From positions 1 to 64,000 of IMG/VR virus record IMGVR_UViG_3300010399_000033: DNA of 64,000 nucleotides, one strand, 5' to 3'. Positions 1 to 64,000 of the stretch are shown in pieces; the stretch's first letter is position 1, and each line of letters starts with the position of its first letter. A program made the translations under genes and the position numbers. The notes below the pieces were generated by a model, which did no database searches, was not told where the DNA came from, and saw nothing but the letters and a program-made list of their open reading frames with translations. The DNA comes from a virus.

Positions 1-1
1 G

Positions 2-1087
2 GACGCCACGCGCAAGGGCGCGGAGGAGGGTACCAAAAAGGGCATCCTGGACGGGCTGATGAATATCCTCGGCTTCCAGCGTTCCGCGTTCAGTCCGAGC
101 GGTGGGGGGCAGTTCGGCGACGCGCGTGTCATGCAGGCCTCCCTTGGCGGCGGTGGGGGCGCCGGTGGGGGCGTCGGCGGTAGCACCTCTAGGATGGGCG
201 GGGGATCGCCCGGGGGCGCTGGTGGTGGCGCTGGTGGCGCTGGGGGAGGCAGGCGTCAGGGAGGCGGCGGAATCGGTGGGGCATCCGACGCCGGATTGGG
301 TGGTGACCTGTCGAAGTCCGGCAGCGCTTTTCTCGCCTCCCAGCGCGCGCGGTTCAAGGAGGAGCTTGACAAGAACCCGCAGCTGAGAACCCGCCTCGCC
401 GCGCTTGTCGACCTGGAAAACCCTGGCGCCGGCCCGGCGGTGGCGGAGTCTTTGATGAACCGCATGGCCTACACCGGCCGGTCACTTGAGTCGGGCATGG
501 CTGGCGGGCCGCGTTCCTTTTACGGTCCAGCGCGTCGCGGCATGGTCGAGCCGCGCATGGCGGCGCTTGAACGGAATCCCAAGCGTCTTGAGAAGCTCAA
601 CAGCCTGATCGACCAGGCGCTCGGCGGCTCGAACGTGACTCTTGGCCACACCGACCAGGGTAGCGCGGGCGATCCGAACTATAATGCTGGTGGTGTCGGC
701 GTTAATATAAACCGCGAGCGTTTCAACGATTGGGGTGGTGGTCCAGGCGGCATCCCCGGCGCGCGTCGCTGGCGTGAACGTCAGCAGGCGCAGGTGCAGG
801 CGGCGGCCCAGGCATCTGCGAAGGGTCCCACCTTCTCTGAGATCGCGCGCGAGCAGTCCGCATCCAATCAGCTGCGACCGCGCACACCGATGGTCGACTC
901 CATGGTGCGGACGGGCTTCTTCAATCAGAACTCGACCGTCAACACCAACTCGTCAAAATCGGAGACGCACATCGGATCGCTCAACGTGCACACTCAGGCG
1001 ACCGACGCTTACGGTATCGCGCGCGAACTTCCGTCCGCGATCGACCGCGACTCCCAGATGAATCAAGCTAATTTTGGACCCAATTAG
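2..1087 (+). CDS. C-terminal part of tape-measure/tail-associated protein with a putative cell-wall hydrolase-like domain (5' truncated)
   Basis: Frame is open from base 2. Gly-rich linker, then LENPG..AVAESLMNR, resembling the SleB/Hydrolase_2 E..AVA..NR motif. C-terminal HIGSLNVHTQATDA is typical of TMP ends. Lies directly before the baseplate genes. Confidence 0.65.
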   Translation, partial: DATRKGAEEGTKKGILDGLMNILGFQRSAFSPSGGGQFGDARVMQASLGGGGGAGGGVGGSTSRMGGGSPGGAGGGAGGAGGGRRQGGGGIGGASDAGLGGDLSKSGSAFLASQRARFKEELDKNPQLRTRLAALVDLENPGAGPAVAESLMNRMAYTGRSLESGMAGGPRSFYGPARRGMVEPRMAALERNPKRLEKLNSLIDQALGGSNVTLGHTDQGSAGDPNYNAGGVGVNINRERFNDWGGGPGGIPGARRWRERQQAQVQAAAQASAKGPTFSEIAREQSASNQLRPRTPMVDSMVRTGFFNQNSTVNTNSSKSETHIGSLNVHTQATDAYGIARELPSAIDRDSQMNQANFGPN

Positions 1088-1088
1088 C

Positions 1089-1706
1089 ATGCCGTTCCCA
1101 GTCGTCCCCATCGCACCGGGCGTCCCGCCCCTGATCCGCGAGCCGGGGGTCGCCGCCCCAGCGCCGCCTGACCTGATGGATCGGGACGAGACCGTCGGCT
1201 TCGGCGCCGGCCTGCGCCCGCAGTGGGGACTCTACCTCGGCGGTCGCGCTGTCATCACGGCCGACACAGTGACAGCCTTCGACTACAAGGGCGAGGAGGT
1301 GGTCGCCGACTTTCCGCTGGAGCGGGGATCATTTCAGTCCTACGACAAGGTCGACAGGCCGTACGAGGCGCGCGTCCAGTTCGTCGCGGGCGGCACCCAG
1401 GCGGCGCGCGAGGCGCTCCTGCTGTCGGTCGCCGCAGCCCTACCGACCCTCGACCTCTACAACGTCGTCACCCCCGAGGTCGTCTACGTCAACGCCAACA
1501 TGGTACGTTACGACTATAGGCGCACCACGACCAACGGCGTCGGCATGATCGTCGTCGACGTGATGGTGCAAGAGGTGCGCGTGCAGGGCGCGACGACCGT
1601 GCGTGACTCGGCCTCCCCGTCAGGTGCCGACCCTCTGCAGGGCGGCAACGTGCAGCCGACAGCCCCGACGGGTAATCAGAACAGCGCGGCGACGGCTGCG
1701 GCATAA
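1089..1706 (+). CDS. Dit-like / baseplate tail protein
   Basis: ATG 2 nt after the TMP stop. DFPLERGSFQSYDKV..P motif and position match this myovirus baseplate module. Confidence 0.7.
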   Translation: MPFPVVPIAPGVPPLIREPGVAAPAPPDLMDRDETVGFGAGLRPQWGLYLGGRAVITADTVTAFDYKGEEVVADFPLERGSFQSYDKVDRPYEARVQFVAGGTQAAREALLLSVAAALPTLDLYNVVTPEVVYVNANMVRYDYRRTTTNGVGMIVVDVMVQEVRVQGATTVRDSASPSGADPLQGGNVQPTAPTGNQNSAATAAA

Positions 1707-1718
1707 AAAGAGCGATTC

Positions 1719-2039
1719 ATGCTGATCATCCCACTGCAGGCGGCTCCATCGCAGATACTCAACACCGTGCTTGCGGAGCAGGCTGTCACGCTGCGCGTGT
1801 ACCAAAGGTTTTACGGGCTGTTCATCGACCTGCTGGTCGACGATGCCCTGATCGTTGGAGGGGTGATTTGTCAGAACCTCAACCGTATCGTGCGCTCTGT
1901 CTATCTAGCGTTTGATGGGGACTTCATCTTCATTGACAATCAGGGCGAAACGGATCCTGTCTACACGGGTCTGGGTATTCGTTATTCGTTGGCTTACCTG
2001 TCATCGCAGGATCTGGCCGATCTGGGATTTGACGCATGA
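1719..2039 (+). CDS. Baseplate plug-like protein
   Basis: 106 aa, MLIIPLQAAPSQ...GDFIFID..G..DP.YTGLG.RY.L.Y; position between Dit-like and hub genes. Confidence 0.7.
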   Translation: MLIIPLQAAPSQILNTVLAEQAVTLRVYQRFYGLFIDLLVDDALIVGGVICQNLNRIVRSVYLAFDGDFIFIDNQGETDPVYTGLGIRYSLAYLSSQDLADLGFDA

Positions 2040-2896
2040 CCTTTGTACGTCGCCGCATCAAGCTGACGGTGTCCGGCACCAAGATCGCCGGGCTGACAGA
2101 GGAGGGCTTGCGTACGTCGGTCCGCGTCGCCATGGCCGGCGAGGTGCAGATGGGGACGGCGGACGTGCTTGTGTATGGGCTGACGCTCGACACCATGAAC
2201 CAGCTCGCGACCTTCGGACAGCGCGTTACCGAATATCAGCGAAACACCTTGATCATCGAGGCGGGTGACGCTGTCAATGGAATGTCGGAGATCTTTCGGG
2301 GAACCATCACCCAGGCCTGGCCGGACTTTCAAGGGGCGCCGCTGGTCCCGTTCCACATCCTCGCGCAGGCCGGGCTCATTGACGCGATGAAACCGGTCGA
2401 GCCCATGTCGTTTGACGGAAGCACCGACGTCGCCACGATCCTGAAGAAGGTGCAGGGCCAGATGGACGAGGTGTCGGTGTTCGAGAACCACGGGGTGAAC
2501 GTCAAGCTGGACTCGCCCTACCTGTGGGGCTCCCCGCGCAACATGGTCAAGCAGATCGCGGCGGCGGCCGGAATTTCATGGGTGATTGATCGCAACGTGC
2601 TTGCCGTCATGCCGCAGAACAAGGCGCGCGGAGGTGGAGGCTTGCTGGTCGCGCCGGAAACAGGCATGGTGTCATACCCGGGTTTCACAGCTGTCGGGGT
2701 GCTGGTCAAGCAGGAGTTTTCACGCGCGCTGTCCTACAGGCAGAAGTTCACGGTCAAGTCCGACATCGTTCCGGCCTGCGGCGATTGGATGATCAACAGG
2801 TTGGAGTACGATCTTGAATCCGAGGTTCCCAAGGGCCACTGGTTCGTGACGATCGAGGGCATCAGGGAAGGCCAGGGGCCCACCGTGTCCTCCTGA
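2036..2896 (+). CDS. Baseplate hub protein
   Basis: ATGA overlap with upstream gene; IIEAGD..IFRGTI and GMVSYP motifs; synteny. Confidence 0.7.
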   Translation: MTFVRRRIKLTVSGTKIAGLTEEGLRTSVRVAMAGEVQMGTADVLVYGLTLDTMNQLATFGQRVTEYQRNTLIIEAGDAVNGMSEIFRGTITQAWPDFQGAPLVPFHILAQAGLIDAMKPVEPMSFDGSTDVATILKKVQGQMDEVSVFENHGVNVKLDSPYLWGSPRNMVKQIAAAAGISWVIDRNVLAVMPQNKARGGGGLLVAPETGMVSYPGFTAVGVLVKQEFSRALSYRQKFTVKSDIVPACGDWMINRLEYDLESEVPKGHWFVTIEGIREGQGPTVSS

Positions 2897-2920
2897 ACTT
2901 TTTAGCAAAGGAATTTTTGC

Positions 2921-3616
2921 ATGGCAGGGAAGGGCTACTTCGGGCAGAACAACGCCGCCTCGTCGACCTCGGGCTTCTCTGAGCGGGACTTCCACATCCA
3001 GCAGAGCCAAAAGCTGATGTCTACGGCGACGCTGGTTCAGGTCAAGAAGTACAAGCCGCGTGAGAAGGACAGCAAGGGGAAGGCCGGCGAGGTGCAGCCG
3101 ATCGGCTACCTGGACGTGCTGCCGCTGGTGAACATGGTCGACGGTTCCGGAAAGCCGGTAAAGCACCAGGTCGTCCATAACATGCCATACTTCCGGTCGC
3201 AGTCCGGCAAGCAGGCGATCATCATGGATCCACAGGACGGCGACATCGGTCTGGTCGTGTTCGCCGACCGCGACATATCGGCTGTCAAAAAGAACCTCAA
3301 GCAGTCCAACCCGGGCAGCAAGCGTCGCAACGACTTCGCCGATGGTGTGTTCGTCGGAGTTGTGGCGTCAAAGGACAAGCCGACCTCCTACATCCAGTTC
3401 GACAACAACGGGACGATCACGATCTCCCCCGACGAGGGGAAGACCTTCTTCTCGATCAAGAAGAACGAGATCAGGATGCACGCGAACGGCATCGCTGTCT
3501 ACGTGACGCCCAATCGGATCGACCTGGGCAAGAAGAACGCGCCGCACGCCGTCGTCACGGTGGACGGTCCGTCCGAGAAGGTGTTCGCTGTGATCAACGA
3601 GTCGGACAGCAACTGA
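2921..3616 (+). CDS. Baseplate central spike (Gp138/Gp45-like)
   Basis: DVLPLV...PYFR.Q.G..AIIMDP..GDIGLVVFADRDIS...R..DFADG matches the Gp138 N-terminal pattern. Confidence 0.75.
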   Translation: MAGKGYFGQNNAASSTSGFSERDFHIQQSQKLMSTATLVQVKKYKPREKDSKGKAGEVQPIGYLDVLPLVNMVDGSGKPVKHQVVHNMPYFRSQSGKQAIIMDPQDGDIGLVVFADRDISAVKKNLKQSNPGSKRRNDFADGVFVGVVASKDKPTSYIQFDNNGTITISPDEGKTFFSIKKNEIRMHANGIAVYVTPNRIDLGKKNAPHAVVTVDGPSEKVFAVINESDSN

Positions 3617-3617
3617 C

Positions 3618-3971
3618 ATGGCATCGACACTCCTTCTCGATACCGAGACGTGGGACCTGGTCGTCGACGCGGCAGGGAACATTGCTGTCGCCTCCGAGCC
3701 ATACGCGTTGGCACAGGACGCGGCTTCCTCGATCAAGCTGTTCGAGGCCGAGCTTTGGTACGACAAGTCGCAGGGCATCCCCTACTTCGGACAGGTGCTG
3801 GGCAAGTACCCGCCGAAGACGCTCATGAAGGCGCTGTTCACCCGCGCTGCCCTGACGGTACCGAACGTGTTGGCTGCGCGTTGCTTCATTCGGTCCATCG
3901 AGGGCCGCACCGTGACAGGACAGGTCCAGGTCAGGGACCAGGCCGGCTTCGTCACCGCCGCAGACTTCTGA
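3618..3971 (+). CDS. Baseplate wedge / sheath initiator (gp25-like)
   Basis: [13 protein letters not shown]...ELWYD..GIPYF; located between spike and baseplate J. Confidence 0.7.
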
Positions 3972-3984
3972 GGATCAGCAGGCA

Positions 3985-5466
3985 ATGGCGACCACGACCG
4001 TCACCACCAACGTCCCGGGCCCGACGTTCGGAACTCAGGGCTTCATCGAGCCCGCGGAGTCGGACATCCTGCGCGGCATTGTGCAGGACATACAGGCCGC
4101 CTTCGGTGGTGTGCTGAACTTCAGCACGACGGACGGAAGCTTGACTAACGCTACACCGCAGGGACAGCTCGCCGCGTCGATCGCCGCGATCGTCGGTAAC
4201 GTCAACGACACGTTTCTGATGATGACGCAAATGCTGGACCCGGCCTTCTCGTTCGGCCGGTACCAGGACGGCCTCGCGCGCATCTACTTCATTGAGCGCA
4301 ATCCATCGCTGCCGACAGTCGTCGAGGCACTCTGCACAGGTTTGGAGGGCGTCCTGATTCCAGTCGGCGCCACAGCTAAAGCTGTCGATGGCAACCTGTA
4401 CACATGCACTGGATCAGGCACGATCCCCGCCTCGGGCAGCATTACCCTTCCCTTCGCATGCACAATTCCTGGTCCGATCCCCTGCCCGCCCGGCGCGCTC
4501 GACACCATTTTCTCGACGATCCTCGGCTGGGACCGCATTGAGAACCTGACTGAGGGCATCCTTGGCCAGGACCTTGAGACGCGCGCTCAGTTCGAGCGCA
4601 GGAGATCGTTGTCGGTGGCGCATAACGCGCTGGGCTTCCTGCCGGCGATCTTGGGAGCTGTGCTGTCGCTGGAGGGGGTGCTCGACGCCTACGTCGTGGA
4701 GAACGTGGAGAATGTCCCACGCACGATCGGCGGTGTGATACTTGCTCCAAACTCGCTCTATGTCGCTGTCGTCGGTGGTGATCCGGACGAGATCTGTCGG
4801 GCGATCTGGGAGATAAAGGCTCCCGGCTGCGCGTACAACGGCAACACGACCCGCACCGTGTACGACACCAGCGAGGGCTACAACCCGCCGTTCCCGGCCT
4901 ATCAGGTGTCCTACCAGGTTCCCGATCCGCTGCCTGTGATATTTGCGGTCACCATCAAGCCGAACCCGCTGGTGCCGGCGAACGCGCTGTCCTTGACCCA
5001 GCAGGCGATCGTCAGGGCGATGGCCGGGGCCGACGGGGGGTCGCGCGCGACGATCGGCGCGACCTTGTTCGCGTCGCGCTACTACGAGCCTGTAGCCGAG
5101 GCTTTGGGCCCCACAGTCGCGATCGTCAACATCAAGATCGGCACCCAGAACACAGCCTCCGCTAAGTTCAACGGGATGATCTCGTCGGGTTCACTCGGCG
5201 GCACGCTGACCGTCACCTCGGTTACCTCAGGCACGCTGTCTGCAGGTCAGACGGTGCAGGGGTCAGGCGTCGCTGCAGGCACGATGATACTCGGCCTGCT
5301 GTCCGGGACGCTTGGCGGCACTGGTACCTACCGGGTGTCCCTGTCGCAGACGACGGTCGCGCAAGTGATGTACGGGGTACGCGCGCTGGTGGACGAGTCA
5401 CCGGTTCTGATCGATCAGGCGCCCACCGTCGCGCTCGCTGACATAACATTGATACTGGAAACATAG
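3985..5466 (+). CDS. Baseplate J / gp47 family protein
   Basis: TPQGQL, GQDLET..F..RR and [18 protein letters not shown] motifs. Confidence 0.85.
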
Positions 5467-5467
5467 G

Positions 5468-6214
5468 ATGACTGGACCCGATCTTCCGCGCGGACCGATT
5501 CCCAACGCGATCGGCGAGTTCGTCATTGGCGAGTCGCCGATAGGCACCCAGCCTCCATTTGATATCTGGGACACGATTCTATCGCAGTACGCTAACTCGC
5601 CGATCATTGTTCAGCTGATCCAGAACTTCTTCTCGTACGTCGACCAGACCGCGAACCTGGACGACTTCTTTGACAAGGTCTGGAACCTGGACACAGCCGA
5701 GGGCTACGGCCTTGACGTGTGGGGTCGGATCGTCGGCGTCAACCGCGTCCTGCAGATCACTGTAGGCAAGTGGTTCGGCTTCGCGGAGATGGGCACCCTC
5801 GATGCTGATCCCTTCGGCCAGTCAGCGCTGTGGTCGGGCACCCCACTCACCGAGAACTTCTTCTTGTCGGATCAGTCATACCGCACATTGATCCTGACGA
5901 AGGCTGCGGCGAACATTACCTCGGGCAGCATCCCGGCGATCAACAGGATGCTGATGACCCTATTTCCCAACAGAGGGAACGCATACGTCACCGAGGGAAA
6001 CCCGCCGGTTCTGTTCTTCGGTTTCGCCGAGCAGCTCAACACCGTGACCGGCTTTAACCAGGCCGCGTTCTACAACGGGGCGCAGCAGCCCCGCATGACC
6101 ATGACCTACACATTCAACTTCGCCCTTACCCCGCCTGAGCAGGCGATCGTCACCAATTCCGGAGTGCTGCCGAAACCGACAGGGGTCAAGGCAAGCGTCG
6201 TACAACTGTACTGA
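5468..6214 (+). CDS. DUF2612-family baseplate wedge protein
   Basis: SQYANSP...WNLDTAEGYGLDVWGRIVGVNR...LPKPTGV signature. Confidence 0.85.
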   Translation: MTGPDLPRGPIPNAIGEFVIGESPIGTQPPFDIWDTILSQYANSPIIVQLIQNFFSYVDQTANLDDFFDKVWNLDTAEGYGLDVWGRIVGVNRVLQITVGKWFGFAEMGTLDADPFGQSALWSGTPLTENFFLSDQSYRTLILTKAAANITSGSIPAINRMLMTLFPNRGNAYVTEGNPPVLFFGFAEQLNTVTGFNQAAFYNGAQQPRMTMTYTFNFALTPPEQAIVTNSGVLPKPTGVKASVVQLY

Positions 6215-6227
6215 GGAGCCCTTCCCC

Positions 6228-7502
6228 ATGAAAGCAGCTGCTATTCCTGCCAAGTTCAATATCCCGTTTGCTTCGGCGGCAGGTGCTTCCTACATCCGTC
6301 CAATACCGCAGGCGAGCCAGATCGGCATCACCGACGGCGCAGCCTCGCTGACCGATGGCTTTCCGCCGCTGAACTTCCTGCCTGTGGGCTCAGGCGGTAT
6401 CCCGCCATTTGGGCAGGACTTCAACGGCCTGTTGAAGCAGGTCACCCAGTGGAACCAGTGGGCAGCGGCCGAGGGGCCGGTTTTTTACGACGCGACGTTC
6501 GCGGCAGCGGTCGGCGGATATCCGAAAGGAGCCGTGGTGCTGTCACCGGTCGACTACGTGACCTTCTGGCTGTGCACGGTCGACGACAACAGCTCGAACC
6601 CCGACACCGGCGGCGCCAACTGGGTGAAGCTTGACTATCAGATCCCGTTCGGCACGGCTGCCGGCACCGCCAACGCGATTACCACGACGCTGTCCCCCGC
6701 ACCTTACCCGGTGGATTGGCTGCACATCCGGTTGTTCCTTGTTCGTATCACGGCTCTTCAGACAGGTGCGTGCACGATCGCGCCTAATGGTCTTGCCGCA
6801 AGAACTATTGTGATGGCAGATGGGGTAACGACCCCTCCTGGTAAGACTCTCAGCCCGGGCGCCGTCGCCTTCTTCTACAACGACGGCACCAACGTCAGGC
6901 TGCTCGGCGCCTTCGGTGGCGCGACCGGTGTTCTGGGTGCTCGTGGCGCGTACTCGCAGAGCGTCGCGGGGAGCTACAACTTCACGGTTCCGGATGGCGT
7001 TTACGCGCTCTACATCGAGCTGGTGGGTGGCGGCGGTGGTGGCGGTGGCTGCGGGGCCGCGATCGGGGGCACCGGTGGTGGCGGTGCCGGCTTCACTGCG
7101 GGTGTGAATTTGGTCACGCCTGGCCAGGTGCTGGCCATCGTTGTCGGAGCCAAGGGCACCGGGGGTGCCCCTACAGTCGACGGGACTGACGGGACCGCGT
7201 CAACAATAGTTTCGCTGGGACTCACTGCCCAACCCGGAGGCAAAGGTTCGGCCGGTGGCGTCGCCGGTGGCGCATCTGGTGGGGGCACGGGTGGCCAAAA
7301 GAACCTTACCGGAGGTGGTGGTGGGTCCGGGTTCAACATCGGTGGCTACCTTCTGGGTGGCACCGGCGGCGGCATACTCAGCACTGCCGGCCTGCCTAAT
7401 GGAGGCGTCGCCTCCAGCGCAGGCGGCGGTGGTGCTGGTGGCGGACAAGGTCCCACGCCCGGCGGTAACGGCCACGACGGCTACGTGCTGATTACGTACT
7501 GA
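6228..7502 (+). CDS. Tail fibre protein with C-terminal glycine-rich domain
   Basis: N-terminal ASLTDGFPPLN..GGIPPFGQDFNG..GGYPKGA baseplate-attachment domain; C-terminal FTVPDGV..ELVGGGGGG..G.DGYVLITY domain. No signal peptide. Confidence 0.85.
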   Translation: MKAAAIPAKFNIPFASAAGASYIRPIPQASQIGITDGAASLTDGFPPLNFLPVGSGGIPPFGQDFNGLLKQVTQWNQWAAAEGPVFYDATFAAAVGGYPKGAVVLSPVDYVTFWLCTVDDNSSNPDTGGANWVKLDYQIPFGTAAGTANAITTTLSPAPYPVDWLHIRLFLVRITALQTGACTIAPNGLAARTIVMADGVTTPPGKTLSPGAVAFFYNDGTNVRLLGAFGGATGVLGARGAYSQSVAGSYNFTVPDGVYALYIELVGGGGGGGGCGAAIGGTGGGGAGFTAGVNLVTPGQVLAIVVGAKGTGGAPTVDGTDGTASTIVSLGLTAQPGGKGSAGGVAGGASGGGTGGQKNLTGGGGGSGFNIGGYLLGGTGGGILSTAGLPNGGVASSAGGGGAGGGQGPTPGGNGHDGYVLITY

Positions 7503-7537
7503 AGACGTTTCCCATTCTTTGGAAGAAGGAGCCTGAG

Positions 7538-10159
7538 ATGCTTCGCGCTGTAATTCTCGTAGCCGCTATGCTGGCGGGATTGATCTCGCATGCGTGTGCG
7601 CAGTCCTCGCCGAACCTGTCTAAAGGTCAGGTGCCCACCGCCGGCCAGTGGAACTCCTACTTCTCCGCGAAGCAGGACGTCCTCAACTTCCCGCCGTTGA
7701 ACAAGAACGGCGACGCGATGTTGGGGCGGTTGGCGATCGCCCCGCCGACCACGGGCGCGTTCCTGTCCCGCTTCAACGTCGGACCGGGCATCGTACCTAG
7801 TGCGCCCGCAGACGGGGATATCTGGACGACCCCTGACGGCCTGTATGTGCAGATCGCGGGTGCGACTGTCGGTCCGCTGATGTCCACAGCAGCCCTTGCT
7901 GGCGCCGCACCGATCACAGTAACCGGAACGACTGTCGGTATCAGCACCAACTCCAACGCATTCTCCACGGTGAGCAGCCAGTTGGCGCTTGCCACGGGTG
8001 GTGTTGCCTACGGCAGTCCGACAGGTGGTCAGCTCGGCGCTGGTATCTTTAACGCGAAGGGATACTACGTCGACAATGTGAAGGTGCCGACGATCTCGTC
8101 GACCGACACCCTCACCAACAAGACCTGGAACGGCGTCGCTGTCGACGTCGCGCACGGGGGCACAGGGGCTGTAACGGCCCCGGCTGCCCTGGAAAATCTG
8201 GGGGCAGCGCCTGTCAGCTGGCCGGCGAACTACTTGGCGAACGGCGACTTCTCTGTCTGGACCCTGTGCCCTTTGATGAACTGCACCGTGCAGATCGTAG
8301 ACGGCACGCTGGGCACCACCACCGGCTTCCCGACAACGCCCGTTGGCATCATCAACCTCTGGCCGAACTCGTGGAATCTTGGTGCTGGTTACGGTGGTAC
8401 CGTGACCTTCTCACTGCAGAACTTCACCGACAACCAGACGACCGTTCCCGGGTATCCGCAGCGTTTCGCGCGAGGAACCTGGACCGTCGCTCCGACGTTG
8501 GGAAGCTACACCGAGAACCCCCCGTCCGGCACGTGCTCGTCCCCGGGTGGCGCTACGCTGACCGGCTGTCGAAACACCTACCTAGACAGCGGGGTCGTCC
8601 GTGAGTACACCTCGTTCGGTGCTGGCAACACCTACACGGTCAGCGGCTGGTTCCGCGCGTCCACGACCAGCGTCTTCGTCGCGCCGATCCTTTACTACTC
8701 GCTGGGCTACAACGATTGGGTGCTGGGCCAGGACGCCCAGCTTGTCGGCGGGTACGCCAACCACACCGCGACCAATGGGCAGTACTACGTCTATCAGGCG
8801 ACCTCGTCGGGCCTCACCGGGCGCACCGTCACCGGTGTGGCGAACAACGGTTCGGGTCTGTGCCGCATCACCGTTGACTCCACCGCGAACTACACGACAG
8901 GTCGCACAGCTGTTGTCGCCTCGCTTGGGGGGACGACGACATGCAACGGCACCTACACGATCACCGTCATCGACGGAACGCACATCGACCTGCAGTCGTC
9001 CTCGTTCTCGGGCACGTTCACATCAGGTGGGGCAATCGGTATGCCTCCGACGACGGCGACGATCGGCGCGACTCAGAATGACGGCAACGTCACCTGGCAG
9101 AACAAGGGCTACGCCAAAGGGCGTTCCTACGATCTCTACGAGGGCTCATACACACCGGGTGCTGTGACGTCGTCGGGTTATAATCAGGGGCAGGTAGCGA
9201 ACGGCTCGACCGGCTGCACCATCACGACGTCCTGGACCTTCTGTAAGGTCACGATCGTTCTTCCCCCGCCCGAGTACAACAACTTGGGGGACTACGCGTG
9301 GTCGGTTGAGGACCCAACTCGCCAGCTGCTGCCGTGGAACCTGACAAATCTCTACTTCGGCGGATCTAACAACGCGGTGCTCCAGTTTGGGGTCGACATC
9401 GTCGGACCCCTTGGTGCGCAGAGCATCGACTACGCACAGATCCAGGTTGAGCCCGGCACGCAGGCGACCGTGTTCCACAAGGTTCCGCACAGGTTGCAGC
9501 GGCTGTGGTCCATGAATCTGGAGGACCTGCTGGGCTACATGCCGCTCAGCCCGTCGCAGAAGACCGGCTTTCTCACCCAGACCAGATACAACGACGTCGG
9601 CAACTCCGCGACGTTCGCACGCCGCGTTATAGCGACGGCTATCAGTGGAACGTCCATCGCCAACCAGGACGGCGTGTCCGGCGACCCGACCCTTCAAGGA
9701 ACCGTGGGAATCCCCGGTGGAGGGACGGGTTACACCGTTGCCCCCGCCACCGCGAAGGGTGGGCCGGCGAGCCCCACCGGCAGCGCCAGCGCCACCCTCG
9801 TGATGGCCGGTATCGGTAGCTCGGCGACGATCACCCCGACCACCACCGGTTTCCTGGACATCACGTTCCAAGGTTACTTCACATCCGACACGGTGGGTAG
9901 TGGATGTCAGTTCAACATTCGCACCGGTACCGGCACGGCCCCCGCGAACGGGGCCGCAGCGACGGGCACCACACAGAGTTCAGCAAATTCCCTCGGGACT
10001 GTGACGGTCGCCAATACACATCAGGTACCCTTCACCATCCGGGCCATAGGAAGCGCGACGGCTGGCGTCGCCAATTGGATGGATCTGGCGTTTAGGATCG
10101 TAAACGCCGGCACGTGCACTCTCGCTTCTGTGTCCTGGACAGCCGTGGAACTGCGATGA
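7538..10159 (+). CDS. Fibre/receptor-binding-like protein with predicted Sec signal peptide
   Basis: MLRAVILVAAMLAGLISHACA|QSSPN. Thr/Gly-rich beta segments, a HGGTGA..A.AALENLG fibre motif and a NYLANGDFSVW...QVEPGTQAT carbohydrate-binding-like domain. Follows the tail fibre gene. Confidence 0.7.
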   Translation: MLRAVILVAAMLAGLISHACAQSSPNLSKGQVPTAGQWNSYFSAKQDVLNFPPLNKNGDAMLGRLAIAPPTTGAFLSRFNVGPGIVPSAPADGDIWTTPDGLYVQIAGATVGPLMSTAALAGAAPITVTGTTVGISTNSNAFSTVSSQLALATGGVAYGSPTGGQLGAGIFNAKGYYVDNVKVPTISSTDTLTNKTWNGVAVDVAHGGTGAVTAPAALENLGAAPVSWPANYLANGDFSVWTLCPLMNCTVQIVDGTLGTTTGFPTTPVGIINLWPNSWNLGAGYGGTVTFSLQNFTDNQTTVPGYPQRFARGTWTVAPTLGSYTENPPSGTCSSPGGATLTGCRNTYLDSGVVREYTSFGAGNTYTVSGWFRASTTSVFVAPILYYSLGYNDWVLGQDAQLVGGYANHTATNGQYYVYQATSSGLTGRTVTGVANNGSGLCRITVDSTANYTTGRTAVVASLGGTTTCNGTYTITVIDGTHIDLQSSSFSGTFTSGGAIGMPPTTATIGATQNDGNVTWQNKGYAKGRSYDLYEGSYTPGAVTSSGYNQGQVANGSTGCTITTSWTFCKVTIVLPPPEYNNLGDYAWSVEDPTRQLLPWNLTNLYFGGSNNAVLQFGVDIVGPLGAQSIDYAQIQVEPGTQATVFHKVPHRLQRLWSMNLEDLLGYMPLSPSQKTGFLTQTRYNDVGNSATFARRVIATAISGTSIANQDGVSGDPTLQGTVGIPGGGTGYTVAPATAKGGPASPTGSASATLVMAGIGSSATITPTTTGFLDITFQGYFTSDTVGSGCQFNIRTGTGTAPANGAAATGTTQSSANSLGTVTVANTHQVPFTIRAIGSATAGVANWMDLAFRIVNAGTCTLASVSWTAVELR

Positions 10160-11964
10160 AACGCCTTATCTTTGTTCTCGCTGCATGGCTGGCGCAGGTA
10201 TCATTCCTGTCAGCGCAGTCCTCCCCAAACTTCAGCCGCGGCTTTGTGCCGTCACCAGCGCAGTGGATCTCCTACTTCGCCGGCAAGCAGGACGTCCTCG
10301 GCTACAGCCCTGTCAACAAGGCAGGAGATACGATACTGGGTCGTTTGGTCGTCTCGTCCGGATCGATTTCTGGTCGCGCAGCCCTCAACGTTGCTCCCGG
10401 TACCGTTCCCAGCGCCCCCGTAGACGGGGATATCTGGGTGACGATCAATGGTCTGTTTGTGCAGATCGGCGGTCAGACGATCGGTCCGCTGCTGGCGGCT
10501 CCTATCACGATCGGCGATCTGTTCCTCAGCCCTATAACCATCGTCGACGCGACCGGCTGGTACGGATTGAACGTCGCGACACCCGACACGCCGCTGACCA
10601 TCGCATATGACAGCGGCACCACCCCGATAGAGACCGAGCCCGGCGCGCTCGCGCACTTCATCGGCACGACCGGCTTCGCCGGAACGCTCTGGGTGGACTC
10701 GTTCGGAAACGTTCCAACCGCGCTTGACTGCCGCGGTGCTGGTGGAACCAGAGAGGTACCGGCAGCATCAGGAGCAGGTGCTGTCCTCTGTCAGATCAAC
10801 GCGCAGGGCCACGACGGTACGGACTTCGCCAAGTCCGGCCGTCTGCGCTTCACCACGGCTGAGGCGTGGGCCCCCACCGCGCACGGGACGTACTTCGAGA
10901 TCTTCACGACCCAGATCGGGACGACCAACAACACCGCGAAGGTGAAGGTCGCCGATGACGGTGGGGTCATGGGCCCGCCGACCGTGACCGGAGGAAGCAA
11001 GGGCTCAGGCACCTCCAACATGGAGGGAGGCTTCTACGAGGCTGGCACGAAGATCACGCAGTCAAAAAGCACGATCATCACCACGACCAACACGTTCAGC
11101 CCGCAGACATGGTCGAAGACCATCCAGGTCGAGGCCTGCGGATCAGGAGGCGGCGGGGGCGGCGGTGCGCGTGTTGCGGCAAGTGGATCAGGCGGGGGCG
11201 GCGGTGGTGCAGGATCGTGCGCGCGGGCATCCTTCTCGGTAGCGGACGTCTCCTTTCCGATCACGTGCACCGTTGGTGCGGCTGGTACCGCAGGCACGGC
11301 CGCGTCGTCCGACTCCAACCCTGGGGGCAACGGCGGTGCGGGCGGAAATACGACGTTCGGTGCGCTGCTGACAGGCTTTGGTGGCGGCCTGGGTGCCGGA
11401 GGACAGAGCGCTGCTGCATCTGGCGGCGGAGGCGGTGCTGCGCTCGGCGCCGTCGGTGGAAATGCTAGCGGGTCGACCGCTGGTTCTGCGGGTACCGGTG
11501 TCTCCAATGGCGGTGCTGGTGGCAGCGGTGCTGCAGGTGCCGCGTCAAACTTCGGCGGTAGTGGCGGCGGGGGCGGCGCAGCGACCGGAGGTGCTTTCGC
11601 TGGCGGATCGACCTCACCCTCGGGGGGCGCGACCGGCGGCGGTTCAGGCGGAGGCATCACCGCGGGTCCGACGTTCAACGCGGGTGGTGCGGGTGGTCCG
11701 ACCATCCAGAACGTGTCAGGACTTGCTGGCGGCGCGACTGATGGGGCATCCGGCACGAGCGCTGCGCAGAGCATCTACTTCAACTCGTCTAATGGTCTTG
11801 GAGGAGGTGGAGGCGCGTCGTCTGCAGCTTCCACTGCGGGTGCCGGAGCTGCCGGGCAGATTCCTGGTGGCGGAGGAGGTGGCGGAGGAACCTCCATCAA
11901 CACTCACACGGCTGGCAACGGCGGCCTGGGCGGAAAGGGATGGTGCCGGGTCGTAGAGTTCTGA
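10156..11964 (+). CDS. Second fibre-like protein with predicted Sec signal peptide and glycine-rich C-terminal domain
   Basis: ATGA overlap at 10156; MKRLIFVLAAWLAQVSFLSA|QSSPN. First ~110 mature aa are paralogous to 7538..10159. Confidence 0.7.
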   Translation: MKRLIFVLAAWLAQVSFLSAQSSPNFSRGFVPSPAQWISYFAGKQDVLGYSPVNKAGDTILGRLVVSSGSISGRAALNVAPGTVPSAPVDGDIWVTINGLFVQIGGQTIGPLLAAPITIGDLFLSPITIVDATGWYGLNVATPDTPLTIAYDSGTTPIETEPGALAHFIGTTGFAGTLWVDSFGNVPTALDCRGAGGTREVPAASGAGAVLCQINAQGHDGTDFAKSGRLRFTTAEAWAPTAHGTYFEIFTTQIGTTNNTAKVKVADDGGVMGPPTVTGGSKGSGTSNMEGGFYEAGTKITQSKSTIITTTNTFSPQTWSKTIQVEACGSGGGGGGGARVAASGSGGGGGGAGSCARASFSVADVSFPITCTVGAAGTAGTAASSDSNPGGNGGAGGNTTFGALLTGFGGGLGAGGQSAAASGGGGGAALGAVGGNASGSTAGSAGTGVSNGGAGGSGAAGAASNFGGSGGGGGAATGGAFAGGSTSPSGGATGGGSGGGITAGPTFNAGGAGGPTIQNVSGLAGGATDGASGTSAAQSIYFNSSNGLGGGGGASSAASTAGAGAAGQIPGGGGGGGGTSINTHTAGNGGLGGKGWCRVVEF

Positions 11965-12030
11965 AATACGTTTGCTAAGCACGATTTGGCCTGATAAAAG
12001 GCGGGATTGAGTTAAACAGAGTGCCTCGAA

Positions 12031-12687
12031 ATGATCATCGCGAAAGAAGCTGTCGACTTCATCGTGGCTAAAGAGGTCTCATCCCGCCAACATTACGAGG
12101 CGGTGCTTCACCGCCCTGAGTGGCCTGAGGGCGAGTCCGGAGTGACGATTGGCATTGGCTACGACTTGGGCTACGCTACGCGTAGCGACGTTGATCACGA
12201 TTGGGGGCCGTATCTTCCTGCTGAGATGATACCCCAGCTTAAACGTTGCTGCGGAGTAACAGGGATCGCCGCTCGCGATCTATGCCGGAAGGTTCGTGGT
12301 AGCATCTCTGTTCCGTGGACAGCTGCCATGATTGTGTTTATGGAGCGCGATATCCCCAAGTGGGACTCCGCGGTCCGAAAAGCCCTTCCAAATTACGACG
12401 AGCTTGGTTTGCTGTGTCGTGGTGTGCTCGTCAGTCTCGCATACAATCGCGGCGCATCGTTCAGCAAGAAAGGCGATCGCTACGAGGAAATGCGCGCGAT
12501 CAAAGCGCGCATGACAGCTCGTGACTTTCTCGCCATACCGGCTGAGATAGAATCGATGAAACGTCTTTGGACGTCGCCGTCGAATCGAGGCGTTGCCCTG
12601 CGGCGTGGTGGGGAGGCTGAGCTGTTTCGGAAAGGTTTGCAGCAGATGGCTGCTGCATCGAATGAGGAGAGTAGCGGAAAGTCATGA
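12031..12687 (+). CDS. Endolysin (pesticin-C/lysozyme-like muramidase)
   Basis: KE..Y..P.WP.G.SGVTIGIGYDLG...LVSLAYNRG...RR.GEAELF; first gene of the lysis cassette. Confidence 0.85.
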   Translation: MIIAKEAVDFIVAKEVSSRQHYEAVLHRPEWPEGESGVTIGIGYDLGYATRSDVDHDWGPYLPAEMIPQLKRCCGVTGIAARDLCRKVRGSISVPWTAAMIVFMERDIPKWDSAVRKALPNYDELGLLCRGVLVSLAYNRGASFSKKGDRYEEMRAIKARMTARDFLAIPAEIESMKRLWTSPSNRGVALRRGGEAELFRKGLQQMAAASNEESSGKS

Positions 12688-12983
12688 ACACCGATCAGAC
12701 AAAGGGCATCGCCGAGCGCCTGGTCTACGCCGCCGTGATGGCGGTGTTGGTGAAGCTCGTCGGAAAGGGCTACATCGACCAGGACATGGCCGCGTACATC
12801 GCCGCAGGCGCGACCACCGCGGTCGGCGGCGCGTGGGCATGGTGGATCAACCGTCCGAAGGCGCTTGCACAAGCCGCAGCAGCTCAGAAGGGCTTCACCG
12901 TTGTGACCGACGCGCAGACCGCGCACGACACCCCTGAGACCAACATCGTATCTAGCGCAACCATGAAGGTGGTCCCGAAATGA
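12684..12983 (+). CDS. Putative holin
   Basis: 99 aa, two hydrophobic helices ending AWAWW; ATGA-coupled to the endolysin. Confidence 0.65.
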   Translation: MNTDQTKGIAERLVYAAVMAVLVKLVGKGYIDQDMAAYIAAGATTAVGGAWAWWINRPKALAQAAAAQKGFTVVTDAQTAHDTPETNIVSSATMKVVPK

Positions 12984-13354
12984 AGCGTTTCCTCGTCGCA
13001 GTTCTCGTCGCCGTCAGCATCACCGGCTGCGCGCAGCTCCGCATCCTCACCGGCTCGGTCGACAACCCGGTCGATCGCACCACGTTGGCGCAGGTCGAGC
13101 AGACCTTGGATCTCGCCACCAAGAGCCTGCTCGTCTATCGGCGCTCATGTCTCAGTGGAGCGGCGGACGTGCATTGCCGCGCCAACATTCGCGCGATCCA
13201 GGTCTATACTCGACAGGTGCCGCCGCTGGTCGCGCAGCTGCGGGGATTCGTCAAGGACAATGACCAGGTCAACGCGCTGGTCGTTTACAATCAGCTCACG
13301 CAGCTGATGACCAACGCCAAGCGCATCGCCATTGCGAGCGGCATCACGCAATAG
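12980..13354 (+). CDS. Lipoprotein in the lysis cassette (spanin-like role possible)
   Basis: MKRFLVAVLVAVSITG|C lipobox; coupled to the holin. Confidence 0.65.
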   Translation: MKRFLVAVLVAVSITGCAQLRILTGSVDNPVDRTTLAQVEQTLDLATKSLLVYRRSCLSGAADVHCRANIRAIQVYTRQVPPLVAQLRGFVKDNDQVNALVVYNQLTQLMTNAKRIAIASGITQ

Positions 13355-13392
13355 CGCGCCGCTCGACATCCAAACAAGGAAGGAGACGGAAT

Positions 13393-13614
13393 ATGGACTA
13401 CGTGAAAATCATGGAGCTGCTGGGCAAGGGTCTCGGCGTCCTTGAGCAGGTCATCAACGCGACTCCCGAGGTCGTCAAAATCATCGACCGCATGAAGCGC
13501 CTGTCCGAAGGCGGCCAGAAGGGAACGATCACTGACGCTGAGCTGGCGGAGGTCGAGGCCGAGTTCGACCACGACCTCGCCGAGTTCAACAAGGACCTCC
13601 CCGACGACGCGTGA
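13393..13614 (+). CDS. Small amphipathic helical protein
   Basis: Strong RBS (aaggaaggag) and 73 aa ORF. Confidence 0.65.
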   Translation: MDYVKIMELLGKGLGVLEQVINATPEVVKIIDRMKRLSEGGQKGTITDAELAEVEAEFDHDLAEFNKDLPDDA

Positions 13615-13661
13615 GGGGGTGGGACTAGGAAGCTTATTTTTCTTCTGAGCACGAAAAAGGG

Positions 13662-14312
13662 ATGGGTGCCATGGAGATGAACGGCAAGCGCGAGGACAGG
13701 ATCATCCTCGCGGCAAATGGAAGCCACGCAGCCGGACACGCCAGTCACCAGCAGGACATTTCGTCCATGGCACCATCATCTAAGCAATCACAAGGGAACA
13801 AAACGTCTTTCGCACTGGTCGGAGGCATTCTCCTGCTTTTGGGAGCTGCCGGAGGGATCGGAGCGTGGACGTTTTGGCATGAGCGTCCGGTCCCCATGGC
13901 CGCGACCGCGGAACCGCGCAAGATTCTCAGCTATGGGGAGCCTGGGAAGGTCCACTTCAGAACGTCCGAGGTTCAGGCGGGCGAGAAGACCGGGATTTGC
14001 TTCGATAGCGTCGTCTGGCATGAGATCTGTCGATCGGAAATGGTCTTCAACGTGACGTGCTACAAGAAGATCCCGGGGTCGGCAGCCAATCTCGCGGAGC
14101 TGGCGCGCACGGATTATCCGGTCTATCAGATTTCCGTTCCGCAGCAGACCGGGCCCGTCACTCCCAAGTGCCGCCCGTTCACCATCCCTGAGGACTGTCT
14201 ACCCGGCCCACTGACACACTCGGGATTCGTCCGCCATGAGTGCGGACCGGACAACAAGCGCGAGACGTTGTACACGCCCGTGCCCACGTTCTCGACTGAG
14301 ATCAAGCCATAA
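13662..14312 (+). CDS. Single-pass membrane protein with Cys-rich extracytoplasmic domain
   Basis: TM segment FALVGGILLLLGAAGGIGAWTFW, then 6 Cys. Confidence 0.55.
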   Translation: MGAMEMNGKREDRIILAANGSHAAGHASHQQDISSMAPSSKQSQGNKTSFALVGGILLLLGAAGGIGAWTFWHERPVPMAATAEPRKILSYGEPGKVHFRTSEVQAGEKTGICFDSVVWHEICRSEMVFNVTCYKKIPGSAANLAELARTDYPVYQISVPQQTGPVTPKCRPFTIPEDCLPGPLTHSGFVRHECGPDNKRETLYTPVPTFSTEIKP

Positions 14313-14675
14313 ATGGCCGGTCTGGATAAGGCGATAGAGGGCCTGATTTCCGCGTTGCTTGGAGCAGGCCCGGTTGGTCTGCTCGCGATCGCCGGATGGA
14401 TCCTGGCTATTTTGTCGGTTCGTCTGGCAATCAAGTCGTATGACGAGCGTTTCGAGGATAATAAGGTAGCGCAAACGGCTATCAACGCCGCGAATGAGAT
14501 AAGCCGGAAACTGGCCGATCGTGTACAAACGCTGGAGCAGCTTACCGCTGCGATGGCGGAAGCGCAGCGGGTGTCCAACGAACTCCGGCAGCGCGAGAAC
14601 GATATCCGTCAGAGGGAGCTGCTCGTCATGGAGATGTCGCGCAATCGCCGCAACAGGGACACAGCTGGTGGGTAA
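14313..14675 (+). CDS. Membrane protein with coiled-coil C-terminus (holin/spanin-like architecture)
   Basis: N-terminal TM then heptad-like helix; abuts the previous stop. Confidence 0.55.
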   Translation: MAGLDKAIEGLISALLGAGPVGLLAIAGWILAILSVRLAIKSYDERFEDNKVAQTAINAANEISRKLADRVQTLEQLTAAMAEAQRVSNELRQRENDIRQRELLVMEMSRNRRNRDTAGG

Positions 14676-14919
14676 GCTGAGAAGGGTCCTGCAGTTTTTC
14701 AATCTGCTGCTTGGCATCGAAGATCATGATGCTAAGCGAGCTGCTGACCGGACGTCGTCCGCAATGCGCGACGAGGTCCAACGCATGCATGAAACCGCTA
14801 GCCAGATTCCGGACAAGGCCAACCCCGATTCTTCTTCGGACGAGGTGGACATGTTTGCGGTGCTGCCGCACGACATGCGCAATGAGGAGCAGCGGAGAAT
14901 GGTGGAGCGTGGCGAATGA
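14668..14919 (+). CDS. Hypothetical protein
   Basis: GTG start overlaps the previous gene end; stop overlaps the next ATG (ATGA). Confidence 0.5.
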   Translation: MGKLRRVLQFFNLLLGIEDHDAKRAADRTSSAMRDEVQRMHETASQIPDKANPDSSSDEVDMFAVLPHDMRNEEQRRMVERGE

Positions 14920-15377
14920 ATGCGGAGCTTCTTGAGGCAATCAATGCGTTGGTCGCGGCGTCCTTCATTGCAGCCGGCTTCATCGTGCTGCGCTATGTCT
15001 ACGGGGAGATCCGTGCGAATGGATACAAGCGCCTGCGCGTGCAGGCTGCCGTGTCGCTGGGAGCGATCTTTTGCGGAGAGGCGGTGAAGGCTGCGGTTAT
15101 CTGGTGGGTCCGCTCGTCCACCAATGACGGCCTGCCTCCGGATTTCATTGTGCTCCACCAGGATCAGATCATTTTCGTCGGAGCCGTGATTCTGGCGGTG
15201 GGCGTGCTGTGCTATATCCGGATCTGGGCGCCGCGGAAATGGGGCGAGTGGCCGTGGCTTGGAACAGCGGTCGTATCCGGAACGTTCGCCCTGATGGGTC
15301 TCATCCCGGCGCTGGTCGTGTGGCTGTTCCTGGGGATCGTGTTCTGGTTCTCGCGCTGGAAACGCCCTACTCTGTGA
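14916..15377 (+). CDS. Multi-pass membrane protein
   Basis: About four hydrophobic segments; last gene of the + strand late block. Confidence 0.6.
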   Translation: MNAELLEAINALVAASFIAAGFIVLRYVYGEIRANGYKRLRVQAAVSLGAIFCGEAVKAAVIWWVRSSTNDGLPPDFIVLHQDQIIFVGAVILAVGVLCYIRIWAPRKWGEWPWLGTAVVSGTFALMGLIPALVVWLFLGIVFWFSRWKRPTL

Positions 15378-15594
15378 TGCTGCTCACAGGTGGTCCCCAC
15401 CTGCAGTCTTTCACAGCGGCGTGAATATGACAGACGAGATGCGACTCGCGCCCTTGGTTCGCCGGCCGGCAGCAGCGCCGCCACTGCTTCTGCCAAGTTT
15501 GATATGAGCTTGGAGGCTGTGGCGGACACCATGCTTCGCAGCGCTCGCCATCTGGCGGTACACTCAGGTGCGGGCGATCACGATACGCCATCAC
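15367..15594 (-). CDS. Small Cys/His-rich hypothetical protein
   Basis: RBS ggagggg upstream; C..CC..CHIH pattern. Confidence 0.45.
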   Translation of the reverse strand: MMAYRDRPHLSVPPDGERCEAWCPPQPPSSYQTWQKQWRRCCRPANQGRESHLVCHIHAAVKDCRWGPPVSSITE

Positions 15595-15630
15595 TCCCCT
15601 CCGCAGGCAAAGACAATCGGAATGACAACA

Positions 15631-15672
15631 AGAAAAGGTCGGCGGGGGAGGACAGAGCCTCCCCCGCCGACC
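15631..15672 (-). terminator. Rho-independent terminator
   Basis: Perfect 15-bp stem ggtcggcgggggagg/cctcccccgccgacc (15637-15672) followed by TTTTCT on the - strand. Confidence 0.8.
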
Positions 15673-15735
15673 GTCGCCCGGCCTCAGCTTCCCCGACTAG
15701 CCCGGGTGCTCTGCTCACCGGCGCGATCCGCTATT

Positions 15736-16238
15736 TTATTGCCGACCCGCGGTCAGGCGATCGATGATCGCGATTAGCTCAGTCGTCGGAGCAATGTGAT
15801 TTCGGAAATTGTCGACCGTTTTCTTTTCATCCTCGGTCAGCTGCGCAATTGCCCTTCCCGCCAGCGCAGCTTCAATCCCATCCAGTGCCTTGTCGACCTG
15901 CTCGGCGACGCCGTTGCGCAGCGCATCGATCGCTTCCGCCGCTTTGTGGATCCGCCGCTCACGTCGGACCAGCGCGACATCGCGCTTTGCTCTGTCGCGC
16001 ACCGACGGGTGATCCTTGTGCAGCGTGACGCGATCAAAAGGCTCGCGATTGCACCTTCGCGCGGTATATGCACCGTTGCTTGTTCCGGTTGATCGCCATT
16101 GCAGGCTACTTCCGACCAGCGTGAAGTTCCCGTTCTTGTGAACCTTCGCGACCGTCCCTTTCGTCCAGGTCCGACGTCCCGTGGCTCGATCGCTCGATGA
16201 GCACGGTGACTCCCGGCTTGAACGGGTGGGTCGGTCAT
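15736..16238 (-). CDS. Hypothetical protein (5' end apparently frameshifted)
   Basis: MTD.., PFKPGVTVLIERS and WTKGTVAKVHKNGNF lie in three different frames across 16170-16238. Confidence 0.45.
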
Positions 16239-16453
16239 GGAACTTCCTCCAGGTGCGCCCGAGGAATGGTGAAGGAATAGCCCTGTCCTTCCGGATCAGT
16301 CGTAACGGATACGTGCTCGACTCCCAGGGAACGAGTGTCGTCGCTGGCAAGGCCATAGTCGTGACGAATAAGCTCGTACACGACAGATCCAGCCTTGCAT
16401 TCAGGCACAAGTGCGGAGTCACGGACGATGCGATACTTTTGGGGTTTTCTCAT
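16235..16453 (-). CDS. Hypothetical protein
   Basis: DYGLASDDTR..G.EHVSVT.DP.G..Y.FTIP small phage-type protein; coupled to neighbours. Confidence 0.6.
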   Translation of the reverse strand: MRKPQKYRIVRDSALVPECKAGSVVYELIRHDYGLASDDTRSLGVEHVSVTTDPEGQGYSFTIPRAHLEEVP

Positions 16454-16708
16454 TTACTCGTCCTCGTCGGGTTCCAGCTGGCGCGTCTGCGCCTCGGTCA
16501 GCTCCACTTGGGCGTGGACCAGATCCGTCTGCGCTTCGATCAATGCTGTTTTGGCCAGTACCAGCTCAGACAGACGCCACGTGATTGCCAGAATGCTCCA
16601 CAGGGCGTATGCGCAAATCAGGATGATGACGGAAACTACTATCTGCTCCATCCAGCTTAGTTCGTGGATCGCGGCGCGGATAGCCTCGATGTCGACGCCG
16701 GTCATCAC
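16454..16708 (-). CDS. Small membrane protein with coiled coil
   Basis: One TM segment then AQ-repeat helix. Confidence 0.5.
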   Translation of the reverse strand: MMTGVDIEAIRAAIHELSWMEQIVVSVIILICAYALWSILAITWRLSELVLAKTALIEAQTDLVHAQVELTEAQTRQLEPDEDE

Positions 16709-16974
16709 GGCGCTCCCGTCATGGAACGGGCGACCGTGGCCGCCGTCTCCAACCCAAGCCGCCTCGACGTGGAATTATGTGAGCTTGGGATGTCATCCCG
16801 CATTGTCAGCAGCCGCTCGCTGATCTGGTGGCCCGTCTCGCTGACGATCAATGCCAGCGCAGCCGCGACGGCCGGACTCGGCAATGCGTCGGAGCGGTTG
16901 AGCTTCATCTCAGTTGCCAACAGCTGCTCGAATGTGTCGAGGATCCGCCTGTATTCGCTTGTTACCTGCGTCAT
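16705..16974 (-). CDS. Hypothetical protein (paralogue of 17380..17601)
   Basis: Shares F.(Q/E)LL..E.....PSPA.AAA.AL..E with 17380..17601. Confidence 0.5.
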   Translation of the reverse strand: MTQVTSEYRRILDTFEQLLATEMKLNRSDALPSPAVAAALALIVSETGHQISERLLTMRDDIPSSHNSTSRRLGLETAATVARSMTGAP

Positions 16975-17131
16975 GTCCGCCGCTCCTGCGATGCCTCTCG
17001 TGGACTTCGCGCTGCCATGAAGATTGCAGCGATCTCCGGATCCTGGTCCCCGGCATAGCCGGAACGAACGCGGTTGTCGATCTCGCGCAGCATGCGCGAC
17101 ACGTAGACCAACACATCCAAATCCTTGTCGG

Positions 17132-17383
17132 TCACGGCTGCGCATCCTCCAGCGTCTTCAGCAGAGCGGCCTTGAGGCCGTCGCTGACTGCGAATGACTT
17201 GCTGTATGTTTCTCCGCGCCGCACCGCGCCGCTGCGTCCGATATAGTATCGGAAATGCCTTTGCCCAGGACGGTCAAGCGGATGTGTGATCACGAATGTG
17301 CGTGCCTTCTTCGTCGGAGACGGAAGCACTTCGGTGGCGCCGCGCTTAAGCAGAGCGGCGACAAATCGATCTTGGAGCGTCAT
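17132..17383 (-). CDS. Hypothetical protein
   Basis: MTLQDRFVAAL...YYIGRSGAVRRG; ATGA coupling. Confidence 0.55.
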   Translation of the reverse strand: MTLQDRFVAALLKRGATEVLPSPTKKARTFVITHPLDRPGQRHFRYYIGRSGAVRRGETYSKSFAVSDGLKAALLKTLEDAQP

Positions 17384-17601
17384 GACTTGTCCTCCGATAG
17401 GGTGACGGCCTCCAGTGCCAGCACGAGCGACCGCTGCGCGCGGGCCCTTGCGGGAGGCAGCATGCACTCCTCGCGCATCAGCGCGATCGCGGCGGCAAAG
17501 GCGGGTGACGGATCCATCGGCCCACGCTCCTTCACGCGCTCCTGTTCCAGGAGTTCCGCAAATTTGCGGACCGCGGGATCGTTCAAGGTGCTGGTGTACA
17601 T
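17380..17601 (-). CDS. Hypothetical protein
   Basis: RBS aagaagggg; first gene after the promoter at 17739-17773. Confidence 0.55.
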   Translation of the reverse strand: MYTSTLNDPAVRKFAELLEQERVKERGPMDPSPAFAAAIALMREECMLPPARARAQRSLVLALEAVTLSEDKS

Positions 17602-17738
17602 GACTTGCCCCTTCTTTAGCGTTAATGTGGCGGGTCTAGGTCCTCATTTATTCCCCGGCTGGGAGGACTCCACGAGTGCCGGGCCAGATGTCACCATGTC
17701 AACCCGCCTGGGTGACCAACGACTGAACTCATGATCAA

Positions 17739-17773
17739 CGTATAGCAGAGCTTCTGGGGCGTTGCAAGAGCTA
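17739..17773 (-). promoter_or_regulatory. Sigma70-type promoter with conserved upstream TAGCTC
   Basis: - strand TAGCTC-TTGCAA-N17-TATACG. Confidence 0.55.
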
Positions 17774-18097
17774 ACCTGCAAAATCGGGTGGCCAGTCTTC
17801 GTACCATCCGGATTGCTGCGGACGCTCGCGCTTTGGCGGAGTCCCGCGATTCGACATGCGGACCCAGCCGCCAAGCACGCGCCGAAAGTCCAGCTCGCCG
17901 TCGAAGACCTCCTGCTCAACGATATCGTGCATCCGTTCGCCCGGGCAGTCGGTGGGGATCGATCCCTCCGCTCCCCCGCACACGACGCACATCGAGAGGC
18001 CGTTGCATGACCAGCACGCCGACCCTCCATCGTCGTGTTCCTTGTCGCAGACGTACCATCGGTGTCCCGGTACTGGGAATGGGATGATCTGCGCCAT
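17771..18097 (-). CDS. Zn-finger hypothetical protein
   Basis: C..C.GLS.C.VCGGAEGS.PTDCPG. Confidence 0.6.
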   Translation of the reverse strand: MAQIIPFPVPGHRWYVCDKEHDDGGSACWSCNGLSMCVVCGGAEGSIPTDCPGERMHDIVEQEVFDGELDFRRVLGGWVRMSNRGTPPKRERPQQSGWYEDWPPDFAG

Positions 18098-18532
18098 GTC
18101 CTTGCCCTCCTGGATGCCTCGTGGTCGCTCTAGGAGCGTCACCGGTGCGTTTTTGGGGTGGTCCCTATACGACCCTAGCGGGCCGCCTCTAAATACGCTG
18201 ATTCACGTAGTACCTGAATACTGCAATCTTGGGAACTGTTCGTTCGGAACCAGCCGGGAGTCAGGTCCGGCCAGCCGATTCTGGGTCGAGCATGTCATCC
18301 ACCGGGCCCGCCCACGGGATCGGAACGACCTTGACCGGCGCGGAATGACCGCTCCGCGCCTTCAGCCGTGCCGTCGCGAGCATTGCGATCTGCACGATGA
18401 TCTTAAGCTCGCGGTCGTTCCAACGTCGCAGAAACAGCGGGAAAAACTTCGGATACCAACGGGCATCCGTGCTCAGTCCGTCGTGCATCCGCCATTCGTG
18501 GTCGACGCAGACCGCCACGGTGTAGAAGTCCA

Positions 18533-19057
18533 TCATTTCCACCTCCTGCTGATGTCGCGGAACAGGTCGCGCAGGAATGCCTCGCACTCATCGGTCACGC
18601 CGATACGCGTGCTCTCGCGCGGGCCGGCGATGTTCAGCACGAGCGGCCGGCCGCAGCGCTCTGCTTGTTCGTATAGCCATTCGATCAGCAAGCGTACATC
18701 TGGCTGCATGCTGGACACGCGCATGAACAAATATTCGCAACGAAATCGTCGCACGTGCTTACGTTCGCGAATGCACATGTCATACGTCAGGGAGCTTCCG
18801 CGCCCCATTCGTGCCGGCGCAATGAGCAATGTAGCGTCGGAGTCCCTGACATTGCAGAGCGTGCGCGCCGGATATTCAGAACTGCCGCACTCGACTAGCC
18901 CAAAGCCGAGAAGTACTGAACGGCGCGGACCTTCCTCGGTCATGAATCCGAGCGGCGCGGTGCCGCCGGTGGGAATGCCGCAGCGTTTCGCAGCGACCAG
19001 CGCCGCTTGATCGACACCAGTCTGGCCCCCACTTATCACCTTGTCGATCAGCTTCAT
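18533..19057 (-). CDS. SLOG-family protein (circularly permuted YpsA / 'MoCo carrier'-like)
   Basis: KVISGGQTGVDQAAL..A...GIPTGG.AP.G..TE.G...Y.ART..NV.DSDATL...LNIAGPRES. Confidence 0.85.
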   Translation of the reverse strand: MKLIDKVISGGQTGVDQAALVAAKRCGIPTGGTAPLGFMTEEGPRRSVLLGFGLVECGSSEYPARTLCNVRDSDATLLIAPARMGRGSSLTYDMCIRERKHVRRFRCEYLFMRVSSMQPDVRLLIEWLYEQAERCGRPLVLNIAGPRESTRIGVTDECEAFLRDLFRDISRRWK

Positions 19058-19957
19058 TGTCTCAAGACCTTCTGTGCATCAGCGATGCTATTCCGGTGAC
19101 GACGACAGCCAGCGCCGCTATTTTGACGATTTGCTCTGGTGTCATCGTGCTGTTTTGTAGGATGACGGCGCCCCCGGTCAGCAGTATTGTCGACCATCCG
19201 ACCTGCAGAGCGATCAGAGCGGGCGGGATCATGGACGTCTCTCCGGTGGGTCGTATTTGTGGTCGCAGATCTGGCACTCGTACTTGCCGGTGTTCAGATG
19301 GAAGATCTTGGTGCAGCGATCTCCGCAGCGAGGACACACTCGCCACGATCGCCAGCGCTTCGGCGGACGCGCGCTGACAAGCTCGCAGTAGTCACACGCA
19401 CCAGAGATCTGGCCGCAAGCGTCGGTCGCGCCTACGCACCGGGTCTGAGGTCGCGGCCTATGCGCCCTGGTCACGTGATCCACTCCACTGGGATGTCGCC
19501 GTTCTTGTTGAGGACTTCCGCGATCTGATCAGGCGCGGAGTTCTGGTAGGCCACCGATCCATCCACAAGGCTGGCGAGTCCGTAGAGGCCGCCACCCATA
19601 TACATAATCAACCAGCGCTCCTCGCGGCCCGACTTGCCGACGATCCGGCCGCCACGAATGTCTCCCGTTTCCCACTCGATCTTCATGGATGTGCCTCCAA
19701 GGGCCTCGTGCTCGTCGGACGCGATGGACACACCTGGAGCCACCAGTCGTCACGCTCGAAGTCGTCGAGCAACATAACCGGTGTGTACGGTGTCTCTCCA
19801 CTAAGGCTCCAGTACGTGATGGCGCTATACGAGCCGTCAATCGCAACATCGATGTCCTGCGATGGGTACGGCGCCTTGTGGAAAAAGCCGCATAGGGCGG
19901 GATGCGAGAACTTGTAGCGCTTCCCGTCCCGGAGCTTTTCGAGCACTTCTGCGAACT

Positions 19958-20302
19958 TCATCTGCTTCCTCCGCTGCTGGAATAGCTTCCAAAGATATCC
20001 ACGACGCGGCCGTCGTGGAATGCAATGATTTTCGTGCCTCGCGCGGGAGAACCACGTCCCGCAGCCGACCAGTACGACCACACGATGCGGTCCTGCTCGC
20101 CGACTTTGAGTGTCTGCTGCTGTGTGGGCTCGCCACAGCGCTCGCGCACTTCGTCGAAGCTGTGTCCGGCGCGGACATTGCAGAGCCGTGCCGGGGCGAC
20201 ATGCTGCGAATACCACACCGGCATCGTGACCACAGCTGTCAGCGGCACGAAGATGAAGGCGACGACCGCCAGACGGATAATACGTGCCTTGGTCTGCGTC
20301 AT
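19958..20302 (-). CDS. Membrane-anchored BamE/SmpA-like small domain protein
   Basis: N-terminal TM, then G.S.DEV...CGEP.....WSY.....I.F.DGRV. Confidence 0.5.
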   Translation of the reverse strand: MTQTKARIIRLAVVAFIFVPLTAVVTMPVWYSQHVAPARLCNVRAGHSFDEVRERCGEPTQQQTLKVGEQDRIVWSYWSAAGRGSPARGTKIIAFHDGRVVDIFGSYSSSGGSR

Positions 20303-20654
20303 TTCTGCCCCTCTCCCCGTTTCAGGCGAACGCGCAGCTCGCCTCGATGCCTGACCAGTACATATAGCTTCCCCGCCCATTGGATCTCGTCTCCTACGGC
20401 GGTCGACTTCAAAGCTATGACCCAGTCCATCTCGTCAATCGTCCATATACGGATCCTCGCTCCGCGATTTGTCAGCTTCTGACGTTCGCTCATGGATGAT
20501 CTCGAATTTTGGAACGATCTTGACGCCGACCGCTCCGGAAATCCCGGAGCATGCCGGACACCTTGTATCATATCGTCCGCGGAAATCAAAGCTTAGAATA
20601 ATCGACCACGGCTGGGCGCAGCGCCAACAGCGCATGGCAACTTTCCGCACCAGA

Positions 20655-22460
20655 TTACTCGATGTAGGTGCCGCGCTCATCCTTGACCAGCCGAATCGTC
20701 GACGAGAATCGGGCGGACTGGTCGACGCGGTGATCGATGAAGTAGATCCGCTGGTCGCGGTCCGCCGCGCGATCGGCCAGCAGGTCAATCACGTCCTGGA
20801 TGCCTTCCCCCGCCATCCAGGTTGATGGCTCGTCGAAGATGCGCAGGTCGCACTCGACGCCATAGCGCGCCAGCAGCACGTCGGACAATGCCAGTGCGCC
20901 GGCAATGCGCAGTCGCTGCCCCTCCCCACCAGACCATGCTTCCCACTTCACCGGCGCGTCATTGCGCGGTGAGCGGATCCACACGTTAAATCCGTGGCTG
21001 ACATTCCCAGCCTGGGTTTCACGCGCGATCGTGTATTCGACGCGCCAGCGCGCCAGTCCGATCTCAGCCAGCACGGCGTTCGTCGCCATCTGCAGCTCAG
21101 CCAGCACTTCTTCGATGATCTGCAGGCGGATGACGCGGAAGCCCTCGATCCAAAACTCGCGGCGGATAGCTTGCCGTTCCAGTTTGGACTTTTCCGCCGT
21201 CTTGGTGACCAGAACAGCCTTTGTGTCCTTCAGCCGCTTGCGCAGGATCTGTGTATGCTGGGTGAACGGATTGTGTTGTTGTGTGGTCTCGGCGAGGCCC
21301 CGTTCCATTTCCCGAATGCGCGCATCCACGACGGCCAGTTCGCGGTTGACTGCCATGAGGTTTTGCTCGGATGTGCTCTTGAGCATTTCAAACTCGGCCA
21401 GCTTCTCGCGCAGTTCTGATGCACGTTCCGCGAATGCGTCGATTTTCTCGGCGGACTCCGCGCCGCTAGGATCCTCAACCGCATTCAAATCAGCCTCTAG
21501 CTTCTTGCGGTGCCGTTCCAGGTGAGATCCCTTGGCGGACTGCCGACACAGAGGGCACGTCTTTCCGTCGCCCAGCGTTTTTAGCTCGGCTGACGCGCGC
21601 CTGCGCTTCTCCTGCGCGACGGCCTGCAGCGATTGAAGGAGCGTACGCAGCTCAGATGCATCGTGTTCGATCGCGGCGATGTCGCGCCGCAGTGGCGCGA
21701 TCTCGGTCGCCGCGCGCTCCAAGCTCAGATCGTATTCGACGCGGCGATCGTCGAGCGTGACATGTTGCGCACGCAAGCGGCGAACTTCTGCTTTCGTTTC
21801 GCTTTCGCGCTCATCCCTCGCGTTCTCGAACTCGGCTGCTTTCTCCTCATGTGTCTTTATATCTCGTTCCACTTCGTTTATGGATCTTCCATAAACATTT
21901 AGTTCGTTTGCCATAATAGCGGCTGCATTTGACAAGCGCGTCGCCTCGGCGCGCGCGTGTTTTGACCGGCGCTCCCATCGCTCGACGTCAAGGGCCGGCG
22001 CGAGCATCGCCATCTTCTCGGCCGGTCGCAGATCGAAGAACAGCGGTTGACCTTGCATGTGTGCGACGGTGTGGCAGAACACATCGAACGGCATGCCGAT
22101 CAGCTCGTCGACCTGCTCCTGCGCAGCCTCCTCGCCGTTGATCAGCAGGTGTGACGCGGTGCGACAGATCTCGTGTGGTTCGCCGTCGCGCCGCAAGGAT
22201 ACAATGACCTCGGTGCCATTGCCGCCGTTCCACGACTTGATGTCGCCACGCCGCAGACCGCTTGACGTCTTGCCGTAAAGCCCCCACTGCAGCGCCAGGA
22301 ACACACTCGACTTGCCGGCGCCATTGCTCCCAAGTTCGCTTTCCAGCGCGTTCCATCCATCGACGAAGATCAGGCCGGGATTCTCCGGGATGTGGATCTC
22401 CAACGGCTCCACAATCGAGCGGAAGCAAACCACGGACAGCTTGTCGAATTGGATGAGCAT
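20655..22460 (-). CDS. SbcC/Rad50-like recombination ATPase (T4 gp46-like)
   Basis: Walker A GSNGAGKS, CPLC zinc hook, signature SGGEGQR, Walker B IFDEP, coiled coils. Confidence 0.9.
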   Translation of the reverse strand: MLIQFDKLSVVCFRSIVEPLEIHIPENPGLIFVDGWNALESELGSNGAGKSSVFLALQWGLYGKTSSGLRRGDIKSWNGGNGTEVIVSLRRDGEPHEICRTASHLLINGEEAAQEQVDELIGMPFDVFCHTVAHMQGQPLFFDLRPAEKMAMLAPALDVERWERRSKHARAEATRLSNAAAIMANELNVYGRSINEVERDIKTHEEKAAEFENARDERESETKAEVRRLRAQHVTLDDRRVEYDLSLERAATEIAPLRRDIAAIEHDASELRTLLQSLQAVAQEKRRRASAELKTLGDGKTCPLCRQSAKGSHLERHRKKLEADLNAVEDPSGAESAEKIDAFAERASELREKLAEFEMLKSTSEQNLMAVNRELAVVDARIREMERGLAETTQQHNPFTQHTQILRKRLKDTKAVLVTKTAEKSKLERQAIRREFWIEGFRVIRLQIIEEVLAELQMATNAVLAEIGLARWRVEYTIARETQAGNVSHGFNVWIRSPRNDAPVKWEAWSGGEGQRLRIAGALALSDVLLARYGVECDLRIFDEPSTWMAGEGIQDVIDLLADRAADRDQRIYFIDHRVDQSARFSSTIRLVKDERGTYIE

Positions 22461-22622
22461 TTTACGGCGCCGGGATGCAAAATGCCTGTGCATATCCCGA
22501 TACGTGGCTGGCCTCGTCAGCTGCCTTTTTGCATGTCGCCCACCCTATATATGGCTTTTGTACTATAGCCATCGTTGTATAGGGTCCGCGCATGATGTAG
22601 ATCACCAAAAGCCAACCCTCCA

Positions 22623-23642
22623 TCACGAAACCTCCTGCACGATTGCGAGTCCTGCTCGCTTGGTCATATCGTCCGCCTCCACCTGCTCGCTGTAGTCCTT
22701 GACGATCCGCGTGTCTGAACGCTGACCGCGTGACTCCTGCAGCTTCTTGCTCTTGGCGACAGACAGCTCGGTGATCGGGACGGTCGAATGTATGGTGCAG
22801 CTGCGCTCTTGTCCCCATGCCTCGATCGCCGCGCGCGTCTCCTCGAACCGTGCCGCGTCCTCGACGTTCATGAGCACCCGGATCTTGACCACGTCGCCGG
22901 CCCGCAGCGCGTCGGCGCGCTTGGTCTGCTTACGGAGGTCCGCTACATTCGTGACCTCGAATAGGCGCTTCTGCGGTCCCTTCAGCGGGATCGACTTCCG
23001 CCCGGATTTTCCGAGCAGAATGACTCGCGGCTCGTAGTCGTCGCCGAAGTCCACGGTGTATGGGGCGCCGACGTATGTGATCTTGCCGTCTTGCGGCACG
23101 TGGATGTCTCCTGAGATCACATTGGTGCCGTCAGCGAAGATATCGGTCGGAATCCCGTGCATTTTGCGAGTGCGCGAGATGCGCGCGCCCTCGAAAGTCT
23201 GATGAGCGAATACGAAGTTCCCATCCAATCCGATAGTTCCGTCGTGGCTGGCGCGGTAGGTCTGCCAATCACGCTCCCAATTGGATGTGTATGGCAACAA
23301 CAGATCTCCATTATCTCGTACGGTGGGCACGTCGACATACTGGATGCGGCTGAACCCCCCAAGAAAGCGAAAAAACGCCGGCAGACCCGGCTTGCCGTCG
23401 TGGTTGCCGTACAAAACGGTGATGTGCGCCATACATGACAGCTCAACCATCCGCTCGACGATGCGGTTCACCAGCCGGGAGCCGTGGTTGTCCTTGACTT
23501 CCGTGATATCGCCCAAAATCAGCAGATTCGTGACTTTGTGCTGATTCATCAGACGGGGAAGTGTGTCGTTCACGAAGCTCCAGCGGTATTCGTCCCGTGG
23601 ATTGCTCGACAGGTGCCAATCTGCTGTCACAAGTGTGGTCAC
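22623..23642 (-). CDS. SbcD/Mre11-like metallophosphoesterase nuclease (T4 gp47-like)
   Basis: ADWH, LGD, GNHD, AHQ, SGDIH motifs. Confidence 0.9.
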   Translation of the reverse strand: MTTLVTADWHLSSNPRDEYRWSFVNDTLPRLMNQHKVTNLLILGDITEVKDNHGSRLVNRIVERMVELSCMAHITVLYGNHDGKPGLPAFFRFLGGFSRIQYVDVPTVRDNGDLLLPYTSNWERDWQTYRASHDGTIGLDGNFVFAHQTFEGARISRTRKMHGIPTDIFADGTNVISGDIHVPQDGKITYVGAPYTVDFGDDYEPRVILLGKSGRKSIPLKGPQKRLFEVTNVADLRKQTKRADALRAGDVVKIRVLMNVEDAARFEETRAAIEAWGQERSCTIHSTVPITELSVAKSKKLQESRGQRSDTRIVKDYSEQVEADDMTKRAGLAIVQEVS

Positions 23643-23646
23643 GTGG

Positions 23647-24171
23647 CTATTTCCTCGTAAGCTGTCTTCGGAACGGGAACCGAGCCTTCATCAGCTCGTC
23701 GAACAGATAAATGTTGACTGCATATCCATCGATCCAGACACGTGAGCAGCTCGGCGCGTTGAGCCACGCTGCTTCAAGTGGAATCAGCATCAGCGTCGGA
23801 AACATATTCTGACGCGCGATGACCACAGGCGTCCGATTTCCGTGCTTCTCGGCGTCGACTCGTGCCTTCCGCCAGAAGTCCGCCAAAGTCCCCTTGCCCA
23901 AAAGCAGACGTGCCAGCTCAAGGCGCTTGTAGTGCTTGGCCTCAATGAACCACGCGTCGGTCAGCACGTGTCCCTCAGCGGCGACGGCGCAAATATCACC
24001 GGCTACATGCGAGTATTCCTCTTTTCTTTGCATCAAAGTTGCGCGCCCCCCACTCATAGCACTTCTCCAGAAAATATCTTTGCGTTTTCCTCCGGTGACC
24101 CATAAGCTCAATGCAACACATATCGTTCGCTCGAATTGGCTTCCTTTTCTTTTCCCACCTCCGTTTTTCAT
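23647..24171 (-). CDS. Holliday junction resolvase-like PD-(D/E)xK nuclease
   Basis: KGSQFER...F.RS..SGG...GDI...IEAKHYK. Confidence 0.75.
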   Translation of the reverse strand: MKNGGGKRKGSQFERTICVALSLWVTGGKRKDIFWRSAMSGGRATLMQRKEEYSHVAGDICAVAAEGHVLTDAWFIEAKHYKRLELARLLLGKGTLADFWRKARVDAEKHGNRTPVVIARQNMFPTLMLIPLEAAWLNAPSCSRVWIDGYAVNIYLFDELMKARFPFRRQLTRK

Positions 24172-24725
24172 ATGTGCCTCCAACTACGTCGGCGCTGGAT
24201 ATCCGAGACGGTTTGTTGTGTGATCCCAAACTTAGCTGCTATGTCTCCTTGCCGTTTTTCTTTGAAGCGTAATATTTCCCTGACATCGGATTCGCTTAGC
24301 TTGGCATTACCATTTCGGCTACCGTGATTATTTGTTCCATGCAGCTTTTTATCCGCATGATTCTCTTTCGGTGTAGCCCATCTTAAATGTTGCGGGCTGA
24401 TACAACCTAGATGTCCATTACCGCACGAATGTGCTGACCAATGTCGTTCAGTGGGCGGGGGTCCGTAGACACGTTTACAAATTAGCCGATGGACATCATG
24501 CTTTACACCATCCACATGAATCTGTGCGTATCCCCCAGTGCTTCTTCCAAATGGCCAAAATACGCAATTGGCTCCTTTATACTTTATAGCTTTATCCAGA
24601 AAGATGTGCGCGTGTCCGTAGCTTGTGTACTTCGGATCTCCATGGCGGCGCCACCGTGTGTAGTGCATGTCGCACCAACCGCGACAACGCGCTGTTGCAT
24701 GACAATCTTTGACTTTGCACTTCAT
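24168..24725 (-). CDS. HNH homing endonuclease
   Basis: C...C...C..HY.RW.RHGDP; HSCGNG..GC..P.HLRWAT..EN..D; C-terminal HTH; visibly AT-richer than its flanks. Confidence 0.85.
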   Translation of the reverse strand: MKCKVKDCHATARCRGWCDMHYTRWRRHGDPKYTSYGHAHIFLDKAIKYKGANCVFWPFGRSTGGYAQIHVDGVKHDVHRLICKRVYGPPPTERHWSAHSCGNGHLGCISPQHLRWATPKENHADKKLHGTNNHGSRNGNAKLSESDVREILRFKEKRQGDIAAKFGITQQTVSDIQRRRSWRHI

Positions 24726-25123
24726 TATGGCTGCCATGCCCCATTGTGCATGGCGAGATCGATCGTCCTGCGCAGTGTGCTGCAGTTCTCCCCGAGATGA
24801 TGTTGCCGCATGAAGCGATATCCTGCACGCTCCCCGTCCTGTGCAGGGACCCAATCGAAGGAAATACCGGTTCGGCTTTTTCTGGCGGCCTTTTCCAGCC
24901 AGTCGATCCGTTCAGCATCAGTGAACCGTGCCGGCAAATCGCTTGTCGGCGGCGTGATTAGCTTGCTCAGCGCATCGTGCAGACTTACGGCTTCCTCATG
25001 AGTCATTGGCATTGCAGTGCCCTGATCGCGTGTCGTACACATAAGCTGAACGCCGCCGTCGCTGGTAGACGCTACCACTACCGGGCCGTGATTGGTATGG
25101 ATGATGAACGCGGGCTGGTGCAT
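24725..25123 (-). CDS. Hypothetical protein
   Basis: DAERIDWLE...LRRTID phage motif; RBS gggagg. Confidence 0.55.
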   Translation of the reverse strand: MHQPAFIIHTNHGPVVVASTSDGGVQLMCTTRDQGTAMPMTHEEAVSLHDALSKLITPPTSDLPARFTDAERIDWLEKAARKSRTGISFDWVPAQDGERAGYRFMRQHHLGENCSTLRRTIDLAMHNGAWQP

Positions 25124-25144
25124 ATGTTTTTCCTCCCGTCTAAG

Positions 25145-25183
25145 GAAAAATATGCGCCTCCCGGACGGAACCGCGGGAGGCGC
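25145..25183 (-). terminator. Rho-independent terminator after the pspA-like gene
   Basis: 10-bp stem gcgcctcccg/cgggaggcgc (25154-25183) followed by ATATTTTT on the - strand. Confidence 0.65.
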
Positions 25184-25199
25184 TGCCAAACCGGAGATA

Positions 25200-25886
25200 T
25201 CACTTCCGACCGAGGATCTCGGCGAGGCGTCCCTGCGCCTTGGCGTCGGAGACGGCGCTGGCCGTCGCGGCGTCGCTGCCGCCGATCTTGTCCATCGCGC
25301 GGGAGAGACGATCATCCGCCACCGCAGCACGTTCGGAGATGCGACCGGCGATATTGTCGACGTCGCCGCCGTCCGACATCAGGTCGCCCATCGCGTCGAT
25401 CGCTGCCGCCGTCTTGGTCTTGGCCTTGGCGGTGGCGTCCTGGGCGCGTAGCGTGCCGAGCTGTCCGTTTCGCCGCTCCTCCTCGGCCTTCACGTTGTCG
25501 ACGGCGGTCTTGAGCTTGTCAACAGTGTCCTGCGCCGCTGCGGCTGCCGTCGTGATGGTCTCCATCTTGCCCTCGATGGTCTGCAGCCGGCGAGTCAGTT
25601 CCAGCGCCGCTGCCTGCTGCTTGGGGTCGCCATTTCCGAGCAGCTTGATATTGCCAACCAGCTCGGCGATCTCCTTCTCCGCCACGGTGACGGCACCGGA
25701 CTTGACCTGGAGGTCGTGACGCGCCGAGGCCAGTGTGTCCTGGAGCTGGTTGCGTCCTTCCGCCAGATCTCGCAGCCGCTGCTCGACGGACGGGATCGAG
25801 GTCTCGTCGATGATGTCATTGAGGAATGCGTGCAGATTGCCGAGAGTGATATTCCGAAGCTTCGAGAAAATGCTGGTCATGTGCAT
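25200..25886 (-). CDS. PspA/IM30 family protein
   Basis: Amphipathic SIFSKLRNITLGNLH.FL start, EQ.LRDL, all-helical coiled coil, ends RLAEILG. Confidence 0.7.
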   Translation of the reverse strand: MHMTSIFSKLRNITLGNLHAFLNDIIDETSIPSVEQRLRDLAEGRNQLQDTLASARHDLQVKSGAVTVAEKEIAELVGNIKLLGNGDPKQQAAALELTRRLQTIEGKMETITTAAAAAQDTVDKLKTAVDNVKAEEERRNGQLGTLRAQDATAKAKTKTAAAIDAMGDLMSDGGDVDNIAGRISERAAVADDRLSRAMDKIGGSDAATASAVSDAKAQGRLAEILGRK

Positions 25887-25912
25887 TTGTCCTTGTGTGT
25901 GTGTTTCTGGGC

Positions 25913-27319
25913 TCAGTCCGATGACGAAGAACTTCCGCCGCTGTCCGATGACGACGAGCCTGAGTCATAGCTGCCGCCGCTATCGGACGACGAGCTTGAG
26001 CTGAAGCTTCCGCCGGAGTCATCAGACGACGAGGAAGACGAGAACGACCCGCCGTCATCGTCATTTGAACGTGAGGGTCGTGATGACTCGCGCTCCTCGC
26101 GAGGAGGTGCGCGATACGAGTTGCTGCGGTCATCGTCGCGCCATGACCGTGACTCGCGCTCGACGATGACCGGTGTCTCGACGAACACAACACTTGGGGA
26201 TGCCGCTGGAGTCTCTGCAGCTCTTTGATAGTCCGAGTGCTGCGATCGCGCCCGGCTTTGAGCAACATGGACGTGATTGCGGTGATGTGTCTTGCGTTCC
26301 TCCCGATGATGGGGCTTTGTCTGCTCGGGCTCCTTATCCTCGAGGAATTTTCCCGCATTGATCTCGGCCGCCAGACGCCGCGCGGGTGTGATATAGCGGA
26401 TCAGGATGGAGGAATAGCGCTGCTCGTTGCGTTGATAGCTTCCGACAGACAGACCATCCGCATTCGGATCAGGACCGCTGATGTGGTCGAATCCCATGAA
26501 TGCCGACATCGCGGCGTTGGCGTGACGGTGAAAATCCGCCAGCTTGCGATTGGCATCCTGCCGGCGTTCCGGATCAGCGTTGTTGACCTTCGCCTGAAGG
26601 ACGGGGCCAAGCGTCTCATCGCTGATTTCCAGAAGGCCGCTCACGACCTCGGAGCGAACTCGTCGCGCATCGGCCTGCGCGGACCGTGTGTTGCGGCGAT
26701 CCTCCCGCATTCTGCTCGTGACGGCGAGAAGACCGAACACCGACCCCGCGAGCGCACCTCCGATTGTCAGCCACATCAGCCACTTCCATAGCCCGGAGTG
26801 GTCTGCGGCCTGATTGATAATGGTGGTGCCCGTCGGACGCTGCAGGAATAGTGTGCTCATGTCCCCGAGTGTGGCGATGAGAGCGGGACCAATACGGTTG
26901 CTCTCACCCGCCTTGTGTGCAGTCACGGCCGGCACGAACTTGTCGCGGATGATGTCCTGCCACTTGCCGGACAGTTTGGGCTGGCTGGAGACGCCGTAGT
27001 AGAAGCCAATATCAGGCTTCTGGCCCGGCGCGTAGAACAGCATGATCATGCTGCTGCGCAGCCCGCCGCTACTGTTGTGCCAGTCGGCGCAAAACGCCAC
27101 GAAGCTGTCCTTCAGAGCGTCCAGGTTCGGCGAGCCGTGCAGTCCGTTGAAGACTCGGACACGCACGTCAGCGCTCGCCGCATTTCCGAATGCCCGCGCC
27201 GCGTTCTCGACGCCACCCATGTTCGGCAAGCCCACCTCGTCGACCACCGGATTATCGCAGCCTGCCATGGCGCCTGTGGACAGGGCCGCGGCGATTGCCA
27301 CTATCATCATCCTGCGCAT
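25913..27319 (-). CDS. TPM (DUF477)-like membrane protein with Ser/Gly/Asp-rich tail
   Basis: Signal peptide, alpha/beta periplasmic domain, one TM, cytoplasmic helix, SSSSDSGGS tail. Confidence 0.6.
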   Translation of the reverse strand: MRRMMIVAIAAALSTGAMAGCDNPVVDEVGLPNMGGVENAARAFGNAASADVRVRVFNGLHGSPNLDALKDSFVAFCADWHNSSGGLRSSMIMLFYAPGQKPDIGFYYGVSSQPKLSGKWQDIIRDKFVPAVTAHKAGESNRIGPALIATLGDMSTLFLQRPTGTTIINQAADHSGLWKWLMWLTIGGALAGSVFGLLAVTSRMREDRRNTRSAQADARRVRSEVVSGLLEISDETLGPVLQAKVNNADPERRQDANRKLADFHRHANAAMSAFMGFDHISGPDPNADGLSVGSYQRNEQRYSSILIRYITPARRLAAEINAGKFLEDKEPEQTKPHHREERKTHHRNHVHVAQSRARSQHSDYQRAAETPAASPSVVFVETPVIVERESRSWRDDDRSNSYRAPPREERESSRPSRSNDDDGGSFSSSSSSDDSGGSFSSSSSSDSGGSYDSGSSSSDSGGSSSSSD

Positions 27320-27320
27320 G

Positions 27321-28355
27321 TCAGCTCCCATATTTCGACCGTGGCGGCATGAAACTCGCCTCGATCTGGTCCCATCTCTCCTCGACAACCTTATGCATAT
27401 GCGCGATAGCTCCTTTCCAGTCTCCGGAGCCCTCGCGGATCATTTTGCGAAATGCGGTGTCGTTCAGGTTCCCCATCGCATCGCCGATCCCGCCAGTCGA
27501 CTTGAGCCAATCCAGACAGCTACTAACGTCATCCATACCCCATGCGAACAGGATAGGGAATCCCACCTGCCGGAATGGCAAGCCGACCTTGTTCTTGTCG
27601 GTCATCGCCAGCACATTGATGCCAACAGGACGTTTGATCTTGTTGACCTCTCTGTAGATCTTCCCGGTCTGCGCCAGCCAGACGATTTGGCTGGCGTAGA
27701 AGTCGAGTGCGCGACCGCCGCTGCGTGTCGACTTGCGGCCGAACCGTGCATTGATCTTGTCCCGCTCCTGCGACACGATCATCAACGTGATGCCGGCGCG
27801 TTCCATTGGGTCGTTCAGGTCGGTGAACAGCTTGGACATCAGTTTTGCGCGTTCCATGGCGTAGGAGCCTTGGTCGAGCGATCGCTTCATAGCAGCACGG
27901 CTGGTCAGGGCGTCGAGTGAATCGACAATGAACAGCTCGCCGCCATTCTCGACGTACCTGATCCGGTAGTCCAGCTCCTCATACAGATCCTCGACGGTGC
28001 GCATGGGTGGCGCGTCCTGCCGGCCGAAGTCAATGCTGTCCACTGGCGCCCCGATTGCGCGTGCGTAGCTCATGAGGAATGCGCGCTCGGTCTCGCGGTA
28101 GCGGATCTTGCGGCGTGGATACTTGATTTTGTAGTTGGTTGCAGTTTCCGTGACCAACAACGTTTTTCCTGAGCTACGATCGCCGATGATGTTGATCGTC
28201 CTCCCATCCGCCCATCCGCCCCCTAGCGCGAGGTCGAGCATTTTCGATCCTGATGGGATGAATCCGATCTCGTCGGACGGCGGTCGGAAATAGGCACCTC
28301 CCGCATGCCGCGCTCGACCGACGGTGCGTGTCCGGAGTGGAACGCGCTCAGGCAT
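27321..28355 (-). CDS. recA: RecA/UvsX recombinase
   Basis: IPSGS..LDLALGGG, GDRSSGKT, IVDSLDAL, SGGRALDFYAS, KNKVG.PFR. Confidence 0.9.
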   Translation of the reverse strand: MPERVPLRTRTVGRARHAGGAYFRPPSDEIGFIPSGSKMLDLALGGGWADGRTINIIGDRSSGKTLLVTETATNYKIKYPRRKIRYRETERAFLMSYARAIGAPVDSIDFGRQDAPPMRTVEDLYEELDYRIRYVENGGELFIVDSLDALTSRAAMKRSLDQGSYAMERAKLMSKLFTDLNDPMERAGITLMIVSQERDKINARFGRKSTRSGGRALDFYASQIVWLAQTGKIYREVNKIKRPVGINVLAMTDKNKVGLPFRQVGFPILFAWGMDDVSSCLDWLKSTGGIGDAMGNLNDTAFRKMIREGSGDWKGAIAHMHKVVEERWDQIEASFMPPRSKYGS

Positions 28356-28504
28356 CGTGTGGGTTCCTTCCTGCGGCGCGGAAACGAGGCACCGGTGAGT
28401 GTTGGGGACGTCCGCCGTATCCGCGCAGCGGATCGAGGGCCCGACGCACCAGCGGCGCCCGGAGGCGCCGCTGGGCATATGGTATCACAGTCCGGAAATA
28501 CCGC

Positions 28505-29731
28505 TCACTTGTTGTACCGGCTGTCGCCCCCACCTCGGGGGGACTGCCGGCGAGGCGCGACTGCTGCACGCGTTTGTGTCGGGCGTGCTTGCGGGCGCGG
28601 TGCGGCGCGGGTGACCTCATCGGCGCGGACCGTCCGTGTGGCGGTCGAGCGCGGCTGCTGACGCCGCGGTGCGCGGACTTCGGGCTCCGGGGCGGGCTCC
28701 TCCTCCTCGACGACCTCTTCCTCCTCGACGTATTCCTCCTCGCCTTCCGGCTGCTCCTCGCCCTCGTCCGATTCGGTGGCGTCGTAGTACTCGCCGTCTT
28801 CCTCGCTGCCGGACTCGTCGTCGACCGCGACTACCTCGCCTTCTGGCTGCTCCTCGTCAACGGCTTCCGGCTCCTCCTCGCCGTTTGAAGCGTCGTCCAG
28901 CTCGGGGTCAGCCTCCTCGACTTCGCCGTAGAGGATCTTGCGCAGGTGCTCGGGTTCGTAAAGGTTGAGCACAGACGAGATCGGATTTTCCGTGATGAAC
29001 GCAAGCACCTCGGCGACGTTCTTCGGATTAGGCAGGATCGGTGACGTCCGGCGATCAAAGCGGAAGGCACTGTACCGCGTATTGACGCGCTGGCCGGTGC
29101 GGGTGAACGTCAGATCGTATCCCTCGTCGGGGTGATCCACGAACAACAGCTCCCCAGTCACCGGGTCGACGGTGAGTGTGGCGATTTCGGTGTCCTGCTG
29201 ACCCGACATCGGCCACAACTGCGGCGTCAGCTTTTCCTCGCCCTTGCGGTCCAGGATCCAGCAGACGAACCGCTCCTTGGGAGCATAGCGCTTCGCCGCA
29301 TCGTCGTCGCCGGACTGTCGTGCCGCCTGGTGCTCCTCGCACGCCGCGCAGGCCTTGCCGAACATCTTGCGCATGCAGACGTAGGTGCCCTCGTCCGGGC
29401 CGATATAGCTGTGCATGAACACAGAGTACGAATAGTGCTCGGGATTGGCCCATGTAGGCGGCAGGATGCGAACGTGATTGTTTCCGACAGCCGGCTTGTA
29501 GACAGGGAATTGCGACTTGAACGGGCTGTCATAATTTCCACGACCTTGTCGCGGCTCGGCCGCCTTGCGCATCTGCTCCTCGCTGCGCGGCCGGTAGACG
29601 AAGCCGCCGGAGGGGCGTCGTGCCGGTGCTGGCGCACGTGTGGGCGCAGCGGCTGGTGCGGGACGCCGCCCAGACGGCGGTGCGGGTCCGCGCGTCCCCC
29701 CTCCTGTCGTGTTACGGGGCCTCATTGCCAT
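28505..29731 (-). CDS. gp32-like single-stranded DNA-binding protein
   Basis: GNNHVRILPP, H..GP..YVC...GK.C..CE, DHPDEGYDL...RTG..TRY, long acidic region. Confidence 0.7.
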   Translation of the reverse strand: MAMRPRNTTGGGTRGPAPPSGRRPAPAAAPTRAPAPARRPSGGFVYRPRSEEQMRKAAEPRQGRGNYDSPFKSQFPVYKPAVGNNHVRILPPTWANPEHYSYSVFMHSYIGPDEGTYVCMRKMFGKACAACEEHQAARQSGDDDAAKRYAPKERFVCWILDRKGEEKLTPQLWPMSGQQDTEIATLTVDPVTGELLFVDHPDEGYDLTFTRTGQRVNTRYSAFRFDRRTSPILPNPKNVAEVLAFITENPISSVLNLYEPEHLRKILYGEVEEADPELDDASNGEEEPEAVDEEQPEGEVVAVDDESGSEEDGEYYDATESDEGEEQPEGEEEYVEEEEVVEEEEPAPEPEVRAPRRQQPRSTATRTVRADEVTRAAPRPQARPTQTRAAVAPRRQSPRGGGDSRYNK

Positions 29732-29909
29732 GCGGTCTCTCCTTTGTTAGCTCTATGACGCTTTTGGTGAACTGGAGCTTGCGGTCGAAGTAAGCCTTGA
29801 ACACGGCATCGGCTATGAAGTTCAGGATGAAATGCGAACTCACGATGCCGAAAAGCAAAGCCAGAATAAAGATCCCCAGGCCCGTGGGGCCTTGCATGAG
29901 ATCCGTCAT
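29712..29909 (-). CDS. Small membrane protein
   Basis: 65 aa with one TM; coupled to neighbours. Confidence 0.45.
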   Translation of the reverse strand: MTDLMQGPTGLGIFILALLFGIVSSHFILNFIADAVFKAYFDRKLQFTKSVIELTKERPHGNEAP

Positions 29910-30469
29910 TCGCGACGCCTCCGCTCCTCAGCGTGCCGCGCCTTGATGTCGTCCGCGCGATGGCGCGTCATGTCGCGCCAAGAATCCTTGGCTTCGATAT
30001 CGCTGTAGTAGTTGGCGAGCCACAGCTGGACGAGTTCGCGAAGCATGTAGCTGCGCTGCCCGAATGACTCCTTGAGCGCCGCTAAAGTCCCGTAGGCCTC
30101 ATTGCGAATCTGTAGCTTGTCACGCAGAGCGATCACCGACGGATGCATGCGGACCCGGTTGGCGATGGCATTTTCGGTGGGCTTCTTCTCACCCTCATCG
30201 AGTGGCTCGTTGCGGATCTCGGCATCGACCCGAGCCTCGATGTCCTTGAGATCCTGGCTTGCCTGGTCGCGCAAAGACTGCGCGCGGGTGAGTTCCTTGC
30301 TGACCTTGTAGAACAGCACCGGCTGCTCGCGGCAGCAAGCTTCGAGTGTGTTCTCGTCGATCGACAGGAGGTCCTCCAGTTCCTCAATCCGGATACCGAT
30401 CGGCTCCGATGCGGAAGACGAGCGCTGACCTGTTGGCGCGCGCGTGGTGGGGCGATTGGGCGTCGGCAT
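29906..30469 (-). CDS. UvsY-like recombination mediator
   Basis: L.IDE..L...C.EQP.LFY, KPTE.AI, helical; clustered with recA and SSB. Confidence 0.55.
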   Translation of the reverse strand: MPTPNRPTTRAPTGQRSSSASEPIGIRIEELEDLLSIDENTLEACCREQPVLFYKVSKELTRAQSLRDQASQDLKDIEARVDAEIRNEPLDEGEKKPTENAIANRVRMHPSVIALRDKLQIRNEAYGTLAALKESFGQRSYMLRELVQLWLANYYSDIEAKDSWRDMTRHRADDIKARHAEERRRRE

Positions 30470-30497
30470 TCTGTGCTCCTCTGATACTGTAAACATA

Positions 30498-30959
30498 TCA
30501 GAGCTTGACACCGAAAGCGGCGGCTATCTCCAACACCGCCTCGAACTCCATGCGGCGCACATCGATCGCTGTGGGCTTGGTGCGCTGTGCATGCGCGTTC
30601 TCGATCCGAGCACACGATGAGCTGAACTTCTGACGTGCGCGGTTCAGGTAAGTGTCGCGCTGCATTTCCTCGACGATTTGCTTGTCGGTGAGCGCTTTGA
30701 TACGGGCACGGATGTCGTCGAGTGTGATCTGTGTGGATGGTCCGTCGAATACCGCGGCCGGCTTGACGTCATCCGCAGCTCCTGATGGTTTGAATGGCGG
30801 CGGCGGGGTGACGCGGACCTCCGTCCAGTTCAGAATACCTGCACCAGCGCTGCGCCCCGCCTTTCGGCAGTTCGGACAAATCGATGGCGGAGAGTTGCGG
30901 TCATCAGTCTTCGCATAGCTGTGGCGACACACACCGCATGTTGCTTTCCATCTGGCCAT
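30498..30959 (-). CDS. Zn-ribbon hypothetical protein
   Basis: CGVC...CPNC. Confidence 0.5.
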   Translation of the reverse strand: MARWKATCGVCRHSYAKTDDRNSPPSICPNCRKAGRSAGAGILNWTEVRVTPPPPFKPSGAADDVKPAAVFDGPSTQITLDDIRARIKALTDKQIVEEMQRDTYLNRARQKFSSSCARIENAHAQRTKPTAIDVRRMEFEAVLEIAAAFGVKL

Positions 30960-31327
30960 CACGCGCGCTCCGGAACCGGCATCCAGCGCTTGGCGTTGTC
31001 GAGATCCTTCTGTTGGTAGCTGTCGTCGAGGGTCACCCAACAGAACCCAGTGGTTTCCGTCCCGTCCAGTGTGTCGTAGGATCTTCCATTCTCCCAGCGG
31101 GCCTGCACCCACCCCTCAGCCAGCTCGATCAGCACATCGTTGCCGTCGAATGGCGCACCCGGTGGAAGGACGATCGATCCCTTCTCATCGTGGCTATACA
31201 TGACCGGCCGCGGATTACGATTAGGACCAAGACCCGCCTGAAGTGCCGATCGCAAATCGCAAATCAGCAACAGCCCGGTCCCATCATCGCGCTCAGCGAG
31301 CTTTTCTACGACCTTTTCCCAGTTCAT
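30959..31327 (-). CDS. Hypothetical protein
   Basis: APFDG..VLI...GWV.A.W...WMPVP (DUF551-like ending). Confidence 0.5.
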   Translation of the reverse strand: MNWEKVVEKLAERDDGTGLLLICDLRSALQAGLGPNRNPRPVMYSHDEKGSIVLPPGAPFDGNDVLIELAEGWVQARWENGRSYDTLDGTETTGFCWVTLDDSYQQKDLDNAKRWMPVPERA

Positions 31328-32262
31328 TGTCCCCCTCCTGCGAACAGCACCTGGCCGATGGACCGGATCAGCGGCGCCTTGCCGTCCGACCGGTTGTACG
31401 GCTGCGAGAACGCCTCCAGGAGGCTCAGGAAGTAGCACGCCTGTTGATCGCCGTTGGCACCCATCGCCGCTTTCGCCATATAGCGCGTGACGATGATGCG
31501 TGTCGACTCGGGATCCTCGTCGATCTCCGCGACCAGCGACATTGCGCGCTTCCACCCGCCGCGGCCGTTGTCGGCGAGCATCTGGCACAGTTTCCGTACC
31601 GTGTCACTGCCCTGCGCGCTGGTGAGCAGCTCGGATGCCTCCTCGCGCGTGGTCGCCTTCGCGCAGGTGGCAAGGAACGACAGCGCCTGCCGCGGTGAGC
31701 CAGCGGACTCGTCCGCGATCATGCTGGCGACACCTTCGGGCAGATTGATGCCCTCAAAGCCGGCGATGTCCTCGACTAGCTGGCAGAGCATGTCGACATC
31801 AAGCTCGCGCAGCGTGAGCTGGACCGAGCGCGTCATGATGGTGCGCGGGATCTTGCCGATCTCGGTGGTGCAGAAGAACCAATAGACGTGTGCCGGCGGT
31901 TCCTCCACGATCTTGAGCAGCGCCTCCCATGCCGGAGTCGACAGCCGTTGTGCCTCGTCGAGAATGTAGACCAGGACTTCCGAGTCGAGCGGCTTGTACT
32001 GCGCCATGCTGATCAGCTCACGCATGGACTCGACGCCGCTGTAAACCGCAGCTGCCACCTCGACGATGGCGGACGGTTCCGCACCGAGCTGCTTCGCCGC
32101 AATGCGTGCCAGCGTGGTCTTGCCGGTGCCTGACGGGCCTGCCAGCACGTAGGAGTGCGAACTGTCGTCCTCGATCATCCCCTGCAGCGCGCGGACGATG
32201 TCCTCATGTCCGTAAACTTCAGTATATTCGCTCGGCCGGTATTTGTCATGCAACGCGCTCAA
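31324..32262 (-). CDS. Clamp-loader AAA+ subunit (DnaX gamma/tau-like)
   Basis: LHDKYRP, GPSGTGKTT.ARI.AK, ILDEAQRLS..A..ALLK..EEPP.HV; TTG start overlaps the polymerase stop. Confidence 0.85.
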   Translation of the reverse strand: MSALHDKYRPSEYTEVYGHEDIVRALQGMIEDDSSHSYVLAGPSGTGKTTLARIAAKQLGAEPSAIVEVAAAVYSGVESMRELISMAQYKPLDSEVLVYILDEAQRLSTPAWEALLKIVEEPPAHVYWFFCTTEIGKIPRTIMTRSVQLTLRELDVDMLCQLVEDIAGFEGINLPEGVASMIADESAGSPRQALSFLATCAKATTREEASELLTSAQGSDTVRKLCQMLADNGRGGWKRAMSLVAEIDEDPESTRIIVTRYMAKAAMGANGDQQACYFLSLLEAFSQPYNRSDGKAPLIRSIGQVLFAGGGQ

Positions 32263-34841
32263 AATGGGATCTCCTCGTCGTCGATCTGAGTGGGCGGCGG
32301 TGCCAGCTCCGCACGCTTCTTCGGCGGAGGCTTCTTGACCTTGCCGTCCCACGTGTCGGATTCGTACTTGCCTACATCCTCCATATCGAACCAGTCATCG
32401 CCAACCGACATCTCGACTGAGATCGGCACGACATGCGCCCACTCGAATGGAACGTCGAGCATTTCGGCAATCACGATGGGCGCCAGCTTATCGATGTCCT
32501 GTGGCTGCCACCAGAATGTCAGGTCGTCGTGGATCATCAGGTTGGGGATCAGCCGCTCGTCCTCTCGCCGGGTCAGCCGCACCATGGCATCGCCGACGAT
32601 CAGGACTTCATCGCTTTGGATCGGTGTGTTGATGATCTCGGTCCATGCGACCGGCGCCCACCGGCGGAACTCTGACCGGCCCGTGACGTATCCGGTCTCG
32701 TGATAGCTGTCACGTGTCTTGTCCTGCCAGTTCTTGACATGCGGAAACGCAGCCAAGAACATCTCGGACACTTTGTAGCCAATTTCCTCGGGGATGCCGA
32801 GATATCCGGCAACGGACTTCCCAGTTGCACCGAAAAACGTGGGGAACACGAACTTGTTCTTGGTCTCCTGTCGATACCATTTGAACAGCTTTGGATCGGT
32901 GGCCAGCTTTGCGGCGCCTTCCTTGATCCATCGCGGATATAGCCGCACGATCTGCTCGCACCATTCGGCGTGCGTGTCGGTGCGATCCCAGAACGACTGG
33001 ATCAGCGCCTCGTCAAGCGACTCCATCGCGACATTGCGCGCCTGGATCTGTCCATAGTCAAACGACACGCATTTGTACCCAAGCTTCCGCATCATCTTGC
33101 GGACTTTTTTGAATTCGTTGTGCTTGGAATAATTCTGCGTGTTGGGCTCGGCGCTTGACGTCCGCCAAGTGCGGGTTCTGATCAGCTGCAACAGCTGGTG
33201 CAGCAATCCGTCAGGCCAAACACACGACGTCTCGCTCCCGACCATTGCCGGCAGCACGTAGGTCGACAGCGCCTTGTTGATATGACGCCAATCCACGGTC
33301 AGCTTCGCAAGCGGGTGGTCGACCTGTTCCAGACCTTCCTCGTCACTCACCTTGCCGGGGAAGTTGAGCATGCTCCCAAACAGGATGCTGGCATCCTGCG
33401 GAGCGACAGGCCGGTATGGGTGCCCAGTTCGCGTTTTGAAGTCGGATACAATCTCGAAGCTGGCAATCTCATCGCCAATCGCTTCCCTTTTTCCATGTAG
33501 CTCGCCGTGTATCTCGCTGACAACGTCCTGGTCGACCGGCACGCCCTTGAGCTGACAGAGCACCGCGGCCCGCTGCCGCTCCATGTGGTGATTGTAGACG
33601 TCACCAAGGCTCTGCTTGATGATAATCGCCTCTTGCTTCAGGAACAACAGCCGGTGGAACTTGGAGTCCATACCGTTGTAGCGCAACACCAGATCCAACG
33701 GCGTCTCGTCGAGCCGGGTGACGTCGACGTTGTTTATAGCTTTGATGTTGATCCCAAAGTGCTGCAGACACAGAAAGTCCAAGCTGAGGGTGCCGGGACG
33801 TCCGTCGAGTAGGAACGCCTGCGCCTGCGCGTCGTCCCACACCGTGTTGATGCACTCCCATCCGTAGAAATAAGCCAGGAACTCCATTTCCAGCGGAGAG
33901 AAGCAGATCTTTGCGCAGTCCGGACTCAGCAGGTATTCGACCAGCGCGCGTTCGACGCGTGCCGTGTCTTTCTGCGACCAAGCGCAGTCCCTGTGATAGA
34001 GCGGGAATGCGAATGTGCCGTCCTCGCTCGAAATGGACGCAGACAGGATGCATGCGTTCTCGTCGTATGGACGTGTCCGCGTGGTTTCGAGGTCGACGCC
34101 GTGAACCCCGCCGACGTCGCGCAAGGTTTGCAGGACGTTGATGGCCTCGTCCGGACTGGTTATCAGCTCAATGTCAGCAAGCGCATCCTCACGCGTCCAT
34201 ACGACGGGTTCGGGGAGTCCGGCATCCATCGCGTCGATCGCGTTCCGGATGTCGAGCTGAAACAAGAACAGCTGTTGCTCGTATAGATGCGGATTGTCCC
34301 GCACGTGCAGGACTCCTGCCGGATGCAACATAGGGAAGAACCAGCAGACGTGCTCACCGACGCGGATCGGCAGGCGACGGCCGCGCCACTTGGCGATTCC
34401 GTTCTGTCGTGTCGCCCAGTGCAACGGAACGTTCCCCATGCCCCAAATGATTGGAGGCTTGGTTCTCTCGATATCGGCAGCTACGCTGGGTCGACAGCAT
34501 TCAACCTCGGTCTCAGTCGGCGTCCGGTTCTTTGGTGGGCGCGTGCGAACCGCGTTGTTCCACCTCATATTGTCAATGAGGTCTTGCGTCAGCTCGCCGC
34601 GGAAAAGACGACCGGACTCGCCGATGAACTGTCGTCCTTCCCGGTCTTCATCTGCTCCAGGAGCTTCGCCTAGCGAATAGATCCACGGCTCCTCCGAGCC
34701 TGTGGCTTCCATGTGTGGATTGCGGTTTCCCGGCACGTGATTGAGCGGACACACGCCGCACTGGTGGCGGTGCAGGAACTCCGGCGAATAGCCGCGTGAC
34801 AAAGGCGACTCAGGCTTGTCCCCAAATACGAAGAACCCCAT
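32259..34841 (-). CDS. Family A DNA polymerase with N-terminal family-4 uracil-DNA glycosylase-like domain and 3'-5' exonuclease
   Basis: UDG: CGVC, GEAPG..ED..G..F.G.SG, HPA. Exo: DLET, YNGMD. Pol: T.T.RTSS.EPN.QN, DYGQIQAR, R...KN.FVFP.FFG, IHDD. Confidence 0.9.
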   Translation of the reverse strand: MGFFVFGDKPESPLSRGYSPEFLHRHQCGVCPLNHVPGNRNPHMEATGSEEPWIYSLGEAPGADEDREGRQFIGESGRLFRGELTQDLIDNMRWNNAVRTRPPKNRTPTETEVECCRPSVAADIERTKPPIIWGMGNVPLHWATRQNGIAKWRGRRLPIRVGEHVCWFFPMLHPAGVLHVRDNPHLYEQQLFLFQLDIRNAIDAMDAGLPEPVVWTREDALADIELITSPDEAINVLQTLRDVGGVHGVDLETTRTRPYDENACILSASISSEDGTFAFPLYHRDCAWSQKDTARVERALVEYLLSPDCAKICFSPLEMEFLAYFYGWECINTVWDDAQAQAFLLDGRPGTLSLDFLCLQHFGINIKAINNVDVTRLDETPLDLVLRYNGMDSKFHRLLFLKQEAIIIKQSLGDVYNHHMERQRAAVLCQLKGVPVDQDVVSEIHGELHGKREAIGDEIASFEIVSDFKTRTGHPYRPVAPQDASILFGSMLNFPGKVSDEEGLEQVDHPLAKLTVDWRHINKALSTYVLPAMVGSETSCVWPDGLLHQLLQLIRTRTWRTSSAEPNTQNYSKHNEFKKVRKMMRKLGYKCVSFDYGQIQARNVAMESLDEALIQSFWDRTDTHAEWCEQIVRLYPRWIKEGAAKLATDPKLFKWYRQETKNKFVFPTFFGATGKSVAGYLGIPEEIGYKVSEMFLAAFPHVKNWQDKTRDSYHETGYVTGRSEFRRWAPVAWTEIINTPIQSDEVLIVGDAMVRLTRREDERLIPNLMIHDDLTFWWQPQDIDKLAPIVIAEMLDVPFEWAHVVPISVEMSVGDDWFDMEDVGKYESDTWDGKVKKPPPKKRAELAPPPTQIDDEEIPF

Positions 34842-35348
34842 TCACAGCGCCTCCCTTCGTATGATGCTTCGCACGAACTCCTTGTCCAGACAGCTGATGG
34901 ATGGGACGCCGCAGATCCGCTGGTGCCCCTCTCGGATGTCCCGGCGCGTGACATAGGCCTTGTCTGGAATGGGCGGAAGACGCCTCGGACCGCTTTTGGA
35001 GATCGGGACAGGAGTCCTTCCCGGAGACACCCAGCCGAGCCCGCGCCCACACGCCCGTTTGATGAACGTGTCCGAATGCACGGCGAGCGCCGCACGCGTC
35101 GTCTTGCCATCCTGCTGGAATCCACCGTGCTCGACGAGGATGTCGTCGTCGGTGATCGGCCGCACGATCAGCGCCGGCACCTTACCATTACTGTCCGGCA
35201 GGGTGCCATTGAGCACCATGACGTCGATCTCGACACCGGGCGCCACCAGGCCCCGGTGTTGATGATCCAGCAGACATAGGATGCCATCAAGCAGGCATAC
35301 TAAGGACTTGCTGCGCCCGACAACGGGCGTGATTCGGAGCATCTTCAT
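34842..35348 (-). CDS. Hypothetical protein
   Basis: ATGA-coupled between the clamp and polymerase genes. Confidence 0.5.
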   Translation of the reverse strand: MKMLRITPVVGRSKSLVCLLDGILCLLDHQHRGLVAPGVEIDVMVLNGTLPDSNGKVPALIVRPITDDDILVEHGGFQQDGKTTRAALAVHSDTFIKRACGRGLGWVSPGRTPVPISKSGPRRLPPIPDKAYVTRRDIREGHQRICGVPSISCLDKEFVRSIIRREAL

Positions 35349-36406
35349 GTCCCGCAGTTGGCGACCATGTACACGGACGACGGGCCATCCGTCGCGCGTT
35401 TCAGCACCGCGCAGCTGGGACCGAACATGATGCGGTTGAAGCGTTGGCAGCCTGCGAGGAGCACGCTGGCGTAAATATCGGTCTCGATGTCGGGGTGCCC
35501 CTTCAGCTGAAGCTCGTCGCTTGCCGAGCCGCGCTTGGACTCGACGGCGAGTGTGCATTTGCCGGCACGGATCCGCACCTTGGTCCGTTCCTCGGCACCC
35601 TTGATCGAGCTGATGCGCGAGAGCACACCCAGCGCGACGTTGAGCCGCTCGGGGATGTCGATCATGCCGCGGTCGACGTTCTTTGGCATGTGCGTGCGTA
35701 CCGCCGCTGCGAAGTCGAGCGGAGCCTTGGACTCCACTAGCTTTCCGAACAGGCGGACGTCACCGGATTGGAACAGCGCGTAGTTTGCGCCAAACGCGAT
35801 CTTCTTGTTATCTCCGCCACGCAAGCGGAGCATCTGCTCACAGAATGTCGGATTGAGGATCATCCGGCGATCAGCAGCGGTGGCCAATGGCAGCCGTGCG
35901 TGCGCGATGGTCTTCTTGTCAGTTGTGTAGAGATCGACGTCGCCGTCGCTGATGACCATGGTGATTCCGAGCTGGTCTGGCACCACAGCATATTTGCTGA
36001 CCGCTTGCAGGCAGTCCTCGATCGCAGTGAAGAAGTCGTCGTTCTGGAGGGCGGTCGCTGCATTCATCGCCGGCATCTTGAACACCGACGTTATCCGCTC
36101 CAACGGCAGCATTGCTAGCTTGACATCGGTCTTGCCGGCGCGGATGCGTACCGACGTCCCAGCCGGCGTGAGGTCGACGCCGCGCGTAGCATGCGTCGAG
36201 ATCGACAGCAGGTCCATCAGGATCTTGCCCGGAACCAGCCCCTTGAATTCGGTCTGCAGCGGAACGGTCATGCCAACCTTCTCGGAGAAGGTCACGACAT
36301 GCGTTCCGGTGAACGCAAAGTGCGTGAGTGCCGGAAGCAAGTCGTTCTCGGCGAGCGCCGGTGCGACGGAATTAAGCTTTTCGATCAGCAGCTCGCGTTC
36401 AATCAT
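35345..36406 (-). CDS. DNA polymerase III beta sliding clamp-like protein
   Basis: 353 aa; MIERE.L...LN.V..A....LP.L.H, VPGK.L.DLL, LYTTD; next to polymerase and clamp loader. Confidence 0.7.
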   Translation of the reverse strand: MIERELLIEKLNSVAPALAENDLLPALTHFAFTGTHVVTFSEKVGMTVPLQTEFKGLVPGKILMDLLSISTHATRGVDLTPAGTSVRIRAGKTDVKLAMLPLERITSVFKMPAMNAATALQNDDFFTAIEDCLQAVSKYAVVPDQLGITMVISDGDVDLYTTDKKTIAHARLPLATAADRRMILNPTFCEQMLRLRGGDNKKIAFGANYALFQSGDVRLFGKLVESKAPLDFAAAVRTHMPKNVDRGMIDIPERLNVALGVLSRISSIKGAEERTKVRIRAGKCTLAVESKRGSASDELQLKGHPDIETDIYASVLLAGCQRFNRIMFGPSCAVLKRATDGPSSVYMVANCGT

Positions 36407-36606
36407 TTCGTCTCCTTGGACCTTTCGTATTCCGCGATCTCCTCATCGAGTTCTGCGATGATCCCGTCGAGGGCTTGGTACTCGGCTTCCCACAAGATTG
36501 GATGCACGTCGCTCGGTCGCACAGACCGCGCATGCTTTGAGCGGGCGTGTGCAAACTTGCGACGCTGCTCACGCGTGATATTGAGCTGATGGTCGTTCGC
36601 TATCAT
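36403..36606 (-). CDS. Small hypothetical protein
   Basis: MI.ND.Q..IT......F...I.EL.EEIAEYE. Confidence 0.5.
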   Translation of the reverse strand: MIANDHQLNITREQRRKFAHARSKHARSVRPSDVHPILWEAEYQALDGIIAELDEEIAEYERSKETK

Positions 36607-36628
36607 GGCGAATCGCTGAAAAAGAAGG

Positions 36629-36701
36629 GGCCAGTTGCAGGAGTTGAACCTGCATCTTCTGCTTACAAGGCAGTTGCTCTATCCAATTGAGCTAAACCGG
36701 C
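36629..36701 (-). tRNA. tRNA-Thr(UGU)
   Basis: GCCGGTT-TAGCTCAATTGGATAGAGC-AACTGC-CT TGT AA-GCAGA-AGATGCAGG-TTCAACT-CCTGC-AACTGGC. CCA is not encoded (ends C-CCT). Confidence 0.9.
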
Positions 36702-36723
36702 ACCTTCGGCCCGCCGCTCCGGG

Positions 36724-37380
36724 TCAGAGGCTGATGCCCTTGAGGTGTCCGCGCTCCTTGAGCATGCGCAAGGTGCTCAGGGTGGCCGACCGAATGGACG
36801 AGACGGTCAGCGGGGAGCACTTGACGCCGCGCTGGCGCAGATCGGTGTTGATGTCGGCGGAGGTCACCTGCGGGTTCTCGATCACGGCACGCCGGATGAT
36901 GGTGGGCGCGCCTTCGCTCTCACCGCCGGACTTGGTGCGCGGCGCGGCAGCCGGCTTCGCCGCCTTGGGCGGAGCTGCAGCCTTCTTGTTGCCGGCCGGC
37001 GCGGCGCCGTTGGCCTTGGCAGCCGCCTTCGCGACGGCCTTGGCGGCGCCGGACTTCGGCGGCGCGGTTCCCTTCTTCGCAGGCTTTGCGGGCTTCGCAG
37101 TGGTGGTCACGGTATCCTCGCTGATTTCTTCGGGTTGCTCCTCCGGCTCAGTAGCAGTTTCGCTGACGTCGGGGAAGTCCGGGATTGCCTTCCCGTCATT
37201 GTAGAGCGGAGACGCGGCATTGAACCAGTTCTGTGCCGGTTCCGACAGCTGCTTCCACTTGTCGTCCGGAACGCCGTCAAGCGCGTGCAGCACGGCCTCC
37301 AGGAACTTGACGCGATCCTTTCGCAGCTTGACTCCGGTGACTGCGATGACTTCCTGCTCGATCGTCTGTGGAGTGGTCAT
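36724..37380 (-). CDS. Histone H1-like (Ala/Lys/Pro-rich) DNA-binding protein
   Basis: AKPAKPAKK / AAKAVAKAAAK linker between two small folded domains. Confidence 0.55.
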   Translation of the reverse strand: MTTPQTIEQEVIAVTGVKLRKDRVKFLEAVLHALDGVPDDKWKQLSEPAQNWFNAASPLYNDGKAIPDFPDVSETATEPEEQPEEISEDTVTTTAKPAKPAKKGTAPPKSGAAKAVAKAAAKANGAAPAGNKKAAAPPKAAKPAAAPRTKSGGESEGAPTIIRRAVIENPQVTSADINTDLRQRGVKCSPLTVSSIRSATLSTLRMLKERGHLKGISL

Positions 37381-38110
37381 TTCGCTTGCTCTCCTGCTTC
37401 CTGAACATATCGGTGTATTCCGTGCCCTGCTGGTACAGCACTTCAGCTGACCAGCCTAGTCGATGACTCCCGGCGGTCCCCTTGATCGTTGAGAAGGGAA
37501 CGAATGGAAGCCAATCGGCGTCCGGGCCTTCACACACATGGACAAATCCCTTGCGGCTGCGACACCACGCAGCCAATGCGGCGTAATCGACCTCGTTGTG
37601 CTTGTAGTAACGCCCTGGCCGCCCTTGGTATGGCGGGTCGATATGCCAGTGCGCATCCGTATTGTCCATATCAGCATAGCTTCCATGGACGATTTTCCAG
37701 TGGCGGATCTTGTCCACCTGTGACGCGATCCGGCCGCGAGCACGCGGGCCCCAGAACCGCTCGCGAAAGGTCTTTCCCCATACCGACCGCGCATTGGCCG
37801 GCGCCGCGTTTCCATGGTTCAGGTTGAACCCGACCAGCCACTTCGCCTCCTGCGGCGTTCCTGCTGGCAGCTCGTTGACATGGTCGACAATGGGTAGCTT
37901 CATGATCTCGTCTGCTGACGTCCGATGCATGTACGCCCAAACGCCGTAGATTACCGGGTCGATCTCGACGATCGTGACCTGTCTCGGTTCCCAATAGCAG
38001 CTATAGCACGCTGATCCGGCGAAAGGCTCGATGACGTGGTCACGCTGCGGCGGGCCGAGGCGCCGCGCCATCTTGTACTTAGCTCCGTAGTAGTTCCACA
38101 TCGGTTTCAT
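37277..38110 (-). CDS. N6-adenine DNA methyltransferase (Dam/alpha-class-like)
   Basis: YYGAK, IEPFAGSA (motif I), IDPPY (motif IV). 3' end overlaps the next gene by about 100 nt, so the stop is uncertain. Confidence 0.8.
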   Translation of the reverse strand: MKPMWNYYGAKYKMARRLGPPQRDHVIEPFAGSACYSCYWEPRQVTIVEIDPVIYGVWAYMHRTSADEIMKLPIVDHVNELPAGTPQEAKWLVGFNLNHGNAAPANARSVWGKTFRERFWGPRARGRIASQVDKIRHWKIVHGSYADMDNTDAHWHIDPPYQGRPGRYYKHNEVDYAALAAWCRSRKGFVHVCEGPDADWLPFVPFSTIKGTAGSHRLGWSAEVLYQQGTEYTDMFRKQESKRNDHSTDDRAGSHRSHRSQAAKGSRQVPGGRAARA

Positions 38111-38532
38111 CGTGTTTTCCTGAAGTTCCCGTTGACGATGTTCCATACATGGACGGAGCTAACACCATATTTCTTCCCCAGCGCAATCACGCCTCGCCCG
38201 ACGACTCCCTTCTTATACTCACGACGAAGAGCTTTTACAATACTGATTGGCACACTTGGTCTGCGCCCCGACGTCGTACGTTGCTGCATGTTGGCTTTGT
38301 GCGTGATGATGATCACGTTTTCACGCGAGTACGGACCGACGTCCCCTCTCCGGGCCATCACGTAGCATCCAGAACGACACCCGCGCTTTTCCAGTTTCCC
38401 CGACTCCTGCCAGATCGATAGCCATTCCTCAAACGTGAGCAAGAACGGAATGTTTCGACGCCTTGCTGACTGCCGCTGCGCTTTGAACGCGTCGAGCAGT
38501 GGGTTGGCGGAGTCAGCGAGACGCGTAGTCAA
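38107..38532 (-). CDS. Free-standing HNH-like homing endonuclease
   Basis: LTFEEW..IW..SG....RG.....VMAR.GDVGPY...NV.I.T...N; C-terminal HTH; TTG start overlaps the upstream stop. Confidence 0.7.
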   Translation of the reverse strand: MTTRLADSANPLLDAFKAQRQSARRRNIPFLLTFEEWLSIWQESGKLEKRGCRSGCYVMARRGDVGPYSRENVIIITHKANMQQRTTSGRRPSVPISIVKALRREYKKGVVGRGVIALGKKYGVSSVHVWNIVNGNFRKTR

Positions 38533-39224
38533 AGCGCAAGCTCCTCGCCTGGTCGCAGATGCGCGAGCAAGCGCGATCGCAGATCGAACTGGGTGGGATC
38601 GAGTCCGGCGATGCGACACAGCCACTCGTTCGTTGTCTCGCGCCGAGTCATCCGTGTCGGGCCAGCAGACCCGGATATCATCCTTGGGCGTCGGGGAGAC
38701 CCCGACATTCGGCGCCGGCATGGACTGCCGGTCAGTTCGGGGTGCTGCACGATCTCTACGATCAGCTTGCGAACGTCGACCGGCGCCTCGCTGATCAGGA
38801 TGGCCTCGTCGGCGGCGGGATCAACGTGCCCACCACCCGCGATGCTGACGTCCTCGACGCACTCCTCGGTGACGGCGATCTCCTCGCCGCATGCGTGCGA
38901 GAACCAGTGACCGGCGCTGCGCTTGTTGGCCATCTGGTGGACATGGTTGATGTATGTGCGCTGGAACAAGCTCATGATGTGCCGCATCTCGGCGATGTCG
39001 GCGTAGCGGCGTCGAACGTGCCACCAGCACATCAGCCCATCCTGGATCAGGTCATCCAGTTCGTACCATGCGGCGACCCGCCAGAAGTTTTTGCGTGCGT
39101 ATTTGATCATCCACCTGCGCGCGCTCTCATCGATGTCGAGCGCGGACGTCCGCTCCTGCGGACACACGGTGCCTGGGTTTTTCATGGAAGTGGGGAGCCC
39201 TCTACCCGGAAAGGATTTGTCCAT
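38529..39224 (-). CDS. Sigma factor region-2-like transcription protein
   Basis: Y.LDDLIQDG....W...RRY......F...Y.N pattern of sigma70 region 2. Confidence 0.55.
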   Translation of the reverse strand: MDKSFPGRGLPTSMKNPGTVCPQERTSALDIDESARRWMIKYARKNFWRVAAWYELDDLIQDGLMCWWHVRRRYADIAEMRHIMSLFQRTYINHVHQMANKRSAGHWFSHACGEEIAVTEECVEDVSIAGGGHVDPAADEAILISEAPVDVRKLIVEIVQHPELTGSPCRRRMSGSPRRPRMISGSAGPTRMTRRETTNEWLCRIAGLDPTQFDLRSRLLAHLRPGEELAL

Positions 39225-39232
39225 ATTGCCTG

Positions 39233-40231
39233 TTACGTGCGATTCGTCAAGCTGTAGCGTTGCGTAAATTGCAGGAAATTTTTTCGGCTGAAATCTCCGG
39301 GGTCCTTGATGTTACCTTGTAACGTCGCCACCTCGGCAAGGTGCGACAAAGCCGCATAAATCCGCATTGCTGTGGCGGTTGTGCCGCGATCAGTCAGGAT
39401 CATCCGGCGTTGGAATCGCGGAAGGATGTCGCAGAATAAGCCGATCTGCTCATCGCTCGGTTGGGCGGTGAAGAAGCACGTCGACACGATTCCGCACTCC
39501 TCCCCGAGAACGTTGACCTTCAGTGCGTCGAACGGGCCCTCGACCAGGATGATGGTATCGGCGTCTGTCTTACGCAGCCGGTCGAGCCACATCACGAAGT
39601 CGGTGACACGTGGCATGTCGTCGCCGTCTGACGCCTTATAGCGCAGCTCCTCGCCCTGAGCGATGGTGCGCCCGGTCCACCCGACAAGACGTCCTTCGTG
39701 CCGGACCGTGAACACGATCCGATAGCGCTGGTCGCCGAACAGCGCGTAGTAGATCCCGTAATCGTCGGTCATGCGCATGACCTGCGCGCGCGTGAATCCG
39801 CGCCCTCTCTGCTCGATCGGGCGGGTCAGGTAGTCGACGAATTTTGCCGCCATCGGGCTGCCGTCAAGCCTCCGGAAGTCGGACGGCAGCGCGATCTCGC
39901 GCCAAGGTTCCGGCGGAGGTGGTCGGAGGATCGCCGCGACCTTCGATGCCAGCGATTCGGACGCCACGCCTGCGTACGGACGCCCCACAATGCGCGAAGC
40001 GTCTTCGATGCTGCATCCTGCCAGCGCCGCCACCAGGCGCACCGGTGAGCGTCCTCGGTGCTCTGCGCTATTCCGCCAGCAATGCCACCCCCGTCCTTCC
40101 AGGTCGATCGCGAGCAGGAAGGACTCACTACCTGCGCACCATGGGCAGGAAACGCGGACCGTCCGCCTGCCCTCGGGCCGGTGGTCGATGCCGCGTTGCC
40201 GCAAAAAGTCGAGCCAGCTGAACTCAGGCAT
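39233..40231 (-). CDS. DNA primase
   Basis: CPWC..WHCW zinc finger, RIVF.V...G.LVGWTGR, TOPRIM LVEGPFDA, TDR, KDPGD. Confidence 0.85.
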   Translation of the reverse strand: MPEFSWLDFLRQRGIDHRPEGRRTVRVSCPWCAGSESFLLAIDLEGRGWHCWRNSAEHRGRSPVRLVAALAGCSIEDASRIVGRPYAGVASESLASKVAAILRPPPPEPWREIALPSDFRRLDGSPMAAKFVDYLTRPIEQRGRGFTRAQVMRMTDDYGIYYALFGDQRYRIVFTVRHEGRLVGWTGRTIAQGEELRYKASDGDDMPRVTDFVMWLDRLRKTDADTIILVEGPFDALKVNVLGEECGIVSTCFFTAQPSDEQIGLFCDILPRFQRRMILTDRGTTATAMRIYAALSHLAEVATLQGNIKDPGDFSRKNFLQFTQRYSLTNRT

Positions 40232-40643
40232 TTTTCTTGCGCTTGCGGAGTGCGGCTTTGATTTCCTTCAGCACTCCTGCATATCGTTTCTCATCGTAGT
40301 GGCACGGAAGTGAAAACCTTGCGCGCTGTATATTTGTGATGTCAGATTCGGTCAGCGATCTATCCCACTCTTCTGCGCTATGCGCCTTCTTGGTTTTCTC
40401 GACCACTCGTTGGCTCAGGGCGTTGACATCTGCAAAAGGATCGCCCTTATCATCAAGCCCCGCTGCGCGGAACAGGGCGATCTTGGCGACCTCCAGCTGT
40501 TTATTCTGCCGCTCGTATCGGTCCCACGCGCGTTTGGGCACATTGCGGATGAGTCCGTATTCATCGGTCGCTCTGGTTGGGAAAACTTGATAAGCTTCGC
40601 CATAATCGAAGCGCACAGCTACGGTTCCGATTTTCTTTGTCAT
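40224..40643 (-). CDS. Hypothetical protein
   Basis: RBS gaggggg; coupled to the primase start. Confidence 0.5.
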   Translation of the reverse strand: MTKKIGTVAVRFDYGEAYQVFPTRATDEYGLIRNVPKRAWDRYERQNKQLEVAKIALFRAAGLDDKGDPFADVNALSQRVVEKTKKAHSAEEWDRSLTESDITNIQRARFSLPCHYDEKRYAGVLKEIKAALRKRKKNA

Positions 40644-40653
40644 TGGTTCCCCC

Positions 40654-40950
40654 TCAGTCCATCCGGCAGATCTCGAACGAGCGATCCGGCTGCATGACCA
40701 TGACCCACGAACTCGGATAGAACAGGATCCGCTCGTCGCGCAGCTTTGTCTCCGCGAGCGGTGCCATACGCGGGTCGCCCGGGTATTTGATCGTGTCGTC
40801 GTCGCGCAGCTGGAAGCCCTGAAACGCCCTCCATCCATAATGTGCGTCGAACTGCTCGCGCGCCGAGCGCGGGTCGTCCTCGGACAGAAACCCCGGGAGA
40901 TATCCGAGATGTTCCATGGTCATCCGCGGGTCGTGGAATATCCAGATCAT
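40654..40950 (-). CDS. Hypothetical protein
   Basis: LG.LP.FL.E.DPR.A.EQF...Y.GW..F.GF...YPGDP..RMD, a recognisable small phage protein pattern. Confidence 0.6.
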   Translation of the reverse strand: MIWIFHDPRMTMEHLGYLPGFLSEDDPRSAREQFDAHYGWRAFQGFQLRDDDTIKYPGDPRMAPLAETKLRDERILFYPSSWVMVMQPDRSFEICRMD

Positions 40951-41044
40951 GACTTCCTCCGGGTTGGATATGTCCGCTCAAGCCAAAGGCCGAACGCAAC
41001 TCCAAAGGCGAAGCCACATATCCAGATGGAAACGATAAATTCGG

Positions 41045-42130
41045 TCATGCCGCAACCTCCTCGGCGTCTTCGCCGCCCTCGAACGTGCACAATGCCTCGC
41101 TACGCATGCGCAGCTTGCTCTTGCGCCGGGAGTTGATGTGGTCGTGGAGCATGACGTAAAGCACGTCGCGCGACTTCCCTGATGAGGCGCACAAATGGCT
41201 GACGGCTGGGTCGGTGACGGGGAAACTGGCGATCTTGCGCCTCAGGTCAGCGTTGACGAACAGCTTCTTCTCGTCGCGGTCCTGCCAGAAGTCGTGAGCA
41301 TCTGACAGTATCTTGGCGAGCACCGCGAGGAACGTGGTCCGCATGTAGACCGCGCCCTCCTTGTACTGGACGGCACGTACTCCCCAGCACTCGTCGATCA
41401 GGCCAAAGAACGTATGCAGGTTCTGCCGCATGTGAGTCAAGCCGACATTGCTGGTGATCTTGACCATGCAGCGTGCGAGGTCTTCCATGGCGCCGGAGGA
41501 TCCGGGCCCCTTATGGCTGTGCAGCCGGCCGGCGATGCGCAGCAGGTTGAGCGCGGTCAGCAGGTCCTGCCGGCGCATGCGCTGATCCCACGAAATGCGG
41601 TCGCACATGATGAAGCTTTTGTCGTGCGACAGTCCGTACAGCATCAGCACGGCTTCGTTGTTGTCGCGCATATTCCGCAGCAGCACGTTCGGAGACAGCT
41701 TGTGTCGCCAGTTGTTTAGCTTGTGAAACCGGTCGCGTTCCCATTCCTTGGTGGTGTTGAGATGGACCGTCGCGCCGATGGTGATCGGCACGTCGGGACG
41801 AATGCCCGCGAAATAGATGATGGTCGATTGGCGCTGCAGACCATCGATGATGAACACGGGGTCGGTCAGCTCGAATGTGTCGCTTCCTGCCGCCGACGTG
41901 AAGTTCTGGCCGCGCATGCCGAGATCGAGGTCGGGCAGCCGGTCGCCCTTCTTCAGAGCGTCGAGGATGTTGTCCTGTGACGACAGCGGCTGGACGCTGC
42001 GCTGGTAGTCATCGGTGCGCAGATTGTGCAGGGTGCTGAGATCGATGGATCCGCGCACGACAATGCCGGCGGGGGAGTTCGCGACCTCGTCGAGCGCGGC
42101 ATGGAATAGCCGCACGGGTTGGATAGCCAT
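41045..42130 (-). CDS. ParB/Srx-DGQHR-like domain protein
   Basis: YQR...FIIDGLQR...E...F..LN motifs. Confidence 0.65.
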   Translation of the reverse strand: MAIQPVRLFHAALDEVANSPAGIVVRGSIDLSTLHNLRTDDYQRSVQPLSSQDNILDALKKGDRLPDLDLGMRGQNFTSAAGSDTFELTDPVFIIDGLQRQSTIIYFAGIRPDVPITIGATVHLNTTKEWERDRFHKLNNWRHKLSPNVLLRNMRDNNEAVLMLYGLSHDKSFIMCDRISWDQRMRRQDLLTALNLLRIAGRLHSHKGPGSSGAMEDLARCMVKITSNVGLTHMRQNLHTFFGLIDECWGVRAVQYKEGAVYMRTTFLAVLAKILSDAHDFWQDRDEKKLFVNADLRRKIASFPVTDPAVSHLCASSGKSRDVLYVMLHDHINSRRKSKLRMRSEALCTFEGGEDAEEVAA

Positions 42131-42215
42131 GGCCCTTTTCTCCTGGGATGTGGGCAGTGTTTATTTGCTACGGCCAACGGGGAAACCGTTTTCGCCGCCT
42201 ACGAAATTTCCGAGA

Positions 42216-42729
42216 TCACTTCAGCGAGTGCTTCGGATGCCACTTCGTTCCGATCTGCTGAAGCATTCCCTTGTCGCGCAGCACGTAAATGGCGCTGCTG
42301 ACGGCCCGCACCGCTCCGTCGACCTGGAGCATGAGCGCCTTGCGCGTGATGCCGCCGCTCGTGTCGGCGAGCACCACGGCATGGTAGACCTTCTCGGTGA
42401 CGCTGCCGACCTCGGGCTGGTATCCGTCCTTGCCCTTGATCTCGGCAAGCTTCCTGCGGAGAAGGGTCGTGTTGATGAATTCCTCCTCCTTCTTTTTGCT
42501 CAGCTTCCGCTCCCAGATCGGAATGCCGCCACCATTGTCGACCGGCTCGAACTCGGACGGCGCGGTGTCCGGAACGCGGGTAAGCTTGACCTCGACGTTG
42601 TCCGGGCTGGCGGCGATGATGGGAGGAATGAAGTCGACCGGGATCGGGCCGATGCTGACGATGACCAGGTTTTCCTTGAACGACATGGAATGTCCTTTCG
42701 ATTTTGGGTGTGGCTCTCGTGGGAGTCAT
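42216..42729 (-). CDS. Hypothetical protein with C-terminal winged-helix-like region (5' frameshift near 42688)
   Basis: MTPTRATPKIERTF joins MSFKENL.. if one C is removed. Confidence 0.5.
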
Positions 42730-42944
42730 ATGTTAGCTACGATGACGTCCGGAGACTCGACGATACGCACAATGTCCGGATCGCCGCCGTAGCATATACG
42801 GGCCATTCTCTCGGCTTCTCCGCGGTCCGCGAAGCGGTACGGCTCGCTTTCAACAGAGCGGAATCGTGGATCATTGCTCGGACGTATGTCGCGCCACTCA
42901 AACTTGCCGGCGATATTCACCTTGACCTGCAATCCGTATTTCAT
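42726..42944 (-). CDS. Hypothetical protein
   Basis: 72 aa, ATGA-coupled. Confidence 0.5.
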   Translation of the reverse strand: MKYGLQVKVNIAGKFEWRDIRPSNDPRFRSVESEPYRFADRGEAERMARICYGGDPDIVRIVESPDVIVANI

Positions 42945-42947
42945 CGC

Positions 42948-43229
42948 TCAATCGAACCTGCCGAAGATGCCGGCGCGCGTGATCCGGCCGATATGGACGC
43001 CACGCACATTCGTTTCGGCTTCGCGCACTTCACGGCTGACGTCCTCCAGCTTGACCAGATTTCCGACATTGACTTTGCGCAGCTGCTTGCCGAATGCCAC
43101 ATGCGCGAGCCATCCGTCATCGATCTTTTTGACCGTGCCCACCGTCTCGGCGTGCTTATCAAAGCCGCCGATCGACCGCAAGAACAAAGCGGACAGTTTG
43201 ACCTTGTCGTTCTTCTTGATAGCAGTCAC
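42948..43229 (-). CDS. SH3-like small hypothetical protein
   Basis: IKK.DKVKL...VGTV..I...AHV.F...VN..NL; RBS ggagg. Confidence 0.5.
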   Translation of the reverse strand: MTAIKKNDKVKLSALFLRSIGGFDKHAETVGTVKKIDDGWLAHVAFGKQLRKVNVGNLVKLEDVSREVREAETNVRGVHIGRITRAGIFGRFD

Positions 43230-43371
43230 TTCTTGTCCTCCCATCGCGACGCTCGCCTTCCCACGCTGGGATGGCGGATCATGCGAACGGACACAAGTCC
43301 GGCGAATACCCATGCCGCGCCGACCAAAACTCCGGCAAGCTGCAAGTCGGTGGCGGTTTTCAGCCATTCGA

Positions 43372-43860
43372 TCACTGGCGCGTTCCTCGCTGCGGCAGCA
43401 GTCCGATCATGCGGCCCTCAGACTCTGCCTTTGTAGGCATCTGCACCAACGGTCCAAGACTTGGCCGCTTTCCGGCATCGCGGATGATTTTGCGATACCA
43501 ACACAGCTGTCCGCATGTCTCGTCCTCCCCGGACATGAAAACTACCTCGAACCGCTTGGGGTGAGTCTTGACGCCGTCGCGCATGGCGGCATTCATTTCG
43601 TCCTCGGAGGCGGTCTCGTTCGACATCACCCAGGCCTCGTCGAGGTAGACGTAGCGCACCACGTCGAGTTCCTCGAACAGAACGCGGATGGCCATTATGG
43701 ACAGCTCCTTGTTCTCGGCGTATGGAGGTCGTATGATGGAGTGCTGCCCGGACCGCAGCACCACGTGGTACATGGCGCTGACGCCGCCATGCTCGCCGAA
43801 GTATCTGTCGCAGAACGTGGACATGAACTCGGAAATCTGTCGCAGATCCTTCTCGCTCAT
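43372..43860 (-). CDS. Hypothetical protein
   Basis: Y...DEAW..HP.R.EVV....ED...SEGRM..LLP; RBS aaggag. Confidence 0.6.
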   Translation of the reverse strand: MSEKDLRQISEFMSTFCDRYFGEHGGVSAMYHVVLRSGQHSIIRPPYAENKELSIMAIRVLFEELDVVRYVYLDEAWVMSNETASEDEMNAAMRDGVKTHPKRFEVVFMSGEDETCGQLCWYRKIIRDAGKRPSLGPLVQMPTKAESEGRMIGLLPQRGTRQ

Positions 43861-44255
43861 TTTGCAATCTCCTTGCGAACGTACCTCTCCGAGCGGTTGA
43901 CGAACCGCATGAATGGCTGCTTCCGTCTTCCACACTTGCCTGGCTTACGTTCCTGCATGGCGCGGTGATCGAACCACCAATCCAGATACATGTCGTGAAG
44001 CTCCTTGTCCTTCACGCTGTCCTTGAAATTGGGGTAGTCGAGCTTCAGCACACGGTCTGCCAGCAGCTTGGCGACGGTGACGCGCGGCACGATAGAGCGC
44101 CACCGGTAGTCATTGCTTTTGGTCTCGACAATGCCCTTCCGACTGGAAAGGAACGCCTCCAGATGCGCGCGGCGACGAGCGCGGACCATCAAGCACGTGG
44201 GGTCGTCCTTCAGCTCGACGATCGATATGAACCCGTCGTTTGATGCAATCCACAT
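43857..44255 (-). CDS. Conserved phage hypothetical protein
   Basis: MWI..NDGF.SIV...L.VRAR...DYRWR...DYPNFKDSV. Confidence 0.65.
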   Translation of the reverse strand: MWIASNDGFISIVELKDDPTCLMVRARRRAHLEAFLSSRKGIVETKSNDYRWRSIVPRVTVAKLLADRVLKLDYPNFKDSVKDKELHDMYLDWWFDHRAMQERKPGKCGRRKQPFMRFVNRSERYVRKEIAK

Positions 44256-44282
44256 TTACCAATCTCCTTTTTCTTTCTGGGA

Positions 44283-44540
44283 TCAGTCGAACCACACCGT
44301 CTGTGGATCGTAATGGCCTGGATAGCAGGGACATGACCGCACCTCGAAGTCCGGCGCGTTGCCCCAGATCTGATGCAGCGTGCTCTCGTCAGTATTTTCC
44401 ATCACGGCATTGATCCATGCCTGCGCCTCCGCAAACTCGCTGTACGTGTAGCGTCCCTGTGCCGGGCGCATCAGCGTGCGCTCGCCATTCTTGTTCACGT
44501 AGGTTGGGACGTAGCGGATGACGTGCGGTCTGTCGGTCAT
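44283..44540 (-). CDS. Hypothetical protein
   Basis: G.RTL..PAQGR.T...V..CPCYPGH.DP. Confidence 0.55.
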   Translation of the reverse strand: MTDRPHVIRYVPTYVNKNGERTLMRPAQGRYTYSEFAEAQAWINAVMENTDESTLHQIWGNAPDFEVRSCPCYPGHYDPQTVWFD

Positions 44541-44553
44541 TTTCAATCCCCTC

Positions 44554-45804
44554 TCAAGTCCGGAGCGCGACGCGGGTGAGGACGGTTTCCTTGATGCCGT
44601 CCCGCTCCTTGTGCGCCTTGACCGTTCCATCGAACACCACGGAAGTTCCGGGGGTGATAACCCGATCGCCAGTGGCGAACCAAGTGAACACGTTGCCGTC
44701 GACCGTGACGAGCTTCACCAGCGTTGACGGGCCGTACATGGACTCCATCGGACGCGCCGTCGTGATGGTGGCAGCGATGTTGCGCAGGCGCTGCTTGATC
44801 TCGCCGACATGCGTGCTCGACGCCAGCTGCTTCCGCTTGATGTTCAGTTCGGCTTCCCGCTCCATGTGGCGCAGGTAGGCCTGAACACCGGAGCACACCA
44901 GCCCGAGATGCTTGGCCTCGGTGAGGTCGTTCACCACCAGCGTGACCAGGTTTTTCTCGTAGTCGCTGCGCGCGTGCTGCGCGAGCCATCCCTTGATCCA
45001 CGCGACCACTTCGCCGGCACGCTGCGCATGGACTGGGTTGGTTTCGATCTCATTGAGCGCCTTCGCCATGACAGTTCGCGCGTGCTCGTCCGCCTTGAAC
45101 CAGTAGTGCTTGTTCACCAGGCCTGCGGTCGCTTGTCCGATGCCGCTTCCTTCGGCGGCACGCGACACCCAGCCGTAAAGCGTGATGTACGCGGAGGTCA
45201 GCGTCAGCGCTTCCAGCGTGTCGCAGCGGTTCTCGAAATACCCGCGCCAGCAATGCTCGGAGCCCTCATGGATCTGCTCATAGGTGTGCAGACGCGAGGC
45301 AGCGGCGCCGATGAGGCGGGGATCGTTGATGCCGGTGAAATCGGCGAGGCACTGCCGGCCGACCTGCTTCTGTTCACCGTTCTCGACGCTGCGGATGATG
45401 AAGGTGTCGTTGCGGCGACGCCGCTTGTTGCAGTGCTCGCATGTGTCTGGGCTAAGCGCACGAAAACGGTCGTCGACCGTGGCGCCCGTGCTCGACGGAA
45501 CAGTGTGGAACAGCACCGATGCGCCATCGCTCAGGTACTCGACCCGTGCAAGGAATTCCCACCCATTGAGTCGCGGCGCTTCGCCGGTCAGCTCGATCAC
45601 CAGCGCATCGCACTGGTATTCGCGCGTGCGCTCGGTAGTGCTGTCGAAGATGATGGTGTGCGCGCGCGTCACCTTCTCGTGACGCAGAATGGAGACGGTA
45701 ATCTCCGGAGCGCCGAGCTTCACGGCGCGTCGATTGAGCTTCGCGATATCGGCCTGGAAATCAGCCCAGGCCGGCGCGGGGATGGTGAATTCGGTGGTCG
45801 TCAT
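44554..45804 (-). CDS. Early Zn-binding/OB-fold protein
   Basis: CEHC...R.R..T...QVG..CL.DF and C-terminal OB-like G.VF.WF..GTVK.H.E..G...T.LTR; directly behind a promoter. Confidence 0.65.
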   Translation of the reverse strand: MTTTEFTIPAPAWADFQADIAKLNRRAVKLGAPEITVSILRHEKVTRAHTIIFDSTTERTREYQCDALVIELTGEAPRLNGWEFLARVEYLSDGASVLFHTVPSSTGATVDDRFRALSPDTCEHCNKRRRRNDTFIIRSVENGEQKQVGRQCLADFTGINDPRLIGAAASRLHTYEQIHEGSEHCWRGYFENRCDTLEALTLTSAYITLYGWVSRAAEGSGIGQATAGLVNKHYWFKADEHARTVMAKALNEIETNPVHAQRAGEVVAWIKGWLAQHARSDYEKNLVTLVVNDLTEAKHLGLVCSGVQAYLRHMEREAELNIKRKQLASSTHVGEIKQRLRNIAATITTARPMESMYGPSTLVKLVTVDGNVFTWFATGDRVITPGTSVVFDGTVKAHKERDGIKETVLTRVALRT

Positions 45805-45838
45805 TTGGGAAGTGCCCCTTCGCCGTTCGATGGGGAGC

Positions 45839-45873
45839 ATCATATCGGAGCTTAGCGCGCGATGCAAGAGCTA
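45839..45873 (-). promoter_or_regulatory. Sigma70-type early promoter
   Basis: - strand TAGCTC-TTGCAT-N17-TATGAT. Confidence 0.7.
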
Positions 45874-45949
45874 TTCGGCACCTCGAGACGATTTTTCTCG
45901 GCAGTGTCCAGCTCCTCCCGGTGTTCCGCCCAATGGCATCCGCACTTAG

Positions 45950-46186
45950 TCATCGTACGATCTCGATCTCTGTCTCGAACGGAACATCACAGCCGTTATG
46001 CATGCTATCGCCGAACTCCTGCATGAGACGCCACAGCTGCCATGTCGACCAGCCGCCCGCGTCTTCCTCTGACGGCACGAACGGAAGATGCGGAACGAGC
46101 CTGTAGTGATTGAACTTCAGGACATCGCGCCCTTTGTCAGTGAGCCTGACGCGGACCTCGTCGTTTATGTTGATCCGGATTGACAT
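45950..46186 (-). CDS. Hypothetical protein
   Basis: NIND.VRVRLT..G...GWS..QLW.LM..FG, a common small phage protein. Confidence 0.6.
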   Translation of the reverse strand: MSIRININDEVRVRLTDKGRDVLKFNHYRLVPHLPFVPSEEDAGGWSTWQLWRLMQEFGDSMHNGCDVPFETEIEIVR

Positions 46187-46188
46187 GA

Positions 46189-46620
46189 TCAAATCCATCT
46201 TGCTGGCGCGAGTGGCTCGCTTCCTTTGATGACCGGCGTGCCCCAACCCCTCCACACGAAGACGCCGTCGACCGGCTCGTAGATCGGTAGACGCATTCTG
46301 CGCCATTCCTTGCCGATGTACATGAATGCGCGATGGATCTCGTTGTTGCTGTCACGCACTTCGACCTCCTTGCGGTCGTAACTGCCCTCGATCCGGTCCA
46401 GTTCCGCGAACAGCAGGTCGGGGACCGAGTAAAGCTCGCCCGCCACAGGATGCTTATGGCTGCTTTCGGGATCGTAGCGCACGACCGGGAAGCCGAGATC
46501 GTGCATGACGAACTGCTCGATCGTCTGGCATTCGCCGAGGAACTGCTTGTCAGGACCGGACAGCATGCGGTTCAGGCTGTATCCGCGCTTGAGCGATCCG
46601 TAGACAAAAAGCAATGGCAT
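46189..46620 (-). CDS. Gamma-glutamylcyclotransferase (GGACT/AIG2-like)
   Basis: LFVYGSLKRG..N, V.GELY.V, LDRIEG.Y.R. Confidence 0.85.
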   Translation of the reverse strand: MPLLFVYGSLKRGYSLNRMLSGPDKQFLGECQTIEQFVMHDLGFPVVRYDPESSHKHPVAGELYSVPDLLFAELDRIEGSYDRKEVEVRDSNNEIHRAFMYIGKEWRRMRLPIYEPVDGVFVWRGWGTPVIKGSEPLAPARWI

Positions 46621-46657
46621 GGTGGCATCCTTTTGTTTGATCATGGTTGCAGGTCGA

Positions 46658-46751
46658 GACGCCTGTCATTCAGGGTATCAGCCCTATATCCTGTCCACGG
46701 GGTTAGCGCCGCGAGTTGACAGGCGGAAGTTTGCCTTCCGTGACAGGCGTC
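46658..46751 (-). ncRNA. Candidate structured RNA (4-way junction) in the GGCT leader
   Basis: 11-bp closing helix gacgcctgtca/tgacaggcgtc encloses three hairpins (cggaag/cttccg, cctgtc/gacagg, aggg/ccct). Confidence 0.4.
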
Positions 46752-46767
46752 CGGATCTGCATCCCGG

Positions 46768-46806
46768 AGAAAGACGCGCGCCCAGCTTTTGGACCGAGCG
46801 CGCGTC
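46768..46806 (-). terminator. Putative intrinsic terminator
   Basis: gacgcgcgc/gcgcgcgtc stem 5 nt after the stop of 46811..47344, followed by TTTCT. Confidence 0.55.
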
Positions 46807-46810
46807 AGAC

Positions 46811-47344
46811 TCAGTAGTCCTCGTCGTCCGGGTCTCCGAGCGGATCGTCCTCCTCGTCCTCCTCGTCCACACCCAGGACCTGCATTGGCAGCGGCGCTGG
46901 GAGGATCTGCGCAGCCGATCGAGGCGTCGACGGTGCGGGCGAGGCGTCGATCGTGCGCCCCAGAAGGTTGAGCGTTTCGACGTAGGAGTCGTTGATCGGG
47001 TAGACCTTGATGCCGCGCCCGTCGGCGAAGCTGATGACCAGAACATCGGGGTTGGCGTTGCTCTGGTTCACCCCGGAGAGATGCGCTGGATAGACCGAGA
47101 TCCGCCGACCATCAGGACGCGTGAACTCGACCAGGGTGCCGCCAGCCTCGCGCAGGCGAGCGCAGACGTCAGTGTAGCTGACCGAGGTTTTGTAGCCACG
47201 ACCGTTCTGCATGCGGATGATTACGCAGTTGCGGTCGTCGGCGCCGGGGCTGGGGTCGGGAGCGTTCGGCTCCAAAACACCCGCCACGTAGCTCGGGTGG
47301 ACGTTCAGACGCGTCCCATCGGGACGATTGAATTCGACGAGCAT
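46811..47344 (-). CDS. Tandem-repeat protein with two FlbD/SwrD-like units and acidic tail
   Basis: LVEFNRPDGTRLNVHP..V.GV / LVEFTRPDGRRISVYP..L.GV internal duplication; RBS aggagg. Confidence 0.55.
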   Translation of the reverse strand: MLVEFNRPDGTRLNVHPSYVAGVLEPNAPDPSPGADDRNCVIIRMQNGRGYKTSVSYTDVCARLREAGGTLVEFTRPDGRRISVYPAHLSGVNQSNANPDVLVISFADGRGIKVYPINDSYVETLNLLGRTIDASPAPSTPRSAAQILPAPLPMQVLGVDEEDEEDDPLGDPDDEDY

Positions 47345-47402
47345 GGTTGTTCCTCCTATCTGCGTCGAATGATGGTGCCGATCGCACCGCGAGCAGCTCC
47401 GC

Positions 47403-47675
47403 TTAGGAAGCTGCTGACGCTGCGGTCATGGCTAGTGCTTTGATCGCCTCTTTCAAATCGGCAGCCTCCTGCCGCCATGCTCTCGCCTCATGCTCCTTGT
47501 GGATAACCCAAAAACGAAGCTTGAGCGCAAGTGGATTGACAAGCTGCCCATTCACCCAGCAAGCCTCGAGACGCGGGCGAAAGTGCGTAGCAACCGCTTC
47601 GCTGCCCTCGGCGAGAAGCTCCAAACTGTCGACCTGCTCCTGCAGCTTGTCGGCCAATGATTTTTCCGTGCTCAT
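47403..47675 (-). CDS. Hypothetical protein
   Basis: Helical 90 aa ORF in the early cluster. Confidence 0.4.
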   Translation of the reverse strand: MSTEKSLADKLQEQVDSLELLAEGSEAVATHFRPRLEACWVNGQLVNPLALKLRFWVIHKEHEARAWRQEAADLKEAIKALAMTAASAAS

Positions 47676-47834
47676 TTGTGGACCCATCCAATGTTGATCG
47701 AACCGTCGAGGCCTCGCGTGAACCGCACGCCGTTGCGAACGTAGCAGCAGGTGCCCTGCCGCCAATGGATCATCTTCCGGAACGTCTGAAACGCGCGTTG
47801 GTATTCGCCACGCCTGATCATGACTGGTCTCCTT

Positions 47835-48056
47835 TTACAGTCCATATGACTGCGCGAGCAACTCTGCTTGTCGGGGATCGCGGACCGCGGCGACGCTGCC
47901 GGCGATGGCGAGCACGCGAAAGCGGGTGGTGGATAAGCTGTCGAGCGTGCCGCCGCTTTCGCAGCGCATGTACGCCTCGACGTGGCGGGGGTCGATCTTG
48001 GGCAGTGGTGGGATGATGCCCAAGATCTGCTGCTGGTATGCCGATTTGTGTGCCAT
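47835..48056 (-). CDS. Hypothetical protein
   Basis: DPRHVEAYMR...GTLDSLS...F...AELLAQSYGL. Confidence 0.6.
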   Translation of the reverse strand: MAHKSAYQQQILGIIPPLPKIDPRHVEAYMRCESGGTLDSLSTTRFRVLAIAGSVAAVRDPRQAELLAQSYGL

Positions 48057-48256
48057 CACTGCACCGTCTCGTCGACGAAGGGGATGGAAAACCGCTTGGC
48101 GTATTTTGCGGCGTGCTTCCGCAAACCGGGGAGTGACTTGCCGGTTCGGTACGGAAAGCTCTCGATCACGGTGGATCCGCTCTTGGTCTCCGGAGCGAAC
48201 ACGCGCAATTGGATGTGCGTCGCTGTCCGCTGCAGCACGATTTTGGTGGGGGTCAT
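48056..48256 (-). CDS. Hypothetical early protein
   Basis: RBS ggag; first gene after the leftward promoter. Confidence 0.55.
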   Translation of the reverse strand: MTPTKIVLQRTATHIQLRVFAPETKSGSTVIESFPYRTGKSLPGLRKHAAKYAKRFSIPFVDETVQ

Positions 48257-48282
48257 TGCCGATCTCCATTTCGATGGAAACG

Positions 48283-48317
48283 AGCATAAGCTAGAGAAAA
48301 ATGGATTGCAAGAACTA
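48283..48317 (-). promoter_or_regulatory. Leftward sigma70-type early promoter
   Basis: - strand TAGTTC-TTGCAA-N17-TATGCT in an AT-rich divergent gap. Confidence 0.7.
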
Positions 48318-48380
48318 TTTTTGTGCATATTCCCATACCATGTCATTGATTTTGCTATGCTTTCGTGTCGCACAATTCCC

Positions 48381-48410
48381 TTGACATCCATTTCGTGAGC
48401 CGATATTCAT
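48381..48410 (+). promoter_or_regulatory. Rightward sigma70-type early promoter
   Basis: TTGACA (48381)-N17-TATTCA. Confidence 0.6.
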
Positions 48411-48456
48411 TGCCACATCGGCTCAGACGGAGCCTTTTCCGAAGGGGCACTTCCCA

Positions 48457-48756
48457 ATGACAGACAATCGTCCCGGCATCGTCTTGTGGCGTGACCGCGA
48501 GGCGGGGTGTTGGATGCGGACCGATCGCGGCGCGTCCATCCGCGATGACGTCACATCCAATATGGCGTACTCCAGCGCTGAAAAGGCGGGAGACGTGGCG
48601 CGGATAGTGATGAGGGCCAATCCCGGAACGCGCGTGGGTATCAAGTCTTGTGAGTTCGGCCCGATGACTGTTGCTTATTGCATCCGCAATGGCTATGGCG
48701 ACGTTCTGTGGATGCAAGCACGCCAGCTGTTTGAGGCTATTCCCAATGTCCGATAA
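48457..48756 (+). CDS. Hypothetical early protein
   Basis: RBS gaagggg; first gene of the rightward unit. Confidence 0.55.
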   Translation: MTDNRPGIVLWRDREAGCWMRTDRGASIRDDVTSNMAYSSAEKAGDVARIVMRANPGTRVGIKSCEFGPMTVAYCIRNGYGDVLWMQARQLFEAIPNVR

Positions 48757-49231
48757 AACCACATGCCAGATCTGCGCGCGGCGGATCAAGGCCGCCAAGG
48801 GCGTGATTGCTCACCATGGGTACAAGCGGCCCGGTGGTGGATGGCAGACCGGCTCATGCTTCGGCGCACGGCACCTTCCCTACGAGGTTTCGTGCGACGT
48901 CATTCCGCTTGCGATCGCAAATACTGAGCGGCAGCGGGAAAGGACGGTCGCCGCGTTGGAAAAGCTGCGCACGTCGCCGCCGGATAGGATGTCATACATC
49001 AAAAGGGGGTATGACGCGAGCTACCGACAGACTCAAACTCTGGTCGAGGTCCCTCGACCGGATGGCTTCGATCCCAAGACCTGTCGGAATAACTTCATTT
49101 CCGGGTCTTATGTGGGCCTCTATCTTAGCGCCATCAAGGACGATGAATTCGCTATCCAGGACATGACCGCATTTTTGAAGTATCTCAATGAGCGCCTCGC
49201 CAACTGGAAACCGGTGAGGACTGGGGGCTGA
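48746..49231 (+). CDS. Zn-binding hypothetical protein
   Basis: TCQIC.R..K...G.IAHHGY.RPG.GWQT.SC.GAR..PYE.SC. Confidence 0.65.
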   Translation: MSDKTTCQICARRIKAAKGVIAHHGYKRPGGGWQTGSCFGARHLPYEVSCDVIPLAIANTERQRERTVAALEKLRTSPPDRMSYIKRGYDASYRQTQTLVEVPRPDGFDPKTCRNNFISGSYVGLYLSAIKDDEFAIQDMTAFLKYLNERLANWKPVRTGG

Positions 49232-49233
49232 CA

Positions 49234-50457
49234 ATGGCGAACACCACCCTTGGACGTACCTTCGGTGTCGAGATTGAGTGCGTCTCCAATCTGGCACGCA
49301 GCGAGTTGGCGCAACGCATCAGCCATGCCGGCGTCGACTGCCAATCAGAAAGCCTTTCGCATCACACGCGGGACTATTGGCGTGTGACCACTGACGGATC
49401 CGTGGGCGCGAGCGGAATAGAGATCGTATCTCCGGTGCTGAACTGGACGCGCGGGCCCGAGGAGATCATGCGAGTGTGCGAGGTGCTCCGCGCCGCCGGA
49501 TGCCGTGTCAATCCGCAGTGTGGACTGCATGTGCATGTCGGTGTTCGGCATCCGTCGACGTCGTGGTCCACTCCCATGGCAAAGCGGCTGCCGCTGGCAT
49601 ACGCGCGAGCAGAGCATGTGATCGACAAGTGGATGCCACCGTCTCGGCGCGGCGACAGCAACTACTACTGTCGCTCGCTGGCGCAGAGGCTGAAGCAGCA
49701 TAGGGTCCTGGAGGCGAACAGCCCTCGCGATGTCATTGTGGCGGCACGTATGATACACGACTACGCCAACCGCGGTAACCGGTATGTCAAGCTCAATATG
49801 ATACCGGTCTACGATTACGGCACTGTCGAGTTCCGGCAGCATAGCGGCACGCTCGACGACACGAAGGTGATCCAGTGGGCGAAGTTTTGCCTGCGCTTCG
49901 TGGACGCGGCGGCAAGCTACGTGCCGCCAGCGCAGACCGAGGCACCCGCGCCTGCAGCAGCTACTACGCAGACGCTGGCGGCTGGAACTACGCCGCGACG
50001 TCCACGTAGCGGCACCGCGCGTGCTGTCATATTCGACATGCTGACCCGTCCGGAGGGATGCACCACACGCGAGGTTCTCGACGCCACTGGGTGGCGACAG
50101 GTGTCGGTGCTTGGCACCGCTAACCAGATGGGCCTGACTGTCCGCACCGTGCGCGTGCGCGAGACTTACGGCGCGAGGACGCGCAGCGTTCTGCGGTTCT
50201 ATGCCGACTTGCTTGCGCCTATGTTCCAGGCCGCAGTGCAATCTACCCTGGAAATGGCTGTCGCTCCTCCGCTGCTGCCCATGACGTTCACGCAAGACGA
50301 GCTGTTTGAATACCTCGGAATGCCGGACGACGAGCGACTCTACTGGACAACACGAGCGCGGCGCCTGGCTACGATCGAGCAGGGAGCGTCAAACCCCTCG
50401 GCGGTTGGAATGACTGACGACAGTTACAGAGCATACGCACAGGAGGCGATGTCATGA
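49234..50457 (+). CDS. Amidoligase (COOH-NH2 ligase, Amidoligase_2-like) fused to a DUF3489-like wHTH
   Basis: TFGVEIE, W....DGS, EIVSPVL, CGLHVHVG, RY.KLN, GTVEFRQH.GT; C-terminal MLTRPEGCT..E...ATGW. Confidence 0.85.
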   Translation: MANTTLGRTFGVEIECVSNLARSELAQRISHAGVDCQSESLSHHTRDYWRVTTDGSVGASGIEIVSPVLNWTRGPEEIMRVCEVLRAAGCRVNPQCGLHVHVGVRHPSTSWSTPMAKRLPLAYARAEHVIDKWMPPSRRGDSNYYCRSLAQRLKQHRVLEANSPRDVIVAARMIHDYANRGNRYVKLNMIPVYDYGTVEFRQHSGTLDDTKVIQWAKFCLRFVDAAASYVPPAQTEAPAPAAATTQTLAAGTTPRRPRSGTARAVIFDMLTRPEGCTTREVLDATGWRQVSVLGTANQMGLTVRTVRVRETYGARTRSVLRFYADLLAPMFQAAVQSTLEMAVAPPLLPMTFTQDELFEYLGMPDDERLYWTTRARRLATIEQGASNPSAVGMTDDSYRAYAQEAMS

Positions 50458-51167
50458 GCAAGGTGATCATCCGGCGCGGCGCCAAGACAACCAGCAAAAC
50501 AAAGAAGCGTCCCACCACAGAGTTCAGGCGAACGTTGAACGCTCCTGCGGTGAAGCGGCCGAAGCCAACTATCCTGTATATGGCCTACGGATCCAACCTG
50601 CACATTCGCAGCATGATGCGGAGGTGCCCCGACGCCGAACCGATCGGGACACGCATGCTCAACAATGCGCGCCTGGTGTTCCGTGGCGTCGCGGATTTGG
50701 CATTCGAGCCTGACCACTTGGCGCCCGTGGCGCTGTGGAATATCTCGACACGCGATGAAGCATCGCTCGACGGATACGAGGGCGTGTCGGCTGGGATCTA
50801 TGGGCGCTACTGGATCCCGCTTGGCGGCGGATACCGCGGCCGCAGGGCGCTGGTCTATCTGATGCACGACACCGGGATCTTCCCGCCGTCTGCACACTAC
50901 GTGTCAACGATCCGCGATGGATACCGCAACTTCCGTCTGGATCAAAGCTTTCTGGACGAGGCGATCGCGCACAGCTATGACCAAAAGACCCCAACGACTC
51001 ACACACGAGATCGACGCGGGCGGCAGCGCGCACTGCGCCAACCGCTGGTCGAGATGCCGGAGGAGGTCGCGCTGGCGCGGTTGGACAGTGTCCAGCTGTT
51101 CCAGCAGACGCAGAAGTTCCCGTTCCAACTGACGTATGATGCTGCAGTCGAGATCATAGAGGAGTGA
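50454..51167 (+). CDS. Gamma-glutamylcyclotransferase
   Basis: LYMAYGSNL...M..RCP.A...L.FRGVAD...LDGYEG...Y...PPS..Y...I.DGY. Confidence 0.85.
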   Translation: MSKVIIRRGAKTTSKTKKRPTTEFRRTLNAPAVKRPKPTILYMAYGSNLHIRSMMRRCPDAEPIGTRMLNNARLVFRGVADLAFEPDHLAPVALWNISTRDEASLDGYEGVSAGIYGRYWIPLGGGYRGRRALVYLMHDTGIFPPSAHYVSTIRDGYRNFRLDQSFLDEAIAHSYDQKTPTTHTRDRRGRQRALRQPLVEMPEEVALARLDSVQLFQQTQKFPFQLTYDAAVEIIEE

Positions 51168-51502
51168 CGTCCATGTCCGATCGAACCAAAAGGATGACCG
51201 AGCCGCCCCCGTGCATGCTGCCTGACGGCACGCTGAACGTGGTGGATCCGCTCGACGTCGCAATACACATGTGCGAGAACTGGGAAAAGCAGCGCCGCAC
51301 AACCAAGAAGGAGAAAGTCATGGATCCGAATGCATGCCTTCTGCAGCTGCTGCAGGCAATCGAGGCGCGTAGGTGGGGCGAGGCGCGTGAGTCTCTTTCC
51401 CACATGGAGCAGTGGATCCAGAACGGCGGGTTTCAGGGGGCTGGCATCGCTGCAGCATCAGCCGCAGTCTATAAAGTGATTTGGGATAAGAAAGGATGAC
51501 TT

Positions 51503-51834
51503 ATGTCGGAGGAACGACAGAAGGTGCTGAACCGGGCGCGGCGTGTGCTGGCGCTGATTGAAGCGAACGCAAAACAAGCCACGCCGGGCCCGTGGGATAT
51601 CAGCCATGGGCACGTCTTCAAAGGCGAGGAAAAGAATGGAAAGTGGCATGCGTATGACATCGCGTGTCAGCCATGGGAGCGCAGCCAGTGCGTTTACGGC
51701 GTGAACCCGGACAACAAGCGCGACCGCAATGTGCGGCACATCGCGACCTGTCATCCCAAGGCCATGCAGCAGTTGGGTCGACGATCTGCGCGAGCTGCTG
51801 CCCCGAACTGAAACTGGAGGAAAAGAAGTCATGA
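51503..51834 (+). CDS. Ead/Ea22-like hypothetical protein (two apparent +1 frameshifts)
   Basis: ATPGPW...HIA..HP motif. Removing one G (51775-77) and one C (51801-04) gives ..QLVDDLRELLPELKLEEKKS* ending in ATGA. Confidence 0.5.
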
Positions 51835-52142
51835 GCCGATTGTTTGGATGGAGCCTGCCACCGGGGTGCTCGACGCTCCCCGGCGAGGAGGACGAGGGCC
51901 CCTGCGACGTCTGCAAGAAGGCTGTCGACGATTGCATCTGCGATGAGTGTCCGACGTGCGAGGCACAGGGCGATCCGAAGTGTTTTCGCGAGCATGGTCT
52001 GCGCCTGACGCGCGAGCAAGTGGTGTCCCGTCTTGAGGCCGAGGCGTACGAACTGCAGGAACGCCTTGACGGCGTTCGGGCGGAGGCAAGCCGTGTGCGT
52101 AATGGCGGAGAGTTCCTCGACTGGCTTCCGCGGTCGGGGTGA
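51831..52142 (+). CDS. Cys-rich hypothetical protein
   Basis: FGWSLPPGC..LPGEE..CDVC....DDCIC.ECP.C...GDP.C..EHG. Confidence 0.6.
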   Translation: MSRLFGWSLPPGCSTLPGEEDEGPCDVCKKAVDDCICDECPTCEAQGDPKCFREHGLRLTREQVVSRLEAEAYELQERLDGVRAEASRVRNGGEFLDWLPRSG

Positions 52143-52145
52143 GTC

Positions 52146-52391
52146 ATGCGGTTCGTGTGCAAGGGACTGCGTACGGTCCGAGCGGGACCGAGTGTCCGCA
52201 ACGCAGATGACGCCGGCCGGGTGTTCGCTCACCGGCTGGCGTCCAAGATGTTCGGACGCCATGCGCGCTGCCTGTCGATTTCACGGGTGCGGGGAATGCG
52301 CCCCGCCACTTACATGGTGGAGATCGGAAACAGCCGAATGCGCGCGACCGAGATCATTCGCGTCGAGGTGCGATACGGGAGGGAAGAATGA
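52146..52391 (+). CDS. Hypothetical basic protein
   Basis: 81 aa, tightly packed in the operon. Confidence 0.4.
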   Translation: MRFVCKGLRTVRAGPSVRNADDAGRVFAHRLASKMFGRHARCLSISRVRGMRPATYMVEIGNSRMRATEIIRVEVRYGREE

Positions 52392-52672
52392 AAGTCTATG
52401 AGATGATGAACCTGGACGGAGTGAACGCCTGCATGGTGGCTGCGAAAAATCTGAAAGAAGCGGCCGAGCTTATGGACATTACGCCGTATCAAATGCGCCG
52501 CATGGGCTGGAGGTACGCGTCAGACGCCACCACTGATCAGAGCACGCTTGACGCCGCGTCCACTGCTCTGGCCAAGCCAGGTGTGCGCTTGTATCGACCG
52601 GTCACGCCCCGCGCCGAACCGTGGCGCGAGGAGCGCTACTTGCGCGAGGAGCTGTATCGCCGTCCAAGATAG
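52388..52672 (+). CDS. Hypothetical protein
   Basis: VAAK..KEAAEL...ALAKPGV.LYRP; resembles 60773..61006. Confidence 0.5.
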   Translation: MKVYEMMNLDGVNACMVAAKNLKEAAELMDITPYQMRRMGWRYASDATTDQSTLDAASTALAKPGVRLYRPVTPRAEPWREERYLREELYRRPR

Positions 52673-54194
52673 CGTGCATCTGCTCCTGGCCCTCGCGCAC
52701 GAACTCCAGCACCTTCTCGTCATTGGTGTCCTCGGTGACCAAGTCGTACAAGAACACGTGCTCATGTGCGGAGCCCTGCCGCCGGATGCGGCCTTCGCAC
52801 TGCGCACGGACCGTGCTCGACACCGGCGACTCATAGAAGAAACCGTACTTCGCAATCTGGATGTTCAGGCCGGCGCCGAACAAGTTCTGCAGCAGCATGA
52901 CCCGGCGCCGATCGTCGTTGACAAAGGACAGCAGCTCCTGATCGCTGCGTTTCGCCCTTCCCGCCAGATGGCTATATCCGATCTTCAGTCGTTTGAGCTG
53001 CTCGGCGATCCGCGCCGCGGACCAGGTGAACTCGTAGAAGATTACACACTTGTGCTCGTCGACGACGCCCTCCACCAGCGACATCAGCATTTCAAGCTTC
53101 GGGTTCTCGTCGAAGGCAAACTGCGCTCGCGTCCCCGTATCGTCGTCGCTGTAGCCGACAAATCCGGACGAGATCTGCCGCAGGCGTAGGAACGCGTTCT
53201 TGCTCTCCTGAATACTGCCGCGCCCGTTCTTCCACAGCTCCCAGGCGCGTTTGTAATGCGTCTGCGCATCGGTCGGCAGCTGGATGTATTTCTTGATCAT
53301 GCTGCATGCCGGAAGATCGGCTTCGTTGGCGCGGATGCGGATGGACCGGTGATTCAGGACCCGGCGCAGTTCCGGCATCATCTGCTTTCGGAAATTGTAC
53401 TCGCGTCCGCCCCAATAGTTGTCCTTGGCTGAGAAGAACACGTCGCGGAAGAACCCGAGCGTCTTGCCCAAAGTCTCGCCGTTGTCGACCAGGAACATCT
53501 GCGACCACACCCGCTCGACGTTTCGACCGAACGGCGTTCCTGACAGAGCGAAGACCAATTGCGCGGTCTGGCCCAGCTTGCGGCTGATGCGGAAGGGAAG
53601 CGTCTTCTTGTTGGCGCAGTTCTGCGACTCGTCGATCACCAGCCCGGACGTCAGTCGAGAAAGCTTAGTGATCTTGCCGCGCTTCGGAACCACACGCAGC
53701 TTCTTGCTCTTGCTTTTGCCCTTTCGTCCGTCGCGGCCGAGGTCGCCCACCAGCCGCGCCATGCCGCCGTAAGTCTCAATCATCAGGAGCGCATCATCGC
53801 CGTGCTCCTCGATCTGTGCCCACTTGTCGCGAGACGAGCCGCGAAGCACCAGGTATGGCAGGTGAGGCATGTGCTTCTCGATCTCACGCTGCCACTCGGC
53901 CTTGTTTGGCTTGCGCGGGACGAGCACGATCACTGGGATGCGCAGATGGTTGACTAGCGCCAGCATGACGAAAGTTTTGCCCGTTCCCGTCGCCGCCCAT
54001 AGGGCGAACCGGCGTGTGCGCAGGCAGATGAGGAACATGACCTTCTGGTGCCGGCGCATGCGGCGCCACACATCGGGGTCGACCTTATGCTTTCGCGCCA
54101 GCCGGTCGAGCTGGACGGCGCTGAGTCGCTGGTAGACTCGCCAGTCGTCGCGCTCCTTCTCCAGGAACGCGCGGATGATGCGCTCTGGTGTCAT
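52602..54194 (-). CDS. SNF2-family (SF2) helicase
   Basis: TGTGKT, IDESQ, LSGTP, LRLRQISSGF, NPKL, GAGLN, QCEGRIRRQG. Confidence 0.9.
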   Translation of the reverse strand: MTPERIIRAFLEKERDDWRVYQRLSAVQLDRLARKHKVDPDVWRRMRRHQKVMFLICLRTRRFALWAATGTGKTFVMLALVNHLRIPVIVLVPRKPNKAEWQREIEKHMPHLPYLVLRGSSRDKWAQIEEHGDDALLMIETYGGMARLVGDLGRDGRKGKSKSKKLRVVPKRGKITKLSRLTSGLVIDESQNCANKKTLPFRISRKLGQTAQLVFALSGTPFGRNVERVWSQMFLVDNGETLGKTLGFFRDVFFSAKDNYWGGREYNFRKQMMPELRRVLNHRSIRIRANEADLPACSMIKKYIQLPTDAQTHYKRAWELWKNGRGSIQESKNAFLRLRQISSGFVGYSDDDTGTRAQFAFDENPKLEMLMSLVEGVVDEHKCVIFYEFTWSAARIAEQLKRLKIGYSHLAGRAKRSDQELLSFVNDDRRRVMLLQNLFGAGLNIQIAKYGFFYESPVSSTVRAQCEGRIRRQGSAHEHVFLYDLVTEDTNDEKVLEFVREGQEQMHAILDGDTAPRASSAPRATVRRGA

Positions 54195-54661
54195 CAGTGA
54201 TGCGTCGCCACGCTGGCGACGGGGCCTTCCAGCGCCTCGCATATGAGCACCAAGGGCCCGCCGCGGTGTGTCCGGATGGTGATCGGCCTTTTGGTCTCTG
54301 TGATCGCAACTCTGATCGGATTCCTCATTTCGCGCTCCACCAGGCATGCACCTGCTCGGTAATCAGGTGCCCGCGCAGACCAAGAGCATGCAGCTTGGCG
54401 CGGAAGACATGGAGCGAAATCTCCCGCGCGTTGAACTGCCGACCGGCTTCGGCAATCCGCGCCTCGATGATCTCCCGCCGCTCCGGATCATCGCGGTTCA
54501 CTGACGTTTTCCTGACTTCTTTGCGCCTAAGCGTTCAAGCCACACACCGAACTGGAACCCACCCATCGCGGCCTGCAGCGCGATCATCCATGGCTCACTC
54601 AGCACAGTTGCAGCTAGGATTATCAGAGCTGTAGCAATGACTAGGCGGATGCGTTCATGGT

Positions 54662-55576
54662 TCATTGGCACTCACCGGGCAGCGACTTGCGAAATTGGCG
54701 CCAGCCGCGGAGGTTGCCGTGAAGGTGCGGGCACTCCCAGGCGGTTCTGGTGCAGGCCGCGTCGACCCACACCTGCGTGTCAGGCGTCGCCTGATGCTCG
54801 CACGGTGAGGCGTGGAGCGGGACGGAGGCCACCAGCCGGTCGTAGAGCGCGAGGTCCTGCTCGACCGTCGGCACCTTGCCGTCCTGGGTCAGGTATGAGA
54901 CGCGAGCACAGCGCGCCACCGACACCTTGATGACCTGCTCCAGGTTCATGGGGACCTCGTCGGCACCGCTCTCGTGCTGGCGGGGTGTCACATAGGGCAG
55001 ATGCCACTCGCCGGGCTGCAGCACCCGCGGGGTTGCGCCAGCGATCGCGTCCCGCACAGCCTCGGCGAGCGCACGCATCTCTGGCTGCGCGTCGGGATGG
55101 CAGCGCAGCGCGAAGAAGTTGGACCACTCGGTCGCGGTCACGACCACGTTGATGTGCAGCCACGGTTCCAGCAGGCGGTTGACGATCTGCTTGTGATATT
55201 TGGCCTTGGCGAAAGCCCCCGCCGCATCGACCATCTGATCTCGCGCACGCAGCCACGCGTGCAAACGATCGCAGACCATGTGAGTGCGGTCATCACGGTC
55301 GGACATCGGCATCAGCACCGGCTCGTCGCACTCCTCCCGCGCCTGCATGCCGGGCTGGTTCTTGCCCCAGTGCATTGGGATGACCGGGTCGTCCAGCACG
55401 TCCTGGATCATGCGTTCGACCGGGATCGCGCGGGACGACGAGGCGTTGCGCGAAAATACGCGGTGCGTCATCAGCTCGCCGTGGATGAGCTTGGGGTAGC
55501 GGAGCTGCAGAGTGTAGAGCGGCGGGCCGCCGTGCGGGTGGGCGGATGCCGCGATGATCTTTGCCGTGATGGTCAT
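54662..55576 (-). CDS. thyX: FAD-dependent thymidylate synthase
   Basis: H.ELMTHRVFSRNASSSRAIP, HKQIVNRLLEP, NFF.LR.H..AQPE, HASP.EH. Confidence 0.85.
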   Translation of the reverse strand: MTITAKIIAASAHPHGGPPLYTLQLRYPKLIHGELMTHRVFSRNASSSRAIPVERMIQDVLDDPVIPMHWGKNQPGMQAREECDEPVLMPMSDRDDRTHMVCDRLHAWLRARDQMVDAAGAFAKAKYHKQIVNRLLEPWLHINVVVTATEWSNFFALRCHPDAQPEMRALAEAVRDAIAGATPRVLQPGEWHLPYVTPRQHESGADEVPMNLEQVIKVSVARCARVSYLTQDGKVPTVEQDLALYDRLVASVPLHASPCEHQATPDTQVWVDAACTRTAWECPHLHGNLRGWRQFRKSLPGECQ

Positions 55577-55920
55577 GTGTTCCGTCTCCTACTTATTACC
55601 AAACAAAGATGCTGAATGCCGATTAGAGTGAACCCCCAACGCGGCGCGAGCGATAGCATTAGCAAGAACAACAGCCATGCCGGCACCTGTACGATCTCCG
55701 TCCACATGTAAGTTTCCCCGAACAGCACAGCGAAGGCGCTGACTATAACTGCCCCCACGCACAAGGTAGCTAGCAGTTCTTTGTTATTGGCAGCCTCTAT
55801 TAGTATCCCGCCGAGCCACCAAACAGGGAACGCGAGCAGGCCAAATTCGCTAGGGATCAGCCCGGCGAGGATTAGCGTGACCGCCAGGATCGGGAAACCG
55901 ATCAGCCATCCGACGTACAT
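55573..55920 (-). CDS. Multi-pass membrane protein
   Basis: Almost entirely hydrophobic, 115 aa. Confidence 0.5.
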   Translation of the reverse strand: MYVGWLIGFPILAVTLILAGLIPSEFGLLAFPVWWLGGILIEAANNKELLATLCVGAVIVSAFAVLFGETYMWTEIVQVPAWLLFLLMLSLAPRWGFTLIGIQHLCLVISRRRNT

Positions 55921-56321
55921 GGGTTTACCCCTAGGTTTTGCCGACGTTCGTAGTCGGCGTAGTAGTTGAGATACCACTGCGCCTTGGCAATGTCCTCGCT
56001 CCCGCCCTTCTTCTTGGCGCGGGCAAGGTATTTGTGGATGTTGAACTTGAGCGCGCCGCGGAATTCTTCGGGCGTCAGCCATGCTTCCAATACCTTGATG
56101 ACCTCGTACGGGTTGTCTGCACCGCCGTAGTGGTCAGGATGGTTCACAGCTTCCTCGGAAGTGCCGCCTTCGAGCAACTCGACGGTCAGGTCGATCTTTG
56201 ACGGATCTGTGCAATCAAGCCCTTCCAGAATTATTTCGCGCATCTCATATGCCACGTTCTCGTCACCTACTTCGGTGAAGCAGAACTGCGGCAGTGTGAC
56301 ACGAAATGAATGGCTGGTCAT
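55902..56321 (-). CDS. DUF3310 domain protein
   Basis: VNHPDHYG...EVI....N..KY..RA.KKG..EDI.KA.WYL. Confidence 0.85.
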   Translation of the reverse strand: MTSHSFRVTLPQFCFTEVGDENVAYEMREIILEGLDCTDPSKIDLTVELLEGGTSEEAVNHPDHYGGADNPYEVIKVLEAWLTPEEFRGALKFNIHKYLARAKKKGGSEDIAKAQWYLNYYADYERRQNLGVNPCTSDG

Positions 56322-56773
56322 GAAGTAGCATCCTTCTGTCGGCGACGGATCTCGCTCTCGGCTAGCCTAGACAGCTCGTGGGTCAATGTAGGCCCACCCG
56401 CTGCCACCAGCATGTCGCACGCGCGACATTCTTGCAAAGTCAGATTCGGTCGACGCGCACCAAAGTGTTTGAGGTAGTACGCGAACATGATCTGCGCGGC
56501 GGCATAGTCGACGCCATGATCGTGAACGAAGTGCATAACCGGGAAAGCTCCAGTGCGCTGCGCCACATCGGATTTGTGCAAGGCATTGTAGACAGCCTCG
56601 GCTTCGCTGCGGTGCTCGGGCGTATGCTTGGCAACGTCCGCCTCGAACCTTTCCACTGAATACCCGGGACGTCCGGGTTCTCCGATCTTGATGCCCAATC
56701 GATCGAGACTGGCGTGCATGGCGTGCCGCGACAACGCCTCGGCGATCAGAGCGATGGTCTCGTCCTTCGACAT
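56318..56773 (-). CDS. Hypothetical protein
   Basis: 151 aa, packed between DUF3310 and the helicase. Confidence 0.5.
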   Translation of the reverse strand: MSKDETIALIAEALSRHAMHASLDRLGIKIGEPGRPGYSVERFEADVAKHTPEHRSEAEAVYNALHKSDVAQRTGAFPVMHFVHDHGVDYAAAQIMFAYYLKHFGARRPNLTLQECRACDMLVAAGGPTLTHELSRLAESEIRRRQKDATS

Positions 56774-56777
56774 CGGA

Positions 56778-58238
56778 TCAATCTCCCGGAACCCCGTTGT
56801 CCTCTTCATATGTCTCAGCTACGCCGTTCGTCGGCATCAGCGTGTCGAAATAGTCGTCAGGCAACACTACCGAGTCGGTGCAGAACTGCCCTCGGTCGAG
56901 GTGCTGGGTAATCAACAGACCGAACTTGTCCTTTTTCGATCGCGCGTGCTCGACATACACGCGCGCCAAGCCGAATTGCCTTTCCGGACGAGTCGCCGAG
57001 TAGGTCAGGACGATATCCGCCGTCTGGATCTGGCTGATGTCCTCGCCGATGTCGGTGGAGCGAGCCACCTCGTTTTCGTTACCTTTCCTGTTGAGCTGAT
57101 CAACCACAACCAGTGCAAGATTGCGCTCGAACGCCAACGCGCGCAGCCGTTCCAGATTATGCCCAAGACTGATCCGGTAGTCGCTCGCCGACCGTGCGTT
57201 CTGTTTCATCAGCTTGGGATAGTCCAGGACCATCAGGTCGGGGATGAAGCCATCAACCATCTCAATGCTGTCGAGGTAAGCTGACAGCATCTCGACACTC
57301 AGCGCGCGGTTGGGGAACTGCTTGATGATCAGATTGGACTCCTTGCCGCGCAGCTGTTCCATTCGCGCCGCAAGTTCCTCGGCGAGCACCGGGCTGTTGA
57401 GGTCAAACTGAACCGGGACGTCCTCGTGCTCGATCGCGCGGATGTCGCCGTTGCCGTCGCGGAGGATGATTGGCGCGCGCGTCATCTCAGCTGATTGCTG
57501 CGGCACGCCGAACAGCGACTGGTAGTAGCGCATCCGCGTTTCGTTTTCCGAGTTCTCCAAGCTGATATGCAGGACGCGCAGTCGGCGCAGCAATGCGGCC
57601 TTGGCAACGCCGACCAGGAACCACGACTTGCCACCACCCTTAGGTCCGATCAGCAGGAAAATACGTTTCCGCGCCGGGACGATTCCGCGCCGGTCCAGGA
57701 CCGCAATTCCTGTCGAGAACTCACGATTGTCATTGCGCAGCCATTCGATGAATTCCTCAAGTGGATCGTCTAGCTTGACGCCGCGCTCGAACATCTGGTT
57801 CCGCGCGCGCATGATGTCGGCAAGGATTTCCTCGACATCCTCGATCGAGCTGTCGCCCTGCCGCGTAATGATTTCAGCGGAGCGAAGGATTGCTTCCTTG
57901 AGCTGACCTTCACGGTTCTTCCGCTGCAGCGTGTCGACCACGTATTTGGCATTGATGCCCTCGGAGAGCATCGCCATCTGCATCAGGATGCGGCGGATCA
58001 GACTGGCGCGACGGTTCGTCGGATCCTCGAGGATATCCGCGAACAGATCAGCCGTGTGTGCCTTCGGCGCGTGCCCATACTGCCGCCAGTAAGTCACGCA
58101 CCGCTCGGCGATCAGGCGGTACTCGCCGTCGAGCGCCTCGACGTCGAGCGCAGAGGCGACGATCCGACCGTTCTGGTCGTCGTGAGCTAGGATCGTGATA
58201 ATATTCTCACATTGGGCGCCAGATGGTTTCTCAGTCAT
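56778..58238 (-). CDS. DnaB-like replicative helicase
   Basis: STGI..LD, GPKGGGKS, HISLE, PDL.VLDY..LM, QLNR, DI.ED.S....AD, AR. Confidence 0.85.
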   Translation of the reverse strand: MTEKPSGAQCENIITILAHDDQNGRIVASALDVEALDGEYRLIAERCVTYWRQYGHAPKAHTADLFADILEDPTNRRASLIRRILMQMAMLSEGINAKYVVDTLQRKNREGQLKEAILRSAEIITRQGDSSIEDVEEILADIMRARNQMFERGVKLDDPLEEFIEWLRNDNREFSTGIAVLDRRGIVPARKRIFLLIGPKGGGKSWFLVGVAKAALLRRLRVLHISLENSENETRMRYYQSLFGVPQQSAEMTRAPIILRDGNGDIRAIEHEDVPVQFDLNSPVLAEELAARMEQLRGKESNLIIKQFPNRALSVEMLSAYLDSIEMVDGFIPDLMVLDYPKLMKQNARSASDYRISLGHNLERLRALAFERNLALVVVDQLNRKGNENEVARSTDIGEDISQIQTADIVLTYSATRPERQFGLARVYVEHARSKKDKFGLLITQHLDRGQFCTDSVVLPDDYFDTLMPTNGVAETYEEDNGVPGD

Positions 58239-58711
58239 TTTTTGAGCCCCTTGTTCCAAGCAACTCTCCCCATTGTAGCGAATGATATTTTTCGGCGATG
58301 CTCCTCAGATTTAGGAATACCCTTAGTTTTCCCACGAAGACCCTTCGATATCTTTTTCTTGTGGGCGGATGTTAGCTTCCTTCCCCTCATTGCTATTGAT
58401 TGCTTTTCCTTATGCTCCTGTGTTTTTGGAATACCTCGCATTCTGGGAGCTGCGTCGATATGATTTTGCTCGCATCTGGTTATGATTACATTTCCGACTT
58501 CGTATGAGCCGACGTCCCCTGGCCGCGCCATAACGAACTGACCAAGCATGCGTCCTCGATTTTTCAAATGCCCTGAATCCTGCCAAATACTAAGCCAATC
58601 CTCGAATGTCAGCGTGAATGCGATTCCACGCCTCTTAGCGGAGGAGCGTTGGGTGCACCAGGCTCTTCTCCACTTCCTTATTTGCGCGGCAGTCGGCATT
58701 GCTGAAGTCAT
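58235..58711 (-). CDS. Free-standing HNH-like endonuclease with NUMOD3 repeats
   Basis: Same core as 38107..38532, plus repeated EHK.K.S...RG units; AT-richer. Confidence 0.75.
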   Translation of the reverse strand: MTSAMPTAAQIRKWRRAWCTQRSSAKRRGIAFTLTFEDWLSIWQDSGHLKNRGRMLGQFVMARPGDVGSYEVGNVIITRCEQNHIDAAPRMRGIPKTQEHKEKQSIAMRGRKLTSAHKKKISKGLRGKTKGIPKSEEHRRKISFATMGRVAWNKGLKK

Positions 58712-58719
58712 GGTTGTTG

Positions 58720-59196
58720 TTAACTCTCCCTGATACGGACGATCCATTGCATCATGCCGCCGCGCGCGTATCCGGGGAATGCTCGATTGATCGCGGCCGG
58801 CAGGCGGTGGATGTGTCCCATCAGCGTCCGCGCGGTGACGGGATATCCCGCGTTGGTCATATCCTTGTAGAGAAGCTCAACCCCCATGCGCAGCACGACG
58901 ATCTGTCCTTGTCGCTGCGGGTGAGCATTCCGCAGATAGGTTAGCAGTCCGGGCAGCTTCTGCCGAAACCTGGAATCGATCGCCCGCATCAGCACGCCGG
59001 CATGCGGACACTCGACGCCCATGCCGGTCAGCGTTCGCGCGATCGCGTCAACCACCATGACTTCGCCGGACTCCGCCTCCTCGGTGCCGTCTATGGAAAG
59101 CTGCAGCAGTGCGCGAGCGCGGGCGATCAATCGCGTCAGCTGCTCGTGCGTCAGCTGTGGCAGCAGTGCGTTGATCTGCTCAGCTGGCGTGGTCAT
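58720..59196 (-). CDS. Hypothetical protein upstream of the helicase
   Basis: Ends AFPGY.RGG; helical. Confidence 0.55.
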   Translation of the reverse strand: MTTPAEQINALLPQLTHEQLTRLIARARALLQLSIDGTEEAESGEVMVVDAIARTLTGMGVECPHAGVLMRAIDSRFRQKLPGLLTYLRNAHPQRQGQIVVLRMGVELLYKDMTNAGYPVTARTLMGHIHRLPAAINRAFPGYARGGMMQWIVRIRES

Positions 59197-59338
59197 GACT
59201 TCTTGCGCTCTTGTCGTTTCTTTGCCCGGCGCTGATGGCGATTGGTTGGATGCTCCCACGGGCGTTGCTTGTTCGGTTTATCTGATGGACCGCGACCGAT
59301 TGGAGCGATGGTCGCTTTGGTGATTCCACGTCGAGCCT

Positions 59339-59788
59339 TCATACTCGTTTCCCCTCCAGGCATGCGGCGCAGATGTCCAGACCGCGCGTGTCGCGGCGGA
59401 TCTCAGGATTGCTGAGTTGGGAGGCGACGAGCAGGCCGCACGCCGAGCCGCTGTCGGTCCACACATGCGCGAGCAGCGCGTACTGGTTCCGGATGATGTA
59501 GCGCGGGCCCAGTCGCTTGCGCGGTGGAGGATTGCAAGCAGGTCGTGCGGCTGTGCTTGCTTGCCGAGATGATTCGGCTGGCGGGAGTACCTTAAGCCTG
59601 TCGGCCGGGACGTTCAGCGTCATCAGCTCGCCGCAACGGATGCAACGAAACCGCGTGGTGGGTTTGACCCGCTCGCGATCGACGAGGCCTAGGCTGCCGC
59701 ACTTGAGGCAGAGCACGGCCCGCTTGTTCGGCGGAACGAACACAGCCTTCGCTTTGCGTGGCACAGCGTTGTACGTATTCTTACTCAT
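59339..59788 (-). CDS. Multi-Zn-finger hypothetical protein
   Basis: CLKC, CIRC, H.W...SAC, CAAC. Confidence 0.5.
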   Translation of the reverse strand: MSKNTYNAVPRKAKAVFVPPNKRAVLCLKCGSLGLVDRERVKPTTRFRCIRCGELMTLNVPADRLKVLPPAESSRQASTAARPACNPPPRKRLGPRYIIRNQYALLAHVWTDSGSACGLLVASQLSNPEIRRDTRGLDICAACLEGKRV

Positions 59789-60557
59789 CCCCTGCCCATC
59801 TGTGGTGCCCACCGGTGCGCGCGAGCGCGCGGAGCATGGGTTCTACTGCCTCATATCGCCCGGCGCACCGGTGGCGACCGCACGAGCATGGCGGAGCATT
59901 CCAGGGATTGACAAGGGCGGGGATTATCGGGGACAAAAGAAATGCCCCGGCGATGCGTGTCACATCCCGGGGCGGAGATCCGTGTTTAGGGCTGGCAGGC
60001 CTCACGGAAACTGCGAAGACGGTACACGAAGTTGCCTCTCCGCGCAATCCCTCCCCCGCCAGAAAATCGGACACGACATGCCCATCCCGGGTGAACCCGG
60101 GGTCCACCAGCAGGAAGCTCGGGAGACGAGCGACCGGACGGGCCACCCAATCAGTCCGAGGTCGTGCGCCACTTCCGCGTGGGGGACCGAGAGACCCGCA
60201 GGTCATTGAACCTGACCGGGAGTGGGGAACAGCGCCGCGTGGATGCGCTGTCTCTCCTGCCGTCGAGAACTTAGCCATGGGGAGTCACGAGGCGCCACAG
60301 CTCGACCCGCCTCAAGATGACTGTCCTTCCTCTGGGAAGGTTTAGGGCTCCCACCCACGCTCAGCCAAAGTGACCAGGCTCCGCCAGTTGCAAAAGCTCA
60401 TACCATGGTCCTTGCTAGGCCATGGTATGCCTGCTTCCCTCACCTGCCGTTGCAAACCAGTTCAGGTTTTCCTCATTGTCCTGGCCAGCCCTGGAAGGAT
60501 TTTAAGCTAGCGGAGATATGACCAGCTGTGATGGAAAAATCCTGGCGGAGAACTCAG

Positions 60558-60776
60558 ATGTCGAGGAAATGGGAATACTATACAGAGACTTTGACTGGTG
60601 GCCCTGACGGATGGGTCAAGGACCTGGACCAGCTAGGCCAGGAGGGGTGGGAGCTGGTCCAGGTGGACTTTACTTCATTTCCTCACGTAGCTGTGCTGAA
60701 GCGGCCAGCAGATGTGTCGGATGATCTTGGAATGGGGGATCTTGCAGACCGGGACTTGGACAAGGAGCGGCGATGA
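60558..60776 (+). CDS. DUF4177-like small protein
   Basis: KWEY......LD.LG.EGWELV.V.......LKRP. Confidence 0.7.
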   Translation: MSRKWEYYTETLTGGPDGWVKDLDQLGQEGWELVQVDFTSFPHVAVLKRPADVSDDLGMGDLADRDLDKERR

Positions 60777-61006
60777 AGCGAGCGCGCAAGAAGCTGAATG
60801 TGTGGGGTGGGCTCGTCATGCTTCCCGAAGGCCAAACGCGCGTGCTGGTTGCGACCAAGACACAGGCCGAGGCCGCGCAACTGTTTGGCGAGTCCGTCTA
60901 TCACTTTCGAGAACACATGACGCAGACGTTCAACAAGGACGAGATCGCGCTGGCGCTGGGATCTCACGGCGTCCGGCTTTATCCGAAAGGAAGGGGAAAC
61001 CGATGA
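60773..61006 (+). CDS. Hypothetical protein
   Basis: LVA.K.QAEAA.L...T.N..EI.LAL...G. Confidence 0.55.
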   Translation: MKRARKKLNVWGGLVMLPEGQTRVLVATKTQAEAAQLFGESVYHFREHMTQTFNKDEIALALGSHGVRLYPKGRGNR

Positions 61007-61263
61007 TTTTTGAAGCCAAGGCTGAGCATGAAGTCGCTTACCAGGAACTCGCGGAGCTGATTCACCGACATGCCGACAGCATGACTGCACTGGAAGTGTT
61101 GGCGGTTGCTGCAAATATTGTTGGCAAGCTGGTGGCACTGCAGGACCAACGCACAATCACTGCTGAGCAGGCGCTGGAAGTCGTAGCGCGCAACATCGAA
61201 CTCGGCAATCGCCAAGTGCTCGGCCATCAGCAGGAACTTGTGGGAGGCAAAGTAAATCGATGA
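61003..61263 (+). CDS. Hypothetical protein
   Basis: LAVAAN.VGKL.ALQDQR...V.RNIE.GN. Confidence 0.6.
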   Translation: MIFEAKAEHEVAYQELAELIHRHADSMTALEVLAVAANIVGKLVALQDQRTITAEQALEVVARNIELGNRQVLGHQQELVGGKVNR

Positions 61264-61481
61264 GCAGCAGCGTTTCCGACAAGCTGAAGGCGCTCAAGTG
61301 CGCGCACAAAGCGCTTCGTGCGATGTCAATCATCTCTGGGAGCAGCTCCGCCGATCAGCATCTCACAGTACTTTCCGAGGTCGTCGATGAGTACGAGGAA
61401 AAAGCCGAGGCCGAGGAAGCAGCCAATCTGGCAGAATTGGAAAGAGTGACCGCGGATTTGAAACGGAGGAAAAACCAATGA
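61260..61481 (+). CDS. Hypothetical protein
   Basis: ATGA-coupled on both sides. Confidence 0.5.
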   Translation: MSSSVSDKLKALKCAHKALRAMSIISGSSSADQHLTVLSEVVDEYEEKAEAEEAANLAELERVTADLKRRKNQ

Positions 61482-62464
61482 GCAGAAAACCGAACGAGCA
61501 ACTGGCCCGAACCATTCTTGACGGACCGCAGGGCCAGCTTATCCGCACGCTGGTGCTGCAGGAGCAGTCGCCGGTTTCGGATGCGGAGCTGGCAGAACTG
61601 ATCAAGCAGCTGAAGGATTACGGCGACACTCTGCAGAAGATCGGCGAGCGCAATGTCTCAAGCCATTATCAAGACGTGGCAAGGGCCGGGCAGCAGAGAC
61701 TGGACTGGGCGGCGATGGTCAAGAAGGCCGCCGACATCCTCGCCGCTCAGGACGCCACGATTTTGGGCGTGCGGGGGAGAGCAGCTGTACTTCAGGGGCA
61801 ACTTGATGGCGCCAATGAAAAGATTGAGCAGATGAATGCCATCGACCGTGAGGCCGCCGAGCACGTCGAAAGCGTGATCTGCATGCGCAGCGCGCACTTC
61901 ACCGGAGAGGATCCGTATGTGGGATGGAAGGGTCTAGGACTTGCTCTGACGCAGGACTACGATGACCTCGCGATCAAGGAAGCACAGCTTACCGCGGCTC
62001 GCGCCCTGCTCGACGATGTCTTGCGGAAGCATTCCGATGTCAATAAGCAGCTGGAGCATGTCCTGTCCGACTATGTGCATTGGTTGGACGCACGCATGCA
62101 GCGCGCCGGCCGGTCGAGTACAACGCCGGATCAACGTATTGAGGCGGCCAAGCGGAAAATCGTGGATACGTCACACCTTCCGGGCCACACGAACCTGGTG
62201 CATGTCGAACTGAAGAAGGTCGTTCCCACTTCAGACAAGGAAGCGTCGGCGCTGACGGACAGGGAGATTCAGATAGATTACACGCTTCACTGTCAGCTGT
62301 GGGACGCAAGAAGCGCGGACGACGACGGATACAGCGGATCCCCCGGCGAATGGATCGTCGAGCGCCTCGACGAGCTGAAGACCGCAGCCAAGGAACGCGG
62401 CATCACGCTGGTCGAACCGCCTCATGTCGTGTCGGCGCTGGACAAAAATGACGAGGTCGATTGA
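61478..62464 (+). CDS. Coiled-coil hypothetical protein
   Basis: Contains VESVICMR..FTG..PYVGWKGLGLAL. Confidence 0.6.
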   Translation: MSRKPNEQLARTILDGPQGQLIRTLVLQEQSPVSDAELAELIKQLKDYGDTLQKIGERNVSSHYQDVARAGQQRLDWAAMVKKAADILAAQDATILGVRGRAAVLQGQLDGANEKIEQMNAIDREAAEHVESVICMRSAHFTGEDPYVGWKGLGLALTQDYDDLAIKEAQLTAARALLDDVLRKHSDVNKQLEHVLSDYVHWLDARMQRAGRSSTTPDQRIEAAKRKIVDTSHLPGHTNLVHVELKKVVPTSDKEASALTDREIQIDYTLHCQLWDARSADDDGYSGSPGEWIVERLDELKTAAKERGITLVEPPHVVSALDKNDEVD

Positions 62465-62523
62465 CTTCGTCTGCGGTACGTGTTGTATCGTGTGTGGAAC
62501 AACTGCTGACTCGCGGGCGGAAC

Positions 62524-62751
62524 ATGTCAGTGAAATCAGAGCCATCTGTCGCATGGGCACGACTCGCTCGCGAGTTGCGAGCGGATCGCGATGAAATGCA
62601 GCGTTCCTTCCGCGATACGGCACGTCTCGCCGGTGTGAGTCTGGCAGCGTATCAGCGTGCCGAGACTGGACGTCCCGTCGACAGCCGAAACTTCCTCCTG
62701 CTGTGCGATTGGATCGATGCCGATCCTCGCTCCTTCCTGGAAAAGACGTGA
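62524..62751 (+). CDS. XRE-family HTH regulator
   Basis: LR..R....S.RD.A.LAGVS.A...RAE.G......LCDW. Confidence 0.75.
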   Translation: MSVKSEPSVAWARLARELRADRDEMQRSFRDTARLAGVSLAAYQRAETGRPVDSRNFLLLCDWIDADPRSFLEKT

Positions 62752-62803
62752 CCCCTCCCTCCAATATGACCAATGCGTGTGGGAAAAGCAGGAGACGCGT
62801 CAG

Positions 62804-63283
62804 ATGAGAACGTGGCTTCACGCCAAGACCGGGCGCCGGTACATCGAGATTGGACGAGGTCCGCTATCCGTATCGGCCGGGCCCGGACTGCAGGAGAATG
62901 ATCGTGTCGTTGCCTACCGGCCCGAGGCCCCGGCCGGCGAGGACATCTACTTTCGAGGCGAGCGCGAGTTCGACGACGGCCGGTTCGTTTTGCTGGACAG
63001 TCGTCCCGATGACGATGGCATCGCAGTCAAGGTCGATGTGATCGCGGCAGCCGACGCTGGACACCGCCTCGACGAGGCGCGCGGCGAGTTCATCAAGTGG
63101 GTGCTGCACAGTGCATTCATCTCAGGTGTGGCGGGAAACGATATCGGGCAAAAGATTGTTCACAAGGCAATTGATCTTGGAGTGGCTCGCAAGGAGCACT
63201 ACGATTCGGTGAATGATCATTCCGGACGACCGTTCACTGAACCGCATGGAACTCCATGGATTGTCGTGATGGTGACAGAATGA
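62804..63283 (+). CDS. Hypothetical protein (DUF1653-like N-terminus)
   Basis: H.KTG.RY..IG...VVAYR.....Y.R...EF.DGRF; RBS aggag. Confidence 0.55.
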   Translation: MRTWLHAKTGRRYIEIGRGPLSVSAGPGLQENDRVVAYRPEAPAGEDIYFRGEREFDDGRFVLLDSRPDDDGIAVKVDVIAAADAGHRLDEARGEFIKWVLHSAFISGVAGNDIGQKIVHKAIDLGVARKEHYDSVNDHSGRPFTEPHGTPWIVVMVTE

Positions 63284-63419
63284 CCAAGCAACGCATGTCG
63301 GGGAGCGAGGTGGATGCCGTGTCCCGCTGGGGACGTCGCTATCTGCGCTGGCGTGCCGGCCAGCGCGCGTGGTGGAAACGCAAACTGCGGCGCCGCATCC
63401 GGCGCGGAAGGATCGAGCA

Positions 63420-63623
63420 ATGACGCAAGCAGTGAAACGCGATACCGGCCCGTGGACTTTTGAGCTGCAAGGAACCAGCGTGGTGATCATGTTCGATTGC
63501 GGCTCGGATCAAGGCGCTGCGGAGATGTATGAAGCGTTTTGTCAGGCAGCTGCGACAGGGTCCGTGGTCCATTTTGAGCTGAATGGTGCCGAGATCACGC
63601 CACCCGGGACGATTGTCCAATGA
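63420..63623 (+). CDS. Hypothetical protein
   Basis: ATGA-coupled to the NADAR gene. Confidence 0.45.
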   Translation: MTQAVKRDTGPWTFELQGTSVVIMFDCGSDQGAAEMYEAFCQAAATGSVVHFELNGAEITPPGTIVQ

Positions 63624-64000
63624 CCGCGATCACCTGGTTTCGAGGCCGTTACGGCTTCCTGTCGAACTTCTTTCCAGCGAAGATCCGTTACGGGGAGCAC
63701 GAATACCCGACCGTGGAGCACGCCTACCAGGCGATGAAGTCGCTTTCGCCTGTGGAGCGACACGCCATATGGATGGCGTTGACGCCGGGAAAGGCGAAGC
63801 GCCTCGGCCATCGGGTGCAATATCCGCGTCCGGACTGGCATGAATACAAGCTCCCCGCTGATGAATGAGCTTGTGCGGATCAAGTTCGAGGATCCTAAGC
63901 TTGCGGCGCTGCTCGTCGCAACATCGCCGCTCGACCTGATCGAAGGCAATGAGCATGGTGACGTGTTCTGGGGACAATGCCCGATCGGCGACGGCGAGAA
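63620..64000 (+). CDS. NADAR (YbiA-like) family protein; +1 frameshift at CCCC 63853-56; 3' truncated
   Basis: FLSNF...YPTVEHAYQA.K...AKRLG...RPDW, continuing in the next frame as LMNELVRIKF...L..LL.AT....LIEGN.HGDVFWG. Confidence 0.85.

Follow-up and report, generated by a model that had tools for sequence, protein, structure and literature searches.

Genes A and B lie in tandem in the window, a 64,000-nt stretch of DNA that belongs to the 110-kb genome of a soil phage with hundreds of uncultured relatives in Rhizobium-type bacteria. Both open reading frames are present as described in an earlier, sequence-only reading, between a tail fibre gene and the lysis genes. The features of the locus are as follows.

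3985..5466, Baseplate_J gene, upstream of gene A
5468..6214, DUF2612 gene, upstream of gene A
6228..7502, plus strand, leaderless tail fibre gene, 424 aa (phrog_12796 tail fibre, E 2e-40)
7526..7531, plus strand, Shine-Dalgarno sequence AAGGAG, 6 nt 5′ of the gene A ATG at 7538
7538..10159, plus strand, gene A, 873 aa
7538..7600, plus strand, gene A leader, 21 aa, with a basic n-region (MLR), a hydrophobic core and A-C-A before Gln
7601..7885, plus strand, gene A shared mature N-domain, 95 aa
7886..10159, plus strand, gene A body with five consecutive Cys pairs
8810..9037, gene A knob module, ~75 aa (residues 425-500)
9758..10156, gene A C-terminal tip domain (residues 741-873), common to other fibres
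10156..11964, plus strand, gene B, 602 aa
10156..10215, plus strand, gene B leader, 20 aa, beginning MKR and ending L-S-A before Gln
10216..10497, plus strand, gene B shared mature N-domain
10498..11964, plus strand, gene B body with six Cys and a glycine-rich C-terminal half
12031..13354, plus strand, lysis genes, directly 3′ of gene B
12031..12687, plus strand, pesticin-type lysozyme gene
12684..12983, plus strand, holin-like gene
12980..13354, plus strand, spanin-like lipoprotein gene with a lipobox

The genes are closely packed. The tail fibre gene is separated from A by 35 nt, A and B overlap as ATGA, 66 nt separate B from the lysozyme gene, and no promoter-like or terminator-like site was found between the fibre genes and the lysis genes. 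The tail fibre carries a C-terminal Gly_rich_2 domain (PF21722, 31.6 bits), and its first ~135 residues are kept in all relatives as judged by tblastn synteny; it is a candidate neighbour of the A and B proteins on the baseplate. Conservation of the tail-module position in homologues was borne out in ~25 related phage or prophage loci, where the same order of hub gp41-like gene, Baseplate_J, DUF2612 and tail fibre precedes the homologous gene; each copy examined sits in a phage or prophage tail module, and in 8 relatives the gap between tail fibre and leader gene is -8 to 25 nt. The upstream fibre in relatives also has its own chaperone-like ORF, and since it has its own C-terminal domain as well, the particle has no obvious need for more fibres. 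The slot 3′ of the leader gene is occupied in relatives by surface-sugar-modifying genes (acyltransferase-3, glycosyltransferase, signal-peptide SGNH hydrolase). This is where non-virion accessory genes sit, an observation that counts against a virion role.

Because the Shine-Dalgarno sequence at 7526..7531 fixes the ATG at 7538, gene A starts with its whole leader. A public gene call (P0006, 863 aa) began the gene at Met11 and thereby cut the leader; that start has no Shine-Dalgarno site and was rejected. Gene B most likely starts at the ATG at 10156, which overlaps the stop codon of A, and a listed alternative, GTG at 10114, would add 14 residues. The gene A leader is predicted from its sequence to be a Sec/signal-peptidase-I signal peptide. 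Both leaders had been described as ending in AxA; the description holds for A (..HACA|QSSPN) but not for B (..FLSA|QSSPN), which has L at -3. Leucine at this position is less usual for signal peptidase I and counts against cleavage. Leaders are not widespread among this phage's proteins: a crude scan for them over the real genes of the whole 110-kb genome picked only A, B, the lipoprotein and a single protein of 468 aa.

Following the leader, the two proteins share a mature N-terminal domain and then diverge, as had been proposed. BLASTP aligned A and B at 52% identity over residues 1-128 (E 1e-34) and found nothing significant beyond residue 128, and the 5′ DNA is 62% identical (213/342) with identical runs of up to 16 bases. 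The N-domain opens with a unique N-part of ~31 aa, starting QSSPN, and continues with a single fibre repeat whose motif is PG.xP..P..GD.W. It was modelled as a monomer with a helix and a beta-meander (pLDDT 70.6), and comparison with solved adaptors gave no match in sequence or fold. For full-length A the model was poor (pLDDT 38). The C-terminal tip of A also occurs in the leaderless fibre P0009. Gene B matches phrog_863 (E 2e-8); its Gly_rich_2 (PF21722) score over residues 310-514 is 21.8 bits (E 2e-4), below the gathering cut-off of 24.3 bits, and its BLASTP comparison with the upstream tail fibre was not significant. The mature chain of A contains the expected ten cysteines in five consecutive pairs (244/249, 333/344, 442/469, 560/569 and 790/860), the last of which spans 70 residues, and that of B contains six (192/212, 328/355 and 371/597).

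A family profile was built from the mature domain alone, without the leader; at E≤1e-3 it matched 6461 proteins, and the stricter limit of E≤1e-30 left 430 protein clusters. A leader is present in 92 of the 98 top matches whose sequence opens with the N-part. The leaders are 18-28 aa long in 90/92 (33 and 94 aa in the other two), the net charge of the n-region is +1 to +3 in 90/92, and the best 9-residue hydropathy exceeds 2 in nearly all. Position -3 is A in 73/92 and V in 9/92, position -1 is A in 70/92, G in 6/92 and S in 5/92, and position +1 is Q in 83/92. A and B have no lipobox Cys at +1, and no Tat twin-arginine motif of the S-R-R-x-F-L-K type was seen. Across the family the leader varies in sequence, in contrast to a mature start that hardly changes. 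Conservation is highest in the N-domain, with 19 invariant columns, and the bodies, which include Peptidase_S74, pectate-lyase, Collar and Gly-rich modules, are swapped between members. Two objections to the leader, that homologues mostly lack it and that true starts lie downstream of it, both fail, since homologues keep it and no start codon lies just past it. Profile positions 32-92 correspond to the fibre repeat, which occurs in 3-14 copies in leaderless fibre-type proteins.

Cysteine content was compared between leader-bearing members and leaderless fibres with the same repeat. The mature chain has an even number of cysteines in 74/87 members (p 8e-12), as opposed to 17/41 leaderless fibres (Fisher p 1.6e-6 versus leader-bearing), p-values that are approximate given that the representatives are mutually related and some are fragments. 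Cysteine frequencies are 0.97% and 0.26%, respectively. The median gap within pairs (Cys1-2, Cys3-4 and so on) is 16 aa versus 91 aa between pairs, and local pairing is seen in 60/61 family proteins versus 6/16 controls. Thirty-one members carry a cysteine in the leader itself; in these the mature chain has an even count in 25/31, and the precursor in 7/31. Even, locally paired cysteines occur only in leader-bearing members.

Export, cleavage and disulfide formation are well supported by leader conservation, the -3/-1/+1 pattern, the even and locally paired cysteines and the fact that leader cysteines fall outside the count. On this sequence evidence A and B are very probably exported by Sec, cleaved and disulfide-bonded, and the export half of the original proposal (Sec, AxA|Q processing and oxidative folding) thus has strong statistical support across the family. 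Taken together, the secretion signals and paired cysteines point to folding of A and B in the periplasm and not in the cytoplasm. The host Sec pathway would export both proteins, signal peptidase I would cut before Gln, after residue 21 in A and residue 20 in B, and the host Dsb system would add the local disulfides. Our literature search found no published description of this route for tailed-phage fibre-like proteins.

Six leaderless members were found, forming three groups nested among leader-bearing ones. In 5/6 the protein starts M-[A/G]-x-P, which after Met removal gives the register of the predicted mature end and so also lends indirect support to cleavage there, and at two loci with a leaderless MAGPP form the gene occupies the same slot and its cysteines are odd in number and sparse. 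N-domain distances correlate with the Baseplate_J (r 0.72) and DUF2612 (r 0.73) distances, and so do those of the tail fibre's own N-terminus (r 0.73), while the bodies are swapped; the co-divergence of the N-domain with the baseplate could simply reflect linkage between adjacent genes.

The conserved tail-module position, the fibre-repeat half of the N-domain, the co-divergence with the baseplate and the three leaderless lineages in the same register lead us to infer that A and B use the QSSPN N-domain to join the virion, at or after lysis, a proposal with an even chance of being right. A and B would then be late-operon, fibre-type receptor-binding proteins, and the N-domain, with its helix, single fibre repeat, free N-terminus and fixed register, would most likely be the adaptor that docks them on the baseplate. 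The baseplate is built in the cytoplasm, and docking could occur only after the inner membrane has been opened by the holin or the cell has lysed; because it must await one of these events, the two alternative fibres would be added as the last step of assembly. For the explanation as a whole, export, folding and late docking combined, we consider the case evenly balanced. More tentatively, and with some doubt, we suggest that assembly is holin-gated, host-recognition fibres folded with disulfides in the periplasm being fitted to the finished particle as holin lesions merge the compartments, or after lysis; as part of the same tentative reading, this would extend to a large group of soil phages infecting Rhizobium-type bacteria.

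All of the export and disulfide evidence also fits proteins that are exported but never sit on the particle. A periplasmic pool built up late in infection would be freed at lysis as soluble receptor-binding or glycan-cutting proteins, and these might remove or cover the surface polysaccharide of nearby cells and of debris, preventing loss of progeny by re-adsorption or easing diffusion through exopolysaccharide. The pectate-lyase-like bodies and S74 modules of some members would suit such a role, and leaderless variants would also be freed at lysis. Nonetheless, a soluble protein has no need of a docking domain, yet the N-domain is the part with the 19 invariant columns, its N-terminal register does not shift and its divergence parallels that of the baseplate wedge. 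We regard the soluble pool, and with it the polysaccharide-stripping role, as unlikely. A decidedly improbable alternative is that the exported proteins act within the cell envelope during infection or lysogeny, engaging the receptor or its precursors from the periplasm and so blocking superinfection. Genes for exported exclusion proteins are known to lie next to receptor-binding genes, and A and B homologues border the slot with acyltransferase-3, glycosyltransferase and SGNH hydrolase genes. However, the genes are tightly coupled to late tail genes with no promoter-like site found, A and B have no lipobox, their 600-870 aa are ten times the size of known blockers, and a periplasmic action would be impossible for the three leaderless lineages, which keep the domain in the same slot. 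It is very improbable that the hydrophobic N-terminus is no export signal but a helix buried in the baseplate or a membrane tether during assembly of cytoplasmic proteins: leaderless members do show that the domain can work without export, and the public call did begin A at Met11, but the Shine-Dalgarno site favours the long start, and the -3/-1/+1 pattern, the variable leader sequence with constant physical properties, the restriction of even, paired cysteines to leader-bearing members and the exclusion of leader cysteines from the pairing count would all be left unexplained.

Export followed by late docking, the reading we prefer, would combine traits of several known systems. Modular receptor-binding proteins, in which a shared N-terminal adaptor carries swapped distal parts, include those of the P2 gpH type, CBA120 TSP1-4 and G7C gp63.1/gp66. 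A and B resemble them in following baseplate wedge genes, in joining a common N-domain to unrelated bodies and in the S74, pectate-lyase, Collar and Gly-rich modules of the family. To our knowledge, all known modular receptor-binding proteins of tailed phages are leaderless and assembled in the cytoplasm, whereas A and B have a predicted cleavable Sec leader and paired cysteines. By the textbook account, tailed-phage assembly takes place wholly in the reducing cytoplasm. The pIII protein of filamentous phages, a receptor-binding virion protein with a Sec signal peptide and periplasmic disulfides, shares its leader and disulfides with the route proposed for A and B; in contrast to tailed phages, which assemble in the cytoplasm, its inoviruses are extruded at the membrane and export is part of assembly. 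T5 Llp, phi80/N15 Cor and lambda Lom are, like A and B, phage-encoded signal-sequence proteins beside tail-fibre genes, and T5 Llp and phi80 Cor block the receptor from the periplasmic side. They are small lipoproteins or outer-membrane proteins that lack fibre modules and are expressed separately, early or in the lysogen for the Llp and Cor type, whereas A and B are fibre-type and coupled to the late operon.

Outside phages, the closest architecture is that of the mosaic adhesive trimer (MAT) fibres of Bdellovibrio bacteriovorus, in which a signal peptide and a conserved, beta-rich N-domain of ~130 aa precede a fibre with swappable tips; some carry S74 chaperone domains, and one solved tip contains a disulfide (PMC10769870). 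The A/B family has the same succession of signal peptide, conserved N-domain and variable fibre bodies, a likeness in architecture. MATs are cellular genes of the predator, displayed on its own surface, while A and B lie in phage tail modules beside lysis genes. A PDB search with the N-domain gave no match, and only the tips of MAT fibres are in the PDB. In the portion of the article available, Agrobacterium phage Milano, which is contractile-tailed and infects the same host order, is described as having disulfide-bonded receptor-binding proteins, as predicted for A and B (PMC10811340). The Milano disulfides described there crosslink leaderless subunits of the sheath, baseplate and fibres within the particle, whereas the cysteines of the A/B family form local pairs within one chain and accompany a leader; a term search of the Milano text, as far as it was available, found neither 'periplasm' nor 'cytoplasm' (PMC10811340).

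If receptor-binding proteins do mature in the periplasm, virion assembly gains a compartment-spanning step tied to lysis, and on the holin-gated reading the timing of lysis would double as an assembly checkpoint. Lineages would switch between the periplasmic and the ordinary cytoplasmic route by gain or loss of a leader. A signal peptide would no longer exclude a virion protein in annotation or in receptor-binding-protein prediction tools, and producing such fibres recombinantly would call for expression in the periplasm or under oxidising conditions. Even without a place on the particle, exported fibre-like proteins conserved as a class in tail modules would represent a new kind of phage accessory function. 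The domain is absent from all 50,697 isolated phage records; that a family of this size (hundreds of 50%-identity clusters) is missing from cultured phages points to a blind spot in the collections. If the fibres mature in the periplasm, the phage would depend on host Sec, signal peptidase and Dsb functions, which could then offer routes to resistance. The phage itself encodes no DsbA-family protein; such proteins are encoded by lysogens of three relatives.

The two leader-bearing fibre-like proteins, A and B, are encoded in the window, which covers the first 64 kb of an IMG/VR virus record of 110,243 bp rated 99% complete. Their genes had been placed between the tail fibre gene and the lysis genes, and the gene order across 6228..13354 agrees with this.

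Gene neighbourhood of A and B (window coordinates, strand, gene)
2036..2896, +, baseplate hub gene, gp41-like
3985..5466, +, Baseplate_J gene
5468..6214, +, DUF2612 wedge gene
6228..7502, +, tail fibre gene, 424 aa, leaderless (the upstream fibre)
7538..10159, +, gene A, 873 aa
10156..11964, +, gene B, 602 aa
12031..12687, +, pesticin-type lysozyme gene
12684..12983, +, holin-like gene, weak Phage_holin_10 match
12980..13354, +, lipoprotein gene with a lipobox (..ITGC)

An AAGGAG motif 6 nt 5′ of the ATG fixes the start of A, and the stop codon of A is overlapped by the ATG of B. Since no promoter-like or terminator-like sites were found from the upstream fibre gene through A and B to the lysozyme gene, we read these genes as a single late transcription unit. 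The lysis cassette (12031..13354) showed no separate inner-membrane spanin partner. In public annotation, A is called as an 863-aa protein beginning at position 7568 (Met11), which halves the leader; signal peptides like this one will therefore be missed by automatic annotation. In a simple whole-genome leader scan, the only clearly exported-looking phage protein besides A, B and the lysis lipoprotein was a 468-aa product (25913..27319, −) with no Pfam match. Its leader ends in ..GAMA, and the G-C that follows makes it a possible lipoprotein. A tRNA-Thr (TGT) gene is located at 36627..36701 on the − strand.

As described in the sequence-only reading, A and B have a common N-terminal region and then diverge. 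Residues 1–128 are 52% identical (E 1e-34), the proteins are unrelated beyond this point, and the likeness is also apparent in the 5′ DNA (62% identity). Both begin with a basic and then a hydrophobic stretch that ends in small residues and is followed by Gln, forming a predicted Sec/signal peptidase I leader. The shared mature domain (N-domain, ~95 aa) is composed of two halves, a unique N-part of ~31 residues starting QSSPN and a single copy of a fibre repeat. A profile made from the mature domain alone (A1), and thus unable to favour leader-bearing proteins, was run against 1.84 billion representative proteins and matched 6461 at E≤1e-3 and 430 at E≤1e-30. Leader statistics were derived from the 98 distinct proteins starting with the N-part among the best 150 matches, leaving out a 99th row that represents a shorter gene call of A. 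Retention of the leader in homologues, on which the earlier proposal depended, was found in 92 of these 98 proteins; the leaders span 18–28 residues, except for two of 33 and 94 residues. Of the 92 leaders, 90 have a positive n-region, Ala occupies position −3 in 73 and −1 in 70, and Gln is the first mature residue in 83; the leader sequences themselves are freely variable. At related loci, the Gln follows 19–24 codons after an ATG that has a Shine-Dalgarno-like site. This N-terminal pattern is classic for a cleaved Sec signal peptide, as predicted from sequence.

Mature A contains ten Cys residues as five consecutive predicted pairs (244–249, 333–344, 442–469, 560–569 and 790–860) and mature B contains six, as first counted, and pairs 1 to 4 of A are kept in its relatives wherever the segment aligns. 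Among leader-bearing members, 74 of 87 have an even number of mature Cys (p 8e-12), compared with 17 of 41 leaderless control fibres with the repeat (Fisher p 1.6e-6); proteins in these sets are mutually related and some are fragments, so the p-values are rough, and the effect sizes are large. Cys is 3.6 times commoner in the leader-bearing set than in leaderless repeat fibres and falls in local consecutive pairs in 60/61 proteins (controls, 6/16), with median gaps of 16 residues inside pairs and 91 between them. When the leader itself carries Cys (n=31), the count is even for the mature chain in 25 members and for the whole precursor in 7, which places the leader Cys outside the pairing. The six leaderless members carrying the N-part have few Cys, in odd numbers.

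Body modules shared between leaderless and leader-bearing proteins offered too few comparisons to count. At Cys-pair positions of five leader-bearing copies of the knob module (A residues 425–500), the leaderless protein P0010 has I and E. Another module, which five leader-bearing proteins have in common with P0147 and P0010, both leaderless, shows no clean Cys pattern. Cys pairs in the C-terminal tip (A residues 741–873) also occur in a leaderless member. DsbA-family genes are present in bacteria with related prophages, and none is encoded by the phage. The four Cys tests agree on predicted disulfides of an exported protein, and these statistics make export, cleavage and Cys pairing of A and B very probable.

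The repeat (~55–60 aa; PG.xP..P..GD.W...G....G.T.GP; A1 profile positions 32–92; for example, window 7694..7885) matched no family in Pfam or PHROG. It occurs 3–14 times in long fibre-type proteins, most of them leaderless and a few with Bacteroidota-style leaders. A had no matches in Pfam and PHROGs, nor did A1, A or B in PDB sequence searches. An AlphaFold2 model of full-length A from a 6-row alignment had a mean pLDDT of 38, with moderate confidence in the knob module and C-terminal tip only. The predicted N-domain model retrieved nothing from PDB at E≤0.001 (Foldseek), and ESM Atlas returned weak leads only (T4 gp9/10 N-domain and Mtd_N at 0.87).

The tail-module position expected of homologues is kept at ~25 related loci, where the gene lies immediately 3′ of the same hub, wedge and fibre genes. 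Their sources are viral contigs together with the genomes of Rhizobium, Labrys, Lichenihabitans, uncultured Alphaproteobacteria and a Sulfuritalea bin; the family includes WP_004121286.1, annotated as a hypothetical protein, from the cultured lysogen Rhizobium freirei PRF 81. Eight loci have −8 to 25 nt between fibre gene and leader gene; where this gap is longer, a chaperone-like ORF intervenes. A tandem pair of these genes is unique to this phage among the related loci. None of 50,697 isolated phage records matched either of two N-domains in tblastn, and the nearest isolates sharing the baseplate genes (Burkholderia phiE131, Acetobacter phiAO1) are without the gene. In viral contigs, homologues of the A body were limited to the same phage. 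Family bodies are highly diverse, with Peptidase_S74, pectate-lyase-like, Collar and Gly-rich modules and a majority without a Pfam match. At three loci (L017:6001-6513, and also L018 and L019), a 191-codon frame deep within the baseplate module, between the Baseplate_J and DUF2612 genes, encodes a ~170-aa precursor with a 24-aa leader. Its product has only the first ~27 N-part residues, followed by a small Cys-rich domain with no Pfam match.

Three indirect lines favour the N-domain as a putative docking adaptor. It is conserved while bodies are exchanged, which is the usual receptor-binding protein design. Its divergence tracks that of Baseplate_J (r 0.72) and DUF2612 (r 0.73), as does that of the upstream fibre N-terminus, and linkage alone could explain this co-divergence. 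Finally, the six leaderless members form three groups nested among leader-bearing ones. The leaderless MAGPP form keeps the same slot in two loci. In five of the six the sequence opens with M-[A/G]-x-P, and Met removal then yields an N-terminus exactly in register with the predicted cleavage product. If a protein does its work whether exported or not, its most likely place of action is where the two compartments meet, either outside the cell or, at lysis, on the particle, and this counts against a purely periplasmic job. Small exported blockers such as Llp and Cor are unlike A and B in size, lipid anchor and expression. B was also considered as a decoy copy of the binding domain of the upstream fibre, a reading rejected because the two have no significant similarity. 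An upstream stub completed by an exported distal fibre was not adopted as such, since a C-terminal domain is already present in the upstream fibre and relatives carry a chaperone-like ORF after it.

In the docking route that we propose, A and B would be synthesised late and leave the cytoplasm through Sec; signal peptidase I would cleave ahead of the Gln, which may then cyclise, and the host Dsb system would oxidise both proteins. Both would remain periplasmic until the neighbouring holin and lysozyme come into action; the mixing of periplasm and cytoplasm, we infer, would then allow the shared N-domain to dock both alternative fibres onto baseplates.

Full-text literature searches yielded no description of a tailed phage whose fibres are exported by Sec. 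The nearest architecture is that of the Bdellovibrio MAT fibre family, in which a conserved N-domain follows a signal peptide and the tips can be swapped (PMC10769870), although MAT fibres are cellular surface proteins and A and B are phage-encoded. In the excerpted account of phage Milano, which infects the same host order, virion disulfides link leaderless particle subunits to one another (PMC10811340).

P0007, an 820-aa metagenomic protein, has an A-type body including Cys pairs 1–4 behind another leader and another mature N-domain (starting QTAVRQSG), indicating that the exported-fibre design does not depend on one particular adaptor domain. Relatives have other genes in the slot that separates the leader-bearing fibre gene from the lysis genes (L004:7650-8330; L005:8262-10295; L013:7536-8735; L024 from ~10514). 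One is a Pfam-confirmed GDSL/SGNH hydrolase with its own signal peptide, others appear by eye acyltransferase-3-like or glycosyltransferase-like, and the slot genes are probably surface-sugar modification genes.
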